In this document: piece by piece, positions 1-36,546 of the stretch
How positions within the stretch are numbered: position 1 is the stretch's first letter
How the letters are laid out: each line of letters starts with the position of its first letter
Translations under genes and position numbers: made by a program
The notes under the pieces: model-generated
What the model was told of the DNA's origin: nothing
The model's input: the letters and a program-made list of their open reading frames with translations, nothing else
Databases searched by the model: none
DNA from: a virus
Taxonomy: Duplodnaviria > Heunggongvirae > Uroviricota > Caudoviricetes
IMG/VR virus record: IMGVR_UViG_2648501206_000003
Length of the DNA: 36,546 bases
Strand: one strand, 5' to 3'

Positions 1-1935
1 GATCATTAGATGGTCACACGTTCTGCTGGTGGATGTGATTTCTTGATGACCGTTCACCTTAATTGAGTGAGCTGCCGTCTCGCCAGTTTCATTATCGCTA
101 TCGTGATGCCGATTGCCGCCAGTGTTCTCCTTGTGTGGATGTTCAGCGCCCTCCATTTCCTCCGGATCATCTTCCTGAACTTCAACCTGATACTCTTCAT
201 CGAATGTTTCCTGGTATGTTGCGTCGCCCATCACCGCGCCACAATCAGGGCAGTTGCCGCCGCCGGTCTGACCGCAGGCGGTGCAGACTTTTTCCACTTC
301 CTGTTGCGCCACTGGTTCAGGCTGTTTCGTTTCTGGCTCGTTTTGTAACGCATTTGGGCTGTTTTGTTCCGCTTTTTGGTAGTTCCGTTCCGATTCATGC
401 TGGTTCTGGTTTACAGAATCGCGGGTCTGGATCCCCTTAACCCATTTCGGATCATTCGGGTCGCTAATCCCTGCAACAAATTCTCCGCGAGAGGCAGCAA
501 GCAACTTATCGGCGTCAGGCTGGCTGATATTGGCTGCCTGCATAATTTTGTTTACTTCGTCAGCGGTAACTTTTACCGGCCCTGGTTGTGCGGTCGTGTC
601 AGATGCACCAGTATTTTGTTGTGAACCTGAGTATGTACCGTTTTTGCGGGCGAAATATTCTTCTTTCGTGATTTCAGTAGCCCCGGCAGCCAGTGCCTTA
701 TCCAGACCAGAAAGTTTGTTTGCGCGACCGTATTTTTCGCCATCCTTGTCGGTGAAGAGGAAGTAGAACGGCCCCTCACGCTCTACAGATGGTTCGACTT
801 CCACTTTGCATTCGGTTTTTTCGTTGTCCGGAATTGCCGTTTCCACTGCATCAGTTTCTGGTACTGGCGACGAGAGAGTATCAGTTGCGCTCTGATTTCT
901 TCCTTCATCTTCAAACACGCCCTTTGTAGTCAGGTATTCAGTAATGTATTTGTTCAGTGCCACAGGGTCTTTGTGAATGTCGATCGGACGTTCACGGACA
1001 AGGCCAAAAATAGTCCGGCGGTCGTAGCGAAGGGCATCAGGCTGTTTGCGCATTGATGCCGAGATACGCTTCCAGTCTTCGCGGTCGTTGTCGATAACTT
1101 CATTTTTTGCCCAGCGATGGATGCTGCCGTCAATGTTTCCGGCATCCACATCACCAGGCCAGAGAGCGTAGGCCAGTTCGTCATCCAGTGTTTTCCATGT
1201 CTGCTTGTATTCGCGATGAATGGCAGCAATGACCAGGCTGATTTTTCCTGTTGAATTTTCAGTGTGCTGTTGATTGGCTCTGGCGCGGGCGAGATCAACA
1301 ACAGACGTGTATTTTCCGGCTTCCTTGCGTTCACCTTCGCGACGTTTTTTCCAGATGCGCATCTCTGCCTGAATTTCGGGCCATTTGGCACCAGGCTTAC
1401 ATTTATGCTTAACCCACCCGATGGCATGCAGCTTAAGCTCCGGATACATAGCGTTAACTTCTGGCATTTTCATCAACGCTTCAACGATATGTCCGTCGAA
1501 TGTTGCCATGTCTTCCTGCAACAATTCCTGCGCGCTAATCACCATATCAACGGTGATGTTTTCACATGTGTCGAACTTAACCATGACAGCGTTCTGTACT
1601 TCAGGGGCCAGCTTGTCAAAAGTGACGTTCATCGGATCTGATTCAGTCTCAACCGGGACAAAGGAAGCAGACTCCTCATCCCAGCGGTTTTCCTGCATAT
1701 ATTCAGCATCCCAGGAATCGAGGGCAGGGCGGGGTATACCGGGTTTATCCTCGCAAACAAGAAATTTATAAGCGCAGTCCTGAGCAGCCGGATAATGTTC
1801 CAGGAATTGCCAGTGAAATTTTGCGCGGGCGCGACGTTCATCACCGGCTTCAATGGCAGTGGCTACAGCGACTGCACCTTCTTCCTTTATTGCCTGTTCG
1901 TCCGGAATGGCGGCGCAAATAAAGACTTTACTCAT
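1..1935 (-). CDS. recE: Exonuclease VIII (RecE-like), N-terminal and middle part (~645 codons); gene continues past the left window edge
   Basis: Minus-strand frame is open from the window edge to ATG at 1935..1933, with an in-frame stop just upstream (1942..1944) and GAGGT 8 nt before the ATG. Translation around 300..215 reads EVEKVCTACGQTGGGNCPDCGAVMGDATY, which I recognise as the RecE middle region. Absent from the ORF track because it is truncated by the edge. Confidence 0.6.
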   Translation of the reverse strand, partial: MSKVFICAAIPDEQAIKEEGAVAVATAIEAGDERRARAKFHWQFLEHYPAAQDCAYKFLVCEDKPGIPRPALDSWDAEYMQENRWDEESASFVPVETESDPMNVTFDKLAPEVQNAVMVKFDTCENITVDMVISAQELLQEDMATFDGHIVEALMKMPEVNAMYPELKLHAIGWVKHKCKPGAKWPEIQAEMRIWKKRREGERKEAGKYTSVVDLARARANQQHTENSTGKISLVIAAIHREYKQTWKTLDDELAYALWPGDVDAGNIDGSIHRWAKNEVIDNDREDWKRISASMRKQPDALRYDRRTIFGLVRERPIDIHKDPVALNKYITEYLTTKGVFEDEGRNQSATDTLSSPVPETDAVETAIPDNEKTECKVEVEPSVEREGPFYFLFTDKDGEKYGRANKLSGLDKALAAGATEITKEEYFARKNGTYSGSQQNTGASDTTAQPGPVKVTADEVNKIMQAANISQPDADKLLAASRGEFVAGISDPNDPKWVKGIQTRDSVNQNQHESERNYQKAEQNSPNALQNEPETKQPEPVAQQEVEKVCTACGQTGGGNCPDCGAVMGDATYQETFDEEYQVEVQEDDPEEMEGAEHPHKENTGGNRHHDSDNETGETAAHSIKVNGHQEITSTSRTCDHLMI

Positions 1936-2027
1936 TTTGTTTTACCTCATTACAGATTTAAGGGTGAACAAATCCCTGCCATTTCTGGCATATAAGAATG
2001 AAATCGGATGTTTATTACGGAACTGTT

Positions 2028-2219
2028 TTAAAGACCTGCCGGGATTTCGTTATTATCCTGGTGAATAACTTTATCGACCGGGTAACAGTTACCGGGAATT
2101 TTCTGTTCGGTTGCTGCAGTCACACACTCCTGCATTGTCCTGTGAACACTGACTGCAATATCAACTGGCTCTCCGGAAACAAGAAAAAATGTCAGAACAA
2201 GTGCAAATGCTGTATTCAT
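2028..2219 (-). CDS. ydfD: YdfD-like small protein (63 aa, N-terminal hydrophobic segment); Qin YdfD is a reported lysis protein
   Basis: Internal ATG of track ORF 2028..2273 gives 63 aa (MNTAFALVLTFFLVSG...). The ATG overlaps the dicB stop in an ATGA arrangement. Position directly downstream of dicB matches the Qin dicB operon. Confidence 0.55.
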   Translation of the reverse strand: MNTAFALVLTFFLVSGEPVDIAVSVHRTMQECVTAATEQKIPGNCYPVDKVIHQDNNEIPAGL

Positions 2220-2404
2220 TGCCAGCATCCTTTTTGTATCGGACGTAAACGGGCCAGCATTGAAAGAATGCATATTTTATTTAATAACTCCCGTTCGTGT
2301 TTTCTCTTGTTAATGGCATCTTCAGTAAATACAGGGTTACTGATAGTGACACCAATTTCAAAACAACCTTCAGACGTATTAACGTTTGGTAATAACGTTT
2401 CCAT
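2216..2404 (-). CDS. dicB: Cell division inhibitor DicB (62 aa)
   Basis: Internal ATG of track ORF 2216..2509 with GAGGA 7 nt upstream gives 62 aa (METLLPNVNTSEGCFEIGVTISNPVFTEDAINKRK...). Recalled as DicB by sequence and length; sits immediately downstream of the DicF-like RNA. Confidence 0.65.
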   Translation of the reverse strand: METLLPNVNTSEGCFEIGVTISNPVFTEDAINKRKHERELLNKICILSMLARLRPIQKGCWQ

Positions 2405-2573
2405 TATCGCGTCCTCAACAATGAATTTTGTGATGCAGTGCCTGGTGCCTCCAGGTGACGTTAACCAGTTAACAATTAACGCCGGATACAGAGAATCCAC
2501 CCATAACACTGTTTTTGGTTTTAACTGTTCCGCGTGCGCTTAGCCGCATTCACCGCATCACAAAATTCACTTT

Positions 2574-2631
2574 AAAAAGGGCGGCAGAGCAGTCACGGAG
2601 TAAAACTGATACCGCCAAACGTCACCAGAAA
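2574..2631 (-). ncRNA. dicF: DicF-like small RNA (53 nt plus U-tract terminator)
   Basis: Minus-strand sequence TTTCTGGTGACGTTTGGCGGTATCAGTTTTACTCCGTGACTGCTCTGCCGCCC followed by TTTTT. It lies in a ~420 bp non-coding gap between the ydfC-like and dicB genes, exactly where dicF sits in Qin. Sequence match is from memory, not alignment. Confidence 0.6.
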
Positions 2632-2972
2632 ATTGATAACAGAGGGCGTTGCAGCGGGGTTGTCACTTAAGCGTATGGTCAACCTGACAACCCGGTGTCC
2701 TCAACGGGGGAAGGAATAACCCCGCCATACTTACCGCCGCGCCATTTCGCGGATTGCCACAACCGGAAGCGCACGGTCGACGAAAATTTAACGACAGGCT
2801 ATCTATGAACCAGCTACCTCGCCGTGCGCTTTCGCGTTATGGTCTGACTTTTCAGGGAAATATCCTTTCAGTAAACTGTCAGTGCCGGATGCTCACCCGT
2901 GTCCGGCGCACGCACTCCACCTCACCCGTGGAGAACTCCTTAATTACCAACCTTAGCTTCGTTGGTTAGCTA

Positions 2973-3191
2973 TTAACGCGGGTATGTAATCATTCTGGCA
3001 ATGCTTAATGCCGCTGCTTTTTCCAGATTGGTGATATCCTGCTCCAGAGCGGACAGATTTTCAGCCTGCTTAGCCCTGGCTTCATTAGCCCATTTCAGAT
3101 CCTGCGCTGCATTAATTTTCTGGCGCATCCACTCATAAAGTTCATCATCGGTATAGTCTGGCGCGATTATGACGGGTTCTCGTTTCTGCAT
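2973..3191 (-). CDS. ydfC: YdfC-like small protein (72 aa)
   Basis: Track ORF; AGGAA-type RBS upstream of ATG at 3191; length and position (third small gene of the leftward operon, upstream of dicF) match Qin ydfC as recalled. Confidence 0.5.
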   Translation of the reverse strand: MQKREPVIIAPDYTDDELYEWMRQKINAAQDLKWANEARAKQAENLSALEQDITNLEKAAALSIARMITYPR

Positions 3192-3220
3192 ACTGATTCC
3201 TCGCGGTGCTACTTCGCTTA

Positions 3221-3349
3221 TCAGCCGTTAGATTTTGCCGAGCTGGAAAGCGCCTGTTTAAACTCACTGAAGCTGAGAGCTTCTTCGCCTTCGGCAAGGT
3301 CTTCGAAGTATTCTTCGTAAGCCTTTTCCATGATTGTGTCGAAATCCAT
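3221..3349 (-). CDS. ydfB: YdfB-like small acidic protein (42 aa); below the ORF-track length cutoff
   Basis: Hand translation of minus strand: ATG at 3349..3347 preceded by AGGTGAG, giving MDFDTIMEKAYEEYFEDLAEGEEALSFSEFKQALSSSAKSNG, stop at 3223..3221. Tightly packed between the ydfA-like and ydfC-like ORFs. Confidence 0.5.
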   Translation of the reverse strand: MDFDTIMEKAYEEYFEDLAEGEEALSFSEFKQALSSSAKSNG

Positions 3350-3350
3350 A

Positions 3351-3506
3351 TCACTCACCTGAGTTTCTTTCCAGCCAGCGACGGGCACCATTTTCGGTTT
3401 TAAACGTTTTGCTTTTGGTATACGTCATCGCGGTGAACGTGCCGTCCTGGTTGGGAAACACGCCGTACACCAGAGATTCGTTGTTGCCAAGATCGATAGT
3501 ATCCAT
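3351..3506 (-). CDS. ydfA: YdfA-like small protein (51 aa from internal ATG; track ORF extends to 3587)
   Basis: Internal ATG at 3506 with GAGGT 5 nt upstream gives 51 aa (MDTIDLGNNESLVYG...ARRWLERNSGE). The stop lies 1 nt from the ydfB-like ATG. Start choice is uncertain (3506 vs 3587). Confidence 0.45.
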   Translation of the reverse strand: MDTIDLGNNESLVYGVFPNQDGTFTAMTYTKSKTFKTENGARRWLERNSGE

Positions 3507-3688
3507 GCTGACCTCATTTCCCCTTAACGCTGGGGTAGCGGAACAAAAACCTGCTGCATAGTTATTAAAGTTGAACCCTGCCGTCATGTTCTTACGCCTC
3601 GGGCTGGCTACTTAACCCCTGACCACTGCCTGGTAACTCGAAGTATTGCCCTGCATTCTGTGGGGCGGGGTGGGTTGGTATGAAAAGA

Positions 3689-3729
3689 AGGATACCCATA
3701 GGTATTTAAAAAGTAAATACCCATGGGTA
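3689..3729 (-). promoter_or_regulatory. Leftward early promoter (pL-like) with two repressor operator sites
   Basis: 12-bp near-palindromes TACCCATAGGTA (3693..3704) and TACCCATGGGTA (3718..3729). On the minus strand they read -35 TTTACT, 17 bp spacer, -10 TATCCT, with the operators abutting the -35 and overlapping the -10. Same motif as the sites at 4227..4262. Confidence 0.5.
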
Positions 3730-3771
3730 ACTTTTTGCGGTGTCTTAACTGGTGACTAGTTGTTTGGTGAG

Positions 3772-4191
3772 CTATGATGCGTTTTGTGCTTTCTTTTTAC
3801 GGATTTCTTCGTAGATCATATTGTAATACTGTTTTTTCTCTTCAAGAGTTTTTAATAAGTTATCCGCTTCACTTTCTGGCAGTTCGTCTAAGAGATCTAA
3901 AAAAATACGTTGTCGTGGCGTTAGAACCCTTGTTTCATAACTGGAGGCTGTGTTCGTTGATGATGAAACGATACCATCCATCCATCCCCGGGGTAACCCA
4001 AAGGACTCTTCGATAATCTCCACCATATCATCAGCGATCCGTTTTTTTCCCTTTTTCCCCTCTGGGTACAACATTCTTGATACATAAGAAGGCTCGCGCC
4101 CGATCTTTCTGGCCACGTTAACCGCTTTACCATCGCATTTCTCATCACGAATTTTGATGAGTTGCTGTCGTCTAAATTCATATTTGTCCAT
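3772..4191 (-). CDS. Prophage repressor (DicA/RacR-like, 139 aa, no S24 peptidase domain)
   Basis: Track ORF with an N-terminal HTH-like segment (GKAVNVARKIGREPSYVSRML). C-terminal pattern LTPRQRIFLDLLDELPESEADNLL resembles DicA as recalled. Divergent from the Cro-like gene and flanked on both sides by operator repeats. Confidence 0.6.
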   Translation of the reverse strand: MDKYEFRRQQLIKIRDEKCDGKAVNVARKIGREPSYVSRMLYPEGKKGKKRIADDMVEIIEESFGLPRGWMDGIVSSSTNTASSYETRVLTPRQRIFLDLLDELPESEADNLLKTLEEKKQYYNMIYEEIRKKKAQNAS

Positions 4192-4197
4192 AGGTAA

Positions 4198-4266
4198 ATA
4201 ATAGATGCGATTACCGCAAGGTAAACAACCTGTGGGTATTGACTTTTGTTTACCTGTGGGTATTCT
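4198..4266. promoter_or_regulatory. Divergent promoter/operator region: two operators, rightward pR-like promoter, leftward pRM-like promoter giving a near-leaderless repressor mRNA
   Basis: Operators AACCTGTGGGTA (4227..4238) and TACCTGTGGGTA (4251..4262). Plus strand: -35 TTGACT (4239..4244), 16 bp spacer, -10 TATTCT (4261..4266), then AAGGAG (4281..4286) and the ATG at 4292. Minus strand: -10 TATTAT (4203..4198) only 6 nt before the repressor ATG (4191). Confidence 0.5.
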
Positions 4267-4291
4267 TTACTGTGTTTACTAAGGAGTAGCT

Positions 4292-4573
4292 ATGGAAGAA
4301 TTAAGAATATTTCTCAATTCTCTTTCGTCAGATGAACAGCGTATGTTTGCATGCGAGTGTGGTACCAGCATCGGTTATCTAAGAAAGGCATTGAGTAAAG
4401 GTCAAGTGTTAGGGGCATCGTTATGCGTCCTTATTGAGCGAGCCAGTAATGGTGAAGTTACACGTCAGCAACTAAGGCCTTTTGATTGGATGAATATTTG
4501 GCCCGAGCTGGAAGATACCAAAACGTTAACACAACCACTTTCTAGGAGCTTGATTCATGAAAATCAAGCATGA
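4292..4573 (+). CDS. Cro-like HTH regulator (YdaS-family-like)
   Basis: Track ORF with strong RBS AAGGAG; motif GEVTRQQLRPFDW is typical of YdaS/Cro-type proteins; first gene of the rightward operon, divergent from the repressor. Confidence 0.6.
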   Translation: MEELRIFLNSLSSDEQRMFACECGTSIGYLRKALSKGQVLGASLCVLIERASNGEVTRQQLRPFDWMNIWPELEDTKTLTQPLSRSLIHENQA

Positions 4574-4982
4574 ACACATCCGCATGGCGATGAATGCCTG
4601 GGCGCATCCGGACGGTGAAAAAGTTCCGGCAGCTGAAATAACCAGGGCTTATTTTGAACTGGGTATGACGTTCCCAGAACTGTATGACGACAGCCATCCG
4701 GAAGCCCTGGCTCGCAATACCCAGAAAATTTTCCGCTGGGTAGAGAAAGACACCCCTGATGCAGTTGAAAAAATTCAGGCGTTGTTACCAGCGATCGAAA
4801 AGGCAATGCCACCTTTGCTGGTGGCCAGAATGCGCAGCCACAGTTCAGCTTATTTTCGGGAGCTGGTGGAGACGCGGGAGCGACTGGTGAGAGACGCTGA
4901 TGATTTTGTCGCAGTGGCAATCGCCGGTTTCAATCAGATGAACCGTGGTGGCCCGGCAGGAAATGCTGTGGCAGTACATTGA
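4557..4982 (+). CDS. YdaT-like protein (proposed CII functional analogue in Rac-type prophages)
   Basis: Track ORF; N-terminus MKIKHEHI... recalled as YdaT-like; overlaps the Cro-like stop by 17 nt; sits second in the rightward operon as in racR-ydaS-ydaT. Confidence 0.5.
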   Translation: MKIKHEHIRMAMNAWAHPDGEKVPAAEITRAYFELGMTFPELYDDSHPEALARNTQKIFRWVEKDTPDAVEKIQALLPAIEKAMPPLLVARMRSHSSAYFRELVETRERLVRDADDFVAVAIAGFNQMNRGGPAGNAVAVH

Positions 4983-5053
4983 CTGACAATAGCCATATCG
5001 AATCGCTTCCGGCAACTCGTGAGTAAAAAGATTCGGTATCAGAAGAGGTGAGT

Positions 5054-6124
5054 ATGGCTAACGCCTGGCTCAGATTATGGCATGACATGCCAAATGACCC
5101 TAAGTGGCGAACAATTGCCAGGGTGTCAGGGCAGCCAATTGCAACAGTGATGGCAGTGTATATCCACCTCCTGGTGAGCGCGTCACGAAATGTCACGCGA
5201 GGTCACATTGATGTCACGACAGAAGATTTGGCAAGTGCGCTCGACGTGACAGAAGAGGTAATTGATTCAATTTTGCAGACGATGCAGGGGCGGGTACTTG
5301 ATGGTGATTTAATCACTGGATGGGAAAAACGCCAGGTGCTTAAAGAGGACAACGGCAATATTTCGCAAACCGCAAAATCTCCTGCAGAGCGCAAGAGGGC
5401 GCAGCGAGAGAGGGAAAGAAAGCGGGAACAAAATGGCGATTGTCACGGCGCGTCACGAAATGTCACGCACATGTCACGACGAGTCACGACAGATAAAGAT
5501 ACAGATAAAGATACAGATCAAGAAGATCAAAACACTATGGTCCATGGCGTAAAAAACGCCACGAACCAGGCAGGGGATGTTCAGACCGTCAATCTTGGTC
5601 AGCCAGCAGGCACGACACCGGAAGCCGATTCAGCGTATGCGCTGAAAGCCGATTCGGGCGCTGTGCAGCAGGTGATGACCCCAAGGCCGGAGCAATCACA
5701 CCAACTGCAGCAGCCTGAAGCCGATTCCGCCATTCAGCGGGAAGCCGATCGGGTAGTCCCGGAAAACACCGGGCTGTCTGTGGGACGAGTGGATTATCCG
5801 GATGTGTTCGAACAGGTCTGGCGGGAGTACCCGTTGCGTGCCGGAGCAAACCCGAAGAAATCCGCTTTCAGTGCCTGGAAGGCCAGATTACGCGAGGGGG
5901 TGCCACCAGAGGCCATGCTGGATGGCGTGAGGCGTTACGCAAGATACTTGGCGGCTACCGGGAAAACGGGAACGGAATTTGTTCAGCGAGCGACGACGTT
6001 TTTTGGACCGGACCGGAATTTTGAGAACCCCTGGTTGCTCCCGGTAAGCGGCACGAACAACCAGCGTTGTGTGAATCATATTTCTGAACCGGATAACGAA
6101 ATTCCGCCGGGCTTCAGGGGGTAA
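5054..6124 (+). CDS. Replication initiator (lambda O-like / replisome-organiser N-terminal domain); contains the probable origin
   Basis: Track ORF 5048..6124 (GTG); ATG at 5054 follows AGAAGAGG. N-terminus ANAWLRLWHDMPNDPKWRTIA resembles replisome-organiser/DUF1376-type initiators. Iteron arrays lie inside the coding sequence. Confidence 0.55.
   Translation: MANAWLRLWHDMPNDPKWRTIARVSGQPIATVMAVYIHLLVSASRNVTRGHIDVTTEDLASALDVTEEVIDSILQTMQGRVLDGDLITGWEKRQVLKEDNGNISQTAKSPAERKRAQRERERKREQNGDCHGASRNVTHMSRRVTTDKDTDKDTDQEDQNTMVHGVKNATNQAGDVQTVNLGQPAGTTPEADSAYALKADSGAVQQVMTPRPEQSHQLQQPEADSAIQREADRVVPENTGLSVGRVDYPDVFEQVWREYPLRAGANPKKSAFSAWKARLREGVPPEAMLDGVRRYARYLAATGKTGTEFVQRATTFFGPDRNFENPWLLPVSGTNNQRCVNHISEPDNEIPPGFRG
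5182..5218. repeat. Iteron cluster 1: four copies of GTCACG-type repeat at 10-11 bp phasing
   Basis: GTCACG at 5182, 5192, 5213 and GTCACA at 5202; block GCGTCACGAAATGTCACGC repeated again at 5450..5468. Confidence 0.55.
5442..5515. repeat. Iteron cluster 2 (five GTCACG repeats at ~10 bp phasing) plus adjacent AT-rich 12-bp tandem repeat; probable replication origin
   Basis: GTCACG at 5442, 5452, 5462, 5473, 5483; then GATAAAGATACA twice (5492..5515) in an A+T-rich stretch. Arrangement matches lambda ori lying inside gene O. Confidence 0.55.
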
Positions 6125-6164
6125 GTGTTAATTTCTGGTCATGAGGTAATTTTCAGGAGGACTT

Positions 6165-6590
6165 GTGGCAAAAGTTTTTACACAAGAAGAGCGGGAAAAA
6201 ATTAAAGGGCAGGTTGTTGAACTCGTACGCCGGAGTGGGCGCGAGACGTTACGGCAACTGGAAGCCAAGACAGGTGCGACAAGATATCTGATGAGCGTTC
6301 TTGCCAGAGAGCTGGTTGCCAGTGGCGATGTATACAACTCTGGTTACGGGTTATTCCCGTCTGAACAGGCGCGTAAGGACTGGCAAAATGCCCGCAAAAA
6401 ACTCTCAAGGGCAAAGGTGAAGAAACCTGCAGTGGTTGATCCGGACCTTATCTGGTCGTTACCAGACGGCGAAATACGCCGCTACGACAGGCGCCTGAAT
6501 ATAATCTGTCGCGAGTGCCGGAAGAGCGAAGCTATGCAGCGTGTACTGGCATTTTATCAAGGAAATGTTAGGTATTTTAGACGTTACTAG
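6165..6590 (+). CDS. Hypothetical protein (141 aa, possible winged-helix segment, C-terminal CxxC)
   Basis: Track ORF, GTG start preceded by AGGAGG; no family recognised; sits where lambdoid phages usually carry the helicase-loader gene. Confidence 0.45.
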   Translation: MAKVFTQEEREKIKGQVVELVRRSGRETLRQLEAKTGATRYLMSVLARELVASGDVYNSGYGLFPSEQARKDWQNARKKLSRAKVKKPAVVDPDLIWSLPDGEIRRYDRRLNIICRECRKSEAMQRVLAFYQGNVRYFRRY

Positions 6591-6743
6591 ATTAAAGAGC
6601 ATTAGTTCAGATGTGAATTGACATTTTCATGGCGCAGGGTAGAGCCAGCGTGGTTGTCCGCTTTGCGTCAAAACCAGATATTACCAGATTTAGACATATA
6701 TTCCCGATAGCCCTGCTCTGATGCTACACTCTGTGCTATTTTC

Positions 6744-7430
6744 ATGACCCCAATAAAAATATTTATGACTATTGCTGATTTCAAACGGCCTAAATTGGAG
6801 CTCCCAAACGGGGCAAACAAACTACTACTGCACTCTTGCTGTGCTCCATGTTCCGGTGAAGTGATGGAGGCGCTTCAGGCCTCGGGAATCGACTACACCA
6901 TCTTTTTCTACAACCCGAACATTCATCCTCAGAAAGAGTATTTAATTCGTAAGGATGAAAATATTCGCTTTGCTGAACAACACGGCGTGCCGTTTATCGA
7001 TGCTGATTACGACACCGACAACTGGTTTGAACGTGCCAAAGGAATGGAATGGGAGCCTGAGAGGGGGATCCGTTGTACCATGTGTTTTGACATGCGTTTT
7101 GAGCGGACAGCGTTGTACGCTGCTGAAAATGGTTTCAGTGTGATCAGCAGTTCACTGGGCATTTCACGCTGGAAAAATATGCAGCAGGTTAACGAGTGTG
7201 GGCGGCGAGCTGTTGCGCATTATCCGGGTATGGTGTACTGGGATTATAACTGGCGCAAGCAGGGCGGCTCGTCCCGTATGATTGAAATCAGCAAGCGCGA
7301 AAAATTCTATCAGCAGGAATATTGTGGCTGTGTGTATTCTCTGCGCGATACCAATCTACACCGCAAATCTCAGGGACGCCCTCTTATCAAAATTGGCCAA
7401 CTCCACTACGGAAAAGAAGAGAAGGAGTGA
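6744..7430 (+). CDS. DUF208 / QueH-like protein (candidate epoxyqueuosine reductase family); cargo gene
   Basis: Track ORF; motifs [11 protein letters not shown] and FFYNPNIHP recalled as signatures of the DUF208/QueH family; further Cys pairs (CTMC, CGC). Start could be 6744 or 6765. Confidence 0.5.
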
Positions 7431-7610
7431 TTTTATGGATCACCTTTCTGATTGATTTCATATTGGCGAGGTGACGTGAGTTAAGTAGAATGGCTGCGGG
7501 TGCTTGAGGCTATCTGTCTCAGGCATGAACACTGAAAGGCAGATAGAGAAAAGCCCCAGTTAACATTACGCGTCCGGCAAGACGCTTAACATTAATCTGA
7601 GGCTCAATCT

Positions 7611-7823
7611 ATGAACGGCAAATCTAGGTTAGCCTCTTACGTGCCGAAAGGCAAGGAGAAGCAGGCTATGAAGCAGCAAAAGGCGATGTTAATCGCCCTG
7701 ATCGTCATCTGTTTAACCGTCATTGTGACGGCACTGGTAACGAGGAAAGACCTCTGCGAGGTACGAATCCGAACCGGCCAGACGGAGGTCACTGTCTTCA
7801 CAGCTTACGAACCTGAGGAGTAA
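7611..7823 (+). CDS. mok: Mok (modulator of killing) reading frame, N-terminally extended over hok
   Basis: Track ORF of 70 aa whose last 51 residues are the Hok toxin, as in chromosomal mok/hok loci. Confidence 0.6.
   Translation: MNGKSRLASYVPKGKEKQAMKQQKAMLIALIVICLTVIVTALVTRKDLCEVRIRTGQTEVTVFTAYEPEE
7668..7823 (+). CDS. hok: Hok-family type I toxin (51 aa, HokD/RelF-like)
   Basis: MKQQKAMLIALIVICLTVIVTALVTRKDLCEVRIRTGQTEVTVFTAYEPEE, near-identical to HokD as recalled; AAGGAGAAG upstream of the ATG; stable hairpin GGCGGGGGAGAAATCCCTCGCC downstream (7831..7852). Confidence 0.85.
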   Translation: MKQQKAMLIALIVICLTVIVTALVTRKDLCEVRIRTGQTEVTVFTAYEPEE

Positions 7824-7966
7824 GAGACCAGGCGGGGGAGAAATCCCTCGCCACCTCTGATGTGTCAGGCATCCTCAACGCACCCGCACTTAACCCGCTT
7901 CGGCGTTTTTTCCGTTGATTAACTCTAGTTATTAGAGAACCGAACTTTTATTGATGGGGCAGGGAG

Positions 7967-8359
7967 ATGAAGAAACTTGTTTTAGTCGCAGGTGTAATGA
8001 TTGCAACAGTAATGTTGGGAGGGTGTGCAGCAAAGGTCGATCCAGCGTTGAAAGCAGAAGCAATGAAGCCACTAACATGTAATGATGAAAAGCAATGTGA
8101 CTTTTATTGGAAACGAGCGCAATTCTGGTTGGCTAATAATTCCTCATGGAAAATTCAAACGGCGACAGACACGCTAATTTCCACTTATAATCCCTCTCCA
8201 AATAGTCCATTCCTCGCTTATCAAGTGAGTAAAATGCCAAATGAAGATGGATCCTCAAGAATTTTCATCAAGCCTTTTTGCGATAATATGTTTGGCTGTC
8301 AACCAAACCCCTATCAGACAGTTGTTTCCTTTAAAAACTTCGTTAAAACTGGGCAGTAA
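7967..8359 (+). CDS. Putative lipoprotein (130 aa); cargo gene
   Basis: Signal peptide with lipobox MLGGC near the N-terminus; visibly A+T-richer than flanking genes; followed by an intrinsic terminator. Confidence 0.55.
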   Translation: MKKLVLVAGVMIATVMLGGCAAKVDPALKAEAMKPLTCNDEKQCDFYWKRAQFWLANNSSWKIQTATDTLISTYNPSPNSPFLAYQVSKMPNEDGSSRIFIKPFCDNMFGCQPNPYQTVVSFKNFVKTGQ

Positions 8360-8488
8360 TGTATAGCGGGACGGTAAATTATTAGTGAAAACGCTGTAAA
8401 CCCTATGGATTGAGTCAGGATTTAATCCGATAATTATTCTATCGTTCCTTTACAAGTCCGGCATATTACCTTCAGTTTGTTTTAGCAT

Positions 8489-8517
8489 ACCTGCTTCGGC
8501 GGGTTTTGTTTTTTTCT
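8489..8517 (+). terminator. Intrinsic terminator after the lipoprotein gene
   Basis: Hairpin ACCTGC-TTCG-GCGGGT followed by TTTTGTTTTTTT. Confidence 0.5.
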
Positions 8518-8794
8518 GGCATTCTGGTTTACAATACGCACGCCAGCCTGAACAACTGGCACCTGCTGCGCCAGCAGAGACAACCGATGGCGCACGATAC
8601 CAAATTACACAATTCTAATGATTCTGCCGTCTTTGCCAGCAGGCGCGGACGGCGTTTTCACGTATTCAAATCAGACTGGTTCCAGCATCCTCCATGCACT
8701 GAAGAGCAGGCGGAATGGATAATTCAGTGTTACCGCAGGCGCGGATACGAGGTTAAGAAAGCCCTCAGCCTCGATTATCGTCACTGGATAATCT

Positions 8795-9913
8795 ATGTCA
8801 GGCTCCCTTATTCCGAACGCCCACCGCGCCCATCCCGCACATACCAGCAACGGATCTGGAGGTAACGTGCGGATATTACTTCGACCTGTTCTGGTACCGG
8901 AACTTGGGCTGGTGGTCCTTAGGCCGGGCCGTGAATCCATGCAAGTATTTCATAACCCTCGAGTGCTGGTGGAGCCTGAACCGAAAAGCATGCGCGGTCT
9001 GCCGTCCGGAGTCGTCCCTGCCGTTCGCCAGCCGCTGGCGGAGGATAAATCATTACTGCCATTTTTCAGCGATGAGCGGGTGATTCGTGCTGCTGGTGGT
9101 GCTGGTGCATTGTCTGACTGGCTGTTGCGCCATATTAAATCCTGCCAGTGGCCACACGGCGATTATCATCACAGCGAAACCGTCATTCACCGTTATGGTA
9201 CCGGCGCAATGGTGTTGTGCTGGCACTGCGACAACCAGCTGCGTGACCAGACATCCGAATCACTCGGGCAACTTGCTCATCAAAACCTGTCAGCATGGAT
9301 GATTGACGTCATCGGTCACGCAATAAGCGGTACGCAGGAGCGTGAATTATCTCTGGCTGAATTATCCTGGTGGGCGGTCCGCAATCAGGTGGCGGACGCG
9401 CTACCGGAAGCGGTATTACGTCGTTCGCTGGGGTTGCGTGCGGAAAAAATCCGTTCAATGTACCGTGAAAGCGACATCGTACCGGGAGAGCAGACCGCCA
9501 CCAGCATACTGAAGCAGCGCACAAAAAATCTTGCGCCGCTGCCTCACGCCCACCAGCAAAACCCGCCACAGGAAAAGACGGTGGTCAGCATTGCTGTTGA
9601 TCCGGAGTCTCCGGAATCTTTCATGAGGCGACCTAAACGTCGCCGTTGGGTAAATGAGAAATATACGCGCTGGGTGAAGACACAGCCGTGTGCGTGTTGT
9701 GGTCAGCCAGCCGACGATCCCCATCACCTGATTGGTCACGGTCAGGGAGGGATGGGAACAAAGGCCCACGATATTTTCACGCTACCGTTGTGCCGGGAAC
9801 ATCACAACGAACTTCATGCGGATCCGCTGGCGTTCGAAGAAAAGCATGGTTCCCAGGTTGATTTAATTTTTCGTTTTCTTGATCACGCCTTTGCAACCGG
9901 CGTGCTCGGGTAA
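8795..9913 (+). CDS. DUF968-domain protein (YdfU-like); N-terminus uncertain
   Basis: C-terminal region RPKRRRWVNEKYTRWVKTQPCACCGQPADDPHHLIGHGQGG...LPLCREHHNELH recalled as DUF968 (YdfU of Qin). Possible alternative start at 8939. An overlapping upstream ORF (8587..8865) in another frame may be a separate gene or a frameshifted N-terminus. Confidence 0.55.
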   Translation: MSGSLIPNAHRAHPAHTSNGSGGNVRILLRPVLVPELGLVVLRPGRESMQVFHNPRVLVEPEPKSMRGLPSGVVPAVRQPLAEDKSLLPFFSDERVIRAAGGAGALSDWLLRHIKSCQWPHGDYHHSETVIHRYGTGAMVLCWHCDNQLRDQTSESLGQLAHQNLSAWMIDVIGHAISGTQERELSLAELSWWAVRNQVADALPEAVLRRSLGLRAEKIRSMYRESDIVPGEQTATSILKQRTKNLAPLPHAHQQNPPQEKTVVSIAVDPESPESFMRRPKRRRWVNEKYTRWVKTQPCACCGQPADDPHHLIGHGQGGMGTKAHDIFTLPLCREHHNELHADPLAFEEKHGSQVDLIFRFLDHAFATGVLG

Positions 9914-9925
9914 AAGAGGTTACTG

Positions 9926-10285
9926 ATGCGTATAGAGTTTGTTTTGCCTTATCCGCCGACGGTGAATACTTACTGGCGACGTCGTGGCAACACATATTTT
10001 GTATCAAAAGTCGGTGAGCGTTATCGCCGTGATGTGGCACTAATTGTTCGCCAGCAGCGGTTGAAATTAAACCTGTCCGGAAGGCTGGCAATAAAAATTA
10101 TTGCAGAGCCACCGGATAAGCGCCGCCGCGACCTGGACAATATCCTGAAGGCACCACTGGATGCGCTGACGCATGCCGGACTTCTCATAGACGACGAGCA
10201 GTTTGATGAAATCAATATTGTGCGCGGACTGCCTGTTCCTGGTGGTCGGCTGGGGATAAAAATCACAGAACTGGAGTGCGCATGA
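9926..10285 (+). CDS. rusA: Holliday junction resolvase RusA
   Basis: 119 aa; the RRRDLDNILKAPLDAL motif and overall pattern match RusA. Confidence 0.8.
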   Translation: MRIEFVLPYPPTVNTYWRRRGNTYFVSKVGERYRRDVALIVRQQRLKLNLSGRLAIKIIAEPPDKRRRDLDNILKAPLDALTHAGLLIDDEQFDEINIVRGLPVPGGRLGIKITELECA

Positions 10286-10971
10286 ATAACCAGTATTTAC
10301 AGTTTGTGCGTGAGCAGCTCATTATCGCCACCGCTGATTTGAGTGGGGCAACAAAAGGTCAGCTTGAAGCCTGGCAGGAGAATGCCATGTTCGATACAGG
10401 GCGTTACAGGCGAAAAAAAATCCGGTACCGCGATGAAGTGACTGGAAAAATGATAACGCGGGATAATCCACCAATCCCGGGAAAGCAATCGCTGGCGAAG
10501 GGGACGTCAATTCCTCTGGTCAGTCCGGTTGAGTTTTCGACATCATCGTGGCGGCGGGCTGTTCTGTCTCTTGAAGAGCATCATAAAGCCTGGTTGTTGT
10601 GGTGTTACGGCGGAAACATTTGCTGGGAGCATCAGATCGCGATAACGCAGTGGGTGTGGAATGAATTTAAAACCCAGTCTGGTACCAGAAAAATTGCAGG
10701 AAAAACGCTGGAGCGTGTGAAGAAGTTGATATGGCTGGCGGCACAGGATGTCAGAGGATGGGTTACCGGGAGTGAGGTCTATCAGCGGCAGGAGCTTGCC
10801 AGACTGTGTGGAGTTAAGCCAGACAACTGGAGCCATAATTATGCGAACTACTGGCGTGAGATGTGCGACATTTTTAAGAATCTCGATACAGAATCCTTGA
10901 TTTCCACCGTGAAAAAGAGATCGCAACAAAAAGCGATCTTTTCACGACGAGATATTGCAAAAGTCAATTAA
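10276..10971 (+). CDS. Putative late-gene antiterminator (Q-like, QuuQ-type)
   Basis: Track ORF overlapping the rusA stop; lies immediately upstream of a promoter and strong terminator (pR'/tR' arrangement) and of the lysis genes. Assigned by position; sequence family not confirmed. Confidence 0.5.
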   Translation: MRMNNQYLQFVREQLIIATADLSGATKGQLEAWQENAMFDTGRYRRKKIRYRDEVTGKMITRDNPPIPGKQSLAKGTSIPLVSPVEFSTSSWRRAVLSLEEHHKAWLLWCYGGNICWEHQIAITQWVWNEFKTQSGTRKIAGKTLERVKKLIWLAAQDVRGWVTGSEVYQRQELARLCGVKPDNWSHNYANYWREMCDIFKNLDTESLISTVKKRSQQKAIFSRRDIAKVN

Positions 10972-10983
10972 ATCGCGTACATT
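10955..10983 (+). promoter_or_regulatory. Candidate late promoter pR' (-35 TTGCAA, 17 bp spacer, -10 TACATT)
   Basis: Sigma70-like hexamers overlapping the end of the Q-like gene, about 70 nt upstream of the tR' hairpin. Confidence 0.4.
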
Positions 10984-11033
10984 TTGTGTAAATCTGATAT
11001 TTTGCCGATTTTGTATGCGATGACAAAGTAAGC

Positions 11034-11062
11034 AAAACCCGCCGATAAGCGGGTTTTTTTGT
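11034..11062 (+). terminator. Intrinsic terminator tR'-like
   Basis: Stem AAACCCGC / GCGGGTTT with a 6-nt loop, followed by a run of seven T (11054..11060). Confidence 0.65.
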
Positions 11063-11068
11063 ATTACA

Positions 11069-11965
11069 ATGCATGCGTTTAATTACTTTTTGGACCATTG
11101 CAACATGAAATCAGATAAGGCAGAAAACTTAGAGAATCCACTCGAACGTAATGATTTTACAATTGATGACTTCCACCATGTTCTTAGGGAGTTTGATAAA
11201 GCTGTTTGTGAAGCCAATGCGGTAAGTCAGGGAGTAGGTGTGCGAATGGCTGAGGCTTATCAAGGTTGGTCAACATATATATTTGCACGAATTTGCATTC
11301 ATGCTTCGATTATGATTTCTAATGTTCCTAAGTCCAGATGGGCTAAGCGAGATTACGATTTCTGGGATTTTGCTTCTATAGCATCTCATGTCAGGGCGAT
11401 CCTTGAAGCTGAACTTCTGTTTATGTATTTGTCTGAAGCACCAGATTCAGAAGAGGCTTGGTCAGCAAAGCTAAATGTTATGCACATGAATGATTGTGTA
11501 AAAAGGATAGAATTATTCACGCAAAGTGATAATACAGAAGCATTAGAGTTTTATAATGAGCAACAGAGTATAATTGCGGAAAGACTCAATAAAAACCCTG
11601 CTTTTTTATCACTTGATAGTGGTACTAGGAAACGTTGCTTGTCAGGCAAGGCTTTAACAATTCCTAATAGAGACGATTTATTGATTAAACTAGGGAAAGA
11701 CCCAAAATCGTTTAAAGTGATGTTTGATTTTCTATCGCATTACACACACATACTCCCTATGTCATATTACAAAATGGAACCGAATGGGAGAGGGACTGGT
11801 TGTTTTAACAAGTTCGATTTTGGATATATAATAATGGGTATGTTGCTATGTACTGAATCTTTGATTAAGTGTACTGAACGGTTGGTGGATATTTTCCCTG
11901 ATGTTAAACGGTTAAGAAAAGGAACTAAATCAAAATTTACATTGGGCCCTAAACCAACAAAATAA
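11069..11965 (+). CDS. Hypothetical protein, 298 aa, A+T-rich cargo gene of unknown function at the Q/lysis junction
   Basis: Track ORF; my manual count of the first 60 nt gives ~35% GC versus ~52% in terL; no recognisable family motif; no obvious SD at either candidate start (11069 or 11105); own terminator-like hairpin downstream. Confidence 0.55.
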   Translation: MHAFNYFLDHCNMKSDKAENLENPLERNDFTIDDFHHVLREFDKAVCEANAVSQGVGVRMAEAYQGWSTYIFARICIHASIMISNVPKSRWAKRDYDFWDFASIASHVRAILEAELLFMYLSEAPDSEEAWSAKLNVMHMNDCVKRIELFTQSDNTEALEFYNEQQSIIAERLNKNPAFLSLDSGTRKRCLSGKALTIPNRDDLLIKLGKDPKSFKVMFDFLSHYTHILPMSYYKMEPNGRGTGCFNKFDFGYIIMGMLLCTESLIKCTERLVDIFPDVKRLRKGTKSKFTLGPKPTK

Positions 11966-12131
11966 AATTAGCTAGAGTTTCTCCACTTCGAAGGCTCCCA
12001 ATGGGGGCTTTTGCATTTCAGGAGCTGGGAATCACTTTCACTTCCCCTTTGGTATAAGGGGGTGAGTCTGAGCTCCATTCCTCTCCTTACATTTTTTTCT
12101 CAGAGAACCCGCAGTCATAAGAGGTGGCTTA

Positions 12132-12518
12132 ATGTCCGATCCTATTTCCGGTACTGGGTTAGCCGGAGGAGTTCTAACGGGAGTCAGTATTTATGGCCTG
12201 TTTACAGGTACGGATTATGGTGTTGTATTTGGCGCATTTGCAGGAGCTGTTTTCTACATAGCGACAACTGCAGATCTGACGGCAACGCGCCGACTGGCAT
12301 ATTTCATAGTGTCATATATCGCTGGGGTTTTGTGTTCTGGGTTAGTTGGTTCCAAACTGGCGAATTTGACCGGATACAGTGATAAACCTCTGGATGCTAT
12401 TGGTGCCGTAATCGTCTCTGCTTTAGCCGTTAAAATCCTGACGTTTCTGAATAACCAGGATATCGGTTCGCTGGTGGCGCTCATAACGCGCCGGGGAGGT
12501 TCAGGTGGTACAAAATGA
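12132..12518 (+). CDS. Putative holin (128 aa, multi-pass membrane protein)
   Basis: Gly/Ala-rich hydrophobic segments; first gene of the lysis cassette upstream of the endolysin. Confidence 0.5.
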   Translation: MSDPISGTGLAGGVLTGVSIYGLFTGTDYGVVFGAFAGAVFYIATTADLTATRRLAYFIVSYIAGVLCSGLVGSKLANLTGYSDKPLDAIGAVIVSALAVKILTFLNNQDIGSLVALITRRGGSGGTK

Positions 12519-12786
12519 CCTGTCGGCAACTTTTAATGCATTGCTTTGTGCTGGGGTAGTGTTAACCCTGATGTTTTACCGTCGCGGCGACTCGCGACAT
12601 CGGCCGTGGATATCTCGTTTAGCGTGGCTGCTTACGGTCATGTACAGTGCCATTCCGCTGGCGTATCTGTGCGGTATTTACCCGTACTCATCATGGGGCA
12701 CTATCGGGGCCAACATTATTTTCCTCTCTGTGCTGGTAGCCGTCAGAGGCAACGTGGCACGTCTGGTTGATCATCTGAGGCGCTAA
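12505..12786 (+). CDS. Second small membrane protein of the lysis cassette (holin/antiholin-like, 93 aa)
   Basis: GTG start overlapping the previous stop; 2-3 predicted TM segments; stop overlaps the endolysin start. Confidence 0.45.
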   Translation: MVQNDLSATFNALLCAGVVLTLMFYRRGDSRHRPWISRLAWLLTVMYSAIPLAYLCGIYPYSSWGTIGANIIFLSVLVAVRGNVARLVDHLRR

Positions 12787-13400
12787 TGAACCAATCACAA
12801 TTTCAGCAGGCGGCTGGTATCAGCGCCGGGCTTTCTGCGCGCTGGTTTCCGCACATTGATGCGGCATTGAAAGAGTTTGGAATCACAGCAGTTAACGATC
12901 AGGCCATGTTCATTGCACAAGTTGGGCACGAATCGGCCGGTTTTACCTCGCTGGTGGAGAGCTTTAACTATTCGGTAGAGGGGCTGAAGAAAACCTTTGG
13001 TAAACGCCTGACTCCGTATCAGTGTGAAATGTTGGGACGTATCGATGGTAGGCAGATAGCGCACCAGCAGCAAATAGCCAATTTGGTTTACGGTAACCGC
13101 TTGGGGAATAACTGCCAAGGGGATGGCTGGAAATATCGTGGTCGTGGCCTGCTTCAAATCACCGGCCGGGAGAACTACGCCAAATGCGGTACGGCGCTGA
13201 AGCTTGATCTAATCGGTACACCAGAGTTGCTGACGCAGGAGAAGCATGCTGCCCGTTCTGCTGCTTGGTTTTTCACGTTACGTGGTTGTCTCCTTTACTC
13301 GGGAGAGCTGGAGCACGTCACGCAGATTATTAATGGCGGGCAGAACGGCATTAAAGACCGTCGTGAACGTTACGCCAAAGCTAAAGCCGCACTGGTGTGA
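12786..13400 (+). CDS. Endolysin, glycoside hydrolase family 19 (chitinase-like lysozyme)
   Basis: 204 aa; motif FIAQVGHESAGFTSLVESFNYS typical of GH19 phage endolysins. Confidence 0.75.
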   Translation: MNQSQFQQAAGISAGLSARWFPHIDAALKEFGITAVNDQAMFIAQVGHESAGFTSLVESFNYSVEGLKKTFGKRLTPYQCEMLGRIDGRQIAHQQQIANLVYGNRLGNNCQGDGWKYRGRGLLQITGRENYAKCGTALKLDLIGTPELLTQEKHAARSAAWFFTLRGCLLYSGELEHVTQIINGGQNGIKDRRERYAKAKAALV

Positions 13401-13407
13401 GGTCACT

Positions 13408-13677
13408 ATGGGACTTGAAATGATTATTGGCTTAGTTCTTGCTGCACTGGCAGCAATTGCTGGTGCTTTTGGTCTGGGCAAATCACGCGGTACCAGAATC
13501 GCTGAAACAAAAGCAGACCAGCAACGTACGGAAGAACGTGCAGCGGCTATTGAAGCGGTCGCCAAACGCAGGGTAGAGACAATAAAAGGGGCTAGGGATG
13601 TACAGCAGACTGTTAACCATCTTTCTGATGACGATGTTGACCACGAGTTGCGCGAAAGCTATACCCGCAAAGCCTGA
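13408..13677 (+). CDS. Spanin inner-membrane subunit (Rz-like)
   Basis: Internal ATG of track ORF 13246..13677; N-terminal TM (MGLEMIIGLVLAALAAIAGAF) followed by a charged, coiled-coil-like region; directly after the endolysin. Confidence 0.65.
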   Translation: MGLEMIIGLVLAALAAIAGAFGLGKSRGTRIAETKADQQRTEERAAAIEAVAKRRVETIKGARDVQQTVNHLSDDDVDHELRESYTRKA

Positions 13678-13840
13678 AGTAACGGACACGACCTGTGACT
13701 GGGTGAACATCATCTACCTAACAGAGCACGATATTACCGTGCTGGATAAACAGACGAAGCGGGACATATTGGCGCATAACAAATCAGTGCAGGCTAACTG
13801 CAGGAAGAAAGCGGGGCATGAACGCAGAGAACTTAAGTAA
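13598..13840 (+). CDS. Spanin outer-membrane lipoprotein subunit (Rz1-like), starting inside Rz in another frame
   Basis: Lipobox LTTSC near the N-terminus; start embedded in the 3' end of the Rz-like gene. Confidence 0.6.
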   Translation: MYSRLLTIFLMTMLTTSCAKAIPAKPEVTDTTCDWVNIIYLTEHDITVLDKQTKRDILAHNKSVQANCRKKAGHERRELK

Positions 13841-14061
13841 CGCGCATTACATCTATAACGAGATGAAAGAGCTACAGCGACAGAAAGGTATACTAGAAAG
13901 TGGCGCTGGGCTTGGTGTGACAATCCAGTCTGCCTATTAAGATAATGCCTTTATTGAGGCTATACGCCCACATGCAGTTGCTGAACTTGACCGCCACATT
14001 GAGGAAAAGAAATCCGTGCTGGTTAATTTGGGAGATTCCTTTTTTATACGAGCATAATAAA

Positions 14062-14078
14062 GCGGGTTGGAAACCCGC
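14062..14078 (-). terminator. Intrinsic terminator for the minus-strand YfbU-like gene
   Basis: Hairpin GCGGGTT-GGA-AACCCGC located 10 nt past the stop; followed on the minus strand by TTATTAT. Confidence 0.45.
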
Positions 14079-14087
14079 CTAAAGCAC

Positions 14088-14627
14088 TTAGAAACTGCGT
14101 GGAGCTGTGGAAAGAATGGATGCCAGTTCTTCCTTTGATAAATCCCAGCTTCGATTTACAGCGTCAATTTTCTTAAACTCATCAAGCATTGCGTTATAGA
14201 GATGTTCTGTACGTGAATGAGTATTGGCAATGGGCTGTTTCTGTTCGGGGAAGCGATCAATTTTCTGATACGCCTCAATGATACTGAAGTAATCGCATTC
14301 ATTATTACCGTCGAAACCTGGGAGCTGAATTTCCCCATCATGTATTTTTAGATGATGGTCACGGACTAATTCTTTTTGCTCGTCATCACTAAGTTTCCTG
14401 AAAGCATTGGAAAGTCCGCGGTACATATTCAATACAGCAGTAACAAAATCACGATCTTCTTTACTTGGTTCATCAACATCCAAATGTGAATATTCGGCCT
14501 TCATAACCCAATCATTACCAGATGACACAGCATATTTTACAAGCTGTGGATCAATATCAGTTTCGATACCTAGGTGGATGGCAATGTCACATAACAAAAT
14601 GGTATTGATTTTATCCTTAATATCCAT
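14088..14627 (-). CDS. YfbU-family (UPF0304-like) protein, 179 aa; antisense A+T-rich cargo gene between lysis and packaging modules
   Basis: Track ORF on the opposite strand to all flanking phage genes; segments VTAVLNMYRGLSNAFRKL, GFDGNNECDYFSIIEAY and THSRTEHLYNAML parallel E. coli YfbU as recalled; own terminator. Confidence 0.5.
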   Translation of the reverse strand: MDIKDKINTILLCDIAIHLGIETDIDPQLVKYAVSSGNDWVMKAEYSHLDVDEPSKEDRDFVTAVLNMYRGLSNAFRKLSDDEQKELVRDHHLKIHDGEIQLPGFDGNNECDYFSIIEAYQKIDRFPEQKQPIANTHSRTEHLYNAMLDEFKKIDAVNRSWDLSKEELASILSTAPRSF

Positions 14628-14765
14628 GAGTTAACCCTCTGAAGTAAAAAGTAATATCTACACCCGTTAGCTCATGAAGTCTATTGATCTGGCTCATATC
14701 AGCTGCAAATCCATTTCATGGAGATACTCAATGCAGGTCACTTTTGATTTATATAAGGGCGAAAC

Positions 14766-15116
14766 ATGCCAGCACTAATCCCACGCGCCTGCCGTAAACG
14801 TGGATGTGCAGGTACAACCACAGACAGTTCTGGTTACTGCGATAAACATCGTGGCGAAGGATGGGCACAGCATCAACGCGGATTAAGTCGCCACCAGCGT
14901 GGCTATGGCTCGAAATGGGATGCCATACGTGCGCGCATACTGAAGCGTGATAATCATCTGTGTCAGAACTGCCTGCGCAACGGGAGAGCCGTTGAAGCCA
15001 GAACTGTGGACCACATTATTCCGAAAGCTCATGGTGGCACGGATGCAGACAGTAATCTGCAGAGTCTGTGCTGGCCCTGCCATAAAGCAAAAACTGCGCG
15101 CGAACGTATCAACTGA
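14766..15116 (+). CDS. HNH endonuclease (terminase-associated)
   Basis: Cys-rich HNH motif (CQNCLRNGRAVEARTVDHIIPKAHGGTDADSNLQSLCWPCH); immediately upstream of the small terminase, as in HK97-like cos phages. Confidence 0.8.
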   Translation: MPALIPRACRKRGCAGTTTDSSGYCDKHRGEGWAQHQRGLSRHQRGYGSKWDAIRARILKRDNHLCQNCLRNGRAVEARTVDHIIPKAHGGTDADSNLQSLCWPCHKAKTARERIN

Positions 15117-15263
15117 TAACAGTTCCCATCTGCAGGGGAGGGGAGGGTCAAATCTCTGCAGCCCTGGCTGCTCAGTACCGCCGCCTGACCCTTCCTCACA
15201 TCGCCGCAGGTTCGAAAACTTTTTTTGGAAATGTGAACAAACGATTGATAGGTAAGACCGATT

Positions 15264-15746
15264 ATGTCAGGACCTCCGAAAACCCCGCCACGCCTGCATT
15301 TGATACGAGGCAACCCCTCAAAGCGCCCCGTTAAAGACTCAAAAAAAACCGCTAAAAAGGATGAAAAAGGTCTCCCTAAAATTCCGCAGCATTTAGGGGC
15401 ACAGGGGAAGTACTGGTTCAGGCGAATGGCGGAAGAGCTGAATGCGGAAGGGATCATTTCTCAGCTTGATGCGCGTGCACTCGAGTTGCTGGTGGAAGCC
15501 TATACCGAATATCGGCATCACTGCGAAACACTCGATGTTGAGGGGTATACCTACCGCACGGAAACGCAGAGCGGTGATGTACTGATTAAGGCGCACCCCG
15601 CGGCGGCAATGAAAGCGGATGCCTGGAAGCGGATCCGGGCAATGCTTGCAGAGTTTGGTATGTCACCGGCAAGCCGGGCTAAAGTAAATATTGCCGGACC
15701 GGATGATGTTGATCCGCTGGCGGAGCTTTTAAAAGCGAGAGACTGA
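15264..15746 (+). CDS. Terminase small subunit (P27 family)
   Basis: 160 aa; position between HNH and the large terminase; sequence pattern typical of P27-family small subunits. Confidence 0.75.
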   Translation: MSGPPKTPPRLHLIRGNPSKRPVKDSKKTAKKDEKGLPKIPQHLGAQGKYWFRRMAEELNAEGIISQLDARALELLVEAYTEYRHHCETLDVEGYTYRTETQSGDVLIKAHPAAAMKADAWKRIRAMLAEFGMSPASRAKVNIAGPDDVDPLAELLKARD

Positions 15747-26900: not shown

Positions 26901-27202
26901 TGGATACACCGACGTATTTTGCTTTTGCGAAAGGTGCCGGGTTGATGGGCGAGGCCGGGCCTGAAGCAATCATGCCACTGACACGGGCAGCGGACGGCTC
27001 TCTTGGGGTCAGGGCCATTGGAAATGTGAATGGTGGTGGTGGATTTGTTTATTCTCCCGTGTATCACATCAGCATTCAGAATCAAGGGAGCAATGGCGAG
27101 ATAGATGCGCGCTCAGCCAGGGGACTGGTGGATCTGATCGACAGCAGGGTTGTGTCAATTATGCAGTCATCGCGTCGGGATGGAGGATTGTACAGTGCCT
27201 GA
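23969..27202 (+). CDS. Tail tape measure protein
   Basis: 1077 aa; Ala/Gln-rich coiled-coil-like composition; position after the G/G-T chaperones. Confidence 0.9.
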   Translation: MSVATLRELIIKISANSRSFQSEISRASRMGQDYYRTMQNGGRQSAAASREMRRALAEVTDQINTAKSSALNMAGAFAGAFATGHLISLADEWNSVNARLKQASQSSDDFQVSQRELMAISQRTGTAFSDNASLFARSAASMREYGYSSEEVLKVTEAISTGLKLSGASTAEASSVITQFSQALAQGVLRGEEFNSVNENGDRVIRALAAGMGVARKDLKAMADNGKLTADKVVPALISQLGALRDEYAAMPDTVSSSATKVENAFMAWVGGANEASGVTKTLTGVLNGVADNIDTVAAAAGALVAVGVARYFGNMASSAGSATAGLITAARNEVALAEAQLRGTQIATARARAAVYRAQQAVVAARGTERQAAAEAKLTAAQASLTRNIAARTAAQTTLNTVTSVGSRLLSGALGLVGGVPGLVMLGATAWYTMYQNQEQARESARQYAATIDEIRQKTSAMSLPEASDNEEKTRQALDEQNRLIDEQKSKIKSLQEKIAGYQYVLANPGWTTDNGFMINHMTSVKTVTEGLAEATNQLAVEQSRLTQMQGKAQSIQDVLAGLEERRVALIRQQAAEQNKAYQSLLIMNGQHTEFNRLLGLGNELLLQRQGLVNVPLRLPQATLDDKQQTALNNSERELALSRLKGEARERARLGYAADDLGFVGEAYQTARQNYINNSLDAWRNNQANKPKAYKKTEAEKTEDIYKRLIKQQKEQIALAGQNTELAKMKYQVSQGELSTLSEAQKKTLLQNAALIDQKKIREQLAAYESSLADSNASARASDEAQLLGYGEGSRMRERLQEMWSIRQAFEQKNNELLRQYQAGEIEEALWKQEKELNKKYLEERLSDQQDYYAKADALRNNWNAGLQEGLTNWADSATDYASQAADAVVSTMDGLVSNISDALAGNVVDWRNWGSSVLREVSKILMNAAIVNGLKSLSGAGGWLGTVGGWISGAVANAKGGVYTSANLSAYSNTIVDTPTYFAFAKGAGLMGEAGPEAIMPLTRAADGSLGVRAIGNVNGGGGFVYSPVYHISIQNQGSNGEIDARSARGLVDLIDSRVVSIMQSSRRDGGLYSA

Positions 27203-27536
27203 GCCTGAAGTTTTTAACTGGATCCCCCGTGAGGGGATGGAGACGACACGAAAGCCATCAGTTATTACGGTAAAGTTTGGTGACGGATATGAACAGCGAC
27301 GGGCTGGTGGTCTGAATGCGGATCTGAAAACGTTTAAACCGGTATTTCGTGTCACAGATGAATATTCCCGTGCCGCGCTGGACAGTTTTTTATCCCGTCA
27401 TGCCGGGATTCGTGCTTTTTTGTGGCGTCCGCCAAAACACAACAGGACTGTCCGGGTTGTCTGCAGGGAGTGGAGCATTTCGGATAATGCCATGTATACC
27501 GATTTTAACTGTACCTTTGAAGAGGTCACTCACTGA
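27195..27536 (+). CDS. M: Minor tail protein M
   Basis: Segment VKFGDGYEQRRAGGLNADLKT aligns with lambda M (VRFGDGYSQRAPAGLNANLKT); GTG at 27195 with GGAGGA 6 nt upstream preferred over the track start 27150. Confidence 0.7.
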   Translation: MPEPEVFNWIPREGMETTRKPSVITVKFGDGYEQRRAGGLNADLKTFKPVFRVTDEYSRAALDSFLSRHAGIRAFLWRPPKHNRTVRVVCREWSISDNAMYTDFNCTFEEVTH

Positions 27537-28234
27537 TGCAGGATATACAGCAGGAAACACTCAATGAGTGCACTAAAACGGAGCAATCCGCGCTGGTCGT
27601 GCTCTGGGAAATTGATCTGACAGAGGTCGGCGGAGATCGTTATTTCTTCTGTAATGAGCAGAACGAAAAAGGTGAACCAGTCACCTGGCAGGGGCGGCAG
27701 TATCAGGCTTATCCCATTCAGGGAAGCGGATTTGAGATGAACGGCAAAGGAGCCAGTGCAAGGCCAACGCTTAAAGTCTCTAATCTGTACGGCATGGTCA
27801 CCGGGATGGCGGAAGATCTGCAGAGTCTGGTCGGCGGAACGGTGGTCCGGCGTAAGGTTTACGCCCGTTTTCTGGATGCGGTGAACTTCGTCAACGGAAA
27901 CAGTGACGCCGATCCGGAGCAGGAGGTGATCAGCCGCTGGCGCATCGAACAGTGCAGCGAACTGAGCGCGGTCAGTGCCTCTTTTGTGCTGTCCACACCG
28001 ACGGAAACGGATGGCGCTGTTTTTCCGGGGCGCATCATGCTGGCCAACACCTGCACCTGGATCTACCGCGGCGATGAGTGCGGTTATGATGGCCCGGCGG
28101 TCGCGGATGAATATGACCAGCCAACGTCCGATATCACGAAGGATAAGTGCAGCAAATGCCTGAGTGGTTGCAAGTTCCGCAATAACGTCGGCAATTTTGG
28201 CGGCTACCTTTCCATTAACAAACTTTCGCAGTAA
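27536..28234 (+). CDS. L: Minor tail protein L
   Basis: 232 aa; start overlaps the M stop (ATGA); recognised as lambda L-like. Confidence 0.8.
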   Translation: MQDIQQETLNECTKTEQSALVVLWEIDLTEVGGDRYFFCNEQNEKGEPVTWQGRQYQAYPIQGSGFEMNGKGASARPTLKVSNLYGMVTGMAEDLQSLVGGTVVRRKVYARFLDAVNFVNGNSDADPEQEVISRWRIEQCSELSAVSASFVLSTPTETDGAVFPGRIMLANTCTWIYRGDECGYDGPAVADEYDQPTSDITKDKCSKCLSGCKFRNNVGNFGGYLSINKLSQ

Positions 28235-28238
28235 ACCC

Positions 28239-28982
28239 ATGACAGAGACAGAATCAGCGATTCTGGCGCACGCCCGGCGATGTGCGCCAGCGGAGTCGTG
28301 CGGCTTCGTGGTGAGAACGCCGGAGGGGGACAGATATTTTCCCTGCGTGAATATCTCCGGTGAGCCGGAGGCGTATTTCCGGATGTCGCCGGAGGACTGG
28401 CTGCGGGCAGAGATGCAGGGTGAGATTGTGGCGCTGGTCCACAGCCACCCCGGTGGTCTGCCCTGGCTGAGTGAGGCCGACCGGCGGCTGCAGGTGCAGA
28501 GTGATTTGCCGTGGTGGCTGGTCTGCCGTGGGGAGATTCATAAATTCCGCTGTGTGCCGTATCTCACCGGGCGGCGCTTTGAGCACGGGGTGACGGACTG
28601 TTACACGCTGTTCCGGGATGCTTACCATCTGGCGGGGATTGAGATGCCGGATTTTCATCGCGAGGATGACTGGTGGCGTCACGGTCAGAATCTCTATCTG
28701 GATAATCTGGAGGCCACAGGGCTGTATCAGGTGCCGTTGTCAGCGGCGCAGCCGGGCGATGTGCTGCTGTGCTGTTTTGGTTCATCGGTGCCGAATCATG
28801 CCGCCATTTACTGTGGTGACGGCGAGCTGCTGCACCATATTCCTGAACAACTGAGCAAACGAGAGAGGTATACCGACAAATGGCAGCGACGCACACACTC
28901 CCTCTGGCGTCACCAGGCATGGCACGCATCTGCCTTTACGGGGATTTACAACGATTTGTCCGCCGCATCGATCTGCGTGTGA
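28239..28982 (+). CDS. K: Tail assembly protein K (JAB/MPN plus NlpC/P60-like)
   Basis: Internal ATG at 28239 gives MTETESAILAHARRCAPAESCGFVV..., near-identical to the lambda K N-terminus as recalled. Confidence 0.85.
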   Translation: MTETESAILAHARRCAPAESCGFVVRTPEGDRYFPCVNISGEPEAYFRMSPEDWLRAEMQGEIVALVHSHPGGLPWLSEADRRLQVQSDLPWWLVCRGEIHKFRCVPYLTGRRFEHGVTDCYTLFRDAYHLAGIEMPDFHREDDWWRHGQNLYLDNLEATGLYQVPLSAAQPGDVLLCCFGSSVPNHAAIYCGDGELLHHIPEQLSKRERYTDKWQRRTHSLWRHQAWHASAFTGIYNDLSAASICV

Positions 28983-29521
28983 AAACGGGGGCCGAAGCCA
29001 TCCGGGCGCTGGCCATGCAGATCCCGGCGTTTCGTCAGAAGCTGAGCGACGGCTGGTATCAGGTACGCATTGCCGGGCGTGATACAGGTGAAACGGAATT
29101 ATCAGCCCGTCTTAATGAACCGCTGGCAAATGGTGCTGTGATCCATATCGTGCCGCGTCTGGCAGGAGCCAAAAGTGGCGGTGTGTTTCAGGCTGTGCTG
29201 GGGGCGGCTGTTATGGCGGTTGCTATATGGATGCCGGGGGTAGGAATTATGGCGAGTAATCTGCTGTTTTCTCTCGGTGCCAGTATGACGCTTGGCGGTG
29301 TTGCACAGATGCTGGCCCCTAAACCCAAAACCCCCCGCACACAGACAACGGATAACGGCAAACAGAACACCTATTTTTCTTCACTGGATAATATGGTTGC
29401 CCAGGGCAATGTTCTGCCCGTTCTGTACGGTGAAATGCGCGTGGGATCACGTGTGGTATCTCAGGAGATCAGCACAGCAGATGAAGGTGATGGTGGTCAG
29501 GTTGTGGTGATTGGTCGCTGA
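28880..29521 (+). CDS. I: Tail assembly protein I
   Basis: N-terminus MAATHTLPLASPGMARICLYGDLQRF and C-terminus NGKQNTYFSSLDNMVAQGNVLPVLYGEMRVGSRVVSQEIST match lambda I as recalled. Confidence 0.8.
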   Translation: MAATHTLPLASPGMARICLYGDLQRFVRRIDLRVKTGAEAIRALAMQIPAFRQKLSDGWYQVRIAGRDTGETELSARLNEPLANGAVIHIVPRLAGAKSGGVFQAVLGAAVMAVAIWMPGVGIMASNLLFSLGASMTLGGVAQMLAPKPKTPRTQTTDNGKQNTYFSSLDNMVAQGNVLPVLYGEMRVGSRVVSQEISTADEGDGGQVVVIGR

Positions 29522-29581
29522 TGAAAAACGTTTTATGTGAAACCGCCTCCGGGCGGTTTTATCGTTTATGGAGCATGACGA

Positions 29582-32500
29582 ATGGGTAAAGGCAGCAGTA
29601 AGGGGCATACCCCGCGCGAAGCGAAGGACAACCTGAAATCCACGCAGCTGCTGAGTGTGATTGATGCCATCAGCGAAGGGCCGATTGAAGGTCCGGTGGA
29701 TGGATTAAAAAGCGTGCTGCTGAACAGTACGCCAGTGCTGGACAGTGAGGGGAATACCAACATCTCCGGCGTCACGGTGGTGTTCCGGGCCGGTGAGCAG
29801 GAGCAGACACCGCCGGAGGGATTTGAATCCTCCGATTCCGAGACGGTGCTGGGTACGGAAGTGAAATACGACACGCCGATCACCCGGACCATCACGTCTG
29901 CAAACATCGACCGTCTGCGCTTTACCTTCGGTGTGCAGGCACTGGTGGAAACCACCTCAAAGGGTGACCGGAATCCGTCGGAAGTCCGCCTGCTGGTTCA
30001 GATACAACGTAACGGTGGCTGGGTGACAGAAAAAGACATCACCATTAAGGGCAAAACCACGTCGCAGTATCTGGCCTCGGTGGTGGTGGATAACCTGCCG
30101 CCGCGACCGTTCAATATCCGGATGCGCAGGATGACACCGGACAGCACCACAGACCAGCTGCAGAACAAAACGCTCTGGTCGTCATACACCGAAATCATCG
30201 ATGTGAAACAGTGCTACCCGAACACGGCACTGGTCGGCGTGCAGGTGGATTCGGAGCAGTTCGGCAGCCAGCAGGTGAGCCGTAATTATCATCTTCGCGG
30301 GCGCATTCTGCAGGTGCCGTCGAACTATAACCCGCAGACGCGGCAATACAGCGGTATCTGGGACGGGACGTTTAAACCGGCATACAGCAACAACATGGCC
30401 TGGTGTCTGTGGGATATGCTGACCCATCCGCGCTACGGCATGGGGAAGCGTCTCGGTGCGGCGGATGTGGACAAATGGGCGCTGTATGTCATCGGCCAGT
30501 ACTGCGACCAGTCGGTGCCGGACGGCTTTGGCGGCACGGAGCCGCGCATCACCTGTAATGCGTACCTGACCACACAGCGCAAGGCGTGGGATGTGCTCAG
30601 TGATTTCTGCTCGGCGATGCGCTGTATGCCGGTATGGAACGGGCAGACGCTGACGTTCGTGCAGGACCGACCATCAGATAAGGTGTGGACCTATAACCGC
30701 AGTAATGTGGTGATGCCGGATGATGGCGCGCCGTTCCGCTACAGCTTCAGCGCCCTGAAGGACCGCCATAATGCCGTTGAGGTGAACTGGATTGACCCGA
30801 ATAACGGCTGGGAGACGGCGACAGAGCTTGTGGAGGATACGCAGGCCATTGCCCGTTACGGTCGTAACGTCACGAAAATGGATGCCTTTGGCTGTACCAG
30901 CCGGGGGCAGGCACACCGAGCCGGGCTGTGGCTGATTAAAACGGAGCTGCTGGAAACGCAGACCGTGGACTTCAGCGTGGGTGCTGAAGGGCTTCGCCAT
31001 GTGCCGGGCGATGTCATTGAAATCTGCGATGATGACTATGCCGGTATCAGCACCGGTGGTCGCGTGCTGGCGGTGAACAGCCAGACCCGGACGCTGACGC
31101 TCGACCGTGAAATCACGCTGCCATCCTCCGGCACCACGCTGATAAGCCTGGTTGACGGAAATGGCAATCCGGTCAGCGTGGAGGTTCAGTCCGTCACCGA
31201 CGGCGTGAAGGTGAAAGTGAGCCGGGTTCCTGACGGCGTTGCTGAATACAGCGTGTGGGGGCTGAAGTTGCCGACGTTGCGCCAGCGCCTGTTCCGCTGT
31301 GTGAGTATCCGTGAGAACGATGACGGCACGTATGCCATCACTGCCGTGCAGCATGTACCGGAAAAAGAGGCCATCGTGGATAACGGGGCGCACTTTGACG
31401 GCGACCAGAGCGGCACGGTGAATGGTGTCACGCCGCCAGCGGTGCAGCACCTGACCGCCGAAGTCACCGCAGACAGCGGGGAATATCAGGTGCTGGCGCG
31501 CTGGGACACGCCGAAGGTGGTGAAGGGCGTGAGCTTCCTGCTCCGTCTGACCGTAACAGCGGATGACGGCAGTGAGCGGCTGGTCAGCACGGCCCGGACG
31601 ACGGAAACCACATACCGCTTCACGCAACTGGCGCTGGGGAACTACAGGCTGACTGTCCGGGCTGTAAATGCGTGGGGACAGCAGGGCGAGCCGGCATCGG
31701 TATCGTTCCGGATTGCCGCACCGGCAGCGCCGTCTCGGATTGAGCTGACACCGGGCTATTTTCAGATAACCGCCACGCCGCATCTTGCGGTTTATGATCC
31801 GACGGTACAATTTGAGTTCTGGTTCTCGGAAACGCGGATTACCGATATCAGGCAGGTTGAAACCACAGCCCGCTACCTTGGCACGGGGCTGTACTGGATA
31901 GCCGCCAGTATCAATATCAAACCGGGCCATGATTATTACTTTTATATCCGCAGTGTGAACACCGTTGGCAAATCGGCATTCGTGGAGGCCGTCGGTCGGG
32001 CGAGCGATGATGCGGAAGGTTACCTGGATTTTTTCAAAGGCAAGATAACCGAATCCCATCTTGGTAAAGAGCTGCTGGAAAAAGTCGACCTGACGGAGGA
32101 TAACGCCAGCAAACTGGAGCAGTTTTCGAAAGAGTGGAAGGATGCCAACGATAAATGGAATGCCATGTGGGCTGTCAAAATTGAGCAGACCAAAGACGGC
32201 AAACATTATGTCGCGGGTATTGGCCTCAGTATGGAGGACACGGAGGAAGGCAAACTGAGCCAGTTTCTGGTTGCCGCTAACCGTATCGCGTTTATTGACC
32301 CGGCAAACGGGAATGAAACGCCGATGTTTGTGGCGCAGGGCAATCAGATATTCATGAACGACGTGTTCCTGAAACGCCTGACGGCCCCCACCATTACCAG
32401 TGGTGGAAATCCACCGGCATTTTCCCTGACACCGGATGGGCGGCTGACGGCGAAAAATGCCGATATCAGCGGTAACGTGAATGCGAACTCCGGGACGCTC

Positions 32501-32977
32501 AACAACGTCACGATTAACGAGAACTGTCGGGTTCTGGGAAAACTGTCCGCGAACCAGATTGAAGGCGATCTCGTTAAAACAGTGGGCAAAGCTTTCCCCC
32601 GGGACTCCCGTGCACCGGAACGGTGGCCATCAGGGACCATTACCGTCAGGGTTTATGACGATCAGCCGTTTGACCGGCAGATTGTTATTCCGGCGGTGGC
32701 ATTCAGCGGCGCTAAACATGAGAGAGAGCATACTGATATTTACTCCTCATGCCGTCTGATAGTGCGGAAAAACGGTGCTGAAATTTATAACCGTACCGCG
32801 CTGGATAATACGCTGATTTACAGTGGCGTTATTGATATGCCTGCCGGTCACGGTCACATGACGCTGGAGTTTTCGGTGTCAGCATGGCTGGTAAATGACT
32901 GGTATCCCACAGCAAGTATCAGCGATTTGCTGGTTGTGGTGATGAAGAAAGCCACCGCAGGCATCAGTATCAGCTGA
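29582..32977 (+). CDS. J: Tail tip / host specificity protein J
   Basis: 1131 aa; N-terminal and central regions lambda J-like; C-terminal ~130 residues differ from lambda J as I recall it. Confidence 0.9.
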
Positions 32978-32996
32978 ATTTTATAACCCATATACG

Positions 32997-33021
32997 GGCG
33001 CCAGAAATGGCGCCTTTTTTA
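32997..33021 (+). terminator. Intrinsic terminator after J
   Basis: Stem GGCGCC/GGCGCC with AGAAAT loop followed by TTTTTT. Confidence 0.55.
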
Positions 33022-33044
33022 TTGCAGAAAAGCGAGAGGTAATT

Positions 33045-33644
33045 ATGCGTAAAGTTTGTGCAGCCATTTTGTCCGCAGCCATCTGTCTGTCCGTATCCGG
33101 TGCGCCTGCATGGGCGTCTGAACATCAGTCCACACTGAGCGCAGGGTATCTTCATGCCCGTACGAACGCTCCCGGCAGCGATAATCTGAACGGGATTAAC
33201 GTGAAATACCGTTATGAGTTTACGGACACGCTGGGGCTGATTACGTCCTTCAGTTATGCCAATGCTGAGGATGAGCAAAAAACGCACTACAGCGATACCC
33301 GCTGGCATGAAGATTCCGAGCGTAATCGCTGGTTCAGCGTGATGGCGGGGCCGTCTGTACGCGTGAATGAATGGTTCAGCGCGTATGCGATGGCGGGTGT
33401 GGCTTACAGCCGTGTGTCGACTTTCTCCGGGGATTATCTCCGCGTAACTGACAACAAGGGGAAAAAGCACGATGTGCTGACCGGAAGTGATGACGGTCGC
33501 CACAGCAACACGTCTCTGGCGTGGGGAGCTGGCGTGCAGTTTAACCCGACCGAATCCGTGGCCATTGATGTCGCTTATGAAGGCTCCGGCAGTGGTGACT
33601 GGCGCACTGACGGGTTCATCGTGGGTGTTGGTTATAAATTCTGA
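33045..33644 (+). CDS. lom: Outer membrane protein Lom (Ail/Lom family)
   Basis: 199 aa with signal peptide; C-terminus VAYEGSGSGDWRTDGFIVGVGYKF matches lambda Lom as recalled. Confidence 0.85.
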   Translation: MRKVCAAILSAAICLSVSGAPAWASEHQSTLSAGYLHARTNAPGSDNLNGINVKYRYEFTDTLGLITSFSYANAEDEQKTHYSDTRWHEDSERNRWFSVMAGPSVRVNEWFSAYAMAGVAYSRVSTFSGDYLRVTDNKGKKHDVLTGSDDGRHSNTSLAWGAGVQFNPTESVAIDVAYEGSGSGDWRTDGFIVGVGYKF

Positions 33645-33670
33645 TTAGCCAGGTAACACAGTGTTATGAC

Positions 33671-33698
33671 AGCCCGCCGGTTCAGGCGGGCTTTTTTG
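33671..33698 (+). terminator. Intrinsic terminator after lom
   Basis: Stem AGCCCGCC/GGCGGGCT with GGTTCA loop followed by TTTTT. Confidence 0.6.
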
Positions 33699-33708
33699 TG
33701 GGGTGAAT

Positions 33709-36546
33709 ATGGCAGTAAAAATTTCAGGTGTACTGAAAGACGGCACAGGAAAACCGGTACAGAACTGCACAATCCAGCTGAAAGCAAAACGTAACAGTAC
33801 CACGGTGGTGGTGAACACGCTGGCATCTGAAAATCCGGATGAAGCCGGGCGTTACAGTATGGACGTTGAGTACGGTCAGTACAGCGTTATTCTGTTGGTG
33901 GAAGGATTCCCGCCGTCACATGCCGGGACCATCACAGTGTATGAAGATTCCCGACCCGGTACGCTGAATGATTTTCTCGGTGCCATGACGGAGGATGATG
34001 CCCGTCCGGAGGCACTGCGCCGTTTTGAGCTGATGGTGGAAGAGGTGGCGCGTAACGCGTCCGTGGTGGCACAGAACACGGCAGCCGCGAAGAAGTCAGC
34101 CAGTGATGCCAGCACATCAGCCCGTGAGGCGGCAACCCATGCGACTGATGCTGCAGGCTCAGCACGCGCAGCCAGCACGTCAGCCGGACAGGCCGCGTCG
34201 TCGGCTCAGTCAGCGACTTCCAGCGCAGGAACGGCATCAGCAAAAGCCTCTGAGGCATCAAAAAGTGCTGCCGCTGCAGAGTCCTCAAAAAGCGCGGCGG
34301 CCACCAGTGCCGGTGCGGCGAAAACGTCAGAAACGAATGCGGCAGCGTCACAACAATCAGCAGCCACTTCTGCATCCACCGCGACCACGAAAGCGTCAGA
34401 AGCAGCCACTTCAGCACGGGATGCGGCGGCCTCAAAAGAGGCGGCAAAATCATCAGAAACGAACGCATCATCAAGCGCCAGTAGTGCCGCTTCCTCGGCA
34501 ACGGCGGCAGGAAATTCTGCGAAGGCGGCAAAGACGTCTGAGACAAACGCTAAGTTCTCTGAAACGGCAGCGGAACAGAGTGCCTCAGCTGCGGCAGGCT
34601 CAAAAACAGCGGCTGCATCATCTGCCAGTGCCGCGTCAACAAGTGCCGGGCAGGCCTCAGCCAGTGCCACCGCCGCCGGAAAATCGGCAGAAAGCGCCGC
34701 ATCGTCTGCTTCAACAGCCACAACGAAGGCTGGCGAAGCCACTGAACAGGCCAGTGCAGCAGCGAGGTCTGCTTCCGCAGCGAAGACATCCGAAACGAAC
34801 GCGAAAGCGTCGGAAACCCGTGCAGAATCCTCAAAAACGGCAGCGGCATCGTCCGCCAGTTCGGCGGCGTCATCGGCATCATCGGCGTCTGCTTCAAAAG
34901 ATGAGGCGACCAGACAGGCGTCAGCAGCGAAGGGCAGCGCCACGACAGCATCCACGAAGGCGACAGAGGCAGCTGGCAGTGCGACGGCGGCAGCACAGAG
35001 CAAAAGTACGGCGGAATCCGCGGCAACGCGCGCCGAGACAGCGGCAAAACGGGCAGAGGATATTGCATCCGCCGTGGCGCTTGAGGATGCGAGCACGACG
35101 AAAAAGGGGGTAGTACAGCTCAGCAGTGCGACCAACAGTACGTCTGAAACGCTGGCGGCAACGCCAAAGGCAGTAAAATCAGCCTATGACAATGCAGAGA
35201 AACGTCTGCAGAAAGACCAGAACGGCGCTGATATACCCGATAAGGGACGCTTCCTGAACAACATTAACGCGGTCAGTAAAACAGACTTTGCTGATAAGCG
35301 TGGTATGCGTTATGTGCGGGTTAACGCTCCTGCAGGTGCAACATCTGGAAAATATTACCCTGTTGTTGTTATGCGTTCTGCTGGCTCAGTAAGCGAACTG
35401 GCATCAAGGGTCATTATCACCACGGCAACGCGAACCGCAGGCGATCCGATGAATAACTGCGAGTTTAACGGATTTGTTATGCCTGGTGGCTGGACTGACA
35501 GGGGGCGTTATGCTTATGGAATGTTCTGGCAATATCAAAACAATGAACGAGCCATCCACTCAATAATGATGAGTAATAAGGGCGATGATTTGCGCTCTGT
35601 GTTCTATGTTGATGGCGCTGCTTTCCCTGTTTTTGCGTTTATCGAAGATGGCCTGTCAATATCCGCACCTGGTGCTGATCTCGTTGTTAATGATACGACC
35701 TATAAGTTTGGGGCAACAAATCCGGCGACTGAATGTATCGCGGCGGACGTTATCCTTGATTTTAAGAGTGGGCGTGGTTTTTATGAGTCTCATTCGTTAA
35801 TCGTTAACGATAACTTGTCGTGCAAAAAACTTTTTGCCACAGACGAAATTGTAGCGCGTGGTGGTAATCAGATTCGAATGATAGGTGGGGAGTATGGTGC
35901 ATTATGGCGTAATGATGGCGCTAAAACTTACCTGCTGCTTACCAATCAAGGTGATGTTTATGGTGGCTGGAATACATTAAGACCGTTTGCTATTGATAAC
36001 GCAACCGGCGAACTGGTTATTGGAACCAAACTGTCCGCAAGTCTGAACGGTAATGCATTAACAGCAACAAAGCTGCAAACGCCAAGACTGGTTTCTGGTG
36101 TTGAGTTTGATGGTTCCAAAGATATTACTTTAACCGCCGCGCATGTGGCTGCTTTTGCCAGAAGGGCAACGGATACATATGCCGATGCGGATGGTGGCGT
36201 TCCCTGGAATGCCGAATCAGGCGCTTATAATGTCACCCGCTCTGGCGACAGCTATATTCTGGTTAACTTCTATACCGGAGTCGGAAGTTGCCGGACCCTG
36301 CAGATGAAGGCGCATTACAGAAATGGTGGTCTGTTCTACCGTTCTTCAAGAGATGGCTATGGTTTTGAGGAAGACTGGGCAGAAGTTTATACCTCGAAAA
36401 ATCTTCCACCAGAAAGCTACCCAGTCGGCGCACCAATCCCGTGGCCATCAGATACCGTTCCGTCTGGTTATGCCCTGATGCAGGGGCAGACTTTTGACAA
36501 ATCTGCCTACCCGAAACTTGCAGCCGCTTATCCGTCAGGCGTGATC
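33709..36546 (+). CDS. stf: Side tail fibre protein Stf, N-terminal ~945 codons; gene continues past the right window edge
   Basis: ATG at 33709; N-terminus [37 protein letters not shown] matches lambda Stf as recalled; long Ala/Ser/Thr-rich repeat region; frame open to the window end. Absent from the ORF track because truncated. Confidence 0.85.

Follow-up and report, generated by a model that had tools for sequence, protein, structure and literature searches.

A dicBF operon with DicF as the probable early-left operon of a lambda-like Escherichia coli prophage

In phage lambda the repressor-controlled early-left (pL) operon has the gene for the division inhibitor Kil upstream of genes for recombination, excision and integration. 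DicB, from the dicBF operon of the Escherichia coli K-12 prophage Qin, inhibits FtsZ-ring formation together with MinC. It also inhibits inner-membrane phage receptor proteins and mediates phage resistance (PMC6832061), and YdfD, encoded next to it, causes lysis via inhibition of the IspG step (PMC8835842). In K-12 the operon is subject to DicA-type repression at dicBp, its small RNA DicF is processed by RNases III and E and accumulates in stationary phase, and no detected transcript extended beyond ydfABC-dicF (10.1101/2023.04.14.536235). A 2016 paper demonstrated DicF pairing with ftsZ by compensatory mutations and described the spread of dicBF among E. coli prophages (PMC5069750). The K-12 operon ends in a ydfE pseudogene interrupted by IS2 and an intQ pseudogene, in keeping with the preliminary description of the present DNA, which had it flanked by IS-disrupted sequence.

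Two further relatives bear on the comparison. The plaque-forming phage Tritos (OV696610.1), which is prophage 3 of E. coli LF82 and yields virions (PMC9928086), has an integrase gene, an excisionase gene, an 823-aa exonuclease gene, ydfD, dicB, an annotated DicF, ydfC-ydfB-ydfA and a 139-aa CI-type repressor gene. The layout of Rac (ydaG-ydaF ... kilS-kilR-ydaE-racC-recE-recT) is parallel, with a DUF1391 gene, a small RNA, an FtsZ inhibitor and a large exonuclease, though KilR and kilS stand there where DicB and dicF stand here.

The region considered here is part of a window of 36,546 nucleotides (IMG/VR record IMGVR_UViG_2648501206_000003). It is, with high confidence, the early-left operon of a lambda-like E. 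coli prophage and the same operon as dicBF of Qin. A dicBF operon with DicF is already known and common, the same arrangement being annotated in the isolated phage Tritos, and with DicF, DicB and YdfD well studied the finding has little weight as a discovery. The rarity that the preliminary description implied does not hold, since isolated phages have the block and so do most E. coli genomes (of 5426 complete ones, 3969 contain DicF). The useful outcome is corrections. The gene beside dicBF that is widely labelled 'exonuclease VIII/recE' has no RecT partner, and its nuclease domain is of the DEDDh 3'-5' type, and the copy of the operon here appears, from its sequence, to be under a repressor different from DicA.

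The operon and its small genes

The operon is on the minus strand in the order ydfA-ydfB-ydfC-dicF-dicB-ydfD-(ydfE), with the genes, order and spacing of Qin (Table 1). Between a point 37 nt upstream of ydfA and the beginning of ydfE, its DNA is 97.4% identical to that of Qin; identity to the Tritos operon is 97.5%. The 5' leader is shared with Tritos from about 3676 and with Rac over 3519..3682, and with K-12 Qin from 3543 only. DNA homology to Rac comes in three stretches, the leader (87%), the spacer between small RNA and inhibitor gene, which in Rac separates kilS from kilR (80.6%), and the central region of the exonuclease gene (85%).

Table 1. Features of the operon, its control region and the adjoining exonuclease gene (window positions)
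Feature	Position	Strand	Basis
Exonuclease gene, N-terminal 645 codons of 823 aa	1..1935	-	Translation; intact form of K-12 ydfE
ydfD, 63 aa, DUF1482	2028..2219	-	PF07358, E 7.7e-24
dicB, 62 aa, cell-division inhibitor	2216..2404	-	PF05358, E 1.7e-37
Spacer and 5' UTR, DicF to dicB	2405..2578	-	98.9% identical to K-12
dicF, 53-nt sRNA (2579..2631) with terminator hairpin, and T-run (2574..2578)	2574..2631	-	Rfam RF00039
Non-coding leader upstream of DicF	2632..2972	-	97.7% identical to K-12
ydfC, 72 aa	2973..3191	-	phrog_1744
ydfB, 42 aa	3221..3349	-	phrog_2061, E 1e-26
ydfA, 51 aa, DUF1391	3351..3506	-	PF07151, E 1.7e-28, 98.5 bits
5' leader of operon	3507..3682	-	Alignments with Tritos and K-12 Qin; blastn against Rac region
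Putative early-left (pL-like) promoter with two operator-like palindromes	3689..3729	-	Motif search, sequence reading
Repressor-like gene, 139 aa, cI/dicA position	3772..4191	-	phrog_5736 'transcriptional regulator', E 4e-70
Divergent promoter/operator region, repressor to cro-like gene	4185..4291	.	Motif and promoter-like matches
Three operator-like sites	4185..4196, 4227..4238, 4251..4262		Motif search
Cro/YdaS-like regulator	4292..4573	+	phrog_35/phrog_163 set; PF15943 (weak)
YdaT/cII-like gene, after Cro/YdaS-like gene	4557..4982		phrog_35/phrog_163 set; PF06254

All five small ORFs are intact. YdfA and YdfC are identical to their K-12 counterparts (51/51 and 72/72 aa) and YdfB nearly so (41/42), the differences in ydfABC being almost only silent changes. 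DicB matches PF05358 over its full length (127.4 bits; cut-off 27) and NCBIfam NF049927 (132.7 bits; cut-off 100), YdfD matches PF07358 (83.8 bits; cut-off 25), and their identities to K-12 are 55/62 and 58/63 aa, respectively. Among the codons that differ from K-12, 7 of 11 in dicB and all five in ydfD are amino-acid-changing, with four of the seven DicB substitutions in the last eight residues. Because the differences are mostly of this type, the activities of DicB and YdfD could differ from those of the K-12 alleles.

These family matches and identities put ydfA, ydfB, ydfC, dicB and ydfD in Qin order at the places where the preliminary description had them, and the overlap of the dicB stop with the ydfD start reads directly as ATGA, the coupling it had noted. 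The small-ORF homology, the DicF covariance model and the dicF alignment, the points on which that description had staked its reading, are all positive. Two of its measurements need amendment. The non-coding gap between ydfC and dicB, given as about 420 bp, is 568 nt (2405..2972), and its end coordinate of 3587 corresponds to an upstream ATG, a start from which ydfA would be 78 aa long. The 51-aa form is the better call because K-12 has no conserved counterpart of the extension, which is also without a Shine-Dalgarno sequence. A 181-aa antisense ORF (1998..2543, +) was also set aside as a gene, since a stop codon interrupts it in K-12.

One chromosome is 99.9% identical over the whole window, and its RefSeq annotation, with the order repressor, cro-like, cII-like, replication, Q, lysis, head and tail, backs the description's 'full set' of structural genes. 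The prophage here still has lysis, head and tail genes in contrast to Qin. Its integrase gene is frameshifted in the identical chromosomes, and for that reason the prophage may not be fully functional. No tRNA genes were found in the window, and in a PADLOC search neither DicB and YdfD nor the repressor and nearby cargo genes matched a defence family.

DicF and what it may do

The Rfam DicF model, RF00039, matches 2579..2630 (-) over its full length (1-52 of 52) with 76.7 bits (gathering score 48 bits) and E 2e-15. All 53 nt are identical to the experimentally defined 53-nt DicF of K-12, as are about 130 nt around it. The small RNA that the preliminary description had recognised between ydfC and dicB is therefore there on both counts, inside a polycistronic operon. 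Its 3' hairpin (-15.9 kcal/mol) is followed by UUUUU; a simple terminator scan did not list it. The region of the ~190-nt precursor that RNase III generates in K-12 corresponds to about 2579..2769, where 188 of 190 positions are identical, and in the predicted fold an upstream GGCGG..GGCGGGG pairs with the 3' half of DicF (z = -2.2). In all seven records examined, dicF is left unannotated by RefSeq.

With the K-12 ftsZ leader, the RNAduplex optimum for DicF spans the Shine-Dalgarno sequence and the start codon, and 105 of 1000 shuffled DicF sequences do equally well. Since the prediction is no better than that for shuffled DicF, the case for pairing with ftsZ rests on the published genetics. 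Of 5425 E. coli genomes, 5389 carry the ftsZ leader with 99% identity or more.

The place of the hairpin and U-run, between ydfC and dicB, raises the potential for DicF to serve mainly in cis, attenuating transcription into dicB and on through int with any role in trans secondary. The K-12 transcripts, none longer than ydfABC-dicF, fit with this, and no N-like antiterminator gene was seen at the start of the operon. However, genetic work on the identical RNA has shown that it acts in trans on ftsZ, xylR and pykA (PMC5069750), and although termination does not require the single-stranded 5' part of DicF, this part too is perfectly conserved with respect to K-12. A mainly cis function is improbable on this evidence, though cis and trans roles are not mutually exclusive.

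That the operon is inert cargo, a conserved remnant that contributes nothing to phage or host, is very unlikely. The K-12 operon is tightly repressed and toxic on expression, dicB and ydfD have an excess of amino-acid changes with respect to K-12, and the integrase frameshift noted above could be taken to point the same way. Against this, the five ORFs are all intact, ydfABC have accumulated almost only silent changes, and DicF and its flanks are invariant. Plaque-forming phages have the block, and complete E. coli genomes have kept it in 73-88% of cases, often as multiple copies; the published stationary-phase accumulation of DicF and phage resistance mediated by DicB (PMC6832061) also count against it.

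The control region and a model for expression

Upstream of the operon the control region is, as judged by sequence, not dicA/dicC; there is a different repressor with its own palindromic operator-like sites. DNA homology to Qin ends at 3543. The 139-aa repressor scores 23.9 bits with the NCBIfam model for DicA (NF007257; cut-off 101) and resembles DicA in its C-terminal 46 aa only, at 33% identity. It has no Pfam match, shows no similarity to RacR of Rac, and is only 39% identical to the 'CI repressor' of Tritos, whose promoter and operator sequences also differ. In place of DicC there is a YdaS-like cro gene, the product of which matches DicC with an E-value of 0.054. Qin further has Rem, while no homologue of this antirepressor was found at the equivalent position here (8587..8865).

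The operator-like palindromes cluster around the repressor gene only. Five of the 14 matches to the motif in the window are within the 365 bp of intergenic DNA that flank this gene, where 0.1 would be expected (Poisson P about 4e-6, seed site excluded). On the side of the cro-like gene, promoter-like sites are at 4239..4266 (+) and 4225..4198 (-). On the operon side are TACCCATGGGTA at 3718..3729 and TACCCATAGGTA at 3693..3704, with a candidate -35 element, TTTACT (3712..3717), and a candidate -10 element, TATCCT (3689..3694), separated by a 17-nt spacer. The early-left promoter in this arrangement is putative, as the hexamers score 8/12, under the scanner threshold of 9/12, and the consensus promoter scan did not report it. 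The two sites lie in an inverted repeat that was itself flagged as terminator-like. Homology to Tritos starts just downstream of the proposed promoter, at about 3676, and the mosaic boundary with Qin likewise is just downstream of it.

With expression, processing and phenotypes carried over by analogy from K-12 Qin, the following course of events can be proposed for this phage. In the lysogen the operon would be held off by the 139-aa prophage repressor, with its DNA-binding part unrelated to that of DicA and predicted to bind TACCCATGGGTA-type palindromes overlapping the promoter. Once repression is lifted, leftward transcription would start about 175 nt upstream of ydfA. Most transcripts would stop at the DicF hairpin and U-run, and RNases III and E would trim the 5' side to leave the 53-nt DicF, both steps having been shown in K-12 for sequence that is identical here. 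DicF would then pair with the ribosome-binding site of ftsZ mRNA and with xylR and pykA mRNAs and repress them, as it does in K-12. Read-through past DicF would give DicB, with inhibition of the FtsZ ring together with MinC and of phage receptor proteins, and further on YdfD for lysis, the 823-aa DEDDh 3'-5' exonuclease, a DUF4224 protein and the integrase. Overall, host division would be blocked and host metabolism altered early after induction, effects comparable to those of lambda Kil and Rac KilR. The likeness to the lambda pL operon and its Kil is one of layout and an analogy only. There is no N antiterminator gene here and no Exo, Bet or Gam, and the division block includes a small RNA.

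The exonuclease gene next to ydfD

The large gene after ydfD is ydfE, cut by IS2 in Qin and intact here, and its product is identical to that of K-12 ydfE at 247 of 255 aa (97%). The Tritos exonuclease is 93% identical to it, while the excisionase, integrase and late regions of Tritos differ from those here. From its start at 1935 (-) the ORF continues to the left edge of the window, which cuts it just before the DEDDh catalytic domain, so that the intactness ascribed to it in the preliminary description cannot be seen in the window; in chromosomes that are 99.9-100% identical the full-length gene encodes 823 aa. In the full-length protein PF16473, the T4 DexA-like DEDDh 3'-5' exonuclease domain, is at aa 642-813, beyond the window, and carries DLE and HNALDD motifs. 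Two entries for T4 DexA, 8KEL and 8KEN, are the sole PDB relatives, the former having been identified as DexA (PMC12153337). PADLOC returned a weak DEDDh match only. A search for literature on ydfE as a prophage exonuclease found none.

The preliminary description took this gene for recE, and its domain content is not that of RecE. Rac has a true RecE (PF06630 and PF12684) together with RecT; the exonuclease here has neither domain and no such partner. By Pfam, PF06630, the N-terminal Exonuc_VIII domain, which Rac RecE matches with E 6e-98, is absent from the 645 visible aa and from the full 823-aa protein, and PF12684, the C-terminal PD-(D/E)XK nuclease domain of Rac RecE, is absent from the 823-aa protein. 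Likeness to RecE is limited to a central stretch, close to Rac RecE residues about 453-587, and the match to the NCBIfam exonuclease VIII equivalog (NF007259; cut-off 1269) covers residues 246-624 only, with 283.5 bits. No recT or other annealing protein gene follows in the identical chromosomes or in Tritos, the next genes, for which the window does not extend far enough, being a DUF4224 gene and then the integrase gene in the former and the excisionase and integrase genes in the latter. A nuclease-only 'Tritos' type of recombination module, with no annealing protein, was described in 2025 (PMC12315714). A second BLAST match within the gene, at first considered an internal repeat, was to the Rac locus; there is no repeat.

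An intact recombination module of RecE type (exonuclease VIII, RecET-like) joined to the dicB operon is hardly credible, for though several phage records annotate the gene after ydfD as 'exodeoxyribonuclease VIII' and both the central alignment with Rac RecE and the NCBIfam match lean that way, that match is far under its cut-off, both Rac RecE domains are missing, the catalytic domain and the PDB relatives (PMC12153337) are of DexA type, the gene ends in the window before any nuclease domain, and a nuclease with no annealing partner is what the Tritos module type (PMC12315714) has.

A more speculative reading, with a small chance of being right, concerns the flanks of the operon rather than DicF, with dicBF under a 139-aa repressor that responds to other triggers and a co-transcribed 823-aa chimera used for defence or scavenging. 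The repressor may be one with no recognisable autocleavage domain, with TACCCATGGGTA-type operators and of leaderless mRNA origin. The chimera would consist of a non-catalytic RecE-like scaffold and a DEDDh nuclease like that of T4 DexA. Such a protein might act in DNA scavenging, or protect against phages whose DNA is modified, a role already suggested for bacterial homologues of DexA (PMC12153337), instead of taking part in recombination. Under this repressor, the division block would be triggered by signals unlike those that act via DicA and Rem in Qin.

The dicBF operon and its DicF RNA

The dicB-type operon that the preliminary description had placed near the left end of the window is real and was for the most part correctly recognized; the module is known and very common, and the only corrections of note concern the nature of the neighboring exonuclease and an immunity region that is not that of DicA. 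Reading of the minus strand of 1800..3900, together with an ORF listing, gives the gene order described, ydfA, ydfB, ydfC, a non-coding stretch, dicB and ydfD, with the ATG of ydfD overlapping the dicB stop codon (ATGA) as had been said. The non-coding gap is 568 nt (2405..2972) rather than the ~420 bp stated earlier. An Rfam scan of the entire window at gathering thresholds returned two matches, one being DicF at its expected place in the gap. Its predicted fold has the expected hairpin and U-run, and in that of the precursor, upstream sequence pairs with the 3′ half of DicF. The DicB product exceeds the cut-off of the NCBIfam DicB model (132.7 bits versus 100), and PHROGs families exist for all five proteins. 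Antisense to dicB and ydfD is a 181 amino acid cysteine-rich ORF (1998..2543, plus strand), open here and with a stop codon in K-12, that is most likely not a gene.

Features of the operon and control region
Feature	Position	Strand	Product or match	Identity to K-12
ydfA	3351..3506	-	51 aa; ORF listing; PF07151	51/51 aa
ydfB	3221..3349	-	42 aa; ORF listing	41/42 aa
ydfC	2973..3191	-	72 aa; ORF listing	72/72 aa
DicF (RF00039)	2579..2630	-	Rfam, 76.7 bits (threshold 48), E 2e-15, full model	53/53 nt
DicF precursor region (~190 nt)				188/190 nt
dicB	2216..2404	-	62 aa; PF05358, E 1.7e-37	55/62 aa
ydfD	2028..2219	-	63 aa; PF07358	58/63 aa
Repressor-like gene	3772..4191	-	139 aa; phrog_5736 'transcriptional regulator'
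YdaS/Cro-like gene, divergent	4292..4573	+	profile matches
YdaT/cII-like gene	4557..4982	+	profile matches
Promoter-like site, cro-like gene	4239..4266	+	consensus promoter scan
Promoter-like site, repressor gene	4225..4198	-	consensus promoter scan

Alignment of the Qin region of MG1655 to the window shows 97.4% identity, with one 1-nt indel, from 3543, 37 nt upstream of where ydfA starts, to the beginning of the gene after ydfD, and the relationship of the five small ORFs to Qin proteins is borne out by the identities tabulated. The ~130 nt around DicF are, like DicF itself, identical to K-12. Nearly all codon differences in ydfABC are silent; among the small numbers available, 7 of the 11 differing codons of dicB and all five of ydfD change the amino acid, and four of the DicB changes are within its last eight residues. 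In Rac, another cryptic K-12 prophage, the kilS-to-kilR spacer (8250..8416 of the Rac record L004) is 80.6% identical to the DicF-to-dicB spacer (2420..2584), and the region upstream of ydaG (9466..9621) is 87% identical to the operon leader (3519..3682). This homology of spacer and leader makes both early-left operons mosaics of one layout, which comprises a DUF1391 gene, an sRNA, an FtsZ inhibitor and an exonuclease.

The mechanism proposed for the operon is transferred from K-12, where its steps have been shown. The action of DicB with MinC is established. The K-12 promoter is repressed by the prophage's repressor, and the polycistronic transcript, which begins upstream of ydfA, is processed by RNase III as well as RNase E to DicF forms of ~190 and 53 nt, transcripts longer than ydfABC-dicF being undetectable (10.1101/2023.04.14.536235). 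DicF pairs by its 3′ part with ftsZ and by its 5′ part with xylR (PMC5069750), DicB protects against phage via inner-membrane receptor proteins (PMC6832061) and YdfD, by inhibiting the IspG step, lyses cells (PMC8835842). By analogy, the prophage repressor would repress the operon promoter here, and derepression would yield a transcript starting upstream of ydfA from which the same two RNases would trim both DicF forms, with DicF then expected to pair with ftsZ and xylR, DicB to give phage protection and YdfD to cause lysis. The ftsZ leader is almost invariant across E. coli; our own duplex calculation for DicF and this leader gave no informative signal.

The exonuclease gene after ydfD

The ORF after ydfD, previously taken for recE, starts at 1935 on the minus strand and runs off the left end of the window. 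Its visible 645 codons give no Pfam match, and their product is 97% identical to that of the K-12 ydfE pseudogene, so the junction of dicBF with a ydfE-type gene is the ancestral Qin arrangement. K-12 ydfE is cut by IS2 whereas the window counterpart is uninterrupted; the proposed contrast with a disrupted K-12 copy therefore holds, but the neighbor is not RecE. 'Apparently intact' fits the window-identical chromosomes, where the gene is complete at 823 codons (5575..8046 of chromosome record L003) and precedes a DUF4224 gene, an integrase carrying a frameshift, and tRNA-Ser, but not the window, at whose end it is cut.

Amino acids 642-813, outside the window, are the catalytic DEDD 3′-5′ exonuclease domain (PF16473, E 1.5e-67; motifs DLE and HNALDD), in place of the PF06630 and PF12684 of Rac RecE. 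Alignment with Rac RecE is confined to a central stretch, closest at RecE residues ~453-587, and the score of 283.5 bits with the NCBI exonuclease VIII model is far short of its cut-off of 1269. The only solved structural relatives are two T4 DexA entries, 8KEL and 8KEN (DexA: PMC12153337). A 2025 survey found DnaQ-like 3′-5′ nucleases in lambda-like recombination modules, with a 'Tritos' type having a nuclease without an annealing protein (PMC12315714); the exonuclease of Tritos, a plaque-forming phage (prophage 3 of E. coli LF82; OV696610.1), is 93% identical, and no recT follows the 823-codon gene. By domain content, exonuclease VIII score, DexA relatives and module type the gene is thus not RecE, and no RecET module is present. 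By sequence the protein is a chimera of a non-catalytic N-terminal part, with the central RecE-like stretch, and a T4 DexA-like DEDDh 3′-5′ nuclease domain; a connection with the anti-phage DexA homologues called 'HREX' (PMC12153337) is possible. The gene is frequently annotated 'exodeoxyribonuclease VIII'.

Control region and repressor

Qin homology ends at 3543, so that the region has neither dicA and dicC nor the dicBp promoter of K-12; the three control genes tabulated stand there instead. The 139 amino acid repressor shows neither a Pfam domain nor a recognizable autocleavage domain, resembles DicA in its last 46 amino acids only, and is 39% identical to Tritos CI. The motif made up of the perfect palindrome TACCCATGGGTA and variants of it, which we infer to be operator-like, has two sites in the DNA separating the repressor gene from ydfA (3718..3729 and 3693..3704) and three in the intergenic region of the divergent genes (4185..4262); five of its 14 matches in the window lie in 365 bp, against an expectation of 0.1. 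Between the two left palindromes can be read a weak candidate promoter (TTTACT-17 nt-TATCCT, 8/12) that the consensus promoter scan does not list. Tritos homology starts ~6 nt downstream of the start it implies, and Rac homology at 3682, boundaries that would fit a mosaic joint at the transcript start. Repressor transcription would begin at or adjoining its ATG, its mRNA possibly being leaderless as is lambda cI mRNA.

Distribution and other prophage genes

Of 5426 complete E. coli genomes, 4771 match the 1.9-kb operon block, at up to 10 places in one genome, and 2104 of these contain at least 80% of it; DicF plus short flanks occurs in 3969 of the 5426, in up to seven copies. Over its full length the window matches the chromosomal prophages of several strains at 99.9-100% identity. 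The best genome matches to the block include UMNF18 and an APEC O78:H4 strain; Balasubramanian et al. 2016 found dicF and the dicBF locus kept in different prophages of many strains, naming UMNF18 and an APEC O78 strain (PMC5069750). In the examined RefSeq records of E. coli (five listed DicF matches, L003 and L001, a chromosome with a related prophage), the DicF position carries no annotation. Phage records with the operon are of induced and isolated lambda-like phages and Stx phages. That of Tritos, which produces virions and plaques (PMC9928086), has it completely annotated, 'DicF antisense sRNA' included.

In chromosomes carrying the prophage, the integrase adjoining tRNA-Ser, outside the window, is annotated as frameshifted (L001 5253..6303, L003 4263..5313) and a stop codon interrupts one small gene of the late region; the prophage may therefore be partly defective. 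Two genes are likely cargo: 11105..11965 (plus strand, weak DUF5677 match), directly downstream of the Q antiterminator gene, the position of stx in Stx phages, and 14088..14627 (minus strand, YfbU family), on the opposite strand between lysis genes and terminase; PADLOC gave no match for either. The replication/nin-like region has a gene for QueH, epoxyqueuosine reductase (6744..7430, plus strand; PF02677, E 1e-65), where the L001 prophage has a SAM-dependent methyltransferase instead. There is also a hok/sok type I toxin-antitoxin locus, with sok at 7498..7673 (plus strand; RF01794, 111.9 bits versus a gathering score of 59) and hokD, annotated in a window-identical chromosome, at 7668..7823 (plus strand); in Tritos, HokD is the prophage gene with the highest expression (PMC9928086).

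Follow-up and report, generated by a model that had tools for sequence, protein, structure and literature searches.

The window analysed here, a stretch of 36,546 bp, belongs to a lambdoid Escherichia coli prophage with the Qin/DicA layout. Its immunity region (Table 1) contains a leftward gene for a short repressor, separated by 100 bp from a divergent cro-like gene. The latter is followed by a CII-equivalent gene of the YdaT family, and on the opposite side of the repressor gene the leftward promoter PL precedes the operon ydfA/ydfB/ydfC-dicF-dicB.

Table 1. Genes, promoters and predicted operators of the immunity region, in coordinates of the window.
Feature	Position	Strand	Sequence or basis
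OL2-OL1 37-bp palindrome, then T-rich run	3683..3729	-	Terminator scan match
PL	3689..3717	-	-35 TTTACT (3717..3712), 17-nt spacer, -10 TATCCT (3694..3689); read from sequence
OL1, predicted operator	3693..3704		TACCCATAGGTA; exact motif match; overlaps PL spacer and -10
OL2, predicted operator	3718..3729		TACCCATGGGTA; exact motif match, perfect palindrome; abuts PL -35
Repressor gene, 139 aa	3772..4191	-	ORF
PRM-like promoter	4198..4225	-	-35 TTTACC (4225..4220, inside OR3), 16-nt spacer, -10 TATTAT (4203..4198); consensus scan, 9/12
OR3, predicted operator	4212..4223		TACCGCAAGGTA; exact motif match; overlaps PRM -35
OR2, predicted operator	4227..4238		AACCTGTGGGTA; one mismatch to TACCNNNNGGTA, one imperfect half-site
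PR	4239..4266	+	-35 TTGACT, 16-nt spacer, -10 TATTCT; consensus scan, 9/12
OR1, predicted operator	4251..4262		TACCTGTGGGTA; exact motif match; overlaps spacer and first two bases of PR -10
cro-like gene, YdaS family, 93 aa	4292..4573	+	Shine-Dalgarno AAGGAG
Predicted YdaT (CII-equivalent) operator	4550..4567		TTGATTCATGAAAATCAA; cro/ydaT junction, exact TTGATT-N6-AATCAA
CII-equivalent gene, YdaT family, 141 aa	4557..4982	+	Pfam YdaT_toxin, E 7e-10

The motif TACCNNNNGGTA has four exact matches in the window against 0.29 expected, all of them confined to positions 3693-4262, and none of 100 shuffled sequences gave four. With one mismatch allowed, 13 matches were found against 6.9 expected; the eight that fall outside the immunity region represent the chance level, and the window-wide search proposed in a preliminary description of this DNA thus revealed no equally good copies scattered in coding DNA. 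That description had listed four operators, starting at 3693, 3718, 4227 and 4251. All of these are present, but the region holds five predicted operators in total, namely the four exact matches and the one-mismatch site at 4227, and it was the site at 4212-4223 that had been overlooked. Three TACC-N4-GGTA sites lie in the repressor-cro intergenic region, where they overlap PR and the PRM-like promoter, and OL1 and OL2 form a second cluster at PL. OR2 fills the space between the two divergent -35 hexamers, with its centre 41.5 bp upstream of the repressor ATG, and OL2 bears the same geometry to PL as OR2 does to PR. Indeed, as had been described, one operator lies against the -35 and one over the -10 at both PL and PR. 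Among 80 E. coli prophage copies from an IMG/VR scan with the repressor N-terminal domain, all 100% identical in the queried domain and so uninformative on divergence, 9 of 12 central N4 positions but only 1 of 24 half-site positions are variable.

The hexamers and spacing previously given for PR were recovered by the consensus scan, and those given for PL are visible in the sequence, though with 8 of 12 consensus positions matching PL falls below the scan threshold. The TTGAC sequence directly flanking OR2 is conserved throughout the repressor family described below. At PL, homology to phage Tritos starts at about 3672, some 10-15 bp downstream of the -10 element, which indicates that PL and the OL operators are part of the immunity-specific segment. 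The -10 hexamer of the PRM-like promoter ends 6 nt before the repressor ATG, so that transcription is predicted to begin with the A of this codon or an adjacent nucleotide. No Shine-Dalgarno-like sequence is present in the 16 nt preceding this codon. Of 49 family loci, 57% have a -10 hexamer at a distance of 6-7 nt from the ATG, and no other offset is used by more than 8%; Shine-Dalgarno sequences are rare at this position, and the distance from -10 to ATG is kept at 6-7 nt in highly diverged loci although the hexamer sequence itself drifts. For the repressor PaaR2 of prophage CP-933P, 5' RACE placed the transcription start at the translation start (PMC8630535). Together, these data support the earlier proposal of a leaderless, autoregulated repressor transcript, which remains a prediction from sequence.

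In the repressor transcript, the OL2-OL1 palindrome corresponds to a 16-bp hairpin followed by UCCUUCUUUU. Its predicted RNA fold has an energy of -24.1 kcal/mol (z = -4.9), and none of 200 shuffled sequences folded equally well; the U-tract is imperfect. The hairpin may act as an intrinsic terminator, keeping transcription of the repressor gene apart from the toxic dicB operon. The terminator scan also gave a match at 4218..4206, which sits inside the PRM spacer and was considered spurious.

The repressor, WP_000362155, carries the RefSeq label 'hypothetical protein', and the literature search returned no paper that mentions it. It comprises an N-terminal helix-turn-helix domain (approximately residues 1-72), a disordered linker (73-91) and a C-terminal helical hairpin (92-138). 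No Pfam family, including HTH_3, HTH_31 and Phage_CI_repr, matched at E 0.01 or better, while the protein was assigned to PHROG 5736, a transcriptional regulator family, with E 4e-70. An AlphaFold model (pLDDT 81.6) places the HTH helices at residues 23-30 and 34-41 and the hairpin at residues 92-138. The best fold matches of this model are Xre-type HTH repressors, the top one being Rep from the Rep-Ant complex of a Salmonella phage (PDB 5d50), a marginal match with E 1.5e-3 and TM 0.46. A sequence search of the PDB gave only chance-level matches to ADAR Z-alpha domains (E about 0.08).

The two ends of the repressor have different relatives. Residues 1-86 are 65% identical to the CI protein of phage mEp043, whereas residues 89-134 align by BLASTP with residues 84-129 of DicA (33% identity over 46 residues). 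The DicA model NF007257 is matched only by residues 86-136, with E 2.8e-5 and 23.9 bits against a curated cutoff of 101. The repressor shares the C-terminal motif LxxxExxLLxLFxxLPExE with Gifsy-2 GtgR, a similarity that spans only 21 residues (E 0.001); the LxxLFxxLPExE portion of the motif aligns with both DicA and GtgR. The preliminary description had suggested comparison with DicA and RacR; DicA proved to be related over the C-terminal 46 residues only, and RacR to be unrelated, its best BLASTP match having E 2.3 over 7 residues. As judged from its sequence, the C-terminus of the repressor is a DicA/Gifsy-type helical module and not an S24 peptidase, and RecA-driven self-cleavage is therefore excluded. 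This bears out the view that so short a protein, in which no S24 domain is found by Pfam, cannot be induced by RecA-stimulated autocleavage; relatives sharing its DNA-binding domain do carry Peptidase_S24.

The Cro-like protein shows 73% identity to mEp043 Cro. It matches Pfam YdaS_toxin with E 9e-6, short of the curated cutoff, and the 'Cro' of PDB entries 8c7k/8co2 with E 1e-10. The YdaT protein is nearly identical to PDB 3c4r and matches CP-933P YdaT (PDB 8bt1) with E 1e-80. The palindrome TTGATT-N6-AATCAA, which is the footprinted YdaT motif at the same gene junction in CP-933P (PMC9986795), has only one exact match in the window.

A search of 1.84 billion proteins returned 219 representative clusters with the mEp043-type CI N-terminal domain at E 1e-10 or better, and most relatives with this domain carry an S24 peptidase C-terminus (PF00717). 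A family survey covered 48 related loci from gamma- and beta-proteobacteria (Enterobacterales, Aeromonas, Neisseria, Burkholderia and Xanthomonas), or 51 loci when the window and phages mEp043 and CharmingMan are included. Counted back from the repressor ATG, the operators keep a register of about 72, 47 and 32 nt in mEp043, CharmingMan and 34 of the 48 loci, so that all three OR sites are in register in 37 of the 51. Considered singly, an OR1-type site at -71 to -75 occurs in 45 of the 51 loci and an OR3-type site at -32/-33 in 43. A second, downstream pair is usual: OL-type sites 25-26 bp apart are present in 28 of the 48 related loci, in mEp043 and in CharmingMan. Individual features of the sites also recur. 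The imperfection of OR2 (GGTT in the repressor-sense orientation; consensus CAATACCnnnnGGt.ATT) is conserved family-wide, and an alternating pyrimidine-purine centre is found in 21% of OR3 sites as against 87-88% of OR1 and OR2 sites. The N-terminal family signature MDKYE...REPSYVSRMLYPEGK..KKRIADDM...LPRGWMDG, which accompanies TACC-N4-GGTA sites, is present in the window. The original interpretation of the sites as OL and OR holds, since the exact motif clusters here and both motif and spacing are found again in mEp043, in CharmingMan and at dozens of distant loci.

The observed sites, their enrichment and conserved register, the domain composition of the repressor and the homologies of the surrounding genes indicate that this region is very probably an immunity switch on the lambda plan, in which the repressor acts on five operators. 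In the proposed mechanism, the N-terminal HTH domain would bind five palindromes of 12-14 bp with half-sites (T)TACC/GGTA(A), presumably with one dimer occupying each operator. Occupancy of OR1, in the spacer and -10 of PR, would silence the rightward cro-ydaT-replication operon, and occupancy of OL1, in the spacer and -10 of PL, would silence the leftward ydfABC-dicF-dicB operon; OR2 and OL2, located 24-25 bp from OR1 and OL1, would aid cooperatively. From its position between the divergent -35 elements and 41.5 bp upstream of the repressor start, OR2 may also mediate activation of PRM. A site approximately 41.5 bp upstream of the start is where lambda CI activates PRM. The two predicted starts are equidistant from OR2, at about 41 bp each; OR2 would therefore not block PR on its own, and repression of PR must then come mainly from OR1. 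OR3, which covers the PRM -35 and has an atypical centre, would provide negative autoregulation at high repressor levels. The repressor mRNA is expected to start at or next to the AUG, the YdaS-family Cro to compete for the same operators, and YdaT to act through its own operator at the cro/ydaT junction in establishing lysogeny. With the DicA/Gifsy-type hairpin replacing the S24 domain, the prophage would not be inducible by RecA-stimulated repressor cleavage; induction would most likely occur by an antirepressor, or by stochastic or stress-driven flipping as described for DicA/DicC.

Three other accounts bear on parts of this mechanism. The TACC-N4-GGTA sites could be mainly or only operators of the YdaS-like Cro, with the 139-residue protein recognizing something else or acting by protein-protein contacts. 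A divergent Cro homologue, in the window closely related to that of mEp043, stands beside the sites in nearly all loci that have them, and for this reason the comparative signal fits Cro as well as CI; indeed, every informative locus has the CI N-terminus and Cro together with the sites, so that comparison alone cannot assign the sites to CI, Cro or both. Moreover, in CP-933P the footprints of PaaR2 and YdaS overlap and are not separable into distinct sequences (PMC8630535). However, in four Klebsiella loci (L090, L092, L093 and L096) the CI N-terminal domain occurs with sites at -73/-33 and an OL pair or single OL site but with no divergent ORF of 50 aa or more, so that in these loci the sites track CI without Cro. 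The layout, with OR2 at -41.5 and OR3 on the -35, makes sense only for a self-regulating protein, and to our knowledge the repressor and Cro share operators in every lambda-type switch that has been studied. Sites that serve mainly or only Cro are considered highly improbable, and operators bound by the repressor are preferred. As for the leaderless transcript, the repressor may instead be expressed with an ordinary leader, most of the transcript arising farther upstream, for instance by read-through or at a YdaT-dependent, PRE-like promoter near 4550-4620, with the TATTAT hexamer being an incidental AT-rich stretch. In CP-933P the repressor operon can also start, under YdaT control, close to the YdaT operator (PMC9986795). 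That operator recurs here, and the PRM -35 TTTACC matches the consensus at only four of six positions. Against this stand the absence of a Shine-Dalgarno-like sequence before the ATG, the constant distance between a drifting -10 and the ATG, the conservation of MDKYE from residue 1 with no in-frame start upstream, and the leaderless expression shown for the analogous PaaR2 (PMC8630535). PRE-type and leaderless PRM transcripts can, in any case, coexist, as in lambda. A leadered main transcript appears improbable, and a leaderless one is retained in the mechanism.

A further possibility is that the prophage is cryptic and the module a decayed remnant, in which the repressor, like DicA in Qin, merely silences the toxic, host-acting dicB and dicF and has no part in lysis-lysogeny control. 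Consistent with this, the left operon is of the Qin type, and in an identical prophage copy the integrase bears a frameshift annotation, which suggests that the prophage may be excision-defective. In addition, the whole prophage yielded no induction device. The antirepressor Rem inactivates DicA (PMC10448788), but no Rem homologue was found by tblastn against the whole prophage, and no antirepressor PHROG family was found among ten small or unnamed ORFs scanned; an antirepressor that acts in trans, or one of an unrecognized kind, may nonetheless exist. No exact LexA box (CTGT-N8-ACAG) occurs in the window or the whole prophage; boxes with one mismatch number 18 against 15.4 expected, as by chance. 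The unannotated 1.6 kb past the tail-fibre genes, outside the window, contains spurious small ORFs only. On the other hand, genes for replication, Q, lysis, terminase, portal, capsid, tail and tail fibres give the remainder of the prophage a complete appearance, and sequenced free phages, such as Tritos and vB_EcoS-673R7, possess the same left operon and repressor C-terminus. All parts of the switch are intact, and of 5,426 complete E. coli genomes, 822 carry at least 80% of a 701-bp region that includes the repressor gene, most of them with at least 95% identity. A decayed remnant is therefore viewed as unlikely relative to a functional immunity switch. A 92-aa ORF at 8587-8865 was also considered as Rem or as a specific partner of the repressor. 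It sits at the Qin position of rem, between hokD and the DUF968 gene, without similarity to Rem, and it has homologues in many phages with other repressor types, N15, PY54 and SPN3UB among them; it was rejected in both roles.

Comparison with known systems shows that the region is a real lambda-like switch, ordinary in kind and a well-formed example of a known design. As in lambda, a repressor gene and cro diverge from three operators (one in the PR spacer and -10, one at about -42 by the PRM -35 and one on PRM), a second operator cluster lies at PL across the repressor gene, and the start codon coincides with the predicted transcript start. The OR1-OR2 centre spacing of 24-25 bp in lambda is the same as here. 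The operators differ in being 12-14 bp (TTACC-N4-GGTAA) rather than 17 bp, in numbering two rather than three at OL, and in the distance of only 15 bp between OR2 and OR3. The repressor, moreover, has no sequence similarity to lambda CI and ends in a 50-residue helical hairpin instead of an S24 self-cleaving oligomerization domain, YdaT replaces CII, and there is no N gene after PL.

In layout the region also resembles CP-933P: gene order is shared, the repressors, compared by size, are both short and of roughly similar length, some 100 bp separate the repressor and cro genes (97 bp in CP-933P), and Cro is of the YdaS type and CII of the YdaT type, with TTGATT-N6-AATCAA at the same junction. 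OL/PL lies on the far side in both, and the leaderless mRNA predicted here has been demonstrated there. PaaR2 activates PRM at low levels, has OL/PL and is reported to octamerize in solution (PMC8630535). The CP-933P operators, however, are unrelated 18-bp inverted repeats with the consensus GTTTAGTAA, and the paaA2-parE2 toxin-antitoxin pair that follows its repressor gene is absent here. The order of the repressor gene and ydfA-ydfB-ydfC-dicF-dicB is identical to that in Qin of K-12. The repressor and DicA are also similar in size (139 and 135 aa) and in their last 46 aligned residues, and both lack a RecA cleavage site or domain. Their N-terminal DNA-binding domains are unrelated, so that the operators differ as well; in addition, the Cro is YdaS-like, unlike DicC, and the Rem of Qin has no counterpart.

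The nearest relatives on the DNA-binding side are mEp043 and CharmingMan, which share the TACC-N4-GGTA sites at -72/-47/-32, the OL pair and a -10 located 6 nt before the ATG. The mEp043 CI is nevertheless a protein of 228 aa whose C-terminal part is annotated as similar to 933W CI, and mEp043 has a lambda-type CII and N. Relative to mEp043 CI, the recombination junction is inside the repressor gene, between its two domains. On the C-terminal side, Gifsy GfoR, GfhR and GtgR and SPC32H Rep are likewise HTH repressors of only about 138 aa that lack a self-cleavage domain. They are inactivated by antirepressors, GfoA/GftA in the case of the Gifsy repressors (PMC3121763; PDB 5d50 for Rep). Unlike in the Gifsy systems, no LexA-controlled antirepressor gene was found in the prophage.

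This analysis gives a repressor annotated as hypothetical a predicted function, a predicted operator and a full regulatory map, and it defines a previously undescribed family of CI DNA-binding domains that has no Pfam model and whose operator layout is conserved over two classes of Proteobacteria. The combination of the same N-terminus and operators with a self-cleaving C-terminus in mEp043 and a DicA-type C-terminus here is a natural domain swap, and as such a clean system for finding out what the DicA/Gifsy-type C-terminus senses. The DNA-binding domain, Cro and the operator/promoter cassette of about 100 bp have been kept almost unchanged from E. coli to Neisseria, Burkholderia and Xanthomonas, while the repressor C-terminus was swapped repeatedly (S24 peptidase, DicA/Gifsy-type hairpin and other short tails). 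A speculative reading, thought less likely than not, would make the C-terminus an exchangeable input module that sets the inducing signal. The DicA-type version might then answer some non-SOS trigger, for instance stress or an antirepressor acting in trans. Given the hypervariability of the non-contacted central 4 bp in the E. coli copies, immunity specificity in the mEp043-type CI family might evolve through these positions and not through the half-sites. SOS-inducing antibiotics should not induce this prophage via repressor cleavage, a point of relevance when prophage induction and dicB/dicF expression are to be predicted for E. coli from clinical and veterinary sources; the DicA-type version of the repressor is present in about 15% of complete E. 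coli genomes.

The region surrounding the repressor gene is a genuine and complete lambda-type immunity switch. Switches of this type have been described in lambda, CP-933P PaaR2/YdaS/YdaT, DicA/DicC and the Gifsy phages; the novelty lies in the particular repressor family, the predicted operator, the breadth of conservation of the cassette and an induction without a recognised device in the prophage. A motif search of the window returned four exact matches to TACCNNNNGGTA in 36.5 kb, where 0.29 were expected. All four lie within 570 bp, none of 100 shuffles gave four matches, and one-mismatch matches elsewhere in the window were at chance level. The four operators of the preliminary description were recovered at the same positions, one of them (OR2) differing from TACCNNNNGGTA by one mismatch, but a further exact match, TACCGCAAGGTA (OR3), had been overlooked. 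Because four exact matches, including OR3, are joined by the one-mismatch site, the region contains five sites. The initial interpretation stands, with OR3 added and the suggested comparison with RacR removed.

The three promoters were read from the sequence where they had first been placed, and PR and the repressor promoter were found independently by a consensus scan. PR and PL have the same construction. The –35 hexamer of the repressor promoter lies inside OR3, 6 nt separate its –10 hexamer from the repressor ATG, and the 13 bp between the divergent –35 hexamers are filled exactly by OR2. OR2 is centred 41.5 bp ahead of the repressor ATG, which is where lambda CI sits at OR2 when it activates PRM, and it is the same distance from the predicted PR start. 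Since OR2 is as far from one as from the other, occlusion of PR would have to come from OR1, with OR2 presumably adding to it through cooperativity.

Features of the immunity region and of the neighbouring prophage genes (window positions)
Feature	Position	Strand	Description
DicF antisense sRNA gene	2579-2630	-	Rfam RF00039, 76.7 bits; in PL operon upstream of dicB, as in Qin
OL palindrome	3683-3729	-	37 bp; OL2 and OL1 with four flanking bases per side
OL1	3693		predicted operator
OL2	3718		predicted operator
PL		-	[OL2]TTTACT-17-[OL1 overlapping]TATCCT
Repressor promoter (PRM-like)	4225..4198	-	TTTACC-16-TATTAT
OR3	4212-4223		predicted operator
OR2	4227		predicted operator
OR1	4251		predicted operator
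PR		+	[OR2]TTGACT-16-[OR1 overlapping]TATTCT
YdaT operator (predicted)	4550-4567		exact TTGATT-N6-AATCAA; spans cro stop/ydaT start junction
QueH gene	6765-7430	+	epoxyqueuosine reductase
hok/sok locus	7498-7823	+	type I toxin-antitoxin; sok RNA RF01794, 111.9 bits; hokD annotated 7668-7823 in identical genome
92-aa ORF	8587-8865	+	PHROG 1212, function-unknown family; behind terminator-like hairpin

The same motif is carried by phages mEp043 and CharmingMan, whose repressors have the N-terminal domain in common with that of the window but a longer C-terminus; three sites, spaced by 25 and 15 bp, lie upstream of the repressor gene, and a further two, spaced by 25-26 bp, lie downstream of it. 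When an alignment of the N-terminal domain was used to scan genomes, one for each species, 48 loci were recovered, distributed over Enterobacterales, Aeromonas, Neisseria, Burkholderia, Xanthomonas and further groups. All three OR sites were in register (~72, 47 and 32 nt before the ATG) at 34 of these, or at 37/51 when the window and the two phages are included, and a pair of sites 25-26 bp apart was found within the fetched flank downstream of the repressor gene at 28/48. The family consensus is TTACCyryrGGTAA for OR1, CAATACCnnnnGGt.ATT for OR2 and ATTTACCnnnnGGTA for OR3, and it retains the imperfect half-site of OR2. The central four bases alternate between pyrimidine and purine in 87-88% of OR1 and OR2 sites, compared with 21% of OR3 sites. 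Among 80 E. coli prophage copies from IMG/VR with an identical N-terminal domain (L008-L087), variation was seen at 9/12 central but only 1/24 half-site positions; in OR1 and OR2 the half-sites are fixed and the 4 bp between them hypervariable (e.g. CACA to TTTG). OR3 is weakened to TACCTTGCAGTA in about a quarter of these copies.

Nearly all loci with the sites also have a Cro homologue, so that the N-terminus of CI, the Cro protein and the operators are inherited as one module; the Cro proteins of the window and mEp043 are 73% identical. The comparative data would fit CI or Cro alike as the binder of the predicted operators, except at four Klebsiella loci, where CI and sites are present and there is no divergent ORF of at least 50 aa. 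The Klebsiella spp. set as a whole (L090, L092, L093, L095 and L096; region ~110 bp upstream of position 1801) lacks OR2 but retains sites at -73 and -33, and the fifth locus has a divergent ORF unlike Cro. The five are a different, possibly Cro-less, use of the same repressor domain.

The prediction that the repressor mRNA is leaderless is well supported. No possible start codon lies earlier in frame than the ATG at 4191, this ATG has no Shine-Dalgarno sequence ahead of it, and the MDKYE start is common to repressor homologues. A –10-like hexamer stands 6 or 7 nt before the ATG at 57% of 49 family loci, as against at most 8% for every other offset between 0 and 30. In CP-933P, paaR2 is leaderless by 5' RACE, N-terminal sequencing and mass spectrometry, and PaaR2 at low levels activates its own promoter (PMC8630535); earlier work cited there found that it octamerises in solution. 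Window YdaT is nearly identical to PDB 3c4r (8bt1 match, E 1e-80), and its predicted operator, the sole exact copy in the window, has the sequence footprinted at this junction for CP-933P YdaT (PMC9986795). This implies a putative YdaT-controlled establishment promoter.

The repressor itself has no Pfam match. Its residues 1-86 are 65% identical to the mEp043 CI N-terminus, and its C-terminus is ~70% identical to that of phage Tritos CI. The DicA half of the comparison originally suggested was borne out through the C-terminus (residues 89-134 against DicA 84-129, 33% identity), although the DicA NCBIfam model matched at E 2.8e-5 with a score far below its cutoff; RacR proved unrelated by sequence comparison. 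With Gifsy-2 GtgR the repressor shares the motif LxxxExxLLxLFxxLPExE. An AlphaFold model (pLDDT 81.6) has a five-helix N-terminal domain with HTH helices 23-30 and 34-41, a disordered linker (73-91) and a C-terminal helical hairpin (92-138). Structure searches with this model returned Xre-type HTH proteins, the best being Rep of the Salmonella phage Rep-Ant complex (5d50), with a marginal score. A 301-aa relative in a Neisseria MAG (L114 1801-2703) is a two-HTH variant, in which the MDKYE-type domain is followed by a second HTH_3 domain and then Peptidase_S24.

Because the repressor sides with mEp043 in its N-terminal part and with Tritos in its C-terminal part, a recombination point lies between the two domains of this mosaic gene. 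Homology with Tritos resumes ~10-15 bp downstream of the PL –10, so PL bounds the immunity-specific segment on that side; the right homology edge is within ydaT. On the repressor transcript, the OL palindrome reads as a 16-bp hairpin followed by UCCUUCUUUU, 43 nt past the stop codon (–24.1 kcal/mol, z = –4.9), with an imperfect U-tract. It is a tentative candidate, at somewhat under even odds, for a terminator that stops repressor transcription ahead of the toxic dicF/dicB operon.

Relatives that have this N-terminal domain are mostly proteins of 220-300 aa with Peptidase_S24, whereas short forms lacking it occur at 10/48 species-level loci and in the E. coli form of the window. Because the repressor is short and has no Peptidase_S24, self-cleavage is excluded on sequence grounds, as was initially proposed. 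DicA, which has its C-terminus in common with the window repressor, loses its activity through the antirepressor Rem, and it also flips either spontaneously or on exposure to urea or heat (PMC10448788). In the Gifsy phages, small antirepressors inactivate the repressors; Lemire et al. assigned DicA to this repressor class, and two heteroimmune Gifsy repressors have their antirepressors in common (PMC3121763). No Rem homologue was found in the prophage, no antirepressor family among its small ORFs and no LexA box in its whole length. A plausible route, though rather less than an even bet, is that an antirepressor docks on the repressor; it would be supplied in trans or be as yet unrecognisable. 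The 92-aa ORF sits where Qin has rem, between hokD and the DUF968 gene; as a Rem candidate it was rejected, having no similarity to Rem and widespread homologues, including in N15 and PY54.

In E. coli strain VTB97379v, a ~40-kb lambdoid prophage identical to the window lies beside tRNA-Ser/mtfA. Leftward of the immunity region are ydfA (DUF1391), ydfB, ydfC, DicF RNA, dicB and an exonuclease gene; rightward are the Cro-like and YdaT-family genes, replication genes, hok/sok, Q, lysis genes and HK97-type head and tail genes. The gene order is that around dicA in cryptic prophage Qin. At least 80% of the 701 bp at 3600-4300 was found in 822 of 5,426 complete E. coli genomes, where the annotation calls the gene product of the repressor ORF a 'hypothetical protein', WP_000362155.1, an accession with no mention in the literature searched for it. 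The integrase is annotated as frameshifted in the identical prophage of NZ_CP178682.1 (L002 2152-3202, just left of the window) and in strain Ecol_881; excision may be impossible in such a prophage, while the remainder looks intact. The QueH gene, among the early-right genes, is an unusual tRNA-modification cargo.

Follow-up and report, generated by a model that had tools for sequence, protein, structure and literature searches.

Replication origins that consist of iterons inside the gene for their own initiator are already known from lambda (ori), SPP1 (oriL) and Tuc2009 (ori), and by analogy with these the locus described here would belong to an established type. In lambda, the origin lies within the initiator gene O, in the DNA for the linker between the origin-binding N-domain and the partner-binding C-domain, and its elements follow one another in the order iterons, purine-rich A+T tract, imperfect inverted repeat; the gene itself follows cro and cII in the early rightward operon. 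The lambda record annotates a single array of four 18-bp sites, and these iterons have been described as imperfect inverted repeats (PMC7466680). Two further papers describe the replisome organizers of SPP1, TP901-1 and Tuc2009 as binding direct repeats in their own genes, which serve as ori (PMC6316719, PMC8965321). The SPP1 organizer, gp38, recognizes such repeats beside an A+T-rich unwinding element (oriL) as well as another set of repeats at a separate site (PMC6316719). In the rep gene of Tuc2009, which is annotated as containing the origin, we found four copies of CAACCA at 11-bp spacing in the middle of the gene, followed by a purine-rich short-period tract (AGGATAGGATAGG...), and saw no upstream array in the 5' part of this gene. 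Two separate clusters of the same repeat, ori and crr, are found in satellite phage P4, where they are served by one initiator and both act in cis for replication; these clusters lie kilobases from one another, and the P4 initiator, a primase-helicase, has no relation to the protein considered here.

The present locus shares with lambda the order of its elements, their placement in linker DNA and the position of the gene in the early rightward operon, and in both systems recombination can pair the N-domain and origin with different C-domains. It differs from lambda in that the repeats have a 6-bp core and run as direct repeats every 10–11 bp, in that there is a further array, 260 bp upstream in the coding region for the DNA-binding domain, and in that no P-like loader follows an initiator whose C-domain is DnaT-like. 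An earlier note on this DNA had called two separated arrays unusual by comparison with lambda; this is correct, as lambda has one, and two arrays are a conserved trait of the present family. The comparison with SPP1 is limited by distance and content, since oriR lies around 13 kb away and is a full second origin with its own A+T region, whereas the second array here is in the same gene and has no tract of its own; furthermore, SPP1 encodes its own loader and helicase, while the phage described here has no loader. The repeats and tract of Tuc2009 have the same layout as the downstream array and its tract in our locus. However, a candidate homology of the N-domain to the experimentally studied organizers Rep2009 of Tuc2009 and ORF13 of TP901-1 was rejected (hhalign probability below 1%), leaving these as architectural analogues only, and the C-domains also differ, being Rep_Org_C in Tuc2009, DnaB_2 in TP901-1 and DnaT-like here. 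The relation to iteron plasmids with a winged-helix Rep (RepA_N, staphylococcal, PDB 4pta) is at the level of fold only, and in contrast to these the present system is a phage module with a shorter core and with repeats within coding sequence.

The initiator gene and its repeats

The window, by which we mean the whole 36.5-kb stretch of DNA analysed, is an integrated lambdoid prophage with an early operon in the order repressor, cro-like, cII-like, initiator, and with terminase and head genes far downstream. The initiator gene (5054–6124, plus strand, from the ORF list) encodes a protein of 356 aa that carries the NCBI name 'phage replisome organizer', in a cluster of 5786 members; its ATG at 5054 is preceded by GAGG, and there is an in-frame GTG at 5048. 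The protein matches PHROG 3729, 'replication initiation protein', with an E-value of 1e-256, and it carries replication-protein annotation in phages Tritos, Evi and vB_EcoS-689R5.

The protein begins with a winged-helix N-domain of DnaD-like type, which a disordered linker connects to a domain resembling the DnaT C-terminus. The N-domain (aa 1–97, 5054–5344, plus strand) is, on the evidence of its modelled fold, a DNA-binding winged helix of the DnaD-NTD/CRP type. Formal membership of Phage_rep_org_N or TIGR01714 is not supported by the scores, which fall below threshold in spite of the NCBI name: PF09681 aligns end to end (aa 5–123 to model positions 1–119 of 121) with 15.9 bits against a cut-off of 23.3, TIGR01714 gives 15.4 bits against 49.8, and when diverse family members were tested against these models one of five matched. 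The C-terminal domain (aa 245–332, pLDDT above 90 in the AlphaFold model) occupies, with its tail, 5786–6121 on the plus strand and is related to the single-stranded DNA (ssDNA)-binding C-terminal domain of DnaT. A profile from alignment A2 matches the solved DnaT C-terminal domains 6aep (E-value 8.3e-8) and 2ru8 (7.5e-6), as well as residues 102–179 of 9zbt (2.7e-5), and the C-terminal tail weakly matches DnaT 156–179; a Pfam search with the single protein gave a DnaT match below significance. The E. coli DnaT C-terminal domain makes ssDNA filaments at the helicase-loading site (PMC12871339), and DnaT filaments on ssDNA support DnaB/DnaC loading (PMC12871339, PMC4132743); from the resemblance we infer a role in ssDNA coating and helicase loading for the phage domain.

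Two clusters of GTCACG hexamers lie inside this gene, as the earlier note had claimed; its description of the ORF as O-like holds by analogy only, with no detectable homology to lambda O (no Pfam match to Phage_rep_O, a BLASTP E-value of 0.09 confined to the low-complexity linker, and an hhalign probability of 0.07%). Array 1 (5182–5218, plus strand) spans nucleotides 129–165 of the gene, early in the coding region, and encodes aa 43–55, which form the last part of helix 3 together with the loop preceding the helix-turn-helix. Its sites are spaced by 10, 10 and 11 bp, and of the four copies counted in the earlier note three are exact (5182, 5192 and 5213) and the fourth, at 5202, is the one-base variant GTCACA. 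A single inverted GTCACG, also missing from that count, stands about 30 bp downstream of the array (5245–5250, minus strand), where it codes for part of D-V-T. Array 2 (5442–5488, plus strand) comprises the five copies claimed for it, all exact (5442, 5452, 5462, 5473 and 5483), at spacings of 10, 10, 11 and 10 bp, and codes for part of the disordered linker (aa 130–145). The distance from first copy to first copy is 260 bp, in agreement with the earlier estimate. The near-duplicate peptides SASRNVTRGH and GASRNVTHMS are likewise present as described; their source is a 19-bp exact repeat at 5180 and 5450, and these positions are 270 bp apart and therefore in the same reading frame.

Clustering and phasing of the hexamer far exceed chance. 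Nine of the 25 copies of GTCACG in the window (both strands) fall within the 307 bp of 5182–5488, in which the two arrays have one orientation and sites 10–11 bp apart. The Poisson probability of at least nine copies is 4e-14 for an expectation of 0.136, and in 200 first-order Markov simulations there were never more than four copies per 310 bp, nor more than one pair phased at 10 or 11 bp, compared with the five such pairs observed. Two phased iteron arrays are thus confirmed, and no equal density of the hexamer, which would have counted against them, occurs elsewhere in the window. Three copies at 9242–9740 were considered as a further array and rejected, as they are without phasing and at chance level.

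Directly after array 2 is a purine-rich A+T tract (5489–5535), a putative DNA unwinding element, which on the plus strand consists of ACAGATAAAGAT x2.9 (5489–5523 in Tandem Repeats Finder) followed by GATCAAGAAGATCAAAAC. The tract is 72% purine and 70% A+T and contains two GATC sites (5516 and 5525); the GC fraction is 0.35–0.37 over 5480–5559, against around 0.54 for the gene as a whole. Both the repeat finder and this drop bear out the proposed tandem repeat in an A+T-rich stretch behind the second cluster. Array 1 has no A+T tract of its own nearby.

Immediately past the tract is an imperfect inverted repeat (5538–5568, assigned to neither strand) of the form TGGTCCATGGCG-TAAAAAA-CGCCACGAACCA, an additional candidate origin element that the earlier note did not include. 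Its predicted DNA fold has an energy of -10.9 kcal/mol (z -4.95) on the minus strand and -8.7 (z -2.85) on the plus strand. It surfaced in a terminator scan of the minus strand, where the hairpin and its T-rich run also resemble an intrinsic terminator.

Conservation and joint change among homologues

For comparison we assembled about 80 homologues of different species, with 81 loci entering the analysis of array pairing. Homologous initiator genes of many genera carry the repeats at corresponding positions within the gene, so that the comparison proposed in the earlier note, which might have found them absent, instead places arrays at matching positions in most of these homologues. Homologues of around 70% identity in Aeromonas and Pseudomonas phages have GTCACG arrays at both gene positions, and across the set the hexamers fall into five classes: GTCACG, GTAACG, CGAACG, GCAACG and GTGACG. 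Among these classes are close relatives whose sites all differ by a single base. The position of array 1 is the same in most homologues; it is unclear or absent in around 18 of the 81, about a quarter and mostly the most distant ones, and it therefore cannot be essential to the origin function of the family. An array beside an A+T tract at the position of array 2 is found in nearly all homologues examined.

A periodic hexamer could be identified in both regions of 63 of the 81 loci. The same class was chosen, independently for each region, for both arrays in 49 of these 63, compared with an average of 17.5 and at most 28 when the pairing was shuffled. On a rough tree the class has switched at least about 11 times, and the arrays change together even between close relatives; L028 and L030 are 83% identical outside the array-encoded residues, yet both of their arrays differ. 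Gene conversion between the direct repeats, and not selection alone, could have aided this joint change. Consideration of L028 and L030 together with the similarly close L025, in all of which the iterons reach into the DNA for the recognition helix, identified no residue in that helix that tracks the class: an N/H difference within the trio is encoded by the embedded iteron itself, and the GTCACG-class protein of the window is without it.

The hexamers occur in all three reading frames, and third codon positions have a conservation of 0.98 inside them against 0.56 outside, a contrast that should be read with the caveat that the tested hexamers partly doubled as selection criteria. Frozen third positions in combination with the use of every frame imply a constraint on the DNA and not on the peptide. 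Consistent with this, the encoded peptides are wholly different between iteron classes, while the periodicity and placement of the DNA repeats persist. The loop encoded by array 1 has low confidence in the AlphaFold model and tolerates insertions of seven residues; these are in-frame insertions of 21 bp by which E. albertii and some E. coli alleles gain two iterons in array 1. In Shigella phage 75/02 Stx the same C-domain is joined to another N-domain, and the gene contains no GTCACG. Judged from these comparisons, the arrays travel with the N-domain, which is their only constant partner, and follow neither the C-domain nor the genes alongside.

The elements around the arrays are conserved to differing degrees. 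The GC fraction of the 50 nt past the last iteron is at least 0.10 below that of the gene in 54 of 60 homologues (mean 0.38 against 0.58), and this tract is usually AGATAAAGATAAAGA or AGAGAAGAG, regardless of iteron class. Perfect hairpins at the matching relative position are around six-fold enriched among 59 homologues (Poisson p 1e-13); their stems differ, and their loops are mostly T-N-N-C. The inverted copy that follows array 1 is, in the loci compared, only partly conserved: it is present at gene nucleotide 192 in 13 of 25 GTCACG-class loci, and other classes have inverted copies of GCAACG at nucleotides 171 and 201 and of GTGACG at nucleotide 171. The distance between the first copies of the two arrays ranges from around 211 to 271 bp, with no conserved helical phase between them, and this variability weakens a rigid looping model.

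A putative origin and its alternatives

We consider it highly probable that this lambdoid prophage has its vegetative replication origin at 5182–5568, within the gene for its own initiator. This reading, already advanced in the earlier note, gains support from the confinement of dense repeats to this region of the window, their presence in homologous genes, the covariation of the arrays and the retention of the A+T tract in relatives. The core origin is best read as array 2 with the putative unwinding tract and the hairpin. From sequence we infer the following scheme of binding, unwinding and helicase recruitment. The winged-helix N-domain would bind the 6-bp core GTCACG, and the spacing of one helical turn would align several protomers along one face of the DNA. 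Oligomerized on array 2, the initiator would distort negatively supercoiled DNA, so that the adjoining A+T tract melts; the inverted repeat beyond it may extrude, or may serve as a boundary or loading signal. The DnaT-like domain, carried on a long disordered linker, could then coat the exposed single strand and recruit host DnaB/DnaC, which would explain the missing P-like or DnaC-like loader gene.

Array 1, placed in DNA for a permissive loop of the DNA-binding domain, would offer the same initiator another cluster of sites. We predict that it is most likely an accessory binding cluster, with looping, cooperative loading onto array 2 and control of dosage as candidate roles. A narrower account limits the origin to array 2 with its A+T tract and hairpin, and gives array 1 a regulatory task that does not promote initiation, for instance as an intragenic operator or roadblock that limits synthesis of the initiator, or through titration or handcuffing against re-initiation. 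The patchy occurrence of array 1 beside a nearly universal array 2, the lack of an adjoining A+T tract, the unconserved phase between the arrays, and its location at gene nucleotides 129–165, where a transcribing RNA polymerase would encounter bound protein, all speak for such a task. However, array 1 matches array 2 in orientation and spacing and has survived at least five specificity switches, which fits a positive role as well as a negative one, and we regard the purely regulatory account as possible without being the likelier one.

The remaining alternatives deny the repeats a part in initiation altogether. They might be sites at which another protein (a repressor, Cro, a CII-like protein or a host factor) controls transcription, given that arrays for transcription factors are typically also phased short repeats and that cro-like and cII-like genes immediately precede the region in the early rightward operon; this is improbable, as the neighbouring regulators differ or are absent in array-bearing homologues, the arrays are lost once the N-domain is replaced even where the C-domain and operon position stay, the conserved A+T tract and hairpin suit an origin, and the shift of iteron class among close relatives in similar hosts argues against a conserved host factor. 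Still less credence attaches to the idea that the repeats do nothing as DNA and are a by-product of an S-R-N-V-T peptide motif that the protein needs, or of neutral duplication and gene conversion. The 19-bp exact repeat does yield ASRNVT at both places, and direct repeats 260–270 bp apart could homogenize through conversion, but a period of 10–11 bp is not a multiple of three and sets the hexamer in three frames with different peptides. Also against a by-product are the third codon positions, nearly invariant inside hexamers and variable around them, the complete replacement of the peptides between classes while the DNA periodicity and placement stay, and the tolerance of the low-confidence array 1 loop for seven-residue insertions. 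We find it hardly credible that the arrays are a centromere-like partition site or a packaging recognition site. Such sites can also be phased short repeats, sometimes inside genes, and plasmid centromeres such as parC of R1 offer a parallel with two clusters of phased repeats; nevertheless, the vicinity contains no partition genes, the terminase and head genes of this integrated lambdoid prophage lie far downstream, and the repeats go with a replication-initiator domain and adjoin an A+T tract.

Returning to the origin embedded in the initiator gene, a more far-reaching proposal is tentative and in our estimation rather doubtful as a whole. It holds that the family would form a matched series of initiator and origin specificities, with at least five classes and about 11 concerted switches, in which the location of array 1 inside the DNA for the DNA-binding domain couples the evolution of site and protein; in that reading, a change of iteron necessarily alters the protein. 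Array 1 would have a distinct function in looping, dosage or prophage incompatibility, and the T-N-N-C hairpin would be an ssDNA loading or priming signal read by the DnaT-like domain, which captures host DnaB/DnaC without a phage loader.

Distribution and significance

The phage and genome records that we inspected carry no annotated origin, and a literature search that included papers on the non-lambdoid replication regions of Stx phages found no description of such an origin. The conserved second cluster and the joint sequence change of both clusters appear to be undescribed. Knowledge of the origin and its specificity code would allow cross-activation or interference between co-resident prophages to be predicted, would assist the design of origin-titration ("PER"-type) phage resistance or of minimal replicons, and would support the annotation of prophage origins across Proteobacteria. 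Five classes, with close relatives one base apart, also offer a ready system in which to study the co-change of a winged-helix initiator and its sites.

The combination of a DnaT-like fusion with an absent loader gene suggests a route of host-helicase recruitment that is unstudied in phages. No P-like or DnaC-like loader gene was found after the initiator in this phage, where the next gene downstream encodes a DUF977/Ren-like protein (6165–6590); among homologues the downstream genes vary and may be DnaC-like, primase-helicase, DnaB-like or none of these. A scan of viral contigs matched solely copies from E. coli prophages, which were 100% identical and brought in no further diversity, and E. 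coli O157 strains have annotated variants with the DnaT-like C-terminus. Of 5426 complete E. coli genomes, 2036 carry the replication module itself, at up to six places per genome.

Phased repeats within the initiator gene

Counting both strands, the window has 25 copies of the hexamer GTCACG, nine of which fall within 5182-5488. A hexamer search gives array 1 as three exact copies at 5182, 5192 and 5213, and array 2 as five exact copies at 5442, 5452, 5462, 5473 and 5483; copies within each array follow at intervals of 10 or 11 bp, 260 bp separate the first copy of array 1 from that of array 2, and an inverted GTCACG (5245-5250) follows array 1. Across 200 simulations of the window with a first-order Markov model, the maxima were four copies per 310 bp and one pair phased at 10 or 11 bp, against nine and five observed, and the Poisson probability of the clustering is 4e-14. 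The two phased clusters described in the earlier note are thus real, but its four copies in the first comprise three exact hexamers and a one-base variant, GTCACA, at 5202. The near-duplicate peptides it reported are also present, and derive from a 19-bp exact DNA repeat whose copies are 270 bp apart and therefore in frame. Three more copies of GTCACG lie within 500 bp at 9242-9740, on mixed strands and unphased, which is consistent with chance.

The arrays lie within an ORF of 356 aa (5054-6124, plus strand), in the gene order repressor (3772-4191, minus strand), cro/YdaS-like, cII/YdaT-like, initiator, DUF977/Ren-like. Its product aligns end to end with PHROG 3729, 'replication initiation protein', and NCBI calls it 'phage replisome organizer'. 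Sequence comparison detected no homology to lambda O, so the description of this ORF as O-like is one of analogy. The AlphaFold model has two confident domains: an N-domain (aa 1-97) bearing a helix-turn-helix and beta-hairpin wing, and a helical C-domain (aa 245-332) resembling the C-terminal domain of DnaT. Between them lie a basic helix (aa 110-126) and then a long disordered stretch (aa 128-244). Array 1 encodes aa 43-55, which in the model finish helix 3 and continue into a loop of lower confidence ahead of the helix-turn-helix; array 2 and the A+T tract code for the first part of the disordered linker. The linker-coding region also contains a 36-nt direct repeat (5618-5653 and 5714-5749; 75% identical, 96 nt apart; peptide EADS...), where 324-aa E. 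coli alleles are shorter by exactly 32 residues, as a deletion between the repeats would predict.

No P-like or DnaC-like loader gene was found among the genes after the initiator (6165-7430), which include the DUF977/Ren-like gene (6165-6590) and a 228-aa cysteine-rich ORF (6744-7430) that may resemble QueH. We found no description of a DnaT-like fusion without a loader gene in the literature searched or the records inspected.

Constraint and covariation of the arrays

GTCACG hexamers begin at all three codon positions and so encode different peptides. Among 20 distinct genes of the GTCACG class (66-79% identity), conservation of third codon positions is 0.98 within the four hexamers of array 1, versus 0.56 elsewhere; two of these hexamers served as criteria for selecting the genes, and the remaining two likewise hardly vary. 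These patterns indicate that selection at the array hexamers acts on DNA. Array 1 also varies in copy number (gene nt 129-186 of locus L007; proteins P0003, P0022, P0057, P0086 and P0117) through in-frame insertions of 21 bp, equal to seven codons or two helical turns, each adding two iterons; in E. albertii it has six GTCAC copies at 129, 139, 149, 159, 170 and 181.

The repeats are kept in homologous initiator genes, as the first reading of this DNA implied. In the phages Aeromonas pAEv1818 and Pseudomonas P7869 (~70% identity), GTCACG arrays again occupy these two gene positions, where more distant relatives have CGAACG (a metagenomic phage) or GCAACG (Ralstonia phage Firinga). A homologue scan with one genome per species gave 80 loci, spread across many proteobacterial genera plus a few others; loci were anchored on the protein alignment and the most periodic hexamer was chosen separately for each array region. 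Both regions have a periodic hexamer in 63 of 81 loci, and in 49 of the 63 it is the same one, compared with 17.5 on average and at most 28 under random pairing. The five core classes (GTCACG, GTAACG, CGAACG, GCAACG and GTGACG) share ACG and vary in the first three bases, with at least about 11 class changes on a rough tree. In the closest cross-class pair, 83% identical outside the array-encoded residues, locus L028 has GTAACG throughout and L030 has GTCACG. That the two arrays change together argues more strongly than any other result for a single protein reading both. Neither such family-wide concerted switching among five iteron classes nor a conserved second array in the coding sequence of a DNA-binding domain was found in the literature searched or the records inspected.

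Three close enterobacterial relatives, loci L025, L028 and L030, have either GTAACG or GTCACG as iteron core, a difference that extends to both arrays. Iteron sites in these genes (nt 120-250 and 395-520) are often 10-bp palindromes, GTAACGTTAC and GTCACGTGAC, and iteron copies reach into DNA coding for the putative recognition helix, where the residues S-N and R-H are thus dictated by the iteron sequence.

The arrays go with the N-domain. In Shigella phage 75/02 Stx (locus L166) the C-terminal half of the initiator is 82% identical, the N-domain is unrelated, and the gene contains no GTCACG; homologues with the N-domain and arrays have varied C-domains and varied downstream partners (DnaC-like, primase-helicase or DnaB-like).

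The A+T tract and adjacent hairpin

The A+T-rich tandem repeat noted after the second cluster was recovered by Tandem Repeats Finder as 2.9 copies of ACAGATAAAGAT at 5489-5523, directly after array 2. GC in the tract falls to 0.35-0.37, and its plus strand is 72% purine with two GATC sites. The 50 nt past the final iteron of array 2 fall below the gene in GC by 0.10 or more in 54 of 60 loci (means 0.38 vs 0.58), and most often read AGATAAAGATAAAGA or AGAGAAGAG, independent of iteron class.

An inverted repeat (5538-5568) directly follows the tract; with a T-rich run, it resembles an intrinsic terminator on the minus strand. Among 59 homologues (loci L002-L083), perfect hairpins with stems of at least 6 bp are enriched ~6-fold just past the tract (28 in 4130 nt vs 358 in 325,851 nt; p 1e-13). 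Their stems are unrelated among loci, and most have a T-N-N-C tetraloop with a closing C-G. This conserved hairpin was not found described in the literature searched or annotated in the inspected records. At nt 470-560 the Shigella phage gene retains a short A-rich stretch and, where it joins the shared C-terminal half, an almost identical hairpin (TGGTCCATGGCG AAAAAAT CGCCACGGACCCA), which places the hairpin at a module recombination boundary.

Probable origin function and prophage setting

Computation gives good support to the reading of this region as a probable replication origin. Iterons, A+T tract and inverted repeat follow in the same order in lambda ori, and the Tuc2009 rep gene, annotated as containing an origin, has phased CAACCA repeats and then a purine-rich short-period tract. 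The replisome organizers of SPP1, TP901-1 and Tuc2009 are described as binding direct repeats that lie in their own genes and serve as ori (PMC6316719, PMC8965321). An origin of iterons and A+T tract within the initiator gene is of a known kind. At the helicase-loading site, the C-terminal domains of E. coli DnaT assemble into filaments on ssDNA (PMC12871339). Most likely, N-domains of the initiator would fill the phased sites of array 2, and those of array 1 too; the adjoining A+T tract would then melt, and the tethered DnaT-like domains would coat the single strand and recruit host DnaB/DnaC. Roughly one in four homologues lacks array 1, which is neither accompanied by a separate A+T tract nor phase-locked to array 2; it may therefore act as an enhancer, as a looping partner or as a site of negative control.

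The module is very common: with 5150-5540 as query, the array-bearing segment turned up in 2036 of 5426 complete E. coli genomes, at up to six places per genome. Several co-resident prophages can thus share the same iterons, making cross-activation or interference possible. Rfam matches DicF antisense RNA (2579-2630, minus strand) and sok antitoxin RNA (7498-7673, plus strand) which, with a Hok-like ORF (7611-7823), are typical of Qin/Rac-like lambdoid prophages. The late genes, as large ORFs, lie further downstream (15.7-33 kb).

Follow-up and report, generated by a model that had tools for sequence, protein, structure and literature searches.

The window, by which we mean the whole stretch of DNA analysed here (36,546 nucleotides; IMG/VR record IMGVR_UViG_2648501206_000003, a virus of the Caudoviricetes), corresponds, with 100% identity, to a lambdoid prophage that E. 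coli VTB97379v carries beside tRNA-Ser/mtfA. The first part of the prophage comprises, in order, exonuclease, dicB, ydfABC-like genes, repressor/cro-like genes, YdaT, a replisome organiser, a DUF977 (Ren-like) gene, and queH. After queH follow hokD, small ORFs, DUF968, rusA, Q, and the lysis, terminase, head and tail genes. An earlier note on this DNA, made from the sequence alone, had described queH as cargo in the early-right region. This position agrees with the annotation, where the gene lies between the replication/Ren-like genes on one side and hok/sok, DUF968, rusA and Q on the other. The integrase gene by tRNA-Ser, at 3152-4202 of the flanking locus upstream of the window, is annotated as frameshifted, and the prophage may therefore be unable to excise. 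The genes at the locus are:

6165..6590, plus strand: DUF977 / Ren-like exclusion protein gene (RefSeq DUF977; phrog_142, Ren-like exclusion protein)
6744..6764, plus strand: seven extra in-frame codons (MTPIKIF), not conserved at the N-termini of homologs and probably 5' leader rather than coding
6765..7430, plus strand: queH coding sequence from the conserved start, 221 aa, RefSeq WP_000150294.1, "epoxyqueuosine reductase QueH"
7498..7823, plus strand: hok/sok-type type I toxin-antitoxin locus (Rfam sok RF01794, 111.9 bits, at 7498-7673; mok/hok ORF at 7611-7823; RefSeq hokD)

The open reading frame at 6744..7430 (plus strand, stop codon included) encodes 228 aa. It contains an 11-letter motif at aa 27-37, the motif FFYNPNIHP at aa 54-62, and the Cys pairs CTMC (C111/C114) and CGC (C194/C196). 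The preceding gene stops at 6590, leaving 6591-6743 as an intergenic spacer. Three observations bear on the start codon. RefSeq starts queH at the second ATG, position 6765 (WP_000150294.1); the N-termini of ~60 homologs line up with MTIADFKRP and not with the seven codons before 6765; and in the divergent prophage allele of EcPF15 the matching upstream stretch opens with ATT and has an in-frame TAA. All three favour the ATG at 6765 as the conserved start. The earlier note had given the gene a span of 6591-7430 and a 228-aa protein. The reading frame and both motifs are as described there, while the start moves to 6765, with 221 aa conserved, and 6591-6743 is non-genic.

The prophage protein is a member of the QueH family, COG1636. 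It matches the Pfam profile PF02677 (QueH, formerly DUF208) with 221.5 bits at a cut-off of 23.5 (E 1.1e-65) and covers positions 1-174 of 175, which places the DUF208/QueH membership proposed in the earlier note far beyond chance. In a sequence search of the PDB, residues 4-178 match Thermotoga maritima QueH (TmQueH; 7lc5) with an E-value of 8e-22, and the only solved relatives are TmQueH structures (7lc5, 7lc7, 9deu and two mutants). Identity to the crystallised enzyme is 31%. An AlphaFold2 model of the product, built from 23 sequences, is of moderate confidence only (pLDDT 70.5, pTM 0.71). When this model was compared with the PDB by Foldseek, the top five matches were all TmQueH (target-normalised TM 0.76-0.78, E about 1e-9), and the next, much weaker matches were other tRNA enzymes of the adenine-nucleotide alpha-hydrolase fold. 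No NCBIfam model matches the queH product, and its naming consequently rests on Pfam, PDB and RefSeq.

Li et al. in 2021 reportedly described QueH as carrying a [4Fe-4S] cluster and, next to it, a single iron with two Cys and one Asp as ligands. The cysteine motifs of the prophage protein are:

6837..6851, plus strand: CCAPC motif; Cys25, Cys26 and Cys29 in the 221-aa protein (C32/C33/C36 in the 228-aa frame), aligned to T. maritima C9, C10 and D13
7074..7085, plus strand: CxxC motif; Cys104 and Cys107 in the 221-aa protein (C111 and C114 in the 228-aa frame), aligned to T. maritima C87 and C90
7323..7331, plus strand: CGC motif; Cys187 and Cys189 in the 221-aa protein (C194 and C196 in the 228-aa frame), aligned to T. 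maritima C169 and C171

Conservation of these residues was assessed in a family alignment of 85 diverse full-length representatives, drawn from the 4,774 proteins that an exhaustive search over 1.84 billion cluster representatives gave at E <= 0.001. All seven conserved Cys columns are intact in the queH product, including all six T. maritima cysteines, and the Fe-S ligands, which the earlier note had named as a point of comparison, thus agree with those of characterised QueH. At the column of Cys36 (228-aa numbering), occupied by Asp13 in T. maritima, Cys is the majority residue (71 of the 77 aligned sequences having a residue there). Judged from the alignment, CCAPC is the family norm and the T. 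maritima Asp13 is the exception. An eighth cysteine, C152, is not conserved in the family alignment. The PDB contains C9S and D13N mutants of TmQueH, which fits a functional importance of those residues. The prophage protein is like TmQueH and the QueH family in its full-length domain, all conserved cysteines and its predicted fold. It differs in that its gene resides on temperate phages and prophages rather than at a chromosomal housekeeping locus, in having Cys and not Asp at T. maritima position 13, and in that its activity is predicted.

The earlier note had seen no other queuosine or 7-deazaguanine genes beside queH, and the RefSeq annotation of the entire prophage agrees: FolE, QueC, QueD, QueE, QueF, Tgt, DpdA and QueA are all absent from it. 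A survey of other prophages for linked queC, queD, queE or dpdA, which the note had suggested, gave the same picture in every context examined, that is, the O104:H4 ompW prophage, phage HannyBb, the Qin-like prophage of E. coli B, and one Rac-like prophage. There are no tRNA genes in the window and hence no phage-borne Q-family tRNA. These absences bear on the idea that queH serves a different pathway, either 7-deazaguanine modification of phage DNA or a phage-host conflict (for example over the susceptibility of tRNA to anticodon nucleases) as part of an exclusion module that also comprises the Ren-like protein and Hok. The neighbours, a Ren-like exclusion protein and a toxin-antitoxin locus, would suit such a role, and phages do use 7-deazaguanine chemistry for DNA protection (PMC6884629). 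However, the prophage and four other contexts have no DpdA/Tgt-like transglycosylase or preQ0 genes, the PADLOC defence models have no match for QueH or its neighbours, and a changed substrate is unlikely for a near-housekeeping sequence under the same constraint. The phage clusters for 7-deazaguanine DNA modification (DpdA with FolE/QueD/QueE/QueC) share with the prophage gene a link to queuosine/7-deazaguanine chemistry, but the prophage has none of their defining genes, and Hutinet et al. 2019 found no QueA, QueG or QueH in them (PMC6884629). We consider a different pathway very unlikely.

queH sits in a ~1.6-kb mosaic module consisting of the Ren-like DUF977 gene, queH and hok/sok. This was found by comparing the window with the best 80 of 189 IMG/VR viral loci at an identity of >=95% at the nucleotide level, where some loci meet contig ends and all counts are thus lower bounds. 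Among these 80 loci, such identity is limited to about 6250-7750, the stretch of the DUF977 gene, queH and hok/sok. It extends over queH (with DUF977) in at least 65-70 of the 80 loci and over hok in at least 52. The upstream replication genes are common to at least 12-16 of the 80, and the downstream lipoprotein-like ORF to at least 8. The carriers of the module are lambdoid, Rac-like and Qin-like prophages with otherwise unlike neighbours. queH is thus found in a prophage between conserved phage modules and is variably present among related phages, as is characteristic of morons or auxiliary genes.

The slot preceding hokD appears to be a hot spot for cargo. In K-12, Qin has relBE and not queH in this slot, and Rac is deleted right after ydaW and has no queH. 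The more complete Rac-like prophage of EcPF15 has DUF977 and queH in that slot. Compared with E. coli B-LamR, the Qin-like prophage of BL21(DE3) lacks 1,361 bp (6592-7952 of the B-LamR locus) in a clean deletion whose flanks are 100% identical. Lost are all of queH, a methyltransferase fragment and the terminal part of the DUF977 gene. In E. coli B-LamR queH is intact even though the Qin-like prophage around it has decayed, carrying an IS3 insertion and truncated forms of the tail and DUF968 genes. An E. coli B derivative with queH and BL21(DE3), in which queH is deleted, form a natural near-isogenic pair for QueH function.

Some further genes of the window resemble cargo in position or composition. 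A 130-aa ORF at 7967-8359 has a lipoprotein signal (MKKLVLVAGVMIATVMLGGC, lipobox LGGC) and matches phrog_16082, for which no function is annotated. It has a low GC content (~40%), is found in only 8 of the 80 related viral loci, and is a second candidate cargo gene. A gene for a DUF5677 protein (11105-11965), without PHROG or PADLOC match, lies just downstream of the Q antiterminator, the slot that Stx and other cargo occupy in lambdoid phages. A YfbU-family gene on the minus strand (14088-14627; phrog_6084, labelled unknown function) is located between the lysis and the HNH/terminase genes.

Of 5,426 complete E. coli genomes, 995 (about 18%) contain the queH coding sequence, and 1,032 give a match when the query includes the upstream spacer. 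In 985 of the 995, one place spans at least 80% of queH, and this place is almost always chromosomal. queH-positive E. coli include O104:H4, O157:H7, avian pathogenic (APEC) and E. coli B isolates, and every row among the matches listed bears the RefSeq name QueH. The earlier note had called a phage-borne QueH unexpected, which is overstated given that PGAP already names the gene QueH and that about 18% of complete E. coli genomes carry it. In IMG/VR, queH occurs on 189 viral contigs, of which the best 80 all show 100% protein identity. Among GenBank phage records, the isolated Escherichia phage HannyBb alone clearly carries queH (95% aa identity), annotated as 'hypothetical protein'. Other 'phage' database matches, at 32-78% identity, were faecal contigs without annotation, or records so large that their viral origin is doubtful, and were not counted as phage carriage. 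With one genome considered per species, E. albertii is the only species that shares the prophage neighbours.

Outside Escherichia, the nearest proteins are encoded in non-phage contexts, in Scandinavium (92% identity), Kluyvera (91%) and Enterobacter (88-90%). Overall, prophage QueH and the chromosomal QueH of other Enterobacterales are 78-92% identical. The chromosomal contexts differ among genera, as checked with the neighbours in Erwinia and Providencia: the Erwinia gene (86%) is flanked by purL and glrK, in surroundings that otherwise keep the gene order of E. coli, and the Providencia gene (84%) is located beside tmcA. QueH is unusually conserved, with 75-80% identity even in Sphingomonas, Stenotrophomonas and Neisseria, and Acinetobacter sequences are 77.7% identical to prophage QueH. 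Because it is close to chromosomal QueH and the family is highly conserved, prophage queH looks like a captured housekeeping gene and not like a diverged phage paralogue. The GC composition of queH is not distinct from its flanks and is too weak a signal to point to a donor. In Enterobacter sp. ECC-175 (locus 2677-5669), icd and a small lipoprotein-like gene immediately precede a queH homolog. Since prophages are known to integrate at the 3' end of icd in E. coli, this homolog may sit on the remnant of an integrated element.

Prophage queH is under strong purifying selection, in the same range as the chromosomal alleles. We compared the prophage alleles of the window, HannyBb, E. coli B and EcPF15. 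Pairwise amino acid identity is 96.4-99.5% and dS is up to 0.46. Alleles that differ by a dS of 0.27-0.46 give a dN/dS of 0.03-0.065. For chromosomal alleles of other genera, dN/dS is 0.02-0.04. The low dN/dS between prophage alleles implies that nonsynonymous changes were purged during prophage residence. This speaks against queH being a neutral hitch-hiker, functional or recently so, that is carried along with the Ren-like/hok-sok module without benefit to phage or host, and so does the fact that nearly all copies are full length. The patchy presence among E. coli genomes, the clean loss in BL21(DE3), the K-12 prophages without queH, and the redundancy with queG would all be expected of such a passenger. 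Weighing both sides, we hold neutral carriage to be quite improbable.

The region upstream of queH contains the following element:

6722..6730, plus strand: TGcTACACT, a predicted promoter element of the extended -10 type located about 43 nt before the ATG at 6765 and recognised by comparative conservation

An alignment was made of the 180 nt that precede queH in four prophage alleles and in three chromosomal ones from unrelated contexts. In these seven divergent alleles, TGCTACA is the sole invariant upstream block and reads as TGcTACACT or TGcTACAAT, and the rest is unalignable. Similar elements ((g)CTACAnT, TGCTATATT) occur at -40 to -49 in many other Enterobacterales. The element at 6722-6730 has the extended -10 form (TGnTAnnnT). 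Transcription starting near 6735-6738 would leave the ATG at 6744 almost leaderless, which is consistent with 6765 as the real start. This conservation suggests that queH brought its own promoter, and the predicted element may drive its expression in the lysogen. A generic sigma-70 two-hexamer scan called no promoter near queH, and the queH 5' region folds no better than shuffled sequences (z -1.07). An Rfam search at permissive E-value found only sok, downstream, with no preQ1 riboswitch or other family upstream of queH. A terminator scan of 6000-8100 gave no terminator-like site, so the terminator of its own that would mark a moron is not seen here. The prophage gene is like other lambdoid morons of the nin/early-right region (e.g., relBE upstream of hokD in K-12 Qin) in being small, variable cargo between phage modules, with a predicted promoter of its own. 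It differs from these in that the cargo is a tRNA-modification enzyme, that no terminator was detected, and that its GC content is like that of the flanks.

The same QueH activity could instead serve lytic growth, as part of a delayed-early right operon in which tRNA with epoxyqueuosine (oQ) would quickly be converted to queuosine (Q) tRNA, to the benefit of the translation of somewhat NAU-richer late genes in B12-poor hosts. queH lies on the same strand as the replication genes, DUF968, rusA and Q in the early-right operon, and with no terminator-like site or scanned promoter around it the gene may be transcribed only by early-right read-through. The -10-like upstream element common to the chromosomal alleles argues, on the contrary, for autonomous transcription, and in E. 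coli B queH is intact in a defective prophage that is no longer capable of lytic growth. NAU makes up 0.586 of the Asn/Asp/His/Tyr codons in the prophage and 0.515 in a sample of host genes, but this difference is small, typical of phage DNA and not diagnostic. We further know of no effect of oQ as opposed to Q on decoding, which we count against the lytic role. All in all, we judge a lytic function to be rather unlikely.

E. coli encodes tgt and queA, and its QueG, which uses cobalamin and [4Fe-4S], converts oQ to Q. Like most users of cobamides, E. coli takes up the cofactor from outside instead of synthesising it. The earlier note's statement that E. coli uses QueG holds for this host, in whose chromosome queG is intact and lies next to nnr/tsaE, its normal position. 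In the Q pathway, GTP cyclohydrolase, QueD, QueE, QueC and QueF lead to preQ1, which Tgt puts at position 34 of tRNA-Asp, -Asn, -His and -Tyr and which QueA turns into oQ (PMC10570037, PMC9508795). According to a passage in PMC4646009 that cites Frey et al. 1988, the step from oQ to Q has long been known to be cobamide-dependent. Single-gene knock-outs of yjeS/queG in K-12 accumulate oQ (PMC4646009), which fits with the lack of queH in K-12, and QueG is among four cobamide-dependent enzymes of E. coli (PMC11841063). QueH performs the same reaction as QueG with iron only, as stated in a passage of PMC13443448 citing Li 2021. S. aureus is described as having QueG and QueH as redundant enzymes with different cofactors (PMC13443448), and the pairing of the two, also found in some streptococci, has been read as an adaptation to cofactor supply (PMC13443448, PMC12632869).

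E. coli strains with this prophage resemble the organisms with both QueG and QueH (Acinetobacter baylyi ADP1, Staphylococcus aureus and some streptococci) in having two non-orthologous enzymes with different cofactors for one step. They differ in that the second enzyme is encoded on a mobile prophage module and is strain-variable within one species. Zallot et al. (ACS Chem Biol, 2017) are said to have restored the oQ-to-Q step in an E. coli queG mutant with duf208 genes from several bacteria, and reportedly detected no cobalamin in recombinant QueH. In the same study, Acinetobacter baylyi reportedly lost Q only after deletion of both queG and queH. Prophage QueH shares with QueG the predicted reaction, the four tRNAs and the cell. 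The two are not homologous, and QueG needs cobalamin whereas QueH reportedly does not.

Taking the evidence together, we think it likely that the prophage encodes a functional, cobalamin-independent Fe-S QueH that was captured from an enterobacterial chromosome and travels as cargo (a 'moron') of Escherichia prophages, probably with its own promoter. We infer both the enzymatic activity of prophage QueH in E. coli and any fitness benefit. Host Tgt and QueA would bring tRNA-Asp, -Asn, -His and -Tyr to the oQ stage, and prophage QueH would reduce oQ34 to queuosine on those host tRNAs. Completion of Q-tRNA in the lysogen would then become independent of the B12 supply, with QueH as a backup for host QueG. 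Because prophage QueH is intact and strongly conserved, lysogens probably have such a backup for the B12-dependent enzyme. That QueH finishes the host's own tRNA queuosine pathway is the simplest reading. Of the roles offered in the earlier note, alteration of host tRNA modification is therefore kept, and a separate nucleoside or DNA modification pathway finds no support. Counting against our main reading, only about 18% of E. coli have queH, the presence of QueG makes queH redundant whenever B12 is available, and we know of no consequence of the absence of queH in K-12 and BL21(DE3) and of no established physiological difference between oQ-tRNA and Q-tRNA.

A further proposal is that the module is kept because the oQ/Q state matters in conflict or niche adaptation, with QueH freeing Q completion from cobalamin uptake by BtuB, a receptor for colicins and phages. 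We rate this proposal as unlikely. If it were true, lysogens, including btuB-resistant mutants, would keep fully modified tRNA, and effects would be expected on the translation of NAU-rich genes, on virulence, or on sensitivity to Q-dependent anticodon nucleases. In that case, no phage gene before queH would have been shown to finish a host tRNA hypermodification as a form of lysogenic conversion.

The identity of the gene is already known, as PGAP and RefSeq name it QueH, and its spread on phages seems to be undescribed. A literature search for QueH with prophage or phage, and for DUF208, found no paper on prophage-borne QueH in E. coli. In PHROGs the family is phrog_3217 (460 bits), labelled 'unknown function', and this profile begins at residue 34, past CCAPC. 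The ORFs behind phrog_3217 appear to have been called from an internal Met, with loss of the CCAPC metal-binding motif. A survey of phage 7-deazaguanine genes recorded no QueH in viruses (PMC6884629). Together with the 'unknown function' in PHROGs and the 'hypothetical' label in HannyBb, this amounts to an annotation gap. Prophage queH is an ordinary-looking enzyme in a slightly unexpected vehicle. The Q status of tRNA influences how Asn, Asp, His and Tyr codons are decoded. Links to biofilm formation, to virulence and to metal and oxidative stress have also been reported. Based on K-12, which has no queH, the last Q step in E. coli is treated as QueG- and B12-dependent. Should prophage QueH be active, queuosine would be completed without B12 in roughly a fifth of E. 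coli strains, and this tRNA-modification phenotype would be strain-variable and transmissible by phage.

Follow-up and report, generated by a model that had tools for sequence, protein, structure and literature searches.

A hok/mok/sok type I toxin–antitoxin locus of the hokD/hokW type in a lambda-like prophage, with its predicted antisense RNA placed by homology

The stretch of DNA analysed here, called the window throughout, comprises 36,546 nucleotides of a virus of the class Caudoviricetes (IMG/VR record IMGVR_UViG_2648501206_000003), and its positions 7463–7911 very probably hold an intact hok/mok/sok type I toxin–antitoxin module of the hokD/hokW type. The locus is already known and ordinary: its toxin is annotated in RefSeq, and a close relative has been characterised experimentally. 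Judged from alignments, the window appears to carry the full-length version of a locus of which Escherichia coli K-12 retains only the truncated hokD. Genome annotation of this locus calls the toxin ORF alone, while the mok frame, the Sok RNA and the Sok promoter can be added by homology (Table 1).

The module is hosted by a lambda-like prophage of E. coli whose genes follow one another in the order DicF small RNA, repressor/Cro, replication, QueH, hok, DUF968, RusA and Q, with lysis, terminase, head and tail genes beyond Q in the window. The locus lies in the nin region, between the replication genes and the antiterminator Q, and hok has the orientation of the early genes flanking it (replication upstream, Q downstream). 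The QueH-like neighbour proposed in the initial annotation was borne out by a Pfam search (Table 1). Directly 3' of hok, an ORF of 130 aa (7967–8359, plus strand) with a lipoprotein-like N-terminus (…LGGC) holds the position of rem in the Qin prophage of K-12; a Pfam search with this ORF gave no match. The DicF gene (2579–2630, minus strand) is a full-length match of 76.7 bits, and in the related prophage of strain EBJ003 DicB and YdfC are annotated nearby, pointing to an early-left region of the Qin type.

Of 5426 complete E. coli genomes, 4935 have the 490-nt stretch comprising the locus (7431–7920), 3882 of them at least 80% of it; per genome the median is two places and the maximum nine. 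The stretch also matches 101 records of the phage collection, among them 933W and VT2-Sakai, in which mokW, hokW and a minus-strand sokW are annotated. The genome of EBJ003 matches the same stretch at 100%. An identification of the window with the EBJ003 prophage was nevertheless rejected, as the identity of 99.4% extends only over 4551–8404, the remainder being 94–97% identical or unaligned; moreover, the four tRNA genes located downstream of Q in EBJ003 were not found in the window by ARAGORN. From these alignments the window is a mosaic that is related to the EBJ003 prophage.

Table 1. Features of the hok/mok/sok locus and its surroundings, in window coordinates, and sequence divergence among 69 unique loci encoding a Hok with 98% identity or more to that of the window
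Feature	Position	Strand	Details
QueH homologue (epoxyqueuosine reductase)	6744–7430	+	PF02677, E = 1.1e-65; directly upstream of hok
Predicted hok promoter	7463–7491	+	-35 TTGGCG 7463–7468, 17-nt spacer, -10 TAGAAT 7486–7491
Predicted full-length hok mRNA, 414 nt	7498–7911	+	5' end from promoter and Rfam start, 3' end from T-run
tac (translational activator element)	7498–7509	+	mRNA 5' end; pairs with fbi (full-length) or ucb (truncated)
Leader string GCTTGAGGCTATCTG	7502–7516	+	
Leader string GGCAGATAGAGAAAAGCCCC	7538–7557	+	
ucb (anti-SD box)	7551–7559	+	element name after PMC9841398
Predicted Sok, 71 nt	7619 to ~7549	-	homology to sokW and sokC
Sok target hairpin of the truncated mRNA	7599–7636	+	loop 7615–7622; from truncated and local folds, -14.7 kcal/mol locally
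mok frame, 70 codons	7611–7823	+	ORF list; in frame with hok; SD GAGG 7599–7602
Predicted Sok promoter	7654–7626	-	-35 TTGCCT 7654–7649, 17-nt spacer, -10 TAACCT 7631–7626
hok toxin gene, 51 aa	7668–7823	+	PF01848 HOK_GEF; SD AAGGAG 7653–7658
3' stem-loop, 9 bp, GAAA loop	7831–7852	+	in all folds computed
fbi (fold-back inhibitory element)	7873–7885	+	CCTCAACGCACCC; identical in 65 of the 81 related loci
Weak intrinsic terminator of hok mRNA	7896–7911	+	3-bp stem, UUCG loop, T6; from fold
Sok nt 2–6	7614–7618		mean pairwise difference 0.53 per site
Whole variable patch	7604–7625		mean pairwise difference 0.31 per site
Rest of leader	7498–7603		mean pairwise difference 0.05 per site
Sok promoter and hok SD	7626–7667		mean pairwise difference 0.02 per site
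hok third-codon positions			mean pairwise difference 0.012 per site

The toxin covers 42 of the 42 positions of the Pfam profile HOK_GEF (E = 2.4e-22), which, together with the Rfam leader match described below, places the assignment to a hok/mok type I locus far beyond chance. It is 98% identical to HokD of K-12, and RefSeq calls it hokD in a stretch that is 100% identical to that of the window. As the initial annotation had stated, and the ORF list confirms, hok lies in frame inside the mok frame, a layout shared by mokW of phage 933W and mokC of K-12. By analogy with the toxic HokW of 933W, to which it is 90% identical, the Hok of the window would be toxic when expressed. The codon of Tyr47, TAC (7806–7808), forms with the following G a UACG motif of the type that TadA subjects to A-to-I editing, and this motif of the hok Tyr codon is conserved in hokC and in R1 hok.

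The hok promoter was the sole sigma-70-like match (9/12) in a consensus scan of 7300–8050. Its -10 box, conserved in 933W and in Rac 442/2, ends 6 nt before 7498, where the Rfam leader model begins, and the position of the promoter together with the start of the model places the beginning of the hok mRNA at about 7498. The resemblance of the leader to that of plasmid R1, which the initial annotation had noticed, holds: both leader strings stand where it suggested, and the region is matched by the Rfam leader model. The tac sequence, GGGTGCTTGAGGC, is shared by 80 of the 81 related IMG/VR loci.

Folding of the 414-nt mRNA yielded a minimum free energy of -158.2 kcal/mol (z = -5.3 versus shuffles), with the 5' and 3' ends paired through 12 bp between tac and fbi. 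In the same full-length fold ucb (7552–7557) pairs with 7599–7604, so that the Shine–Dalgarno sequence of mok is hidden. A centroid structure contains a metastable 5' hairpin (7500–7526). Truncation of the 3' end at any point within 7856–7872 leads to a predicted switch, in which 7498–7505 of tac pairs with 7551–7557 of ucb, while the SD segment 7599–7604 pairs with dcb (7631–7636) to give the Sok target hairpin. No YUNR U-turn motif was seen by eye in the loop of this hairpin. The scheme of tac/fbi, ucb and SD/dcb was described for R1 (PMC9841398), and the folds predicted for the window match it; closure by tac/fbi and refolding after 3' truncation are thus predicted to reproduce the classical hok fold. 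The stable hairpin pointed out in the initial annotation downstream of hok formed in every fold, and its variants in 79 of the 81 related loci give this 9-bp hairpin in every case, the other two loci being gapped; by analogy with R1 (PMC9841398) it is presumed to be the protective end of the processed mRNA. The terminator of the window, CCCGCTTCGGCGTTTTTT, with its 3-bp stem, is a minority form found in 5 of the 81 loci, the common one being ACCCGCTTCGGCGGGTTTT with a 6-bp stem ACCCGC/GCGGGT (53 of 81).

The Rfam family RF01794, labelled 'sok antitoxin', matches the plus strand of the window at 7498–7673 with 111.9 bits (gathering score 59; E = 7.4e-25) and over the full length of the model (1–157). 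Taken at its label and score, this match would itself be the antitoxin, a plus-strand RNA of 176 nt, a reading that retains next to no probability and was rejected by a comparison of strands. At the hokC locus of K-12 (L004) RF01794 matches the minus strand (502–654), whereas sokC is annotated on the plus strand; in 933W (L002) it matches the plus strand (1521–1695), whereas sokW lies on the minus strand; the match in the R1-type IncFII plasmid locus (L215 182–353, 87 bits) is likewise on the hok strand. The hokD locus of K-12 gave no match with RF01794. Since the model begins at the 5' end of the mRNA and stops at the hok AUG, and its match lies on the hok strand in all cases examined, RF01794 models the sense hok mRNA leader and carries no information on the strand or extent of Sok. 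The Rfam scan put forward in the initial annotation is therefore informative for the leader and misleading as a check for Sok, and pipelines trusting the label of RF01794 assign the antitoxin to the wrong strand and a length about 2.5 times too great.

The predicted Sok RNA was placed by other means. The alignment of 933W with the window is gapless between the tac hairpin and hok, so that the coordinates of the annotated sokW (L002 1571–1641, minus strand, with the mokW start at 1633) transfer one to one. The 5' end of sokC in K-12 is G553 of L004, which lies 8 nt into mokC, the same offset as that of G7619 from A7611 of mok. An antisense RNA had been expected in the initial annotation on the minus strand around 7560–7640; the strand stands, while the interval gives way to 7619–7549 for the RNA and 7626–7654 for its promoter. 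The annotated sokC extends 6 nt past its U-run, and R1 Sok, an RNA of 64 nt, would likewise run past it, so the 3' end of Sok in the window may lie anywhere from 7549 to about 7539. As predicted, Sok starts with a single-stranded 5' tail of 14 nt over the mok AUG, continues into a long hairpin and then reads GGGGCUUUU; the tail is complementary to the 5' arm and part of the loop of the target hairpin in the truncated mRNA.

The predicted Sok promoter is followed by a 6-nt discriminator and the start G7619, and positions 7625–7660 are identical to 933W, the promoter boxes being those of sokW. Takada et al. mutated the -10 box of sokW from TAACCT to GAGCCG (primers YO-421 and YO-422, changing TAGGTTA on the plus strand to CCGGCTC), which released the toxicity of HokW, and sokW supplied in trans rescued the cells; sokW RNA was detected on northern blots and depended in part on RNase III and Hfq (PMC8621323). 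By analogy, Sok would be transcribed in the strain carrying the prophage of the window.

A consensus scan of 7300–8050 for promoters and terminators found nothing on the minus strand, as would be expected if there were no antisense RNA and hok were controlled solely by the folding of its mRNA. The -10 box of Sok matches 3/6 of the consensus and its U-run consists of 4 U, both below the scan thresholds; since such weak boxes are the norm of the family and function in sokW, the empty scan was rejected as evidence of absence. Control by mRNA folding alone is very improbable in view of the conservation of the antisense promoter: the architecture of -35 box, 17–18-nt spacer, -10 box and +1 is kept in position in 22 loci from five genera (Escherichia, Kluyvera, Photorhabdus, Pantoea and Citrobacter), with G at +1 in 21 of them, and the identical promoter of sokW is functional. 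The hairpin also speaks against it. The 71-nt RNA folds at -29.9 kcal/mol (z = -4.9) versus -19.1 kcal/mol for the plus strand over the same bases, and in all of 14 distinct hairpin variants from the same five genera the minus strand is more stable by 4–11 kcal/mol and has 2–4 G-U pairs versus 0–1 on the plus strand. An RNAalifold consensus of 17 divergent predicted Sok sequences, including the R1-type plasmid copy, keeps the outer stem, with a U-G wobble in 17 of 17 and a G-U pair in 14 of 17, positions that would be A-C mismatches if the opposite strand were folded; compensatory double changes are seen in four more pairs. The initial annotation had allowed for finding neither a Sok-like RNA nor an antisense promoter. 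What homology, folding and covariation point to is a minus-strand RNA with its promoter inside mok, its 5' tail over the mok start and a terminator-like hairpin with a U-run, placed as in sokW and sokC.

Among the closest relatives of the locus is hokW-sokW of 933W and of the Sakai prophage Sp5, with an in-frame mok and a 57-nt offset as in the window. Its tac, ucb, fbi and 3' hairpin are conserved with the window, and sokW has identical promoter boxes and an identical whole hairpin, 65 of the 71 nt of Sok being shared; all six differences fall within the 14-nt 5' tail (GCCGUUCAUA in the window versus GUUCAGCAUG in sokW). The two loci also differ in the C-terminus of the toxin (TAYEPEE in Hok versus VDYESEK in HokW) and downstream of fbi, where 933W diverges and the window has its terminator.

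The alignments to hokD, hokC/gef and R1 suggested in the initial annotation set the remaining relatives in order. K-12 hokD (relF) of the Qin prophage has in common with the window the downstream 3' UTR, the DUF968/YdfU-type gene and the Q antiterminator, whereas upstream the homology begins only at window position 7654, 14 nt before the hok AUG, and relB-relE stand directly upstream, which upholds the earlier remark that the window locus is not in a relBE context. With homology only from 7654, K-12 hokD has no hok promoter, no tac or ucb, no mok start and no Sok, and part of the Sok promoter is missing as well; this frequent reference is a truncated form, and the window displays the intact arrangement. 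The hok/sok (parB) locus of R1 has the same order of elements and shares the blocks GCTTGAGGCT..TCTG, GGCAGA.AGA..AGCCCC, GAGGC, AGCCTCTTAC and CAAGGAGAAG, as well as the G-N5-CAU design of the Sok 5' end. Its Sok differs by a shorter hairpin, a -10 box TATCCT and a -35 box TTGCGC, its Hok is much more divergent from that of the window (44% identity is reported between HokW and R1 Hok; PMC8621323), and the locus is plasmid-borne, with a proven role in post-segregational killing. The hokC/sokC (gef) locus of K-12, a core-chromosome locus flanked by IS186, has a leader about 74% identical to that of the window and an in-frame mokC, but its sokC, of 59 nt, has a shorter hairpin and a degenerate -10 box (CACTCT). 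SokW (L002 ~1633–1641, minus strand) and SokC (L004 553–561, plus strand) have an identical sequence of the first nine nucleotides, GUUCAGCAU, and different hairpins; cross-recognition between a prophage locus and the core-chromosome locus is conceivable.

A locus intact in sequence could still be a functionally silent relic resembling the K-12 chromosomal hok loci, with Hok never reaching harmful levels. A preprint (bioRxiv 10.1101/2025.08.07.668861) describes the earlier-tested chromosomal hokA, hokB and hokC as giving no post-segregational killing, and the weakened minority variant of the hok terminator in the window would agree with such a state. So would the Tyr codon at 7806–7808, which is an unedited TAC in the DNA; the same preprint reports that hokD mRNA undergoes A-to-I editing at the Tyr codon, converting it to Cys, and that the analogous edit in HokB enhances toxicity. 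Silence of this kind is nonetheless unlikely here, as none of the elements is disrupted, from the two promoters and the two ORFs to tac, ucb, SD, dcb, fbi and the 3' hairpin, and the regulatory core is identical to that of the functional hokW-sokW. In addition, the synonymous sites of hok and the regulatory boxes are almost invariant among the 69 unique related loci, which argues for purifying selection.

The mode of action of an intact module can be outlined with steps taken from the R1 paradigm and matched here by folding. A weak constitutive promoter would direct the synthesis of the hok mRNA of about 414 nt, in which tac pairs with fbi and ucb hides the ribosome-binding site of mok, so that the full-length transcript would be neither translated nor bound by Sok. 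Slow trimming of the 3' end to the hairpin at 7831–7852, a processing step assumed from the paradigm, would strip off fbi; tac would then pair with ucb, and the mok SD would enter the hairpin 7599–7636, making the mRNA both translatable and a target of Sok. The single-stranded 5' tail of Sok would pair across the mok start and block the translation of mok and, by coupling, of hok, and the duplex of Sok and hok mRNA would presumably be cut by RNase III. Transcription of Sok, its instability and cleavage of the duplex have experimental backing in the relatives sokW (PMC8621323) and R1 (PMC9841398). Once Sok synthesis stops, the short-lived Sok would be lost, the stable processed mRNA would be translated, and Hok would damage the inner membrane.

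Mitomycin C treatment causes a RecA-dependent loss of sokW in Sp5; HokW then reaches the inner membrane roughly one hour ahead of the endolysin, and deletion of the hokW-sokW locus halves phage release (PMC8621323). By analogy, the most likely role of the module in the window is the one shown for hokW-sokW, namely that Hok hastens lysis and phage release once Sok has been lost on prophage induction. This induction-linked role may not transfer from 933W, since the 933W locus is located close to the right genome end and that of the window in the nin region beside QueH. In the latter position, read-through from an early promoter after induction could disturb the convergent Sok promoter. Prophage addiction and the exclusion of other phages are possible alternative roles.

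The most variable part of the locus is the Sok 5' tail. In the 69 unique loci compared in Table 1, all with a Hok at 98% identity or more to that of the window, nucleotides 2–6 of Sok are about 40 times more divergent than the synonymous sites of hok (Table 1), and at least 10 tail alleles can be distinguished, although the loci are otherwise near-identical. The patch 7614–7618 belongs at once to the Sok tail, the loop of the target hairpin and mok codons 2–3. Almost all loci, from that of R1 to those of Photorhabdus, preserve a frame of the +1 G, a short variable stretch (five bases in most) and CAU. A search of the literature on hok/sok cross-talk found nothing on the allelic diversity of the Sok tail.

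Because Sok is cis-encoded, any change in the patch preserves self-complementarity, and the patch could drift freely; relaxed constraint together with recombination among old alleles is an alternative explanation of its diversity. The roughly 40-fold divergence suggests either such recombination or diversifying selection for orthogonality. The latter would make 7614–7618 a rapidly diversifying address, each prophage hok/sok copy answering only to its own Sok, an idea that can be advanced only tentatively and is somewhat doubtful. Three co-resident hokD-type copies differ from one another in E. coli ECMA0423, and likewise in Shigella flexneri SFBU1023, a comparison of two genomes only; the IMG/VR comparison of co-residence also covers only two genomes with two contigs each, one pair having different tails and the other identical ones. 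The variability of the tail bears on the way in which poly-lysogenic strains keep many near-identical type I modules free of cross-talk and, if the address reading is true, several prophages could coexist in one cell, each with an independent killing or lysis timer.

Follow-up and report, generated by a model that had tools for sequence, protein, structure and literature searches.

In Shiga-toxin phages, stxAB is inserted between Q, pR' and tR' on one side and the lysis genes on the other. The morons of lambdoid phages, described by Hendrix and co-workers, are added genes that deviate in base composition and bring a promoter and a terminator of their own. The gpA–portal interval of P2 has been defined as a defence hotspot, where P2 carries the exclusion genes old and tin (PMC9122126). 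One-gene cargo of mobile elements also includes the lactococcal single-gene defence proteins Rugutis and Kamadhenu (PMC11381338) and the Tai morons (PMC11364771), and the gene described here is likewise of this kind.

The window, that is, the whole 36,546-nt stretch of DNA analysed here, belongs to a Rac-like lambdoid E. coli prophage. Its cargo gene has the same slot and the same transcriptional logic as stxAB and other Stx-phage cargo. Unlike the AB5 toxins, however, its product is single, predicted to be cytoplasmic, and devoid of a signal peptide, and in contrast to stxAB the gene seems to bring along a promoter-like element and a terminator of its own. Like morons, it is present in some close relatives and absent from others, between otherwise neighbouring genes, and it is bracketed by regulatory signals and differs in composition from the phage backbone (GC 36.7% versus ~50%). 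It departs from the classic morons in its candidate promoter, of which only a −10-like hexamer and no clear −35 is seen. The 3' hairpin in the window has a weak U-tail. The best explanation, to which we give about an even chance, is that this is a moron, a self-contained and horizontally exchanged one-gene unit, whose product is a cytoplasmic phage-conflict protein.

Anatomy of the cargo unit

The left flank of the unit is formed by a Q antiterminator gene of 231 aa (10276..10971, + strand; Pfam PF06323, 8.8e-87; phrog_304, 5e-107). Overlapping its stop codon is a late-promoter-like element read from the sequence (10955..10983, + strand), consisting of TTGCAA at 10955–10960, a 17-nt spacer and TACATT at 10978–10983. 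The element lies where the preliminary description of this DNA had placed it and is kept in five relatives, in which TTGCAA is invariant and the −10 has the form TAnnTT, but only 8 of its 12 positions agree with the consensus, and it falls below the threshold of a consensus scan and was not listed there. It would act as pR'. An Rfam search of the short segment from promoter to terminator gave only sub-threshold leader and sRNA matches.

Next comes a tR'-like intrinsic terminator (11034..11062, + strand), with nine pairs followed by a T-run (−15.1 kcal/mol, z = −4.0) and compensatory stem changes across relatives, which bears out the strong terminator described earlier. The same hairpin forms the left recombination joint of the unit. 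Homology to relatives that share Q and are without the cargo gene stops at about 11060–11064, and homology to a locus with a different Q family (L038) starts at the hairpin; the window and this locus have hairpin and leader in common, with Q genes of different families. An upstream terminator was found in 15 of 17 loci, and in 13 of those the start codon lies 35–97 nt past the T-run.

Within the leader, a −10-like hexamer, TACAAT (11065..11070, + strand), is located 34 nt 5' of the ATG and is a candidate promoter of the cargo gene; no convincing −35 for it was found. A −10-like hexamer with at least five of six matches is present in 10 of 12 loci, compared with 4.9 ± 1.6 in shuffled sequences (P ~0.002, the loci not being mutually independent), and in nine loci it is 23–37 nt from the start codon.

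The gene itself was previously given as the 298-aa frame 11069..11965. That frame exists on the + strand, but the start at 11105, giving 286 aa (11105..11965), is favoured by the RefSeq/PGAP annotation and by the N-termini across the family. No second ORF was found within the unit. The A+T richness noted earlier was confirmed by windowed GC: the gene is the lowest in GC among all 897-nt windows of the 36.5-kb sequence (mean 51.3%, sd 4.8%), its GC3 is 30%, and the Q, RusA, holin and GH19 endolysin genes have a GC of 48–55%. All enterobacterial homologues are likewise deviant in composition. Comparison with the Enterobacter copy gave a dN/dS of ~0.03, with pN at 0.11 and pS saturated, indicating a functional gene under strong purifying selection; across deep divergence pN was 0.11–0.36, with pS saturated.

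Downstream of the gene is an 11-bp hairpin (11989..12013, + strand; −15 kcal/mol, z = −3.7). It corresponds to the hairpin reported earlier at 11992..12016, but it is no more than terminator-like, with a poor U-tail, and was not among the terminators called by a simple scan. In most lambdoid loci (about 11 of 14), comparable 'AAGGCU...' hairpins that do have U-runs stand behind the gene, in canonical terminator form. The unit as a whole extends over 11034..12076; at 12077, homology begins to further prophages whose lysis genes are of the same type. The lysis cassette (12132..13400, + strand) encodes a holin (PF16931), a second holin (PF05449) and a GH19 endolysin. The lambdoid order of Q, promoter, terminator, cargo and lysis genes in the preliminary description is present.

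The moron interpretation suggests the following scheme for this unit of upstream terminator hairpin, short leader with −10-like hexamer, gene and 3' terminator-like hairpin, placed as the first gene after the Q-dependent late promoter and terminator and directly 5' of the lysis genes. Low-level expression in the lysogen would start at the gene's own weak promoter or come from polymerases that pass the upstream terminator, and the terminator behind the gene would shield the lysis genes. Once the prophage is induced, strong transcription by Q-modified polymerase would follow. Expression from the late promoter had been proposed before, and the position of the gene agrees with this; it is probably not the sole driver, since the −10-like hexamer and the 3' terminator travel with the gene and suggest expression in the lysogen as well.

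The DUF5677 family and its place in the Q–lysis slot

The preliminary description recognised no family motif in the protein. This proved wrong: the 286-aa form matches Pfam DUF5677 (PF18928 / IPR043733) over residues 87–222 with E = 2e-5, and its RefSeq name is also DUF5677. The score, 25.1 bits, misses the Pfam gathering threshold of 27.1 bits. Nevertheless, the protein is a genuine though sub-threshold member, because transitive profile searching from it reaches proteins that pass PF18928. A profile of 44 close relatives retrieved about 1,195 clusters at 50% identity; PF18928 was matched by 93 of 111 family representatives (best 7.7e-18), and nearly all distant matches (<35% identical) of a second search carried a precomputed PF18928 annotation. 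The Pfam scan of the cargo protein found nothing besides DUF5677, and PHROGs and NCBIfam gave no match to it.

The cargo gene is rare. It was found in 17 of 5,426 complete E. coli genomes, and tblastn of 50,697 deposited phage genomes yielded no homologue. The lysis-cassette allele of the window (≥99% identical) is confined to these 17 genomes. Parts of the Q or holin region recur in about 1,500 others that are without the gene, and in those examined other cargo fills the slot. Relatives with the same Q and terminator carry, in this position, a DNA methyltransferase with three tRNAs and an SASA esterase (L003; Q, promoter and terminator about 88–92% identical in relatives with this cargo), IraM (L004) or an IS element (L006), in line with the earlier assignment of the position as an Stx-type cargo slot. 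An arsenic-resistance operon (L042) and HicAB (L032, L056) were found in the slot elsewhere. The 264-aa protein in the slot of L005 was considered as a relative of the cargo gene and rejected as unrelated. The patchy distribution and deviant composition support the foreign origin suggested earlier, and the gene is neither a conserved backbone late gene nor backbone-like in composition.

Homologues 45–85% identical occupy the same slot in ~25 lambdoid prophages with at least three Q families. Among 24 IMG/VR loci, a Q homologue is directly upstream in 20 of the 23 for which upstream sequence is available, and lysis genes are downstream in most. The Q–cargo–lysis arrangement recurs in Citrobacter, Enterobacter, Yersinia, Pantoea and metagenome loci, with Q proteins of types PF06323, PF06530 and PF03589 and an unassigned 201-aa type, and with several holin families. 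The slot best known for Shiga toxin thus repeatedly hosts one gene family, DUF5677, across these Q families, and the gene brings its own terminator–leader–terminator framing.

Contexts of the family and role of the cargo gene

Outside the lambdoid slot, family genes are found in several settings. In Burkholderia, one lies between HicAB and the portal gene, within the gpA–portal hotspot of a P2-like prophage, and an IMG/VR locus (L052) has a gpA replication gene near the family gene. The phage of the window, in contrast, is lambdoid and not P2-like; the supplementary files of the P2 hotspot study (PMC9122126), in the part accessible, do not contain DUF5677. In Pseudomonas, the family gene starts 33 nt after a serine recombinase gene and is beside a gene pair similar to PD-Lambda-3_B and PDC-M34A. 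In Vibrio, it comes after a gene whose 640-aa product combines an REase-like (DUF4365) domain with TPR repeats. On plasmids, family genes are beside toxin–antitoxin, integrase or IS genes. The family also occurs in chromosomal islets without nearby phage genes, which speaks for an advantage to the cell itself.

Proximity to defence genes can be seen here qualitatively, in the P2 hotspot, the Pseudomonas island and the REase–TPR neighbour in Vibrio. Furthermore, strong enrichment of DUF5677 beside serine recombinases that mark defence loci has been reported by an independent study (corrected P = 2e-92, n = 25). These contexts are consistent with the anti-phage role proposed in the preliminary description and make the cargo gene a candidate defence gene, which might act by exclusion or by an abortive-infection-type mechanism against other phages or mobile elements. 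Other observations count against that proposal. The cargo protein had no match in PADLOC-DB v2.0.0 even at E up to 1, and the single distant Bacillota DUF5677 ORF assayed so far, expressed constitutively in E. faecalis and challenged with six phages, was not among the five protective ORFs reported. PADLOC on 111 family representatives gave stray weak matches only: one member matched PDC-S12, and one matched E2-type models. The PDC-S12, E2 and E1–E2 matches could not be traced in individual scans of 26 members, most of them longer or fused, and were set aside as noise. The slot behind the late promoter would suit a late-lytic function equally well.

A more specific form of the defence interpretation, which we put forward tentatively and as less likely than not, is that this DUF5677 subfamily, with a fold that differs from all solved structures, is a new one-gene system directed by phages against other phages or satellites and wired into the lambdoid late switch. 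Between its two terminators the gene would be expressed as a trickle in the lysogen and then fully released by Q on induction, guarding the lysogen and clearing competitors during the burst.

The late position also raises a rather unlikely alternative, in which the product is made only after Q acts and helps the phage itself, by countering host defences that sense late proteins, by blocking satellites, or by remodelling the host during assembly or lysis. The gene is the first after Q, promoter and terminator in all of the ~25 lambdoid loci, and some of the other slot cargo, such as the DNA methyltransferase and tRNAs, serves the lytic phase. However, outside phages the family is widespread on plasmids and in chromosomal islets that have no phage late genes, and it occurs at the site of the P2 exclusion genes. 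A late helper is also difficult to reconcile with the absence of the gene from deposited phage genomes. Moreover, a dedicated 3' terminator and a −10-like element would be pointless under Q-modified polymerase alone, because such polymerase reads through terminators.

The variety of cargo in the slot, from arsenic resistance and HicAB to IS elements and a methyltransferase, would also fit a passenger of the selfish or addiction type, whether toxic or neutral, that sits in an insertion-tolerant position and benefits neither phage nor host, and toxin–antitoxin modules are frequent neighbours of family genes. We consider this improbable given the strong purifying selection across deep divergence and the size of the wider family. 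No conserved adjacent, antitoxin-like partner gene of the kind expected for a type II toxin–antitoxin system was found, the neighbours differing in every context.

Returning to the phage-conflict interpretation, DUF5677 is a large family under purifying selection that an independent study ties statistically to defence islands and that has no relative among solved structures, and the cargo gene offers a concrete and inexpensive candidate for a new phage-conflict activity. If it is indeed a defence gene, lambdoid prophages would have in the Q–lysis slot a defence hotspot like those of P2 and P4.

Predicted structure and conserved residues

The AlphaFold model of the cargo protein is all-helical (pLDDT 89, pTM 0.86). 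Neither a signal peptide nor a membrane helix was detected in the protein, whose N-terminus is hydrophilic (peak 19-residue hydropathy 1.31; GRAVY −0.32), and the product is most likely a soluble, cytoplasmic, all-helical protein. Foldseek of the model against the PDB and BFVD returned nothing below E = 0.1, the sequence profile matched no PDB chain, and no toxin fold or toxin structure was matched by the model.

Several polar residues are nearly invariant (D88, R97, E101, D130, R134, S211, H215 and R229-G-x-G), which suggests a ligand-binding or catalytic pocket. The cargo subfamily differs from the wider family in having K122 and N129 in place of R122 and H129, and in its basic, conserved C-terminal tail, RKGxKSKFxxGPK, which is missing from the wider DUF5677 family.

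These substitutions bear on a specific biochemical version of the defence interpretation, in which the protein would be a HEPN-type RNase toxin. HEPN proteins carry the motif Rx4-6H, often with an upstream Ex3[KR] (PMC3710099). The wider family has E118-x3-R122 and R122-x6-H129, which resemble these motifs, with R and H both present in 65% of representatives. In addition, one family member has an MtlR-like N-terminal domain, and MtlR belongs to the HEPN superfamily (PMC3710099). We nevertheless regard a HEPN activity of the cargo protein as very unlikely. The protein has A118 where most of the family has E118, besides K122 and N129 at the motif positions, and in the model the motif sits mid-helix, not at a helix end. 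The MtlR-like match falls in a fused N-terminal extension (P0146, residues 58–132), outside the DUF5677 domain, and neither Foldseek nor the Pfam scan points to HEPN. An internal duplication or HEPN dyad was considered and rejected: profiles of the N- and C-terminal halves aligned with an hhalign probability of 0.13.

Weakest of all is the idea, close to the virulence payload of the preliminary description, of a lysogenic-conversion factor for host fitness or virulence, an Stx analogue released or active on induction, which draws on the Stx slot and on several avian-pathogenic or animal carriers but is hardly credible for a protein with no signal peptide, membrane helix or matched toxin fold and with homologues in environmental Vibrio, Shewanella, Pseudomonas, Burkholderia and Rhizobium and in free-living marine, soil and lichen-associated bacteria.

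Rugutis, which contains a SEC-C motif, resembles the cargo protein in that each has a confident predicted structure and no PDB relative. A SEC-C motif is present at the C-terminus of one DUF5677 family member, for which tblastn against plasmids gave no Lactococcus match. Fusions among family members include the MtlR-like domain already mentioned and a RES domain (Pfam PF08808, 5.2e-14).

A rare one-gene unit between Q and the lysis genes

The gene order around the feature is DUF968, RusA, Q (PF06323, 8.8e-87), the DUF5677 gene, two holins (PF16931 and PF05449) and a GH19 endolysin. The open reading frame 11069..11965 (+) claimed in the preliminary description is present, but RefSeq places the start at 11105, in agreement with where 43 homologues begin, which makes a 286-aa product more likely than the form starting at 11069. 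The A+T-richness reported earlier was borne out by windowed GC. The gene has 36.7% GC and a GC3 of 30%, its neighbours have 48–55% GC, and it is the minimum among all 897-nt windows of the 36.5 kb (mean 51.3%, sd 4.8%).

The gene was found in 17 of 5,426 complete E. coli genomes, in copies at least 99.7% identical and all chromosomal. Parts of the Q or holin region are common to about 1,500 other genomes that lack it. Only the 17 carriers have the lysis allele of the window (at least 99% identical); same-type lysis cassettes without the gene are present in 225 other genomes, nearly all 80–90% identical. Homology to relatives with the same Q gene ends at about 11060–11064, the end of the terminator, and homology to relatives with the same holin type begins at 12077. 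The gene is thus cargo rather than backbone.

In annotated lambdoid prophages the homologues always lie in the Q–lysis slot, whichever Q is upstream: a PF06530-type Q in Citrobacter and Yersinia, a lambda-type Q (PF03589) in Pantoea and, in Enterobacter, a 201-aa Q-like protein of no assigned family, with a promoter-like element and terminator of its own behind it. A metagenome locus has the same arrangement, with HicAB between the DUF5677 gene and the holin. A scan of IMG/VR gave 24 loci, with neighbours identified against a reference protein set drawn from the annotated loci; a Q homologue was directly upstream in 20 of the 23 with upstream sequence, and lysis genes were downstream in most. 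No homologue was found in 50,697 deposited phage genomes. In this slot the window carries a DUF5677-family moron, a rare and mobile unit of one gene. Morons in the slot used by Stx phages are already known as a kind of element, and the family is catalogued but uncharacterised.

Other compared loci carry different genes here: a small TrmB-family regulator, a DNA methyltransferase, three tRNAs and a SASA esterase in L003 (a layout of Stx-phage type), IraM in L004, an IS element in L006, and two unrelated hypothetical proteins in L005. In a lambdoid phage contig from IMG/VR (L042:2784-5661), Q and the DUF5677 gene are separated by an arsenic-resistance operon of arsR, arsB, arsC and an arsH-like FMN-reductase gene, so the slot collects very different cargo.

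Putative regulatory signals that accompany the gene

The promoter-like element described upstream is where it was placed (TTGCAA at 10955-10960, a 17-nt spacer, TACATT at 10978-10983), but it is a modest match (8/12) and was not listed by a consensus promoter scan. TTGCAA does not vary among five relatives, and their −10 retains the form TAnnTT. The strong terminator at 11034..11062 was confirmed (−15.1 kcal/mol, z = −4.0), and its stem shows compensatory changes in relatives. The segment from promoter-like element to terminator, 10967..11065 (+), gave full-length Rfam matches below the gathering score, to isrJ (25.7 bits, E = 0.036), isrK and several attenuator leaders, and none at that score; these would fit a short, terminated RNA similar to lambda 6S RNA.

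An intrinsic terminator separates Q from the gene in 15 of 17 lambdoid loci, and in 13 of these 15 the start codon is 35–97 nt past the T-run. The window and L038, a locus with a Q of another family, have in common the hairpin (AAACCCGCC...GCGGG), the T-run and the leader (ATTACAATGCATGCG.TTAATTA), whereas the hairpin sequence differs in relatives that have the window's Q type without the DUF5677 gene. From this pattern, the terminator looks like a recombination joint, with the leader apparently travelling with the gene. Between terminator and start, 10 of 12 loci have a −10-like hexamer matching at no fewer than five of six positions (4.9 ± 1.6 in shuffles, P ~0.002, a value that overstates the evidence because the loci are interrelated). 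It is 23–37 nt from the ATG in nine loci, including one whose terminator is 184 nt further upstream; no good −35 for it was visible.

In the more distant lambdoid copies (45–48% identical; L047:5960-6000, L048, L055 and L051:5956-6000), a hairpin between the hexamer and the ATG pairs a CCCC(C/T) run with a GGGGG Shine-Dalgarno-like run, apparently sequestering the ribosome-binding site at the level of translation. This hairpin is absent from the leader in the window.

Of 14 lambdoid loci, about 11 have a U-run hairpin downstream of the gene, frequently of the 'AAGGCU...' type seen in the window. There, the terminator-like hairpin noted previously was recovered at 11989..12013 with an 11-bp stem (−15 kcal/mol, z = −3.7), though its U-tail is poor. 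Terminators are read through by Q-modified polymerase, so a dedicated 3′ terminator would be of use only against polymerase that Q has not modified. This suggests expression in the lysogen, with the lysis genes insulated. Within the 3′ part of the gene, 11805..11832 (+) is a near-consensus sigma-70 promoter-like site (TTAACA-16-TATAAT, 11/12) facing the lysis genes. It may have arisen incidentally from codons rich in A+T; were it active, the holins would be shielded from its transcription by the hairpin at 11989..12013.

Family membership and predicted structure

No family motif had been recognised in the protein at first, but it matches Pfam DUF5677 at E = 2e-5 (25.1 bits, slightly below the 27.1-bit cut-off); PADLOC, PHROGs and NCBIfam gave no match. 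An initial search yielded 47 homologues, about 280 aa long and 43–85% identical, in Enterobacterales, Vibrio, Pseudomonas and Burkholderia. A profile built from them reached 1,195 clusters at 50% identity, 630 of them at E <= 1e-10. Because 93 of 111 family representatives found by profile match PF18928, membership by transitive homology is secure. Comparison with the Enterobacter copy gave saturated synonymous sites (pS 0.75) and a pN of 0.11, so this is a real protein under strong purifying selection.

Near-invariant across the wide family are S41, D88, R97, E101, D130, R134, S211, H215, R229 and G232; the Asp, Arg, Ser and His residues among them hint at a pocket. The subfamily of the window differs from most of the family in having K122 and N129 in place of R122 and H129, and it has an extra conserved basic C-terminal tail. 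With these two residues the protein fails the HEPN motif test as defined in PMC3710099. The AlphaFold model (44-sequence alignment) is confident and all-helical (pLDDT 89, pTM 0.86). Foldseek of the model against the PDB and viral predicted structures returned nothing below E = 0.1, and a sequence profile matched no PDB chain, leaving no convincing structural relative in these sets. No internal duplication was detectable. The highest 19-residue hydropathy, 1.31, indicates that this is not a membrane protein. No fold or motif from the structure and profile searches assigns it an activity.

Candidate role and other cargo

Outside lambdoid phages, the gene lies between HicAB and the portal gene in a P2-like Burkholderia prophage, inside the gpA–portal hotspot that in P2 is the site of old and tin (PMC9122126); a gpA replication gene is also nearby in L052, from IMG/VR. 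In Pseudomonas chlororaphis it starts 33 nt past a serine recombinase and adjoins a gene pair resembling PD-Lambda-3_B and PDC-M34A, and in Vibrio it follows a 640-aa protein with a REase-like domain and TPR repeats. Plasmid copies adjoin ParAB, a RelE-type toxin–antitoxin pair plus integrase, or IS elements. Chromosomal orphan copies occur in Pseudomonas, Chromobacterium (beside glmS) and Rhizobium. Family members are also fused to a C-terminal RES domain, an N-terminal MtlR-like domain, DUF1353 or a SEC-C motif.

A role in phage conflict (defence or exclusion) is the likeliest of those considered, since the family recurs in defence hotspots and islands, is fused to RES and MtlR-like domains, occurs also in cells without any phage context, and is independently associated with defence-marking serine recombinases (corrected P = 2e-92, n = 25, in a separate study). 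Against it, no known defence model in PADLOC matches, and when one DUF5677 ORF was tested in E. faecalis, it did not figure among the five that reportedly protected. By position, a late-lytic helper would fit equally well, the gene lying directly behind the late promoter. The virulence payload proposed earlier is unsupported. Defence is a candidate role; a position conserved across Q families, a co-travelling regulatory frame and the absent structural relative make the gene a good experimental candidate.

The Chromobacterium copy (L057:6001-7224) encodes a 407-aa DUF5677 protein about 320 nt from glmS. Tn7-type elements insert on that side of glmS; the 13 kb covered here showed no transposon genes. 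HicAB toxin–antitoxin pairs are neighbours of the gene at L024:5868-6508 and L032:7181-7813 (the latter the same as L056), in phage backgrounds that are unrelated, P2-like and lambdoid. Other toxin neighbours are the RelE-type pair, on a Photobacterium plasmid, and a Zeta toxin in Pseudomonas.

A second A+T-rich cargo gene of the window, 14088..14627 (−), has 38.9% GC and a GC3 of 34%; it lies on the opposite strand, with the lysis cassette on one side and the HNH/terminase genes on the other. Its product is a 179-aa YfbU-family protein (PF03887 at 4.7e-12, phrog_6084 at 1e-82). In Lactococcus, Kamadhenu, a 180-aa protein with a YfbU domain, has been validated as an antiphage system of one gene (PMC11381338). 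Tai defence morons of lambdoid phages occupy this slot, upstream of the packaging module (PMC11364771), and in L005 a DUF6173 gene takes the place of the YfbU-family gene.

What the first reader, a model, noticed from the sequence alone, without database searches (positions are those of the whole stretch)
14060..14765. Antisense A+T-rich YfbU-like gene between the lysis cassette and the HNH/terminase module
The 179-aa ORF (14088..14627) is the only sizeable gene in the late region on the opposite strand. It is A+T-rich, has its own terminator (14062..14078), and diverges from the HNH gene across a 138-bp gap that could hold its promoter. Several segments parallel E. coli YfbU (UPF0304) as I recall it. 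That family has no well-established function, so a phage-borne copy in a cargo slot is a candidate lysogen-expressed function (defence, exclusion or host modulation).
Basis: partly seen in the sequence, partly recalled or inferred. Interest (0 to 1): 0.65.

Follow-up and report, generated by a model that had tools for sequence, protein, structure and literature searches.

The report
Prophage-borne YfbU-family cargo gene
A small gene sitting backwards between the lysis and DNA-packaging genes of an E. coli prophage does encode a distant YfbU-fold protein; it is a conserved, widespread passenger gene whose most likely job, judging from the lactococcal protein Kamadhenu, is to protect the lysogen from other phages, but nobody has tested this.

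Summary
ORF 14088..14627 (-) encodes 179 aa. It is the only minus-strand ORF of at least 150 aa in the late region that does not overlap a larger + gene. Its G+C is 38.9% against 51.3% for the window. A hairpin with a U-tract follows it, and it diverges from HNH across 138 bp.

It is under purifying selection and occurs in 225 of 5,426 complete E. coli genomes. In 77 viral contigs its relatives (29-100% identity) lie with terminase on the 5' side and lysis on the 3' side wherever those markers were found, never the reverse. The flanking genes are on the opposite strand in 72 of the 77, across at least four terminase types.

In sister prophages the same slot is empty or holds antisense bor/iss. 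The gene therefore sits in a 1,017-bp moron (13749..14765).

The only tested YfbU-domain protein on a mobile element is Kamadhenu (180 aa, single gene, abortive infection). My best reading is a lysogen-expressed, single-protein defence or exclusion factor (confidence 0.45). It is a new member of a known kind, of moderate interest.

The parts
13749..14765 (.). Moron cassette in the bor/iss slot, between the end of the lysis/spanin genes and the HNH start codon
   Evidence: Similarity to prophages that have a different lysis module begins at window 13749. Similarity to empty-slot and iss-slot prophages breaks exactly at the HNH ATG. The slot is empty in phi467, OkiPb01701 and strain 042. It holds antisense bor/iss in vB_EcoS-640R1 and CREC-532.
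14088..14627 (-). yfbU-family gene, 179 aa (RefSeq WP_023155123.1, 'YfbU family protein')
14060..14080 (-). Intrinsic-terminator-like hairpin, 8 nt after the stop codon, followed by UUUAUUAU
   Evidence: RNA fold -13.5 kcal/mol, z = -2.3; sequence read directly. It was not reported by the consensus scan.
14628..14765 (-). 138-bp upstream region that travels with the cassette. It holds the RBS AGAGGG (14640-14635) and a weak -10-like TAGATA (14660-14655) and -35-like TAGACT (14683-14678).
   Evidence: Positions. The elements are conserved in position in L002 and L024. The region differs entirely from the empty-slot and iss-slot intergenic sequences. Promoter activity is inferred, not shown.
13818..14057 (+). 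Remnant of a small convergent ORF, with an internal stop and a frameshift here; it is intact at 88 aa in vB_EcoS-689R5
   Evidence: Translation and tblastn. RefSeq marks it as a pseudogene. It was found only in the E. coli-type cassette, so it is not a conserved partner.

Best explanation
The gene is a self-contained moron: its own weak promoter, one ORF and its own terminator. It is inserted antisense at the right end of the late operon of a lambdoid/HK97-like E. coli prophage, in the same slot and orientation as lambda bor/iss.

It encodes a cytoplasmic, two-domain, all-helical YfbU-fold protein, which probably forms a homo-oligomer as E. coli YfbU does.

My best reading is that it is made in the lysogen and acts alone as a superinfection-defence (abortive-infection type) factor. 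That would make it the enterobacterial prophage counterpart of the lactococcal YfbU-domain protein Kamadhenu. By that analogy it would sense a replication or recombination function of an incoming phage, or its DNA intermediate; Kamadhenu escapers map to a Sak-like SSAP. It would then stop growth of the infected cell. Antisense late transcription through the gene would help silence it when the resident prophage itself goes lytic.

Shown here: family and fold membership, purifying selection, cassette structure, conserved position and orientation, and presence/absence polymorphism. Inferred: expression in the lysogen, the defence phenotype, the trigger, oligomerisation, and silencing by late transcription.
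For: (1) It is a YfbU family and fold member.

(2) The only functionally tested mobile-element YfbU-domain protein, Kamadhenu, is 180 aa and works as a single gene. It gives more than 4-log protection with an Abi-like lysis profile, and its escapers carry a G22 change in a Sak-like SSAP (PMC11381338; PMC12184496). The window protein is 179 aa and has no conserved partner gene.

(3) It is accessory, not part of the lytic programme. 225 of 5,426 E. coli genomes carry it, against 931 genomes that carry at least 80% of the same HNH-TerS module. The slot is otherwise empty or holds bor/iss.

(4) Position and orientation are strongly conserved. In 77 IMG/VR loci with 29-100% identity, terminase/HNH markers were found on its 5' side in 60 loci and lysis markers on its 3' side in 55, with none reversed. 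In 72 of 77 loci at least 80% of the large flanking ORFs are on the opposite strand. The same holds in 7 of 7 contexts from Superficieibacter, Enterobacter, Providencia and others, next to at least four terminase types.

(5) It is real and under selection: pN 0.27-0.33 with pS saturated, dN/dS 0.08-0.16, and a uniform length of 177-180 aa for most members, the longer calls being N-terminal extensions.

(6) Close and distant relatives also sit on conjugative plasmids, next to a RES-Xre toxin-antitoxin pair in Kosakonia and between two IS1216 copies in Enterococcus. The benefit therefore does not depend on a phage life cycle.

(7) In some loci the same slot also carries defence-type genes beside it. 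One is a TIR protein matching PADLOC candidate PDC-S66 at E = 1e-113, on the same strand. Another is a PD-T4-6-like Ser/Thr kinase with a PP2C phosphatase.
Against: There is no hit to any PADLOC-DB 2.0.0 model, although that database predates Kamadhenu.

I could not obtain the Kamadhenu sequence. The link is therefore only shared Pfam family, fold, size and single-gene organisation. The E. faecium plasmid YfbU, the Lactobacillales relative I could examine, is only 24% identical to the window protein and is closer to canonical YfbU.

Kamadhenu's own mechanism is unknown.

The family also contains a core-genome protein, E. coli YfbU. That protein has been linked to death after DNA damage, to ribosome/YeeX interactions and to high-order assemblies, none of which is a defence function as such.

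The slot's other known cargo, bor/iss, is a serum-resistance lipoprotein, not a defence gene.

The promoter is weak and unverified, and an A+T-rich gene may be silenced by H-NS.

Only two loci of the roughly 40 diverse ones sampled, plus a third with a type II restriction-enzyme-like neighbour, have recognisable defence genes next to it.
Confidence: 0.45

Rival explanations
1. Lysogenic-conversion gene that changes host physiology rather than blocking phages. A divergent YfbU paralogue would modulate whatever the chromosomal YfbU does: stress- or DNA-damage-induced death, or a ribosome-associated function. That could, for example, tune survival of the lysogen or the threshold for prophage induction. 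It would be comparable in logic to bor/iss, which occupy the same slot.
For: The slot is shared with bor/iss. E. coli yfbU deletion mutants survive DNA damage like mazEF mutants, so it was called a 'death gene' (PMC2646832). Canonical YfbU is reported with ribosomal subunits and YeeX and in high-order assemblies (PMC3210124). About 14% of the best family representatives (21 of 150) carry an N-terminal ribbon-helix-helix DNA-binding domain, so the YfbU domain can serve as the sensor or oligomerisation module of a regulator.
Against: At 15% identity to host YfbU, with different conserved motifs (LLCDI, GFDGNNE and N-T/S-H against LILSNQY, GFDAATE and NAQ), direct mimicry or subunit mixing is doubtful. 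The clade is tied to prophages and plasmids across many genera whatever the host background. The only direct phenotype for a mobile YfbU-domain protein is antiphage.
Confidence: 0.25
2. A phage-benefit function used during the phage's own infection or induction: a counter-defence protein, a host-takeover factor, or a helper acting near cos/terminase. This would explain why the gene always sits next to the packaging genes.
For: The gene is always adjacent to the small terminase/HNH side, across several terminase types. In HK97-like phages this region borders cos (established knowledge of HK97 gp74 HNH and terminase, not tested here).
Against: The gene is antisense to the late operon, with its own terminator, in 72 of 77 loci. 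It is absent from most prophages that share the same HNH-TerS-TerL genes, including inducible phages such as phi467. Relatives occur on plasmids that have no packaging genes. The junction between lysis and terminase genes is a classic place where insertions are tolerated, so position alone does not imply a packaging role.
Confidence: 0.12
3. Decaying or silent hitch-hiker DNA with no current function.
For: It is A+T-rich, looks foreign, has a weak promoter, and its neighbouring small ORF is already a pseudogene here.
Against: dN/dS is 0.08-0.16 with saturated synonymous sites. The frame is intact, at 177-180 aa in most members across at least 40 sequence clusters, and 9 residues are invariant. 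It is 95-100% conserved in 225 E. coli genomes.
Confidence: 0.03

Closest known systems
Kamadhenu (Lactococcus plasmid pUCCL624_130; Grafakou et al. 2024, PMC11381338; escape mutants in PMC12184496)
   Different: The host phylum differs (Bacillota plasmid against enterobacterial prophage). The antiphage phenotype and SSAP-linked escape are shown only for Kamadhenu. The window gene has a fixed antisense position in a phage late region.
E. coli / Salmonella YfbU (UPF0304; PDB 1WPB, 4LR3)
   Same: The same two-domain helical fold. The C-terminal domain aligns by profile (residues 54-173, E = 3.4e-9). Shared GFD..E and Y..ML motifs.
   Different: 15% identity, not significant pairwise. It fails the NCBIfam equivalog cutoff (35 against 90 bits). 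The N-terminal domain is not alignable by sequence. The clade-specific motifs LLCDI, W40 and N-T-H137 are absent from canonical YfbU. The window gene is mobile, accessory and A+T-rich, whereas canonical yfbU is a chromosomal gene that I take to be near-universal in E. coli (background knowledge; its distribution was not measured here).
Lambda bor / ColV-type iss morons
   Same: The same slot (after the spanin genes, before cos/terminase), the same antisense orientation, the same presence/absence behaviour among closely related prophages, and the same size class of cassette.
   Different: Bor/Iss are outer-membrane lipoproteins that confer serum resistance. The window protein is a cytoplasmic helical protein unrelated to them in sequence.
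BstA and other prophage-encoded single-protein abortive-infection factors
   Same: The proposed logic: one prophage-encoded protein, expressed in the lysogen, that senses replication of an incoming phage and aborts the infection.
   Different: No sequence or fold relationship. BstA has a known self-immunity element (aba). No such element was looked for or found here.

Membership tests
Pfam PF03887 (YfbU domain) | Score at or above the curated gathering threshold (25 bits) | tested here: met
   46.7 bits, E = 4.7e-12, residues 47-172. All 34 subfamily members match.
YfbU fold (PDB 1WPB/4LR3) | Two-domain helical architecture that superposes on the solved structure | tested here: met
Orthologue of E. 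coli YfbU (NCBIfam NF003936 equivalog) | Score at or above the equivalog cutoff (90 bits), with direct sequence similarity | tested here: not met
   35.3 bits. phmmer against PDB does not find 1WPB. BLASTP gives 15% identity, E = 8.
YfbU homo-oligomer | Forms a large homomeric assembly, as in the crystal structures (16 chains per entry) | not testable with these tools
   Only single-chain prediction is available.
Kamadhenu antiphage system | Single gene of about 180 aa made up of a YfbU domain, with no partner gene | tested here: met
   179 aa. The only adjacent small ORF is a pseudogene here and is absent from other contexts. Neighbours vary in 77 loci.
Kamadhenu antiphage system | Sequence relatedness to pUCCL624_130 closer than to canonical YfbU | not testable with these tools
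   The sequence (BioProject PRJNA1086404) was not found in the plasmid, protein or genome collections searched, and no supplement is held.
Kamadhenu antiphage system | Protection after DNA injection, with an abortive-infection lysis profile and escape through SSAP mutation | not testable with these tools
   Needs phage challenge.
Known defence systems (PADLOC-DB 2.0.0) | Match to a curated defence-protein model | tested here: not met
   0 families at E up to 1. The database dates from 2023, before Kamadhenu.
Phage moron (independent cargo transcription unit) | Present or absent between otherwise collinear phage genes, with a deviating base composition | tested here: met
   The slot is empty, holds bor/iss, or holds yfbU next to the same HNH-TerS genes. 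G+C is 0.389 against 0.513.
Phage moron (independent cargo transcription unit) | Own terminator | tested here: met
   A 9-bp G+C-rich hairpin plus a U-tract, 8 nt after the stop codon. Function is not shown.
Phage moron (independent cargo transcription unit) | Own promoter, active in the lysogen | tested here: inconclusive
   The strict consensus scan finds none on the minus strand. A weak -35/-10 pair is conserved in position in three diverged loci. No expression data are available.

The most novel reading that the evidence does not exclude
The 'LLCDI / GFDGNNE / N-S/T-H' clade of YfbU proteins is a large, unrecognised family of single-protein immunity factors. In enterobacterial lambdoid prophages it always rides, antisense, in the bor slot, and it is present in about 4% of complete E. 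coli genomes. These proteins would sense recombination or replication proteins of superinfecting phages and abort the infection. The chromosomal 'death gene' yfbU and the RHH-YfbU fusions would then be domesticated or self-regulated versions of the same sensor module.
Probability: 0.3. Interest if true: 0.6.

Novelty: new member of a known kind. Interest (0 to 1): 0.4.

Why it matters
If the defence reading is right, roughly one complete E. coli genome in 24, and many Enterobacter, Providencia, Kosakonia and other prophages, carry an unannotated single-gene immunity factor that current defence finders (PADLOC 2.0.0) miss. That bears on phage-therapy host-range prediction and on competition between prophages.

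It would also give the poorly understood YfbU fold a tractable E. coli model with a clear genetic read-out (escape mutants). That in turn would help explain the old 'death gene' phenotype of chromosomal yfbU.

Whatever the function, the strict conservation of slot and antisense orientation across relatives down to about 30% identity and several packaging types is a clean example of position-specific moron inheritance.

Tried and rejected

(2) A two-gene system with the convergent small ORF at 13818-14057. It is a pseudogene here, is intact only in the E. coli-type cassette, and is absent elsewhere. Rejected.

(3) Retrieving the Kamadhenu sequence. I tried tblastn of the window protein and of an E. 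faecium plasmid YfbU against PLSDB, a protein-database search, cluster look-ups, a GTDB genome scan and the paper's supplements. None gave a Lactococcus protein.

(4) Known RNA families and repeats in 13000-15500. There were no Rfam matches at E up to 0.1 and only short chance repeats.

(5) A LexA box in the upstream region. Reading the sequence shows only CTG-N8-CAG, which has the wrong spacing. Rejected.

(6) PADLOC hits in eight other accessory ORFs of the window: none.

(7) BFVD fold search. Only one viral protein had a comparable fold (TM about 0.6, E = 2.4e-3), so it added little.

(8) Literature search for tests of this E. coli gene, by accession, 'YfbU family protein' and PHROG id. Only canonical yfbU appears.

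Full report
OBSERVATION. The ORF is at 14088..14627 on the minus strand and encodes 179 aa from an ATG. An AGAGGG ribosome-binding site ends 7 nt upstream of the start. All other minus-strand ORFs of at least 150 aa between 10000 and the window end overlap larger + strand genes. In a RefSeq chromosome that is 100% identical over 13400-15300 (NZ_CP098178), every annotated gene from cro to lom is on the + strand except this one. The ORF has 38.9% G+C (GC3 33.9%). The window has 51.3%, and the neighbouring endolysin, HNH, TerS and TerL genes have 51-54%.

On the minus strand a hairpin at 14060-14080 starts eight nucleotides after the stop codon. Its core arms are at 14062-14068 and 14072-14078, it folds at -13.5 kcal/mol (z = -2.3), and UUUAUUAU follows it. 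The consensus scan did not list it, nor any minus-strand promoter. The gap to the HNH start is 138 bp. Only the promoter remains a supposition.

WHERE THE WINDOW COMES FROM. The window is a lambdoid, Rac/HK97-like E. coli prophage integrated next to potC. Its order is int, xis, exonuclease, kil, cI/cro, replication genes, Q, holins, GH19 endolysin, spanins, [this gene], HNH, P27-family TerS, TerL, portal, HK97-type head genes, tail genes, J, lom. RefSeq/PGAP already names the product 'YfbU family protein' (WP_023155123.1). The family label is therefore not new.

WHAT THE PROTEIN IS. Pfam YfbU (PF03887) matches at 46.7 bits against a cutoff of 25, over residues 47-172. PHROG 6084 (function unknown) matches end to end at E = 1e-82. 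The NCBIfam equivalog for E. coli YfbU scores 35 bits against a cutoff of 90. A single-sequence search of PDB does not find YfbU. BLASTP against E. coli YfbU gives 15% identity at E = 8.

Intermediate sequences link the two. They come from Yersinia phage vB_YenM_324, a Raoultella plasmid, a Vibrio chromosome and another prophage. They are about 31% identical to the window protein (E = 1e-17 to 1e-20) and 25-27% identical to E. coli YfbU (E = 1e-8 to 1e-11). The protein is thus a true but very divergent member of the family, a paralogue and not an orthologue.

The subfamily has invariant C13, A33, W40, G104-F105-D106, E110, H137 and Y144. Its motifs are LLCDI, GFDGNNE and N-T-H. The corresponding stretches in canonical YfbU read LILSNQY, GFDAATE and NAQ. 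An exhaustive profile search finds 2,088 representatives (50%-identity clusters) at E up to 1e-3 and 835 at E up to 1e-10, most matched over their full length.

IS IT A LIVE GENE? Against seven homologues that are 49-61% identical at the protein level, non-synonymous differences per site are 0.27-0.33. Synonymous sites are saturated (pS 0.72-0.82). Against a 99%-identical copy, dN/dS is 0.08; where dS can be computed, dN/dS is 0.12-0.16. Most family members are 177-180 aa; the few longer calls (189-211 aa) are N-terminal extensions that are probably mis-called starts. The gene is under purifying selection. It stays A+T-rich (28-43% G+C) in every host examined.

THE SLOT. The gene alone is found at 95-100% nucleotide identity in 225 of 5,426 complete E. 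coli genomes, always on the chromosome. The adjacent HNH-TerS module is found at at least 80% coverage in 931 genomes.

I sampled prophages that share HNH-TerS. The space between the last lysis gene and HNH is 42 bp and empty in Stx phage phi467, strain OkiPb01701 and strain 042. It holds antisense bor/iss in vB_EcoS-640R1 and CREC-532. It holds small + strand ORFs in strain E30. It holds the yfbU-like gene plus a small convergent ORF in vB_EcoS-689R5, MSB1_4E and strain 492.

Pairwise alignment shows that homology breaks exactly at the HNH start codon on one side and near the end of the spanin genes on the other. In the window the left break is at 13749. The unit is therefore a 1,017-bp cassette at 13749-14765, and it carries its own 138-bp upstream region. 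The small + ORF inside it (13818-14057) is a pseudogene here and does not occur with more distant homologues. The yfbU-like gene therefore stands alone.

CONSERVED POSITION AND ORIENTATION. Contexts of seven subfamily members, from Superficieibacter, Enterobacter hormaechei, E. cloacae, Providencia rettgeri and metagenomes, all place the gene between lysis and small-terminase genes on the opposite strand.

A scan of IMG/VR gave 178 relatives, of which 77 distinct loci were kept. Lysis markers lay on its 3' side in 55 loci. No locus had the reverse order. In 72 of 77 loci at least 80% of the large flanking ORF sequence lies on the opposite strand. This held for 25 of the 26 loci that are only 29-39% identical to the window protein.

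The packaging modules beside it are of at least four kinds: P27/Terminase_4 with HNH, DUF1441 or Nu1 with GpA, Terminase_2/Terminase_6, and Terminase_3. Caveat: the 35 loci with at least 90% identity are largely one E. coli prophage lineage and are not independent. Marker detection was also limited by my reference set. One 32%-identical homologue sits in the other classic moron slot, just upstream of the holin. More distant members sit on chromosomes or conjugative plasmids. In Enterococcus a YfbU-family gene is bracketed by two IS1216 copies on many plasmids.

Chromosomal E. coli yfbU was reported as a 'death gene' required for killing after DNA damage (PMC2646832). Its product was reported with ribosomal subunits and YeeX and in high-order assemblies (PMC3210124).

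The following facts favour a lysogen-expressed defence or exclusion factor acting on its own:
- The gene is accessory and polymorphic.
- It is antisense to the late operon and has its own terminator.
- It lies in the slot that lambda uses for the lysogen-expressed bor gene. That bor is expressed in lysogens is established knowledge, not tested here.
- It is also carried on plasmids.
- It sometimes has defence-type neighbours in the same slot: a TIR protein matching PADLOC PDC-S66 at E = 1e-113 on the same strand in L064, and a PD-T4-6-like kinase with a PP2C phosphatase in L002/L067.

I put this at 0.45. Expression, phenotype and trigger are inferred and not shown. Late transcription reading antisense through the gene could switch it off when the resident phage is induced; this too is inference.

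RIVALS. A host-physiology conversion function, such as modulating stress death or prophage induction, is the main alternative (0.25). It fits the bor/iss company and the phenotypes of canonical YfbU. It also fits a side observation. 21 of the 150 best family representatives carry an N-terminal extension of about 52 aa. Its profile matches the ribbon-helix-helix DNA-binding domain of NikR (E = 4.8e-4), and five of the 21 hit Pfam RHH_1 individually. The YfbU module can therefore act as the sensing or oligomerising part of a regulator.

A role in the phage's own lytic cycle or in counter-defence (0.12) is disfavoured by orientation, dispensability and plasmid-borne relatives. A dead gene (0.03) is contradicted by the selection analysis.

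COMPARISON AND NOVELTY. Membership of Pfam YfbU and of the YfbU fold was tested and met. Orthology with E. coli YfbU was tested and not met. For Kamadhenu, the architectural criteria are met: one gene, about 180 aa, YfbU domain, on a mobile element. Direct sequence relatedness and phenotype could not be tested, because I could not retrieve the Kamadhenu sequence. PADLOC 2.0.0 has no model that matches.

The gene is already annotated as a YfbU family protein, and a YfbU-domain defence protein is already known. I therefore rate this a new member of a known kind.

What is new here is descriptive. There is a large prophage-associated clade with its own motifs. It keeps a strictly conserved antisense position in the bor/iss slot across several packaging types. 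About 4% of complete E. coli genomes carry it. Interest is moderate (0.4). It is a well-founded, easily testable defence candidate, not a surprise.

Noticed in passing
window 11069-11965 (+): A second A+T-rich cargo gene (36.7% G+C, GC3 31%). It encodes a 298-aa DUF5677 protein and sits between antiterminator Q and the holins, the slot that holds stx in Shiga-toxin phages. It has no PADLOC match.
   Followed up: partly
window 13818-14057 (+); intact copy at L013:3570-3836: A small ORF convergent with the yfbU-like gene is disrupted here by an internal stop and a frameshift, but is intact (88 aa) in phage vB_EcoS-689R5. In the intact version its last codons run through the terminator hairpin. 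It is found only in the E. coli-type cassette.
   Followed up: yes
proteins P0101, P0104, P0128, P0132, P0137, P0217 and others (alignments A2, A3): About 14% of the best YfbU-family representatives are fusions with an N-terminal ribbon-helix-helix DNA-binding domain. The consensus is ERFELRLD...L..D.WR....PSRAEA.RRL.E.GL, and its profile matches the NikR RHH domain at E = 4.8e-4. I found no mention of this architecture in the papers I read.
   Followed up: partly
L064:578-1456 (+), about 500 bp upstream of the yfbU-like gene at 1967-2503: A 292-aa TIR-domain protein lies on the same strand as the yfbU-like gene, in the same lysis-terminase slot. It matches PADLOC candidate system PDC-S66 over its full length (E = 1e-113) and is ThsB-like.
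   Followed up: partly
L002:8990-10488 and L067:6990-8488: A Ser/Thr kinase (PD-T4-6-like, E = 4e-30) and a PP2C phosphatase pair lie directly next to the yfbU-like gene in a Superficieibacter-type prophage. A HicAB pair lies just upstream of the lysis genes.
   Followed up: partly
L105:2244-4142 (-): A phage portal protein (Phage_portal_3) carries a C-terminal Acb1 anti-CBASS phosphodiesterase domain (E = 2e-34). This looks like a structural protein fused to a counter-defence enzyme.
   Followed up: no
L107:3981-6403 and L109:3982-6405: In E. coli OkiPb01701 and strain 042 the large terminase gene is cut off at the same point (about 1,029 bp in). A tyrosine recombinase and two HTH regulators follow, as if another element had inserted into terL.
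   Followed up: no
L011:4735-7382: The YfbU-family gene on Enterococcus faecium plasmids is bracketed by two IS1216 copies, a composite-transposon-like arrangement. It is 100% conserved on well over a hundred plasmids.
   Followed up: no
window 6744-7430 (+) and about 7668-7823 (+): The early region of the prophage carries a QueH-like epoxyqueuosine reductase gene and a hokD toxin gene, going by the annotation of the identical RefSeq prophage. These window coordinates were converted from that RefSeq record, and one such converted coordinate elsewhere in the early region turned out to be wrong. The QueH-like ORF has no PADLOC match.
   Followed up: no

Follow-up and report, generated by a model that had tools for sequence, protein, structure and literature searches.

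The tip of the tail-tip protein J is exchanged as a module among lambdoid phages, and the J gene described here raises the question of which outer-membrane receptor is recognized by a protein whose body resembles that of lambda J and whose C-terminus does not. An earlier note, made from the letters of the DNA alone, had proposed that the receptor differs from LamB, the receptor bound by lambda. The window, i.e. the whole 36,546-nt stretch that was analysed, is a segment of an E. coli prophage of a lambdoid siphovirus with genes for replication, lysis, terminase, portal, capsid, tape measure and tail tip, and it matches E. coli chromosomes best (99.6% identity over positions 29000–36546). The profile search identified six Pfam families in the J product, all above their gathering cut-offs and in the same order as in lambda J (FNIII-A_GpJ, Phage-tail_3, Ig_J, Ig_J_second, Phage_Tail_Tip, Ig_GpJ_C), which in a single protein of about 1130 aa characterizes the gpJ-type tail-tip proteins. 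The position of the gene is also that of a gpJ-type protein: the order L-K-I-J-lom-stf is colinear in blastn with lambda 13409–18450 and 19458–20557, and near-identical E. coli and phage records are annotated in agreement with this location of J in the tail module. The coordinates of J, its parts and its neighbours are collected in Table 1.

Table 1. Gene J, its modules and candidate receptor loops, and the adjacent features of the window (nt positions in the window; aa numbers refer to the J protein)
Feature	Position	Strand	Basis or remark
Gene J, tail-tip attachment/host-specificity protein (central tail fibre)	29582..32977	+	ORF and translation; 1131 aa, intact
Lambda-like part of J, aa 1–960 (hub, two Ig/FNIII domains, helical shaft, most of the beta-prism fibre)	29582..32461	+	identity to lambda J
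Mosaic junction zone, from lambda-like DNA to another lineage	32375..32527	+	mismatch density, change point and end of blastn homology
Divergent C-terminal module, aa 983–1131 (last fibre turn and Ig-like receptor-binding domain, aa ~1001–1131)	32528..32974	+	1A2/VT1-Sakai type, judged from sequence
Loop aa 1008–1015 (DSRAPERW)	32603..32626	+	indel between tip types; would map to phi330 loop T918–Y921
Hairpin aa 1047–1053 (EREHTDI), contains R1048 (K in 1A2)	32720..32740	+	would map to phi330 E953–S962
Hairpin aa 1104–1109 (VNDWYP), contains D1106 (N in 1A2)	32891..32908	+	would map to phi330 A1015–P1020
Terminator-like hairpin and T-run between J and lom	32996..33023 (hairpin 32996–33015)	+	pattern scan; consensus match only
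lom (Ail/Lom outer-membrane protein), next gene after J as in lambda	33045..33644	+	Pfam PF06316, E 7e-127
stf, side tail fibre gene, second adsorption device	33709..36546, open at the window end	+	946 codons without a stop

The BLASTP comparison with lambda J (J02459, 15505–18903) revealed 90% identity overall, which is distributed very unevenly along the sequence: 939 of the 960 residues of aa 1–960 are identical (97.8%), followed by 19/22 in aa 961–982 and by 63/150 (42%) in aa 983–1131. The N-terminal and central parts are thus lambda-like, as the earlier note had judged, and the divergence that it described for the last ~130 residues is real, with the correction that the block starts near aa 983 (nt ~32528) and comprises ~150 residues. 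The short motifs named there as common to both proteins, WPSGT, DRQIV (within FDRQIV) and DMPAG, are present in the window J and aligned with their lambda counterparts. Close identity to lambda J aa 983–1132 including the receptor loops, by which a lambda-type LamB-binding tip and hence an unchanged C-terminal domain would be recognized, was not observed. At the DNA level, the identity of J to lambda is ~95–97% up to position ~32460 (~91–100% in windows of 90 nt, two of them at 86%), 71% in 32462–32551 and ~50% from 32552 to the stop codon. The maximum-likelihood two-rate change point was placed at nt 32502 (codon 974), with 4.6% mismatches to the left vs. 46% to the right, and the last blastn homology to lambda in J ends at 32527; the synonymous DNA divergence is already climbing from about nt 32400. 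Given the background divergence of 2.2%, 87 differences in 150 residues correspond to a binomial tail of ~1e-102, hence the divergence of the C-terminus reflects a module boundary and not chance.

The Pfam profile PF12421 (Ig_GpJ_C) matches aa 1001–1131 with high significance (E 3.2e-37; 128.1 bits vs. the cut-off of 26.2). The best sequence relatives of the tip among solved structures are those of A8 gpJ 713, in the closed state (9wca in the PDB) and in the open state with the OmpC of EDL933 (9wcb), with an E-value of 6e-63, while lambda gpJ (8iyk and 8xcj) was found with E-values of about 1e-41 (2.5e-41 for 8iyk). The AlphaFold2 model of the tip, calculated with 20 homologues, has a mean pLDDT of 80, with values of 85–97 within the domain. 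The Foldseek search with this model retrieved both A8 structures together with the closed lambda gpJ (8xck) and lambda gpJ with LamB (8xcj), with E-values from 1e-18 to 1e-16 and TM-scores of 0.70–0.73, and nothing near besides these A8 and lambda gpJ entries. Structure prediction, which the earlier note had recommended, thus agrees with its view of the divergent region as the counterpart of the lambda receptor-binding domain, the one solved with LamB bound (8xcj; PMC11101478): the block is still a gpJ receptor-binding domain, with the predicted Ig-like β-sandwich fold of the solved tips. The loops of the tip differ from those of lambda in both sequence and length, with indels in the alignment. 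Confinement of the divergence to the tip loops was considered and rejected: identity to lambda in the model amounts to 32/82 in strands vs. 25/53 in loops, with no contrast between the two, and the divergence from lambda is therefore domain-wide.

The comparison of the tip domain (aa 1001–1131) with those of other J proteins revealed 97.7% identity to VT1-Sakai (Sp15; 128/131) and 91% to PhiR49_2, followed at a distance by phage 21 (60%), A8/Lys8385Vzw (56%), 2H10 (53%), Fels-1 (46%), lambda (42%), and mEp460 and 2851 (38% each). The DNA gives a matching picture: over the last 425 nt of J, many E. coli phages, including long-tailed Stx1/Stx2 phages, are 97.6–99.8% identical to the window, e.g. 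VT1-Sakai, Stx2a_1447, JLK-2012 and PhiR55_1, and the type occurs in many long-tailed prophages both with and without Stx. The literature search on PhiR55_1 and PhiR49_2, the closest isolates, found no paper, and a 2026 preprint on receptor prediction, concerned with GpJ of the Drexlerviridae type, contains nothing on the tip type of the window. The OmpC-binding tips of the A8 group (A8, phi330, Lys8385Vzw and 2H10; structures 9wca and 9wcb) share the fold and 88–90% of the stalk residues with the window, but close identity to residues 257–428 of 9wca, expected of a tip of the A8/phi330 type, is missing and the loop lengths are different: the hairpin at 1047–1053 is 5 residues longer and the loop at 1008–1015 is 4 residues shorter in A8 than in the window.

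Phage 21 illustrates why receptor calls based on moderate similarity are unsafe. Its J is likewise lambda-like with a non-lambda tip (stalk 92% identical to the window), its reported native receptor is LamB, and the use of OmpC was gained by a single J mutation (PMC11336670); a few mutations can thus alter the receptor choice within the family. Phage 21 was therefore rejected as a native OmpC user that could support assignment of OmpC to the window. Its tip is closer to that of the window than the tip of lambda is (60% vs. 42%), and the fold and the domain family of the window tip are the same as those of the LamB binder of lambda; both observations would agree with a tip that still uses LamB and has changed by drift or by adaptation to LamB variants, with no switch of the receptor. 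What decides between LamB and another receptor is a much closer relative, for which receptor data have been published.

Brödel et al. (Nature 2024, PMC11338833) placed the J C-termini of natural E. coli prophages on lambda J by fusion at residue 964, and two chimeras, A8 and 1A2, were shown in a lamB deletion to use OmpC instead of LamB. Among the receptor-characterized lambdoid J tips to which the window J was aligned, as the earlier note had advised, 1A2 is the closest. Its sequence was taken from machine-read text of the supplement with dropped bases (PMC11338833) and aligned in a frameshift-tolerant manner; over the 171 residues of the graft, which starts from lambda aa 965, 159 are identical to the window, 6 are unreadable and 6 are different, i.e. 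159/165 of the readable residues agree, which is the near-identity expected within the 1A2/VT1-Sakai type. Three of the differences, R1048K, D1106N and S1129T (window to 1A2), are exactly those of the VT1-Sakai allele. The other three, V1022F, R1023C and F1041L, fall in garbled text, and V, R and F are found at these positions in 25–26 of 29 sequences of the type, from which we infer that they are reading errors and not real differences. Peptide strings and natural-codon DNA strings of the window are absent from the supplement of PMC11338833, and blastn against the 1A2 graft gave no match, because the graft has been recoded. Judged by these comparisons, the tip of the window can be assigned to the 1A2 type, and A8 to the type of Lys8385Vzw, 2H10 and phi330. 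With its lambda-type body and the same type of tip, the window J amounts to a naturally occurring version of the engineered 1A2 chimera, from which it differs by the three substitutions of the VT1-Sakai allele, by a body that is 97.8% and not 100% lambda, and by natural codons in place of recoded ones.

The behaviour of 1A2 in the source data of PMC11338833 depends strongly on the porin offered. On wild-type, LamB-positive MG1655 it yields ~5% GFP-positive cells, compared with 98% for lambda, and on MG1655 with the ompC of the O157 strain EDL933 the delivery is 93–99% (Fig. 1b source data). In the lamB ompC double deletion, delivery at the top multiplicity of infection exceeds 90% with 18 of the 23 OmpC variants, including G17 (EDL933), and reaches 76–82% with G25 and G28 and only ~1–2% with G1, G2 and G40 (PMC11338833). 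The G1 values for 1A2 equal those of the strain with OmpC-MG1655 (K-12) in Extended Data Fig. 2b (PMC11338833). The sheet for Extended Data Fig. 2c was not used: its values for 1A2 and A8 are identical to those of panel b and are at odds with both the text of PMC11338833 and the G17 data in Extended Data Fig. 1, which suggests a mistake made in copying. Delivery of 1–2% vs. >90% according to the OmpC allele means that the OmpC allele decides the delivery by 1A2 and that LamB is not used. Continued use of LamB by the window tip is therefore hard to reconcile with these data, since 1A2 barely transduces LamB-positive MG1655 and works in a lamB deletion provided that the ompC allele is suitable (PMC11338833), and we regard the chance of it as very small.

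Another outer-membrane protein, such as OmpF or FhuA, might be bound in place of OmpC, or OmpC might be needed indirectly. Evolved lambda and phage 21 can indeed use OmpF (PMC11101478, PMC11336670), and the loop substitutions R1048 and D1106 separate the window from the characterized 1A2. However, the lamB ompC deletion retains the other outer-membrane proteins and the delivery by 1A2 nonetheless follows the OmpC allele, while a direct complex with OmpC has been solved for the sister tip A8 (9wcb), which makes both variants of this explanation highly improbable. OmpC is also the receptor in another member of the A8 type, phi330, whose plaquing is lost on the Keio ompC mutant and restored by complementation (PMC12502783). 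The two OmpC-using types are not equivalent, as A8 accepts the OmpC of K-12 and 1A2 does not. With 97–98% identity of the domain to that of 1A2, the allele of the window would very probably behave like 1A2, and the proposal of a receptor other than LamB gains support from the published data, with OmpC as the very likely receptor. We conclude that J combines a body of the lambda lineage with a tip of the VT1-Sakai type, which most likely binds natural, non-K-12 alleles of OmpC and not LamB; the assignment of OmpC depends on the 97–98% identity to 1A2.

Candidate receptor-contacting loops were located by analogy. Ge & Wang (2024, PMC11101478) named the receptor loops L1–L4; their main text gives them without residue numbers, and the loop mapping therefore relied on the numbering of phi330 (PMC12502783), whose residues were transferred onto the tip alignment, so that the correspondences in Table 1 are to be read as inferred. 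Of the phi330 hairpins, E953–S962 has been predicted with AlphaFold3 to point into the OmpC barrel and A1015–P1020 to touch the rim of OmpC (PMC12502783). Variation within the tip type peaks at aa 1047–1053, 1090–1092 and 1103–1107 (nt 32720–32740, 32849–32857 and 32888–32902); the hairpin 1047–1053 is the most variable spot, where a single alignment column can hold as many as 9 different residues in the set of 28 cluster representatives. The variable loops include both hairpins mapped onto the predicted OmpC contacts. R1048 and D1106, which differ from 1A2, lie in these putatively receptor-facing hairpins, and both positions are polymorphic within the type, with G in 12, D in 9 and N in 6 members at position 1106. 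Perhaps the R1048/D1106 allele recognizes a measurably different set of OmpC proteins than the K1048/N1106 allele, and the loop variation could reflect an arms race between prophages and OmpC, a suggestion that we put forward tentatively and consider rather doubtful. If it were true, OmpC, and not LamB, would be the main entry of natural lambda-like siphoviruses of E. coli.

A sequence of events at the receptor can be proposed by homology. Three J chains would build the tip, and their three Ig-like domains would turn the bottom loops to the extracellular mouth of the porin trimer. In lambda, insertion of the loops spreads the domains, the fibre twists and folds back, the hub opens, and gpI and gpH are released (PMC11101478); the closed and open structures of A8 gpJ (9wca and 9wcb) point to the same kind of switch between two states on OmpC. 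Given a window J with a body 97.8% identical to that of lambda and a tip of the 1A2 type, the same series of events may be expected, with OmpC as the trigger: the movement at OmpC would travel up the fibre and open the tail tip, so that the DNA can be ejected. The first, reversible attachment would be provided by the intact side tail fibre encoded downstream.

In terms of origin, J is a natural mosaic, with the first ~960 residues from the lambda lineage and the last ~150 from another lineage. The protein stretch encoded by the junction zone is nearly invariant across all J tip types compared in the alignment, and the joint of the engineered 1A2 and A8 chimeras at lambda aa 964 (PMC11338833) lies inside the same conserved stretch. 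A second comparison, with the J of PhiR55_1, revealed that the first ~800 codons (the hub) and the tip are common to both genes, with identity climbing from 67% through 92% to 99% across positions 32198–32647, while the shaft/fibre segment is different (43–67% nt identity over window positions 31982–32347, and 84 nt longer in PhiR55_1, at ~6350–6800). Since the hub and tip match and the shaft does not, J consists of at least 3 exchangeable modules. In the DNA of the window only the L-K-I-J region 27516–32527 is lambda-like (92% identity), and the homology to lambda returns only with the 3' part of lom and the N-terminal part of stf. The tape measure, the head genes (with HK97-like portal and capsid PHROGs) and the terminase belong to another lineage, and the 5' half of lom does not resemble lambda either.

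Among 5426 complete E. coli genomes, 3364 (62%) contain the tip DNA (32550–32974, coverage of at least 80%), with a median of 2 copies and a maximum of 10 per genome. The tip DNA of lambda itself was found in 98 of the 5426 (2%), largely K-12, B and DE3 laboratory strains. The database search with the tip protein retrieved only entries from E. coli, E. albertii and Shigella, many of which stand for thousands of member sequences. The tip type of the window is thus common among E. coli prophages and the LamB tip of lambda is the exception. The multiplicity of the module, up to 10 copies in a genome, together with the many fragments among the database entries and the annotation of the VT1-Sakai J as truncated by mutation, could indicate that the J of the window is a functionless remnant in a defective prophage, whatever its ancestry. 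Against this, the ORF is full length and encodes all six Pfam domains, the terminase, portal, capsid, tape-measure, L, K, I, lom and stf genes around it look intact, and near-identical tips occur in isolated plaque-forming phages, e.g. PhiR55_1; a remnant is therefore very unlikely.

The tip itself is a known and widespread variant, and experiments have established the receptor for a domain essentially identical to it. Thousands of genomes carry it in annotated form, and under the name gpJ 1A2 the type has served to redirect lambda particles to OmpC, hence the value of the present case as a discovery is small, and the prevalence figures show how atypical the tip of lambda is among E. coli prophages. 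For annotation, the receptor of such prophages can be called as OmpC (non-K-12 alleles) and not LamB, which accounts for the difficulty of propagating such phages on K-12.

Several minor observations concern the genes downstream of J. The 3' part of lom is 87% identical to lambda lom, and the 5' part could not be aligned by blastn. A second GC-rich terminator-like hairpin with a T-run follows directly after lom (33671–33700), so that lom is flanked by two such elements that set it apart as a separate unit. The N-terminal part of stf shows 87% DNA identity to lambda orf-401 (blastn); stf also encodes ~350 aa of low complexity with a high content of Ala, Ser and Thr, and the conserved fibre-tip motif region lies at the end of its C-terminal part. 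In E. coli MINF_2E the same gene measures 3399 nt, with a tail fibre assembly gene downstream and yodB/zinT after that. Long antisense ORFs run over J and lom (30674–32206, 32344–32640 and 32970–33503, all on the minus strand); they probably reflect nothing but chance in a GC-rich coding region.
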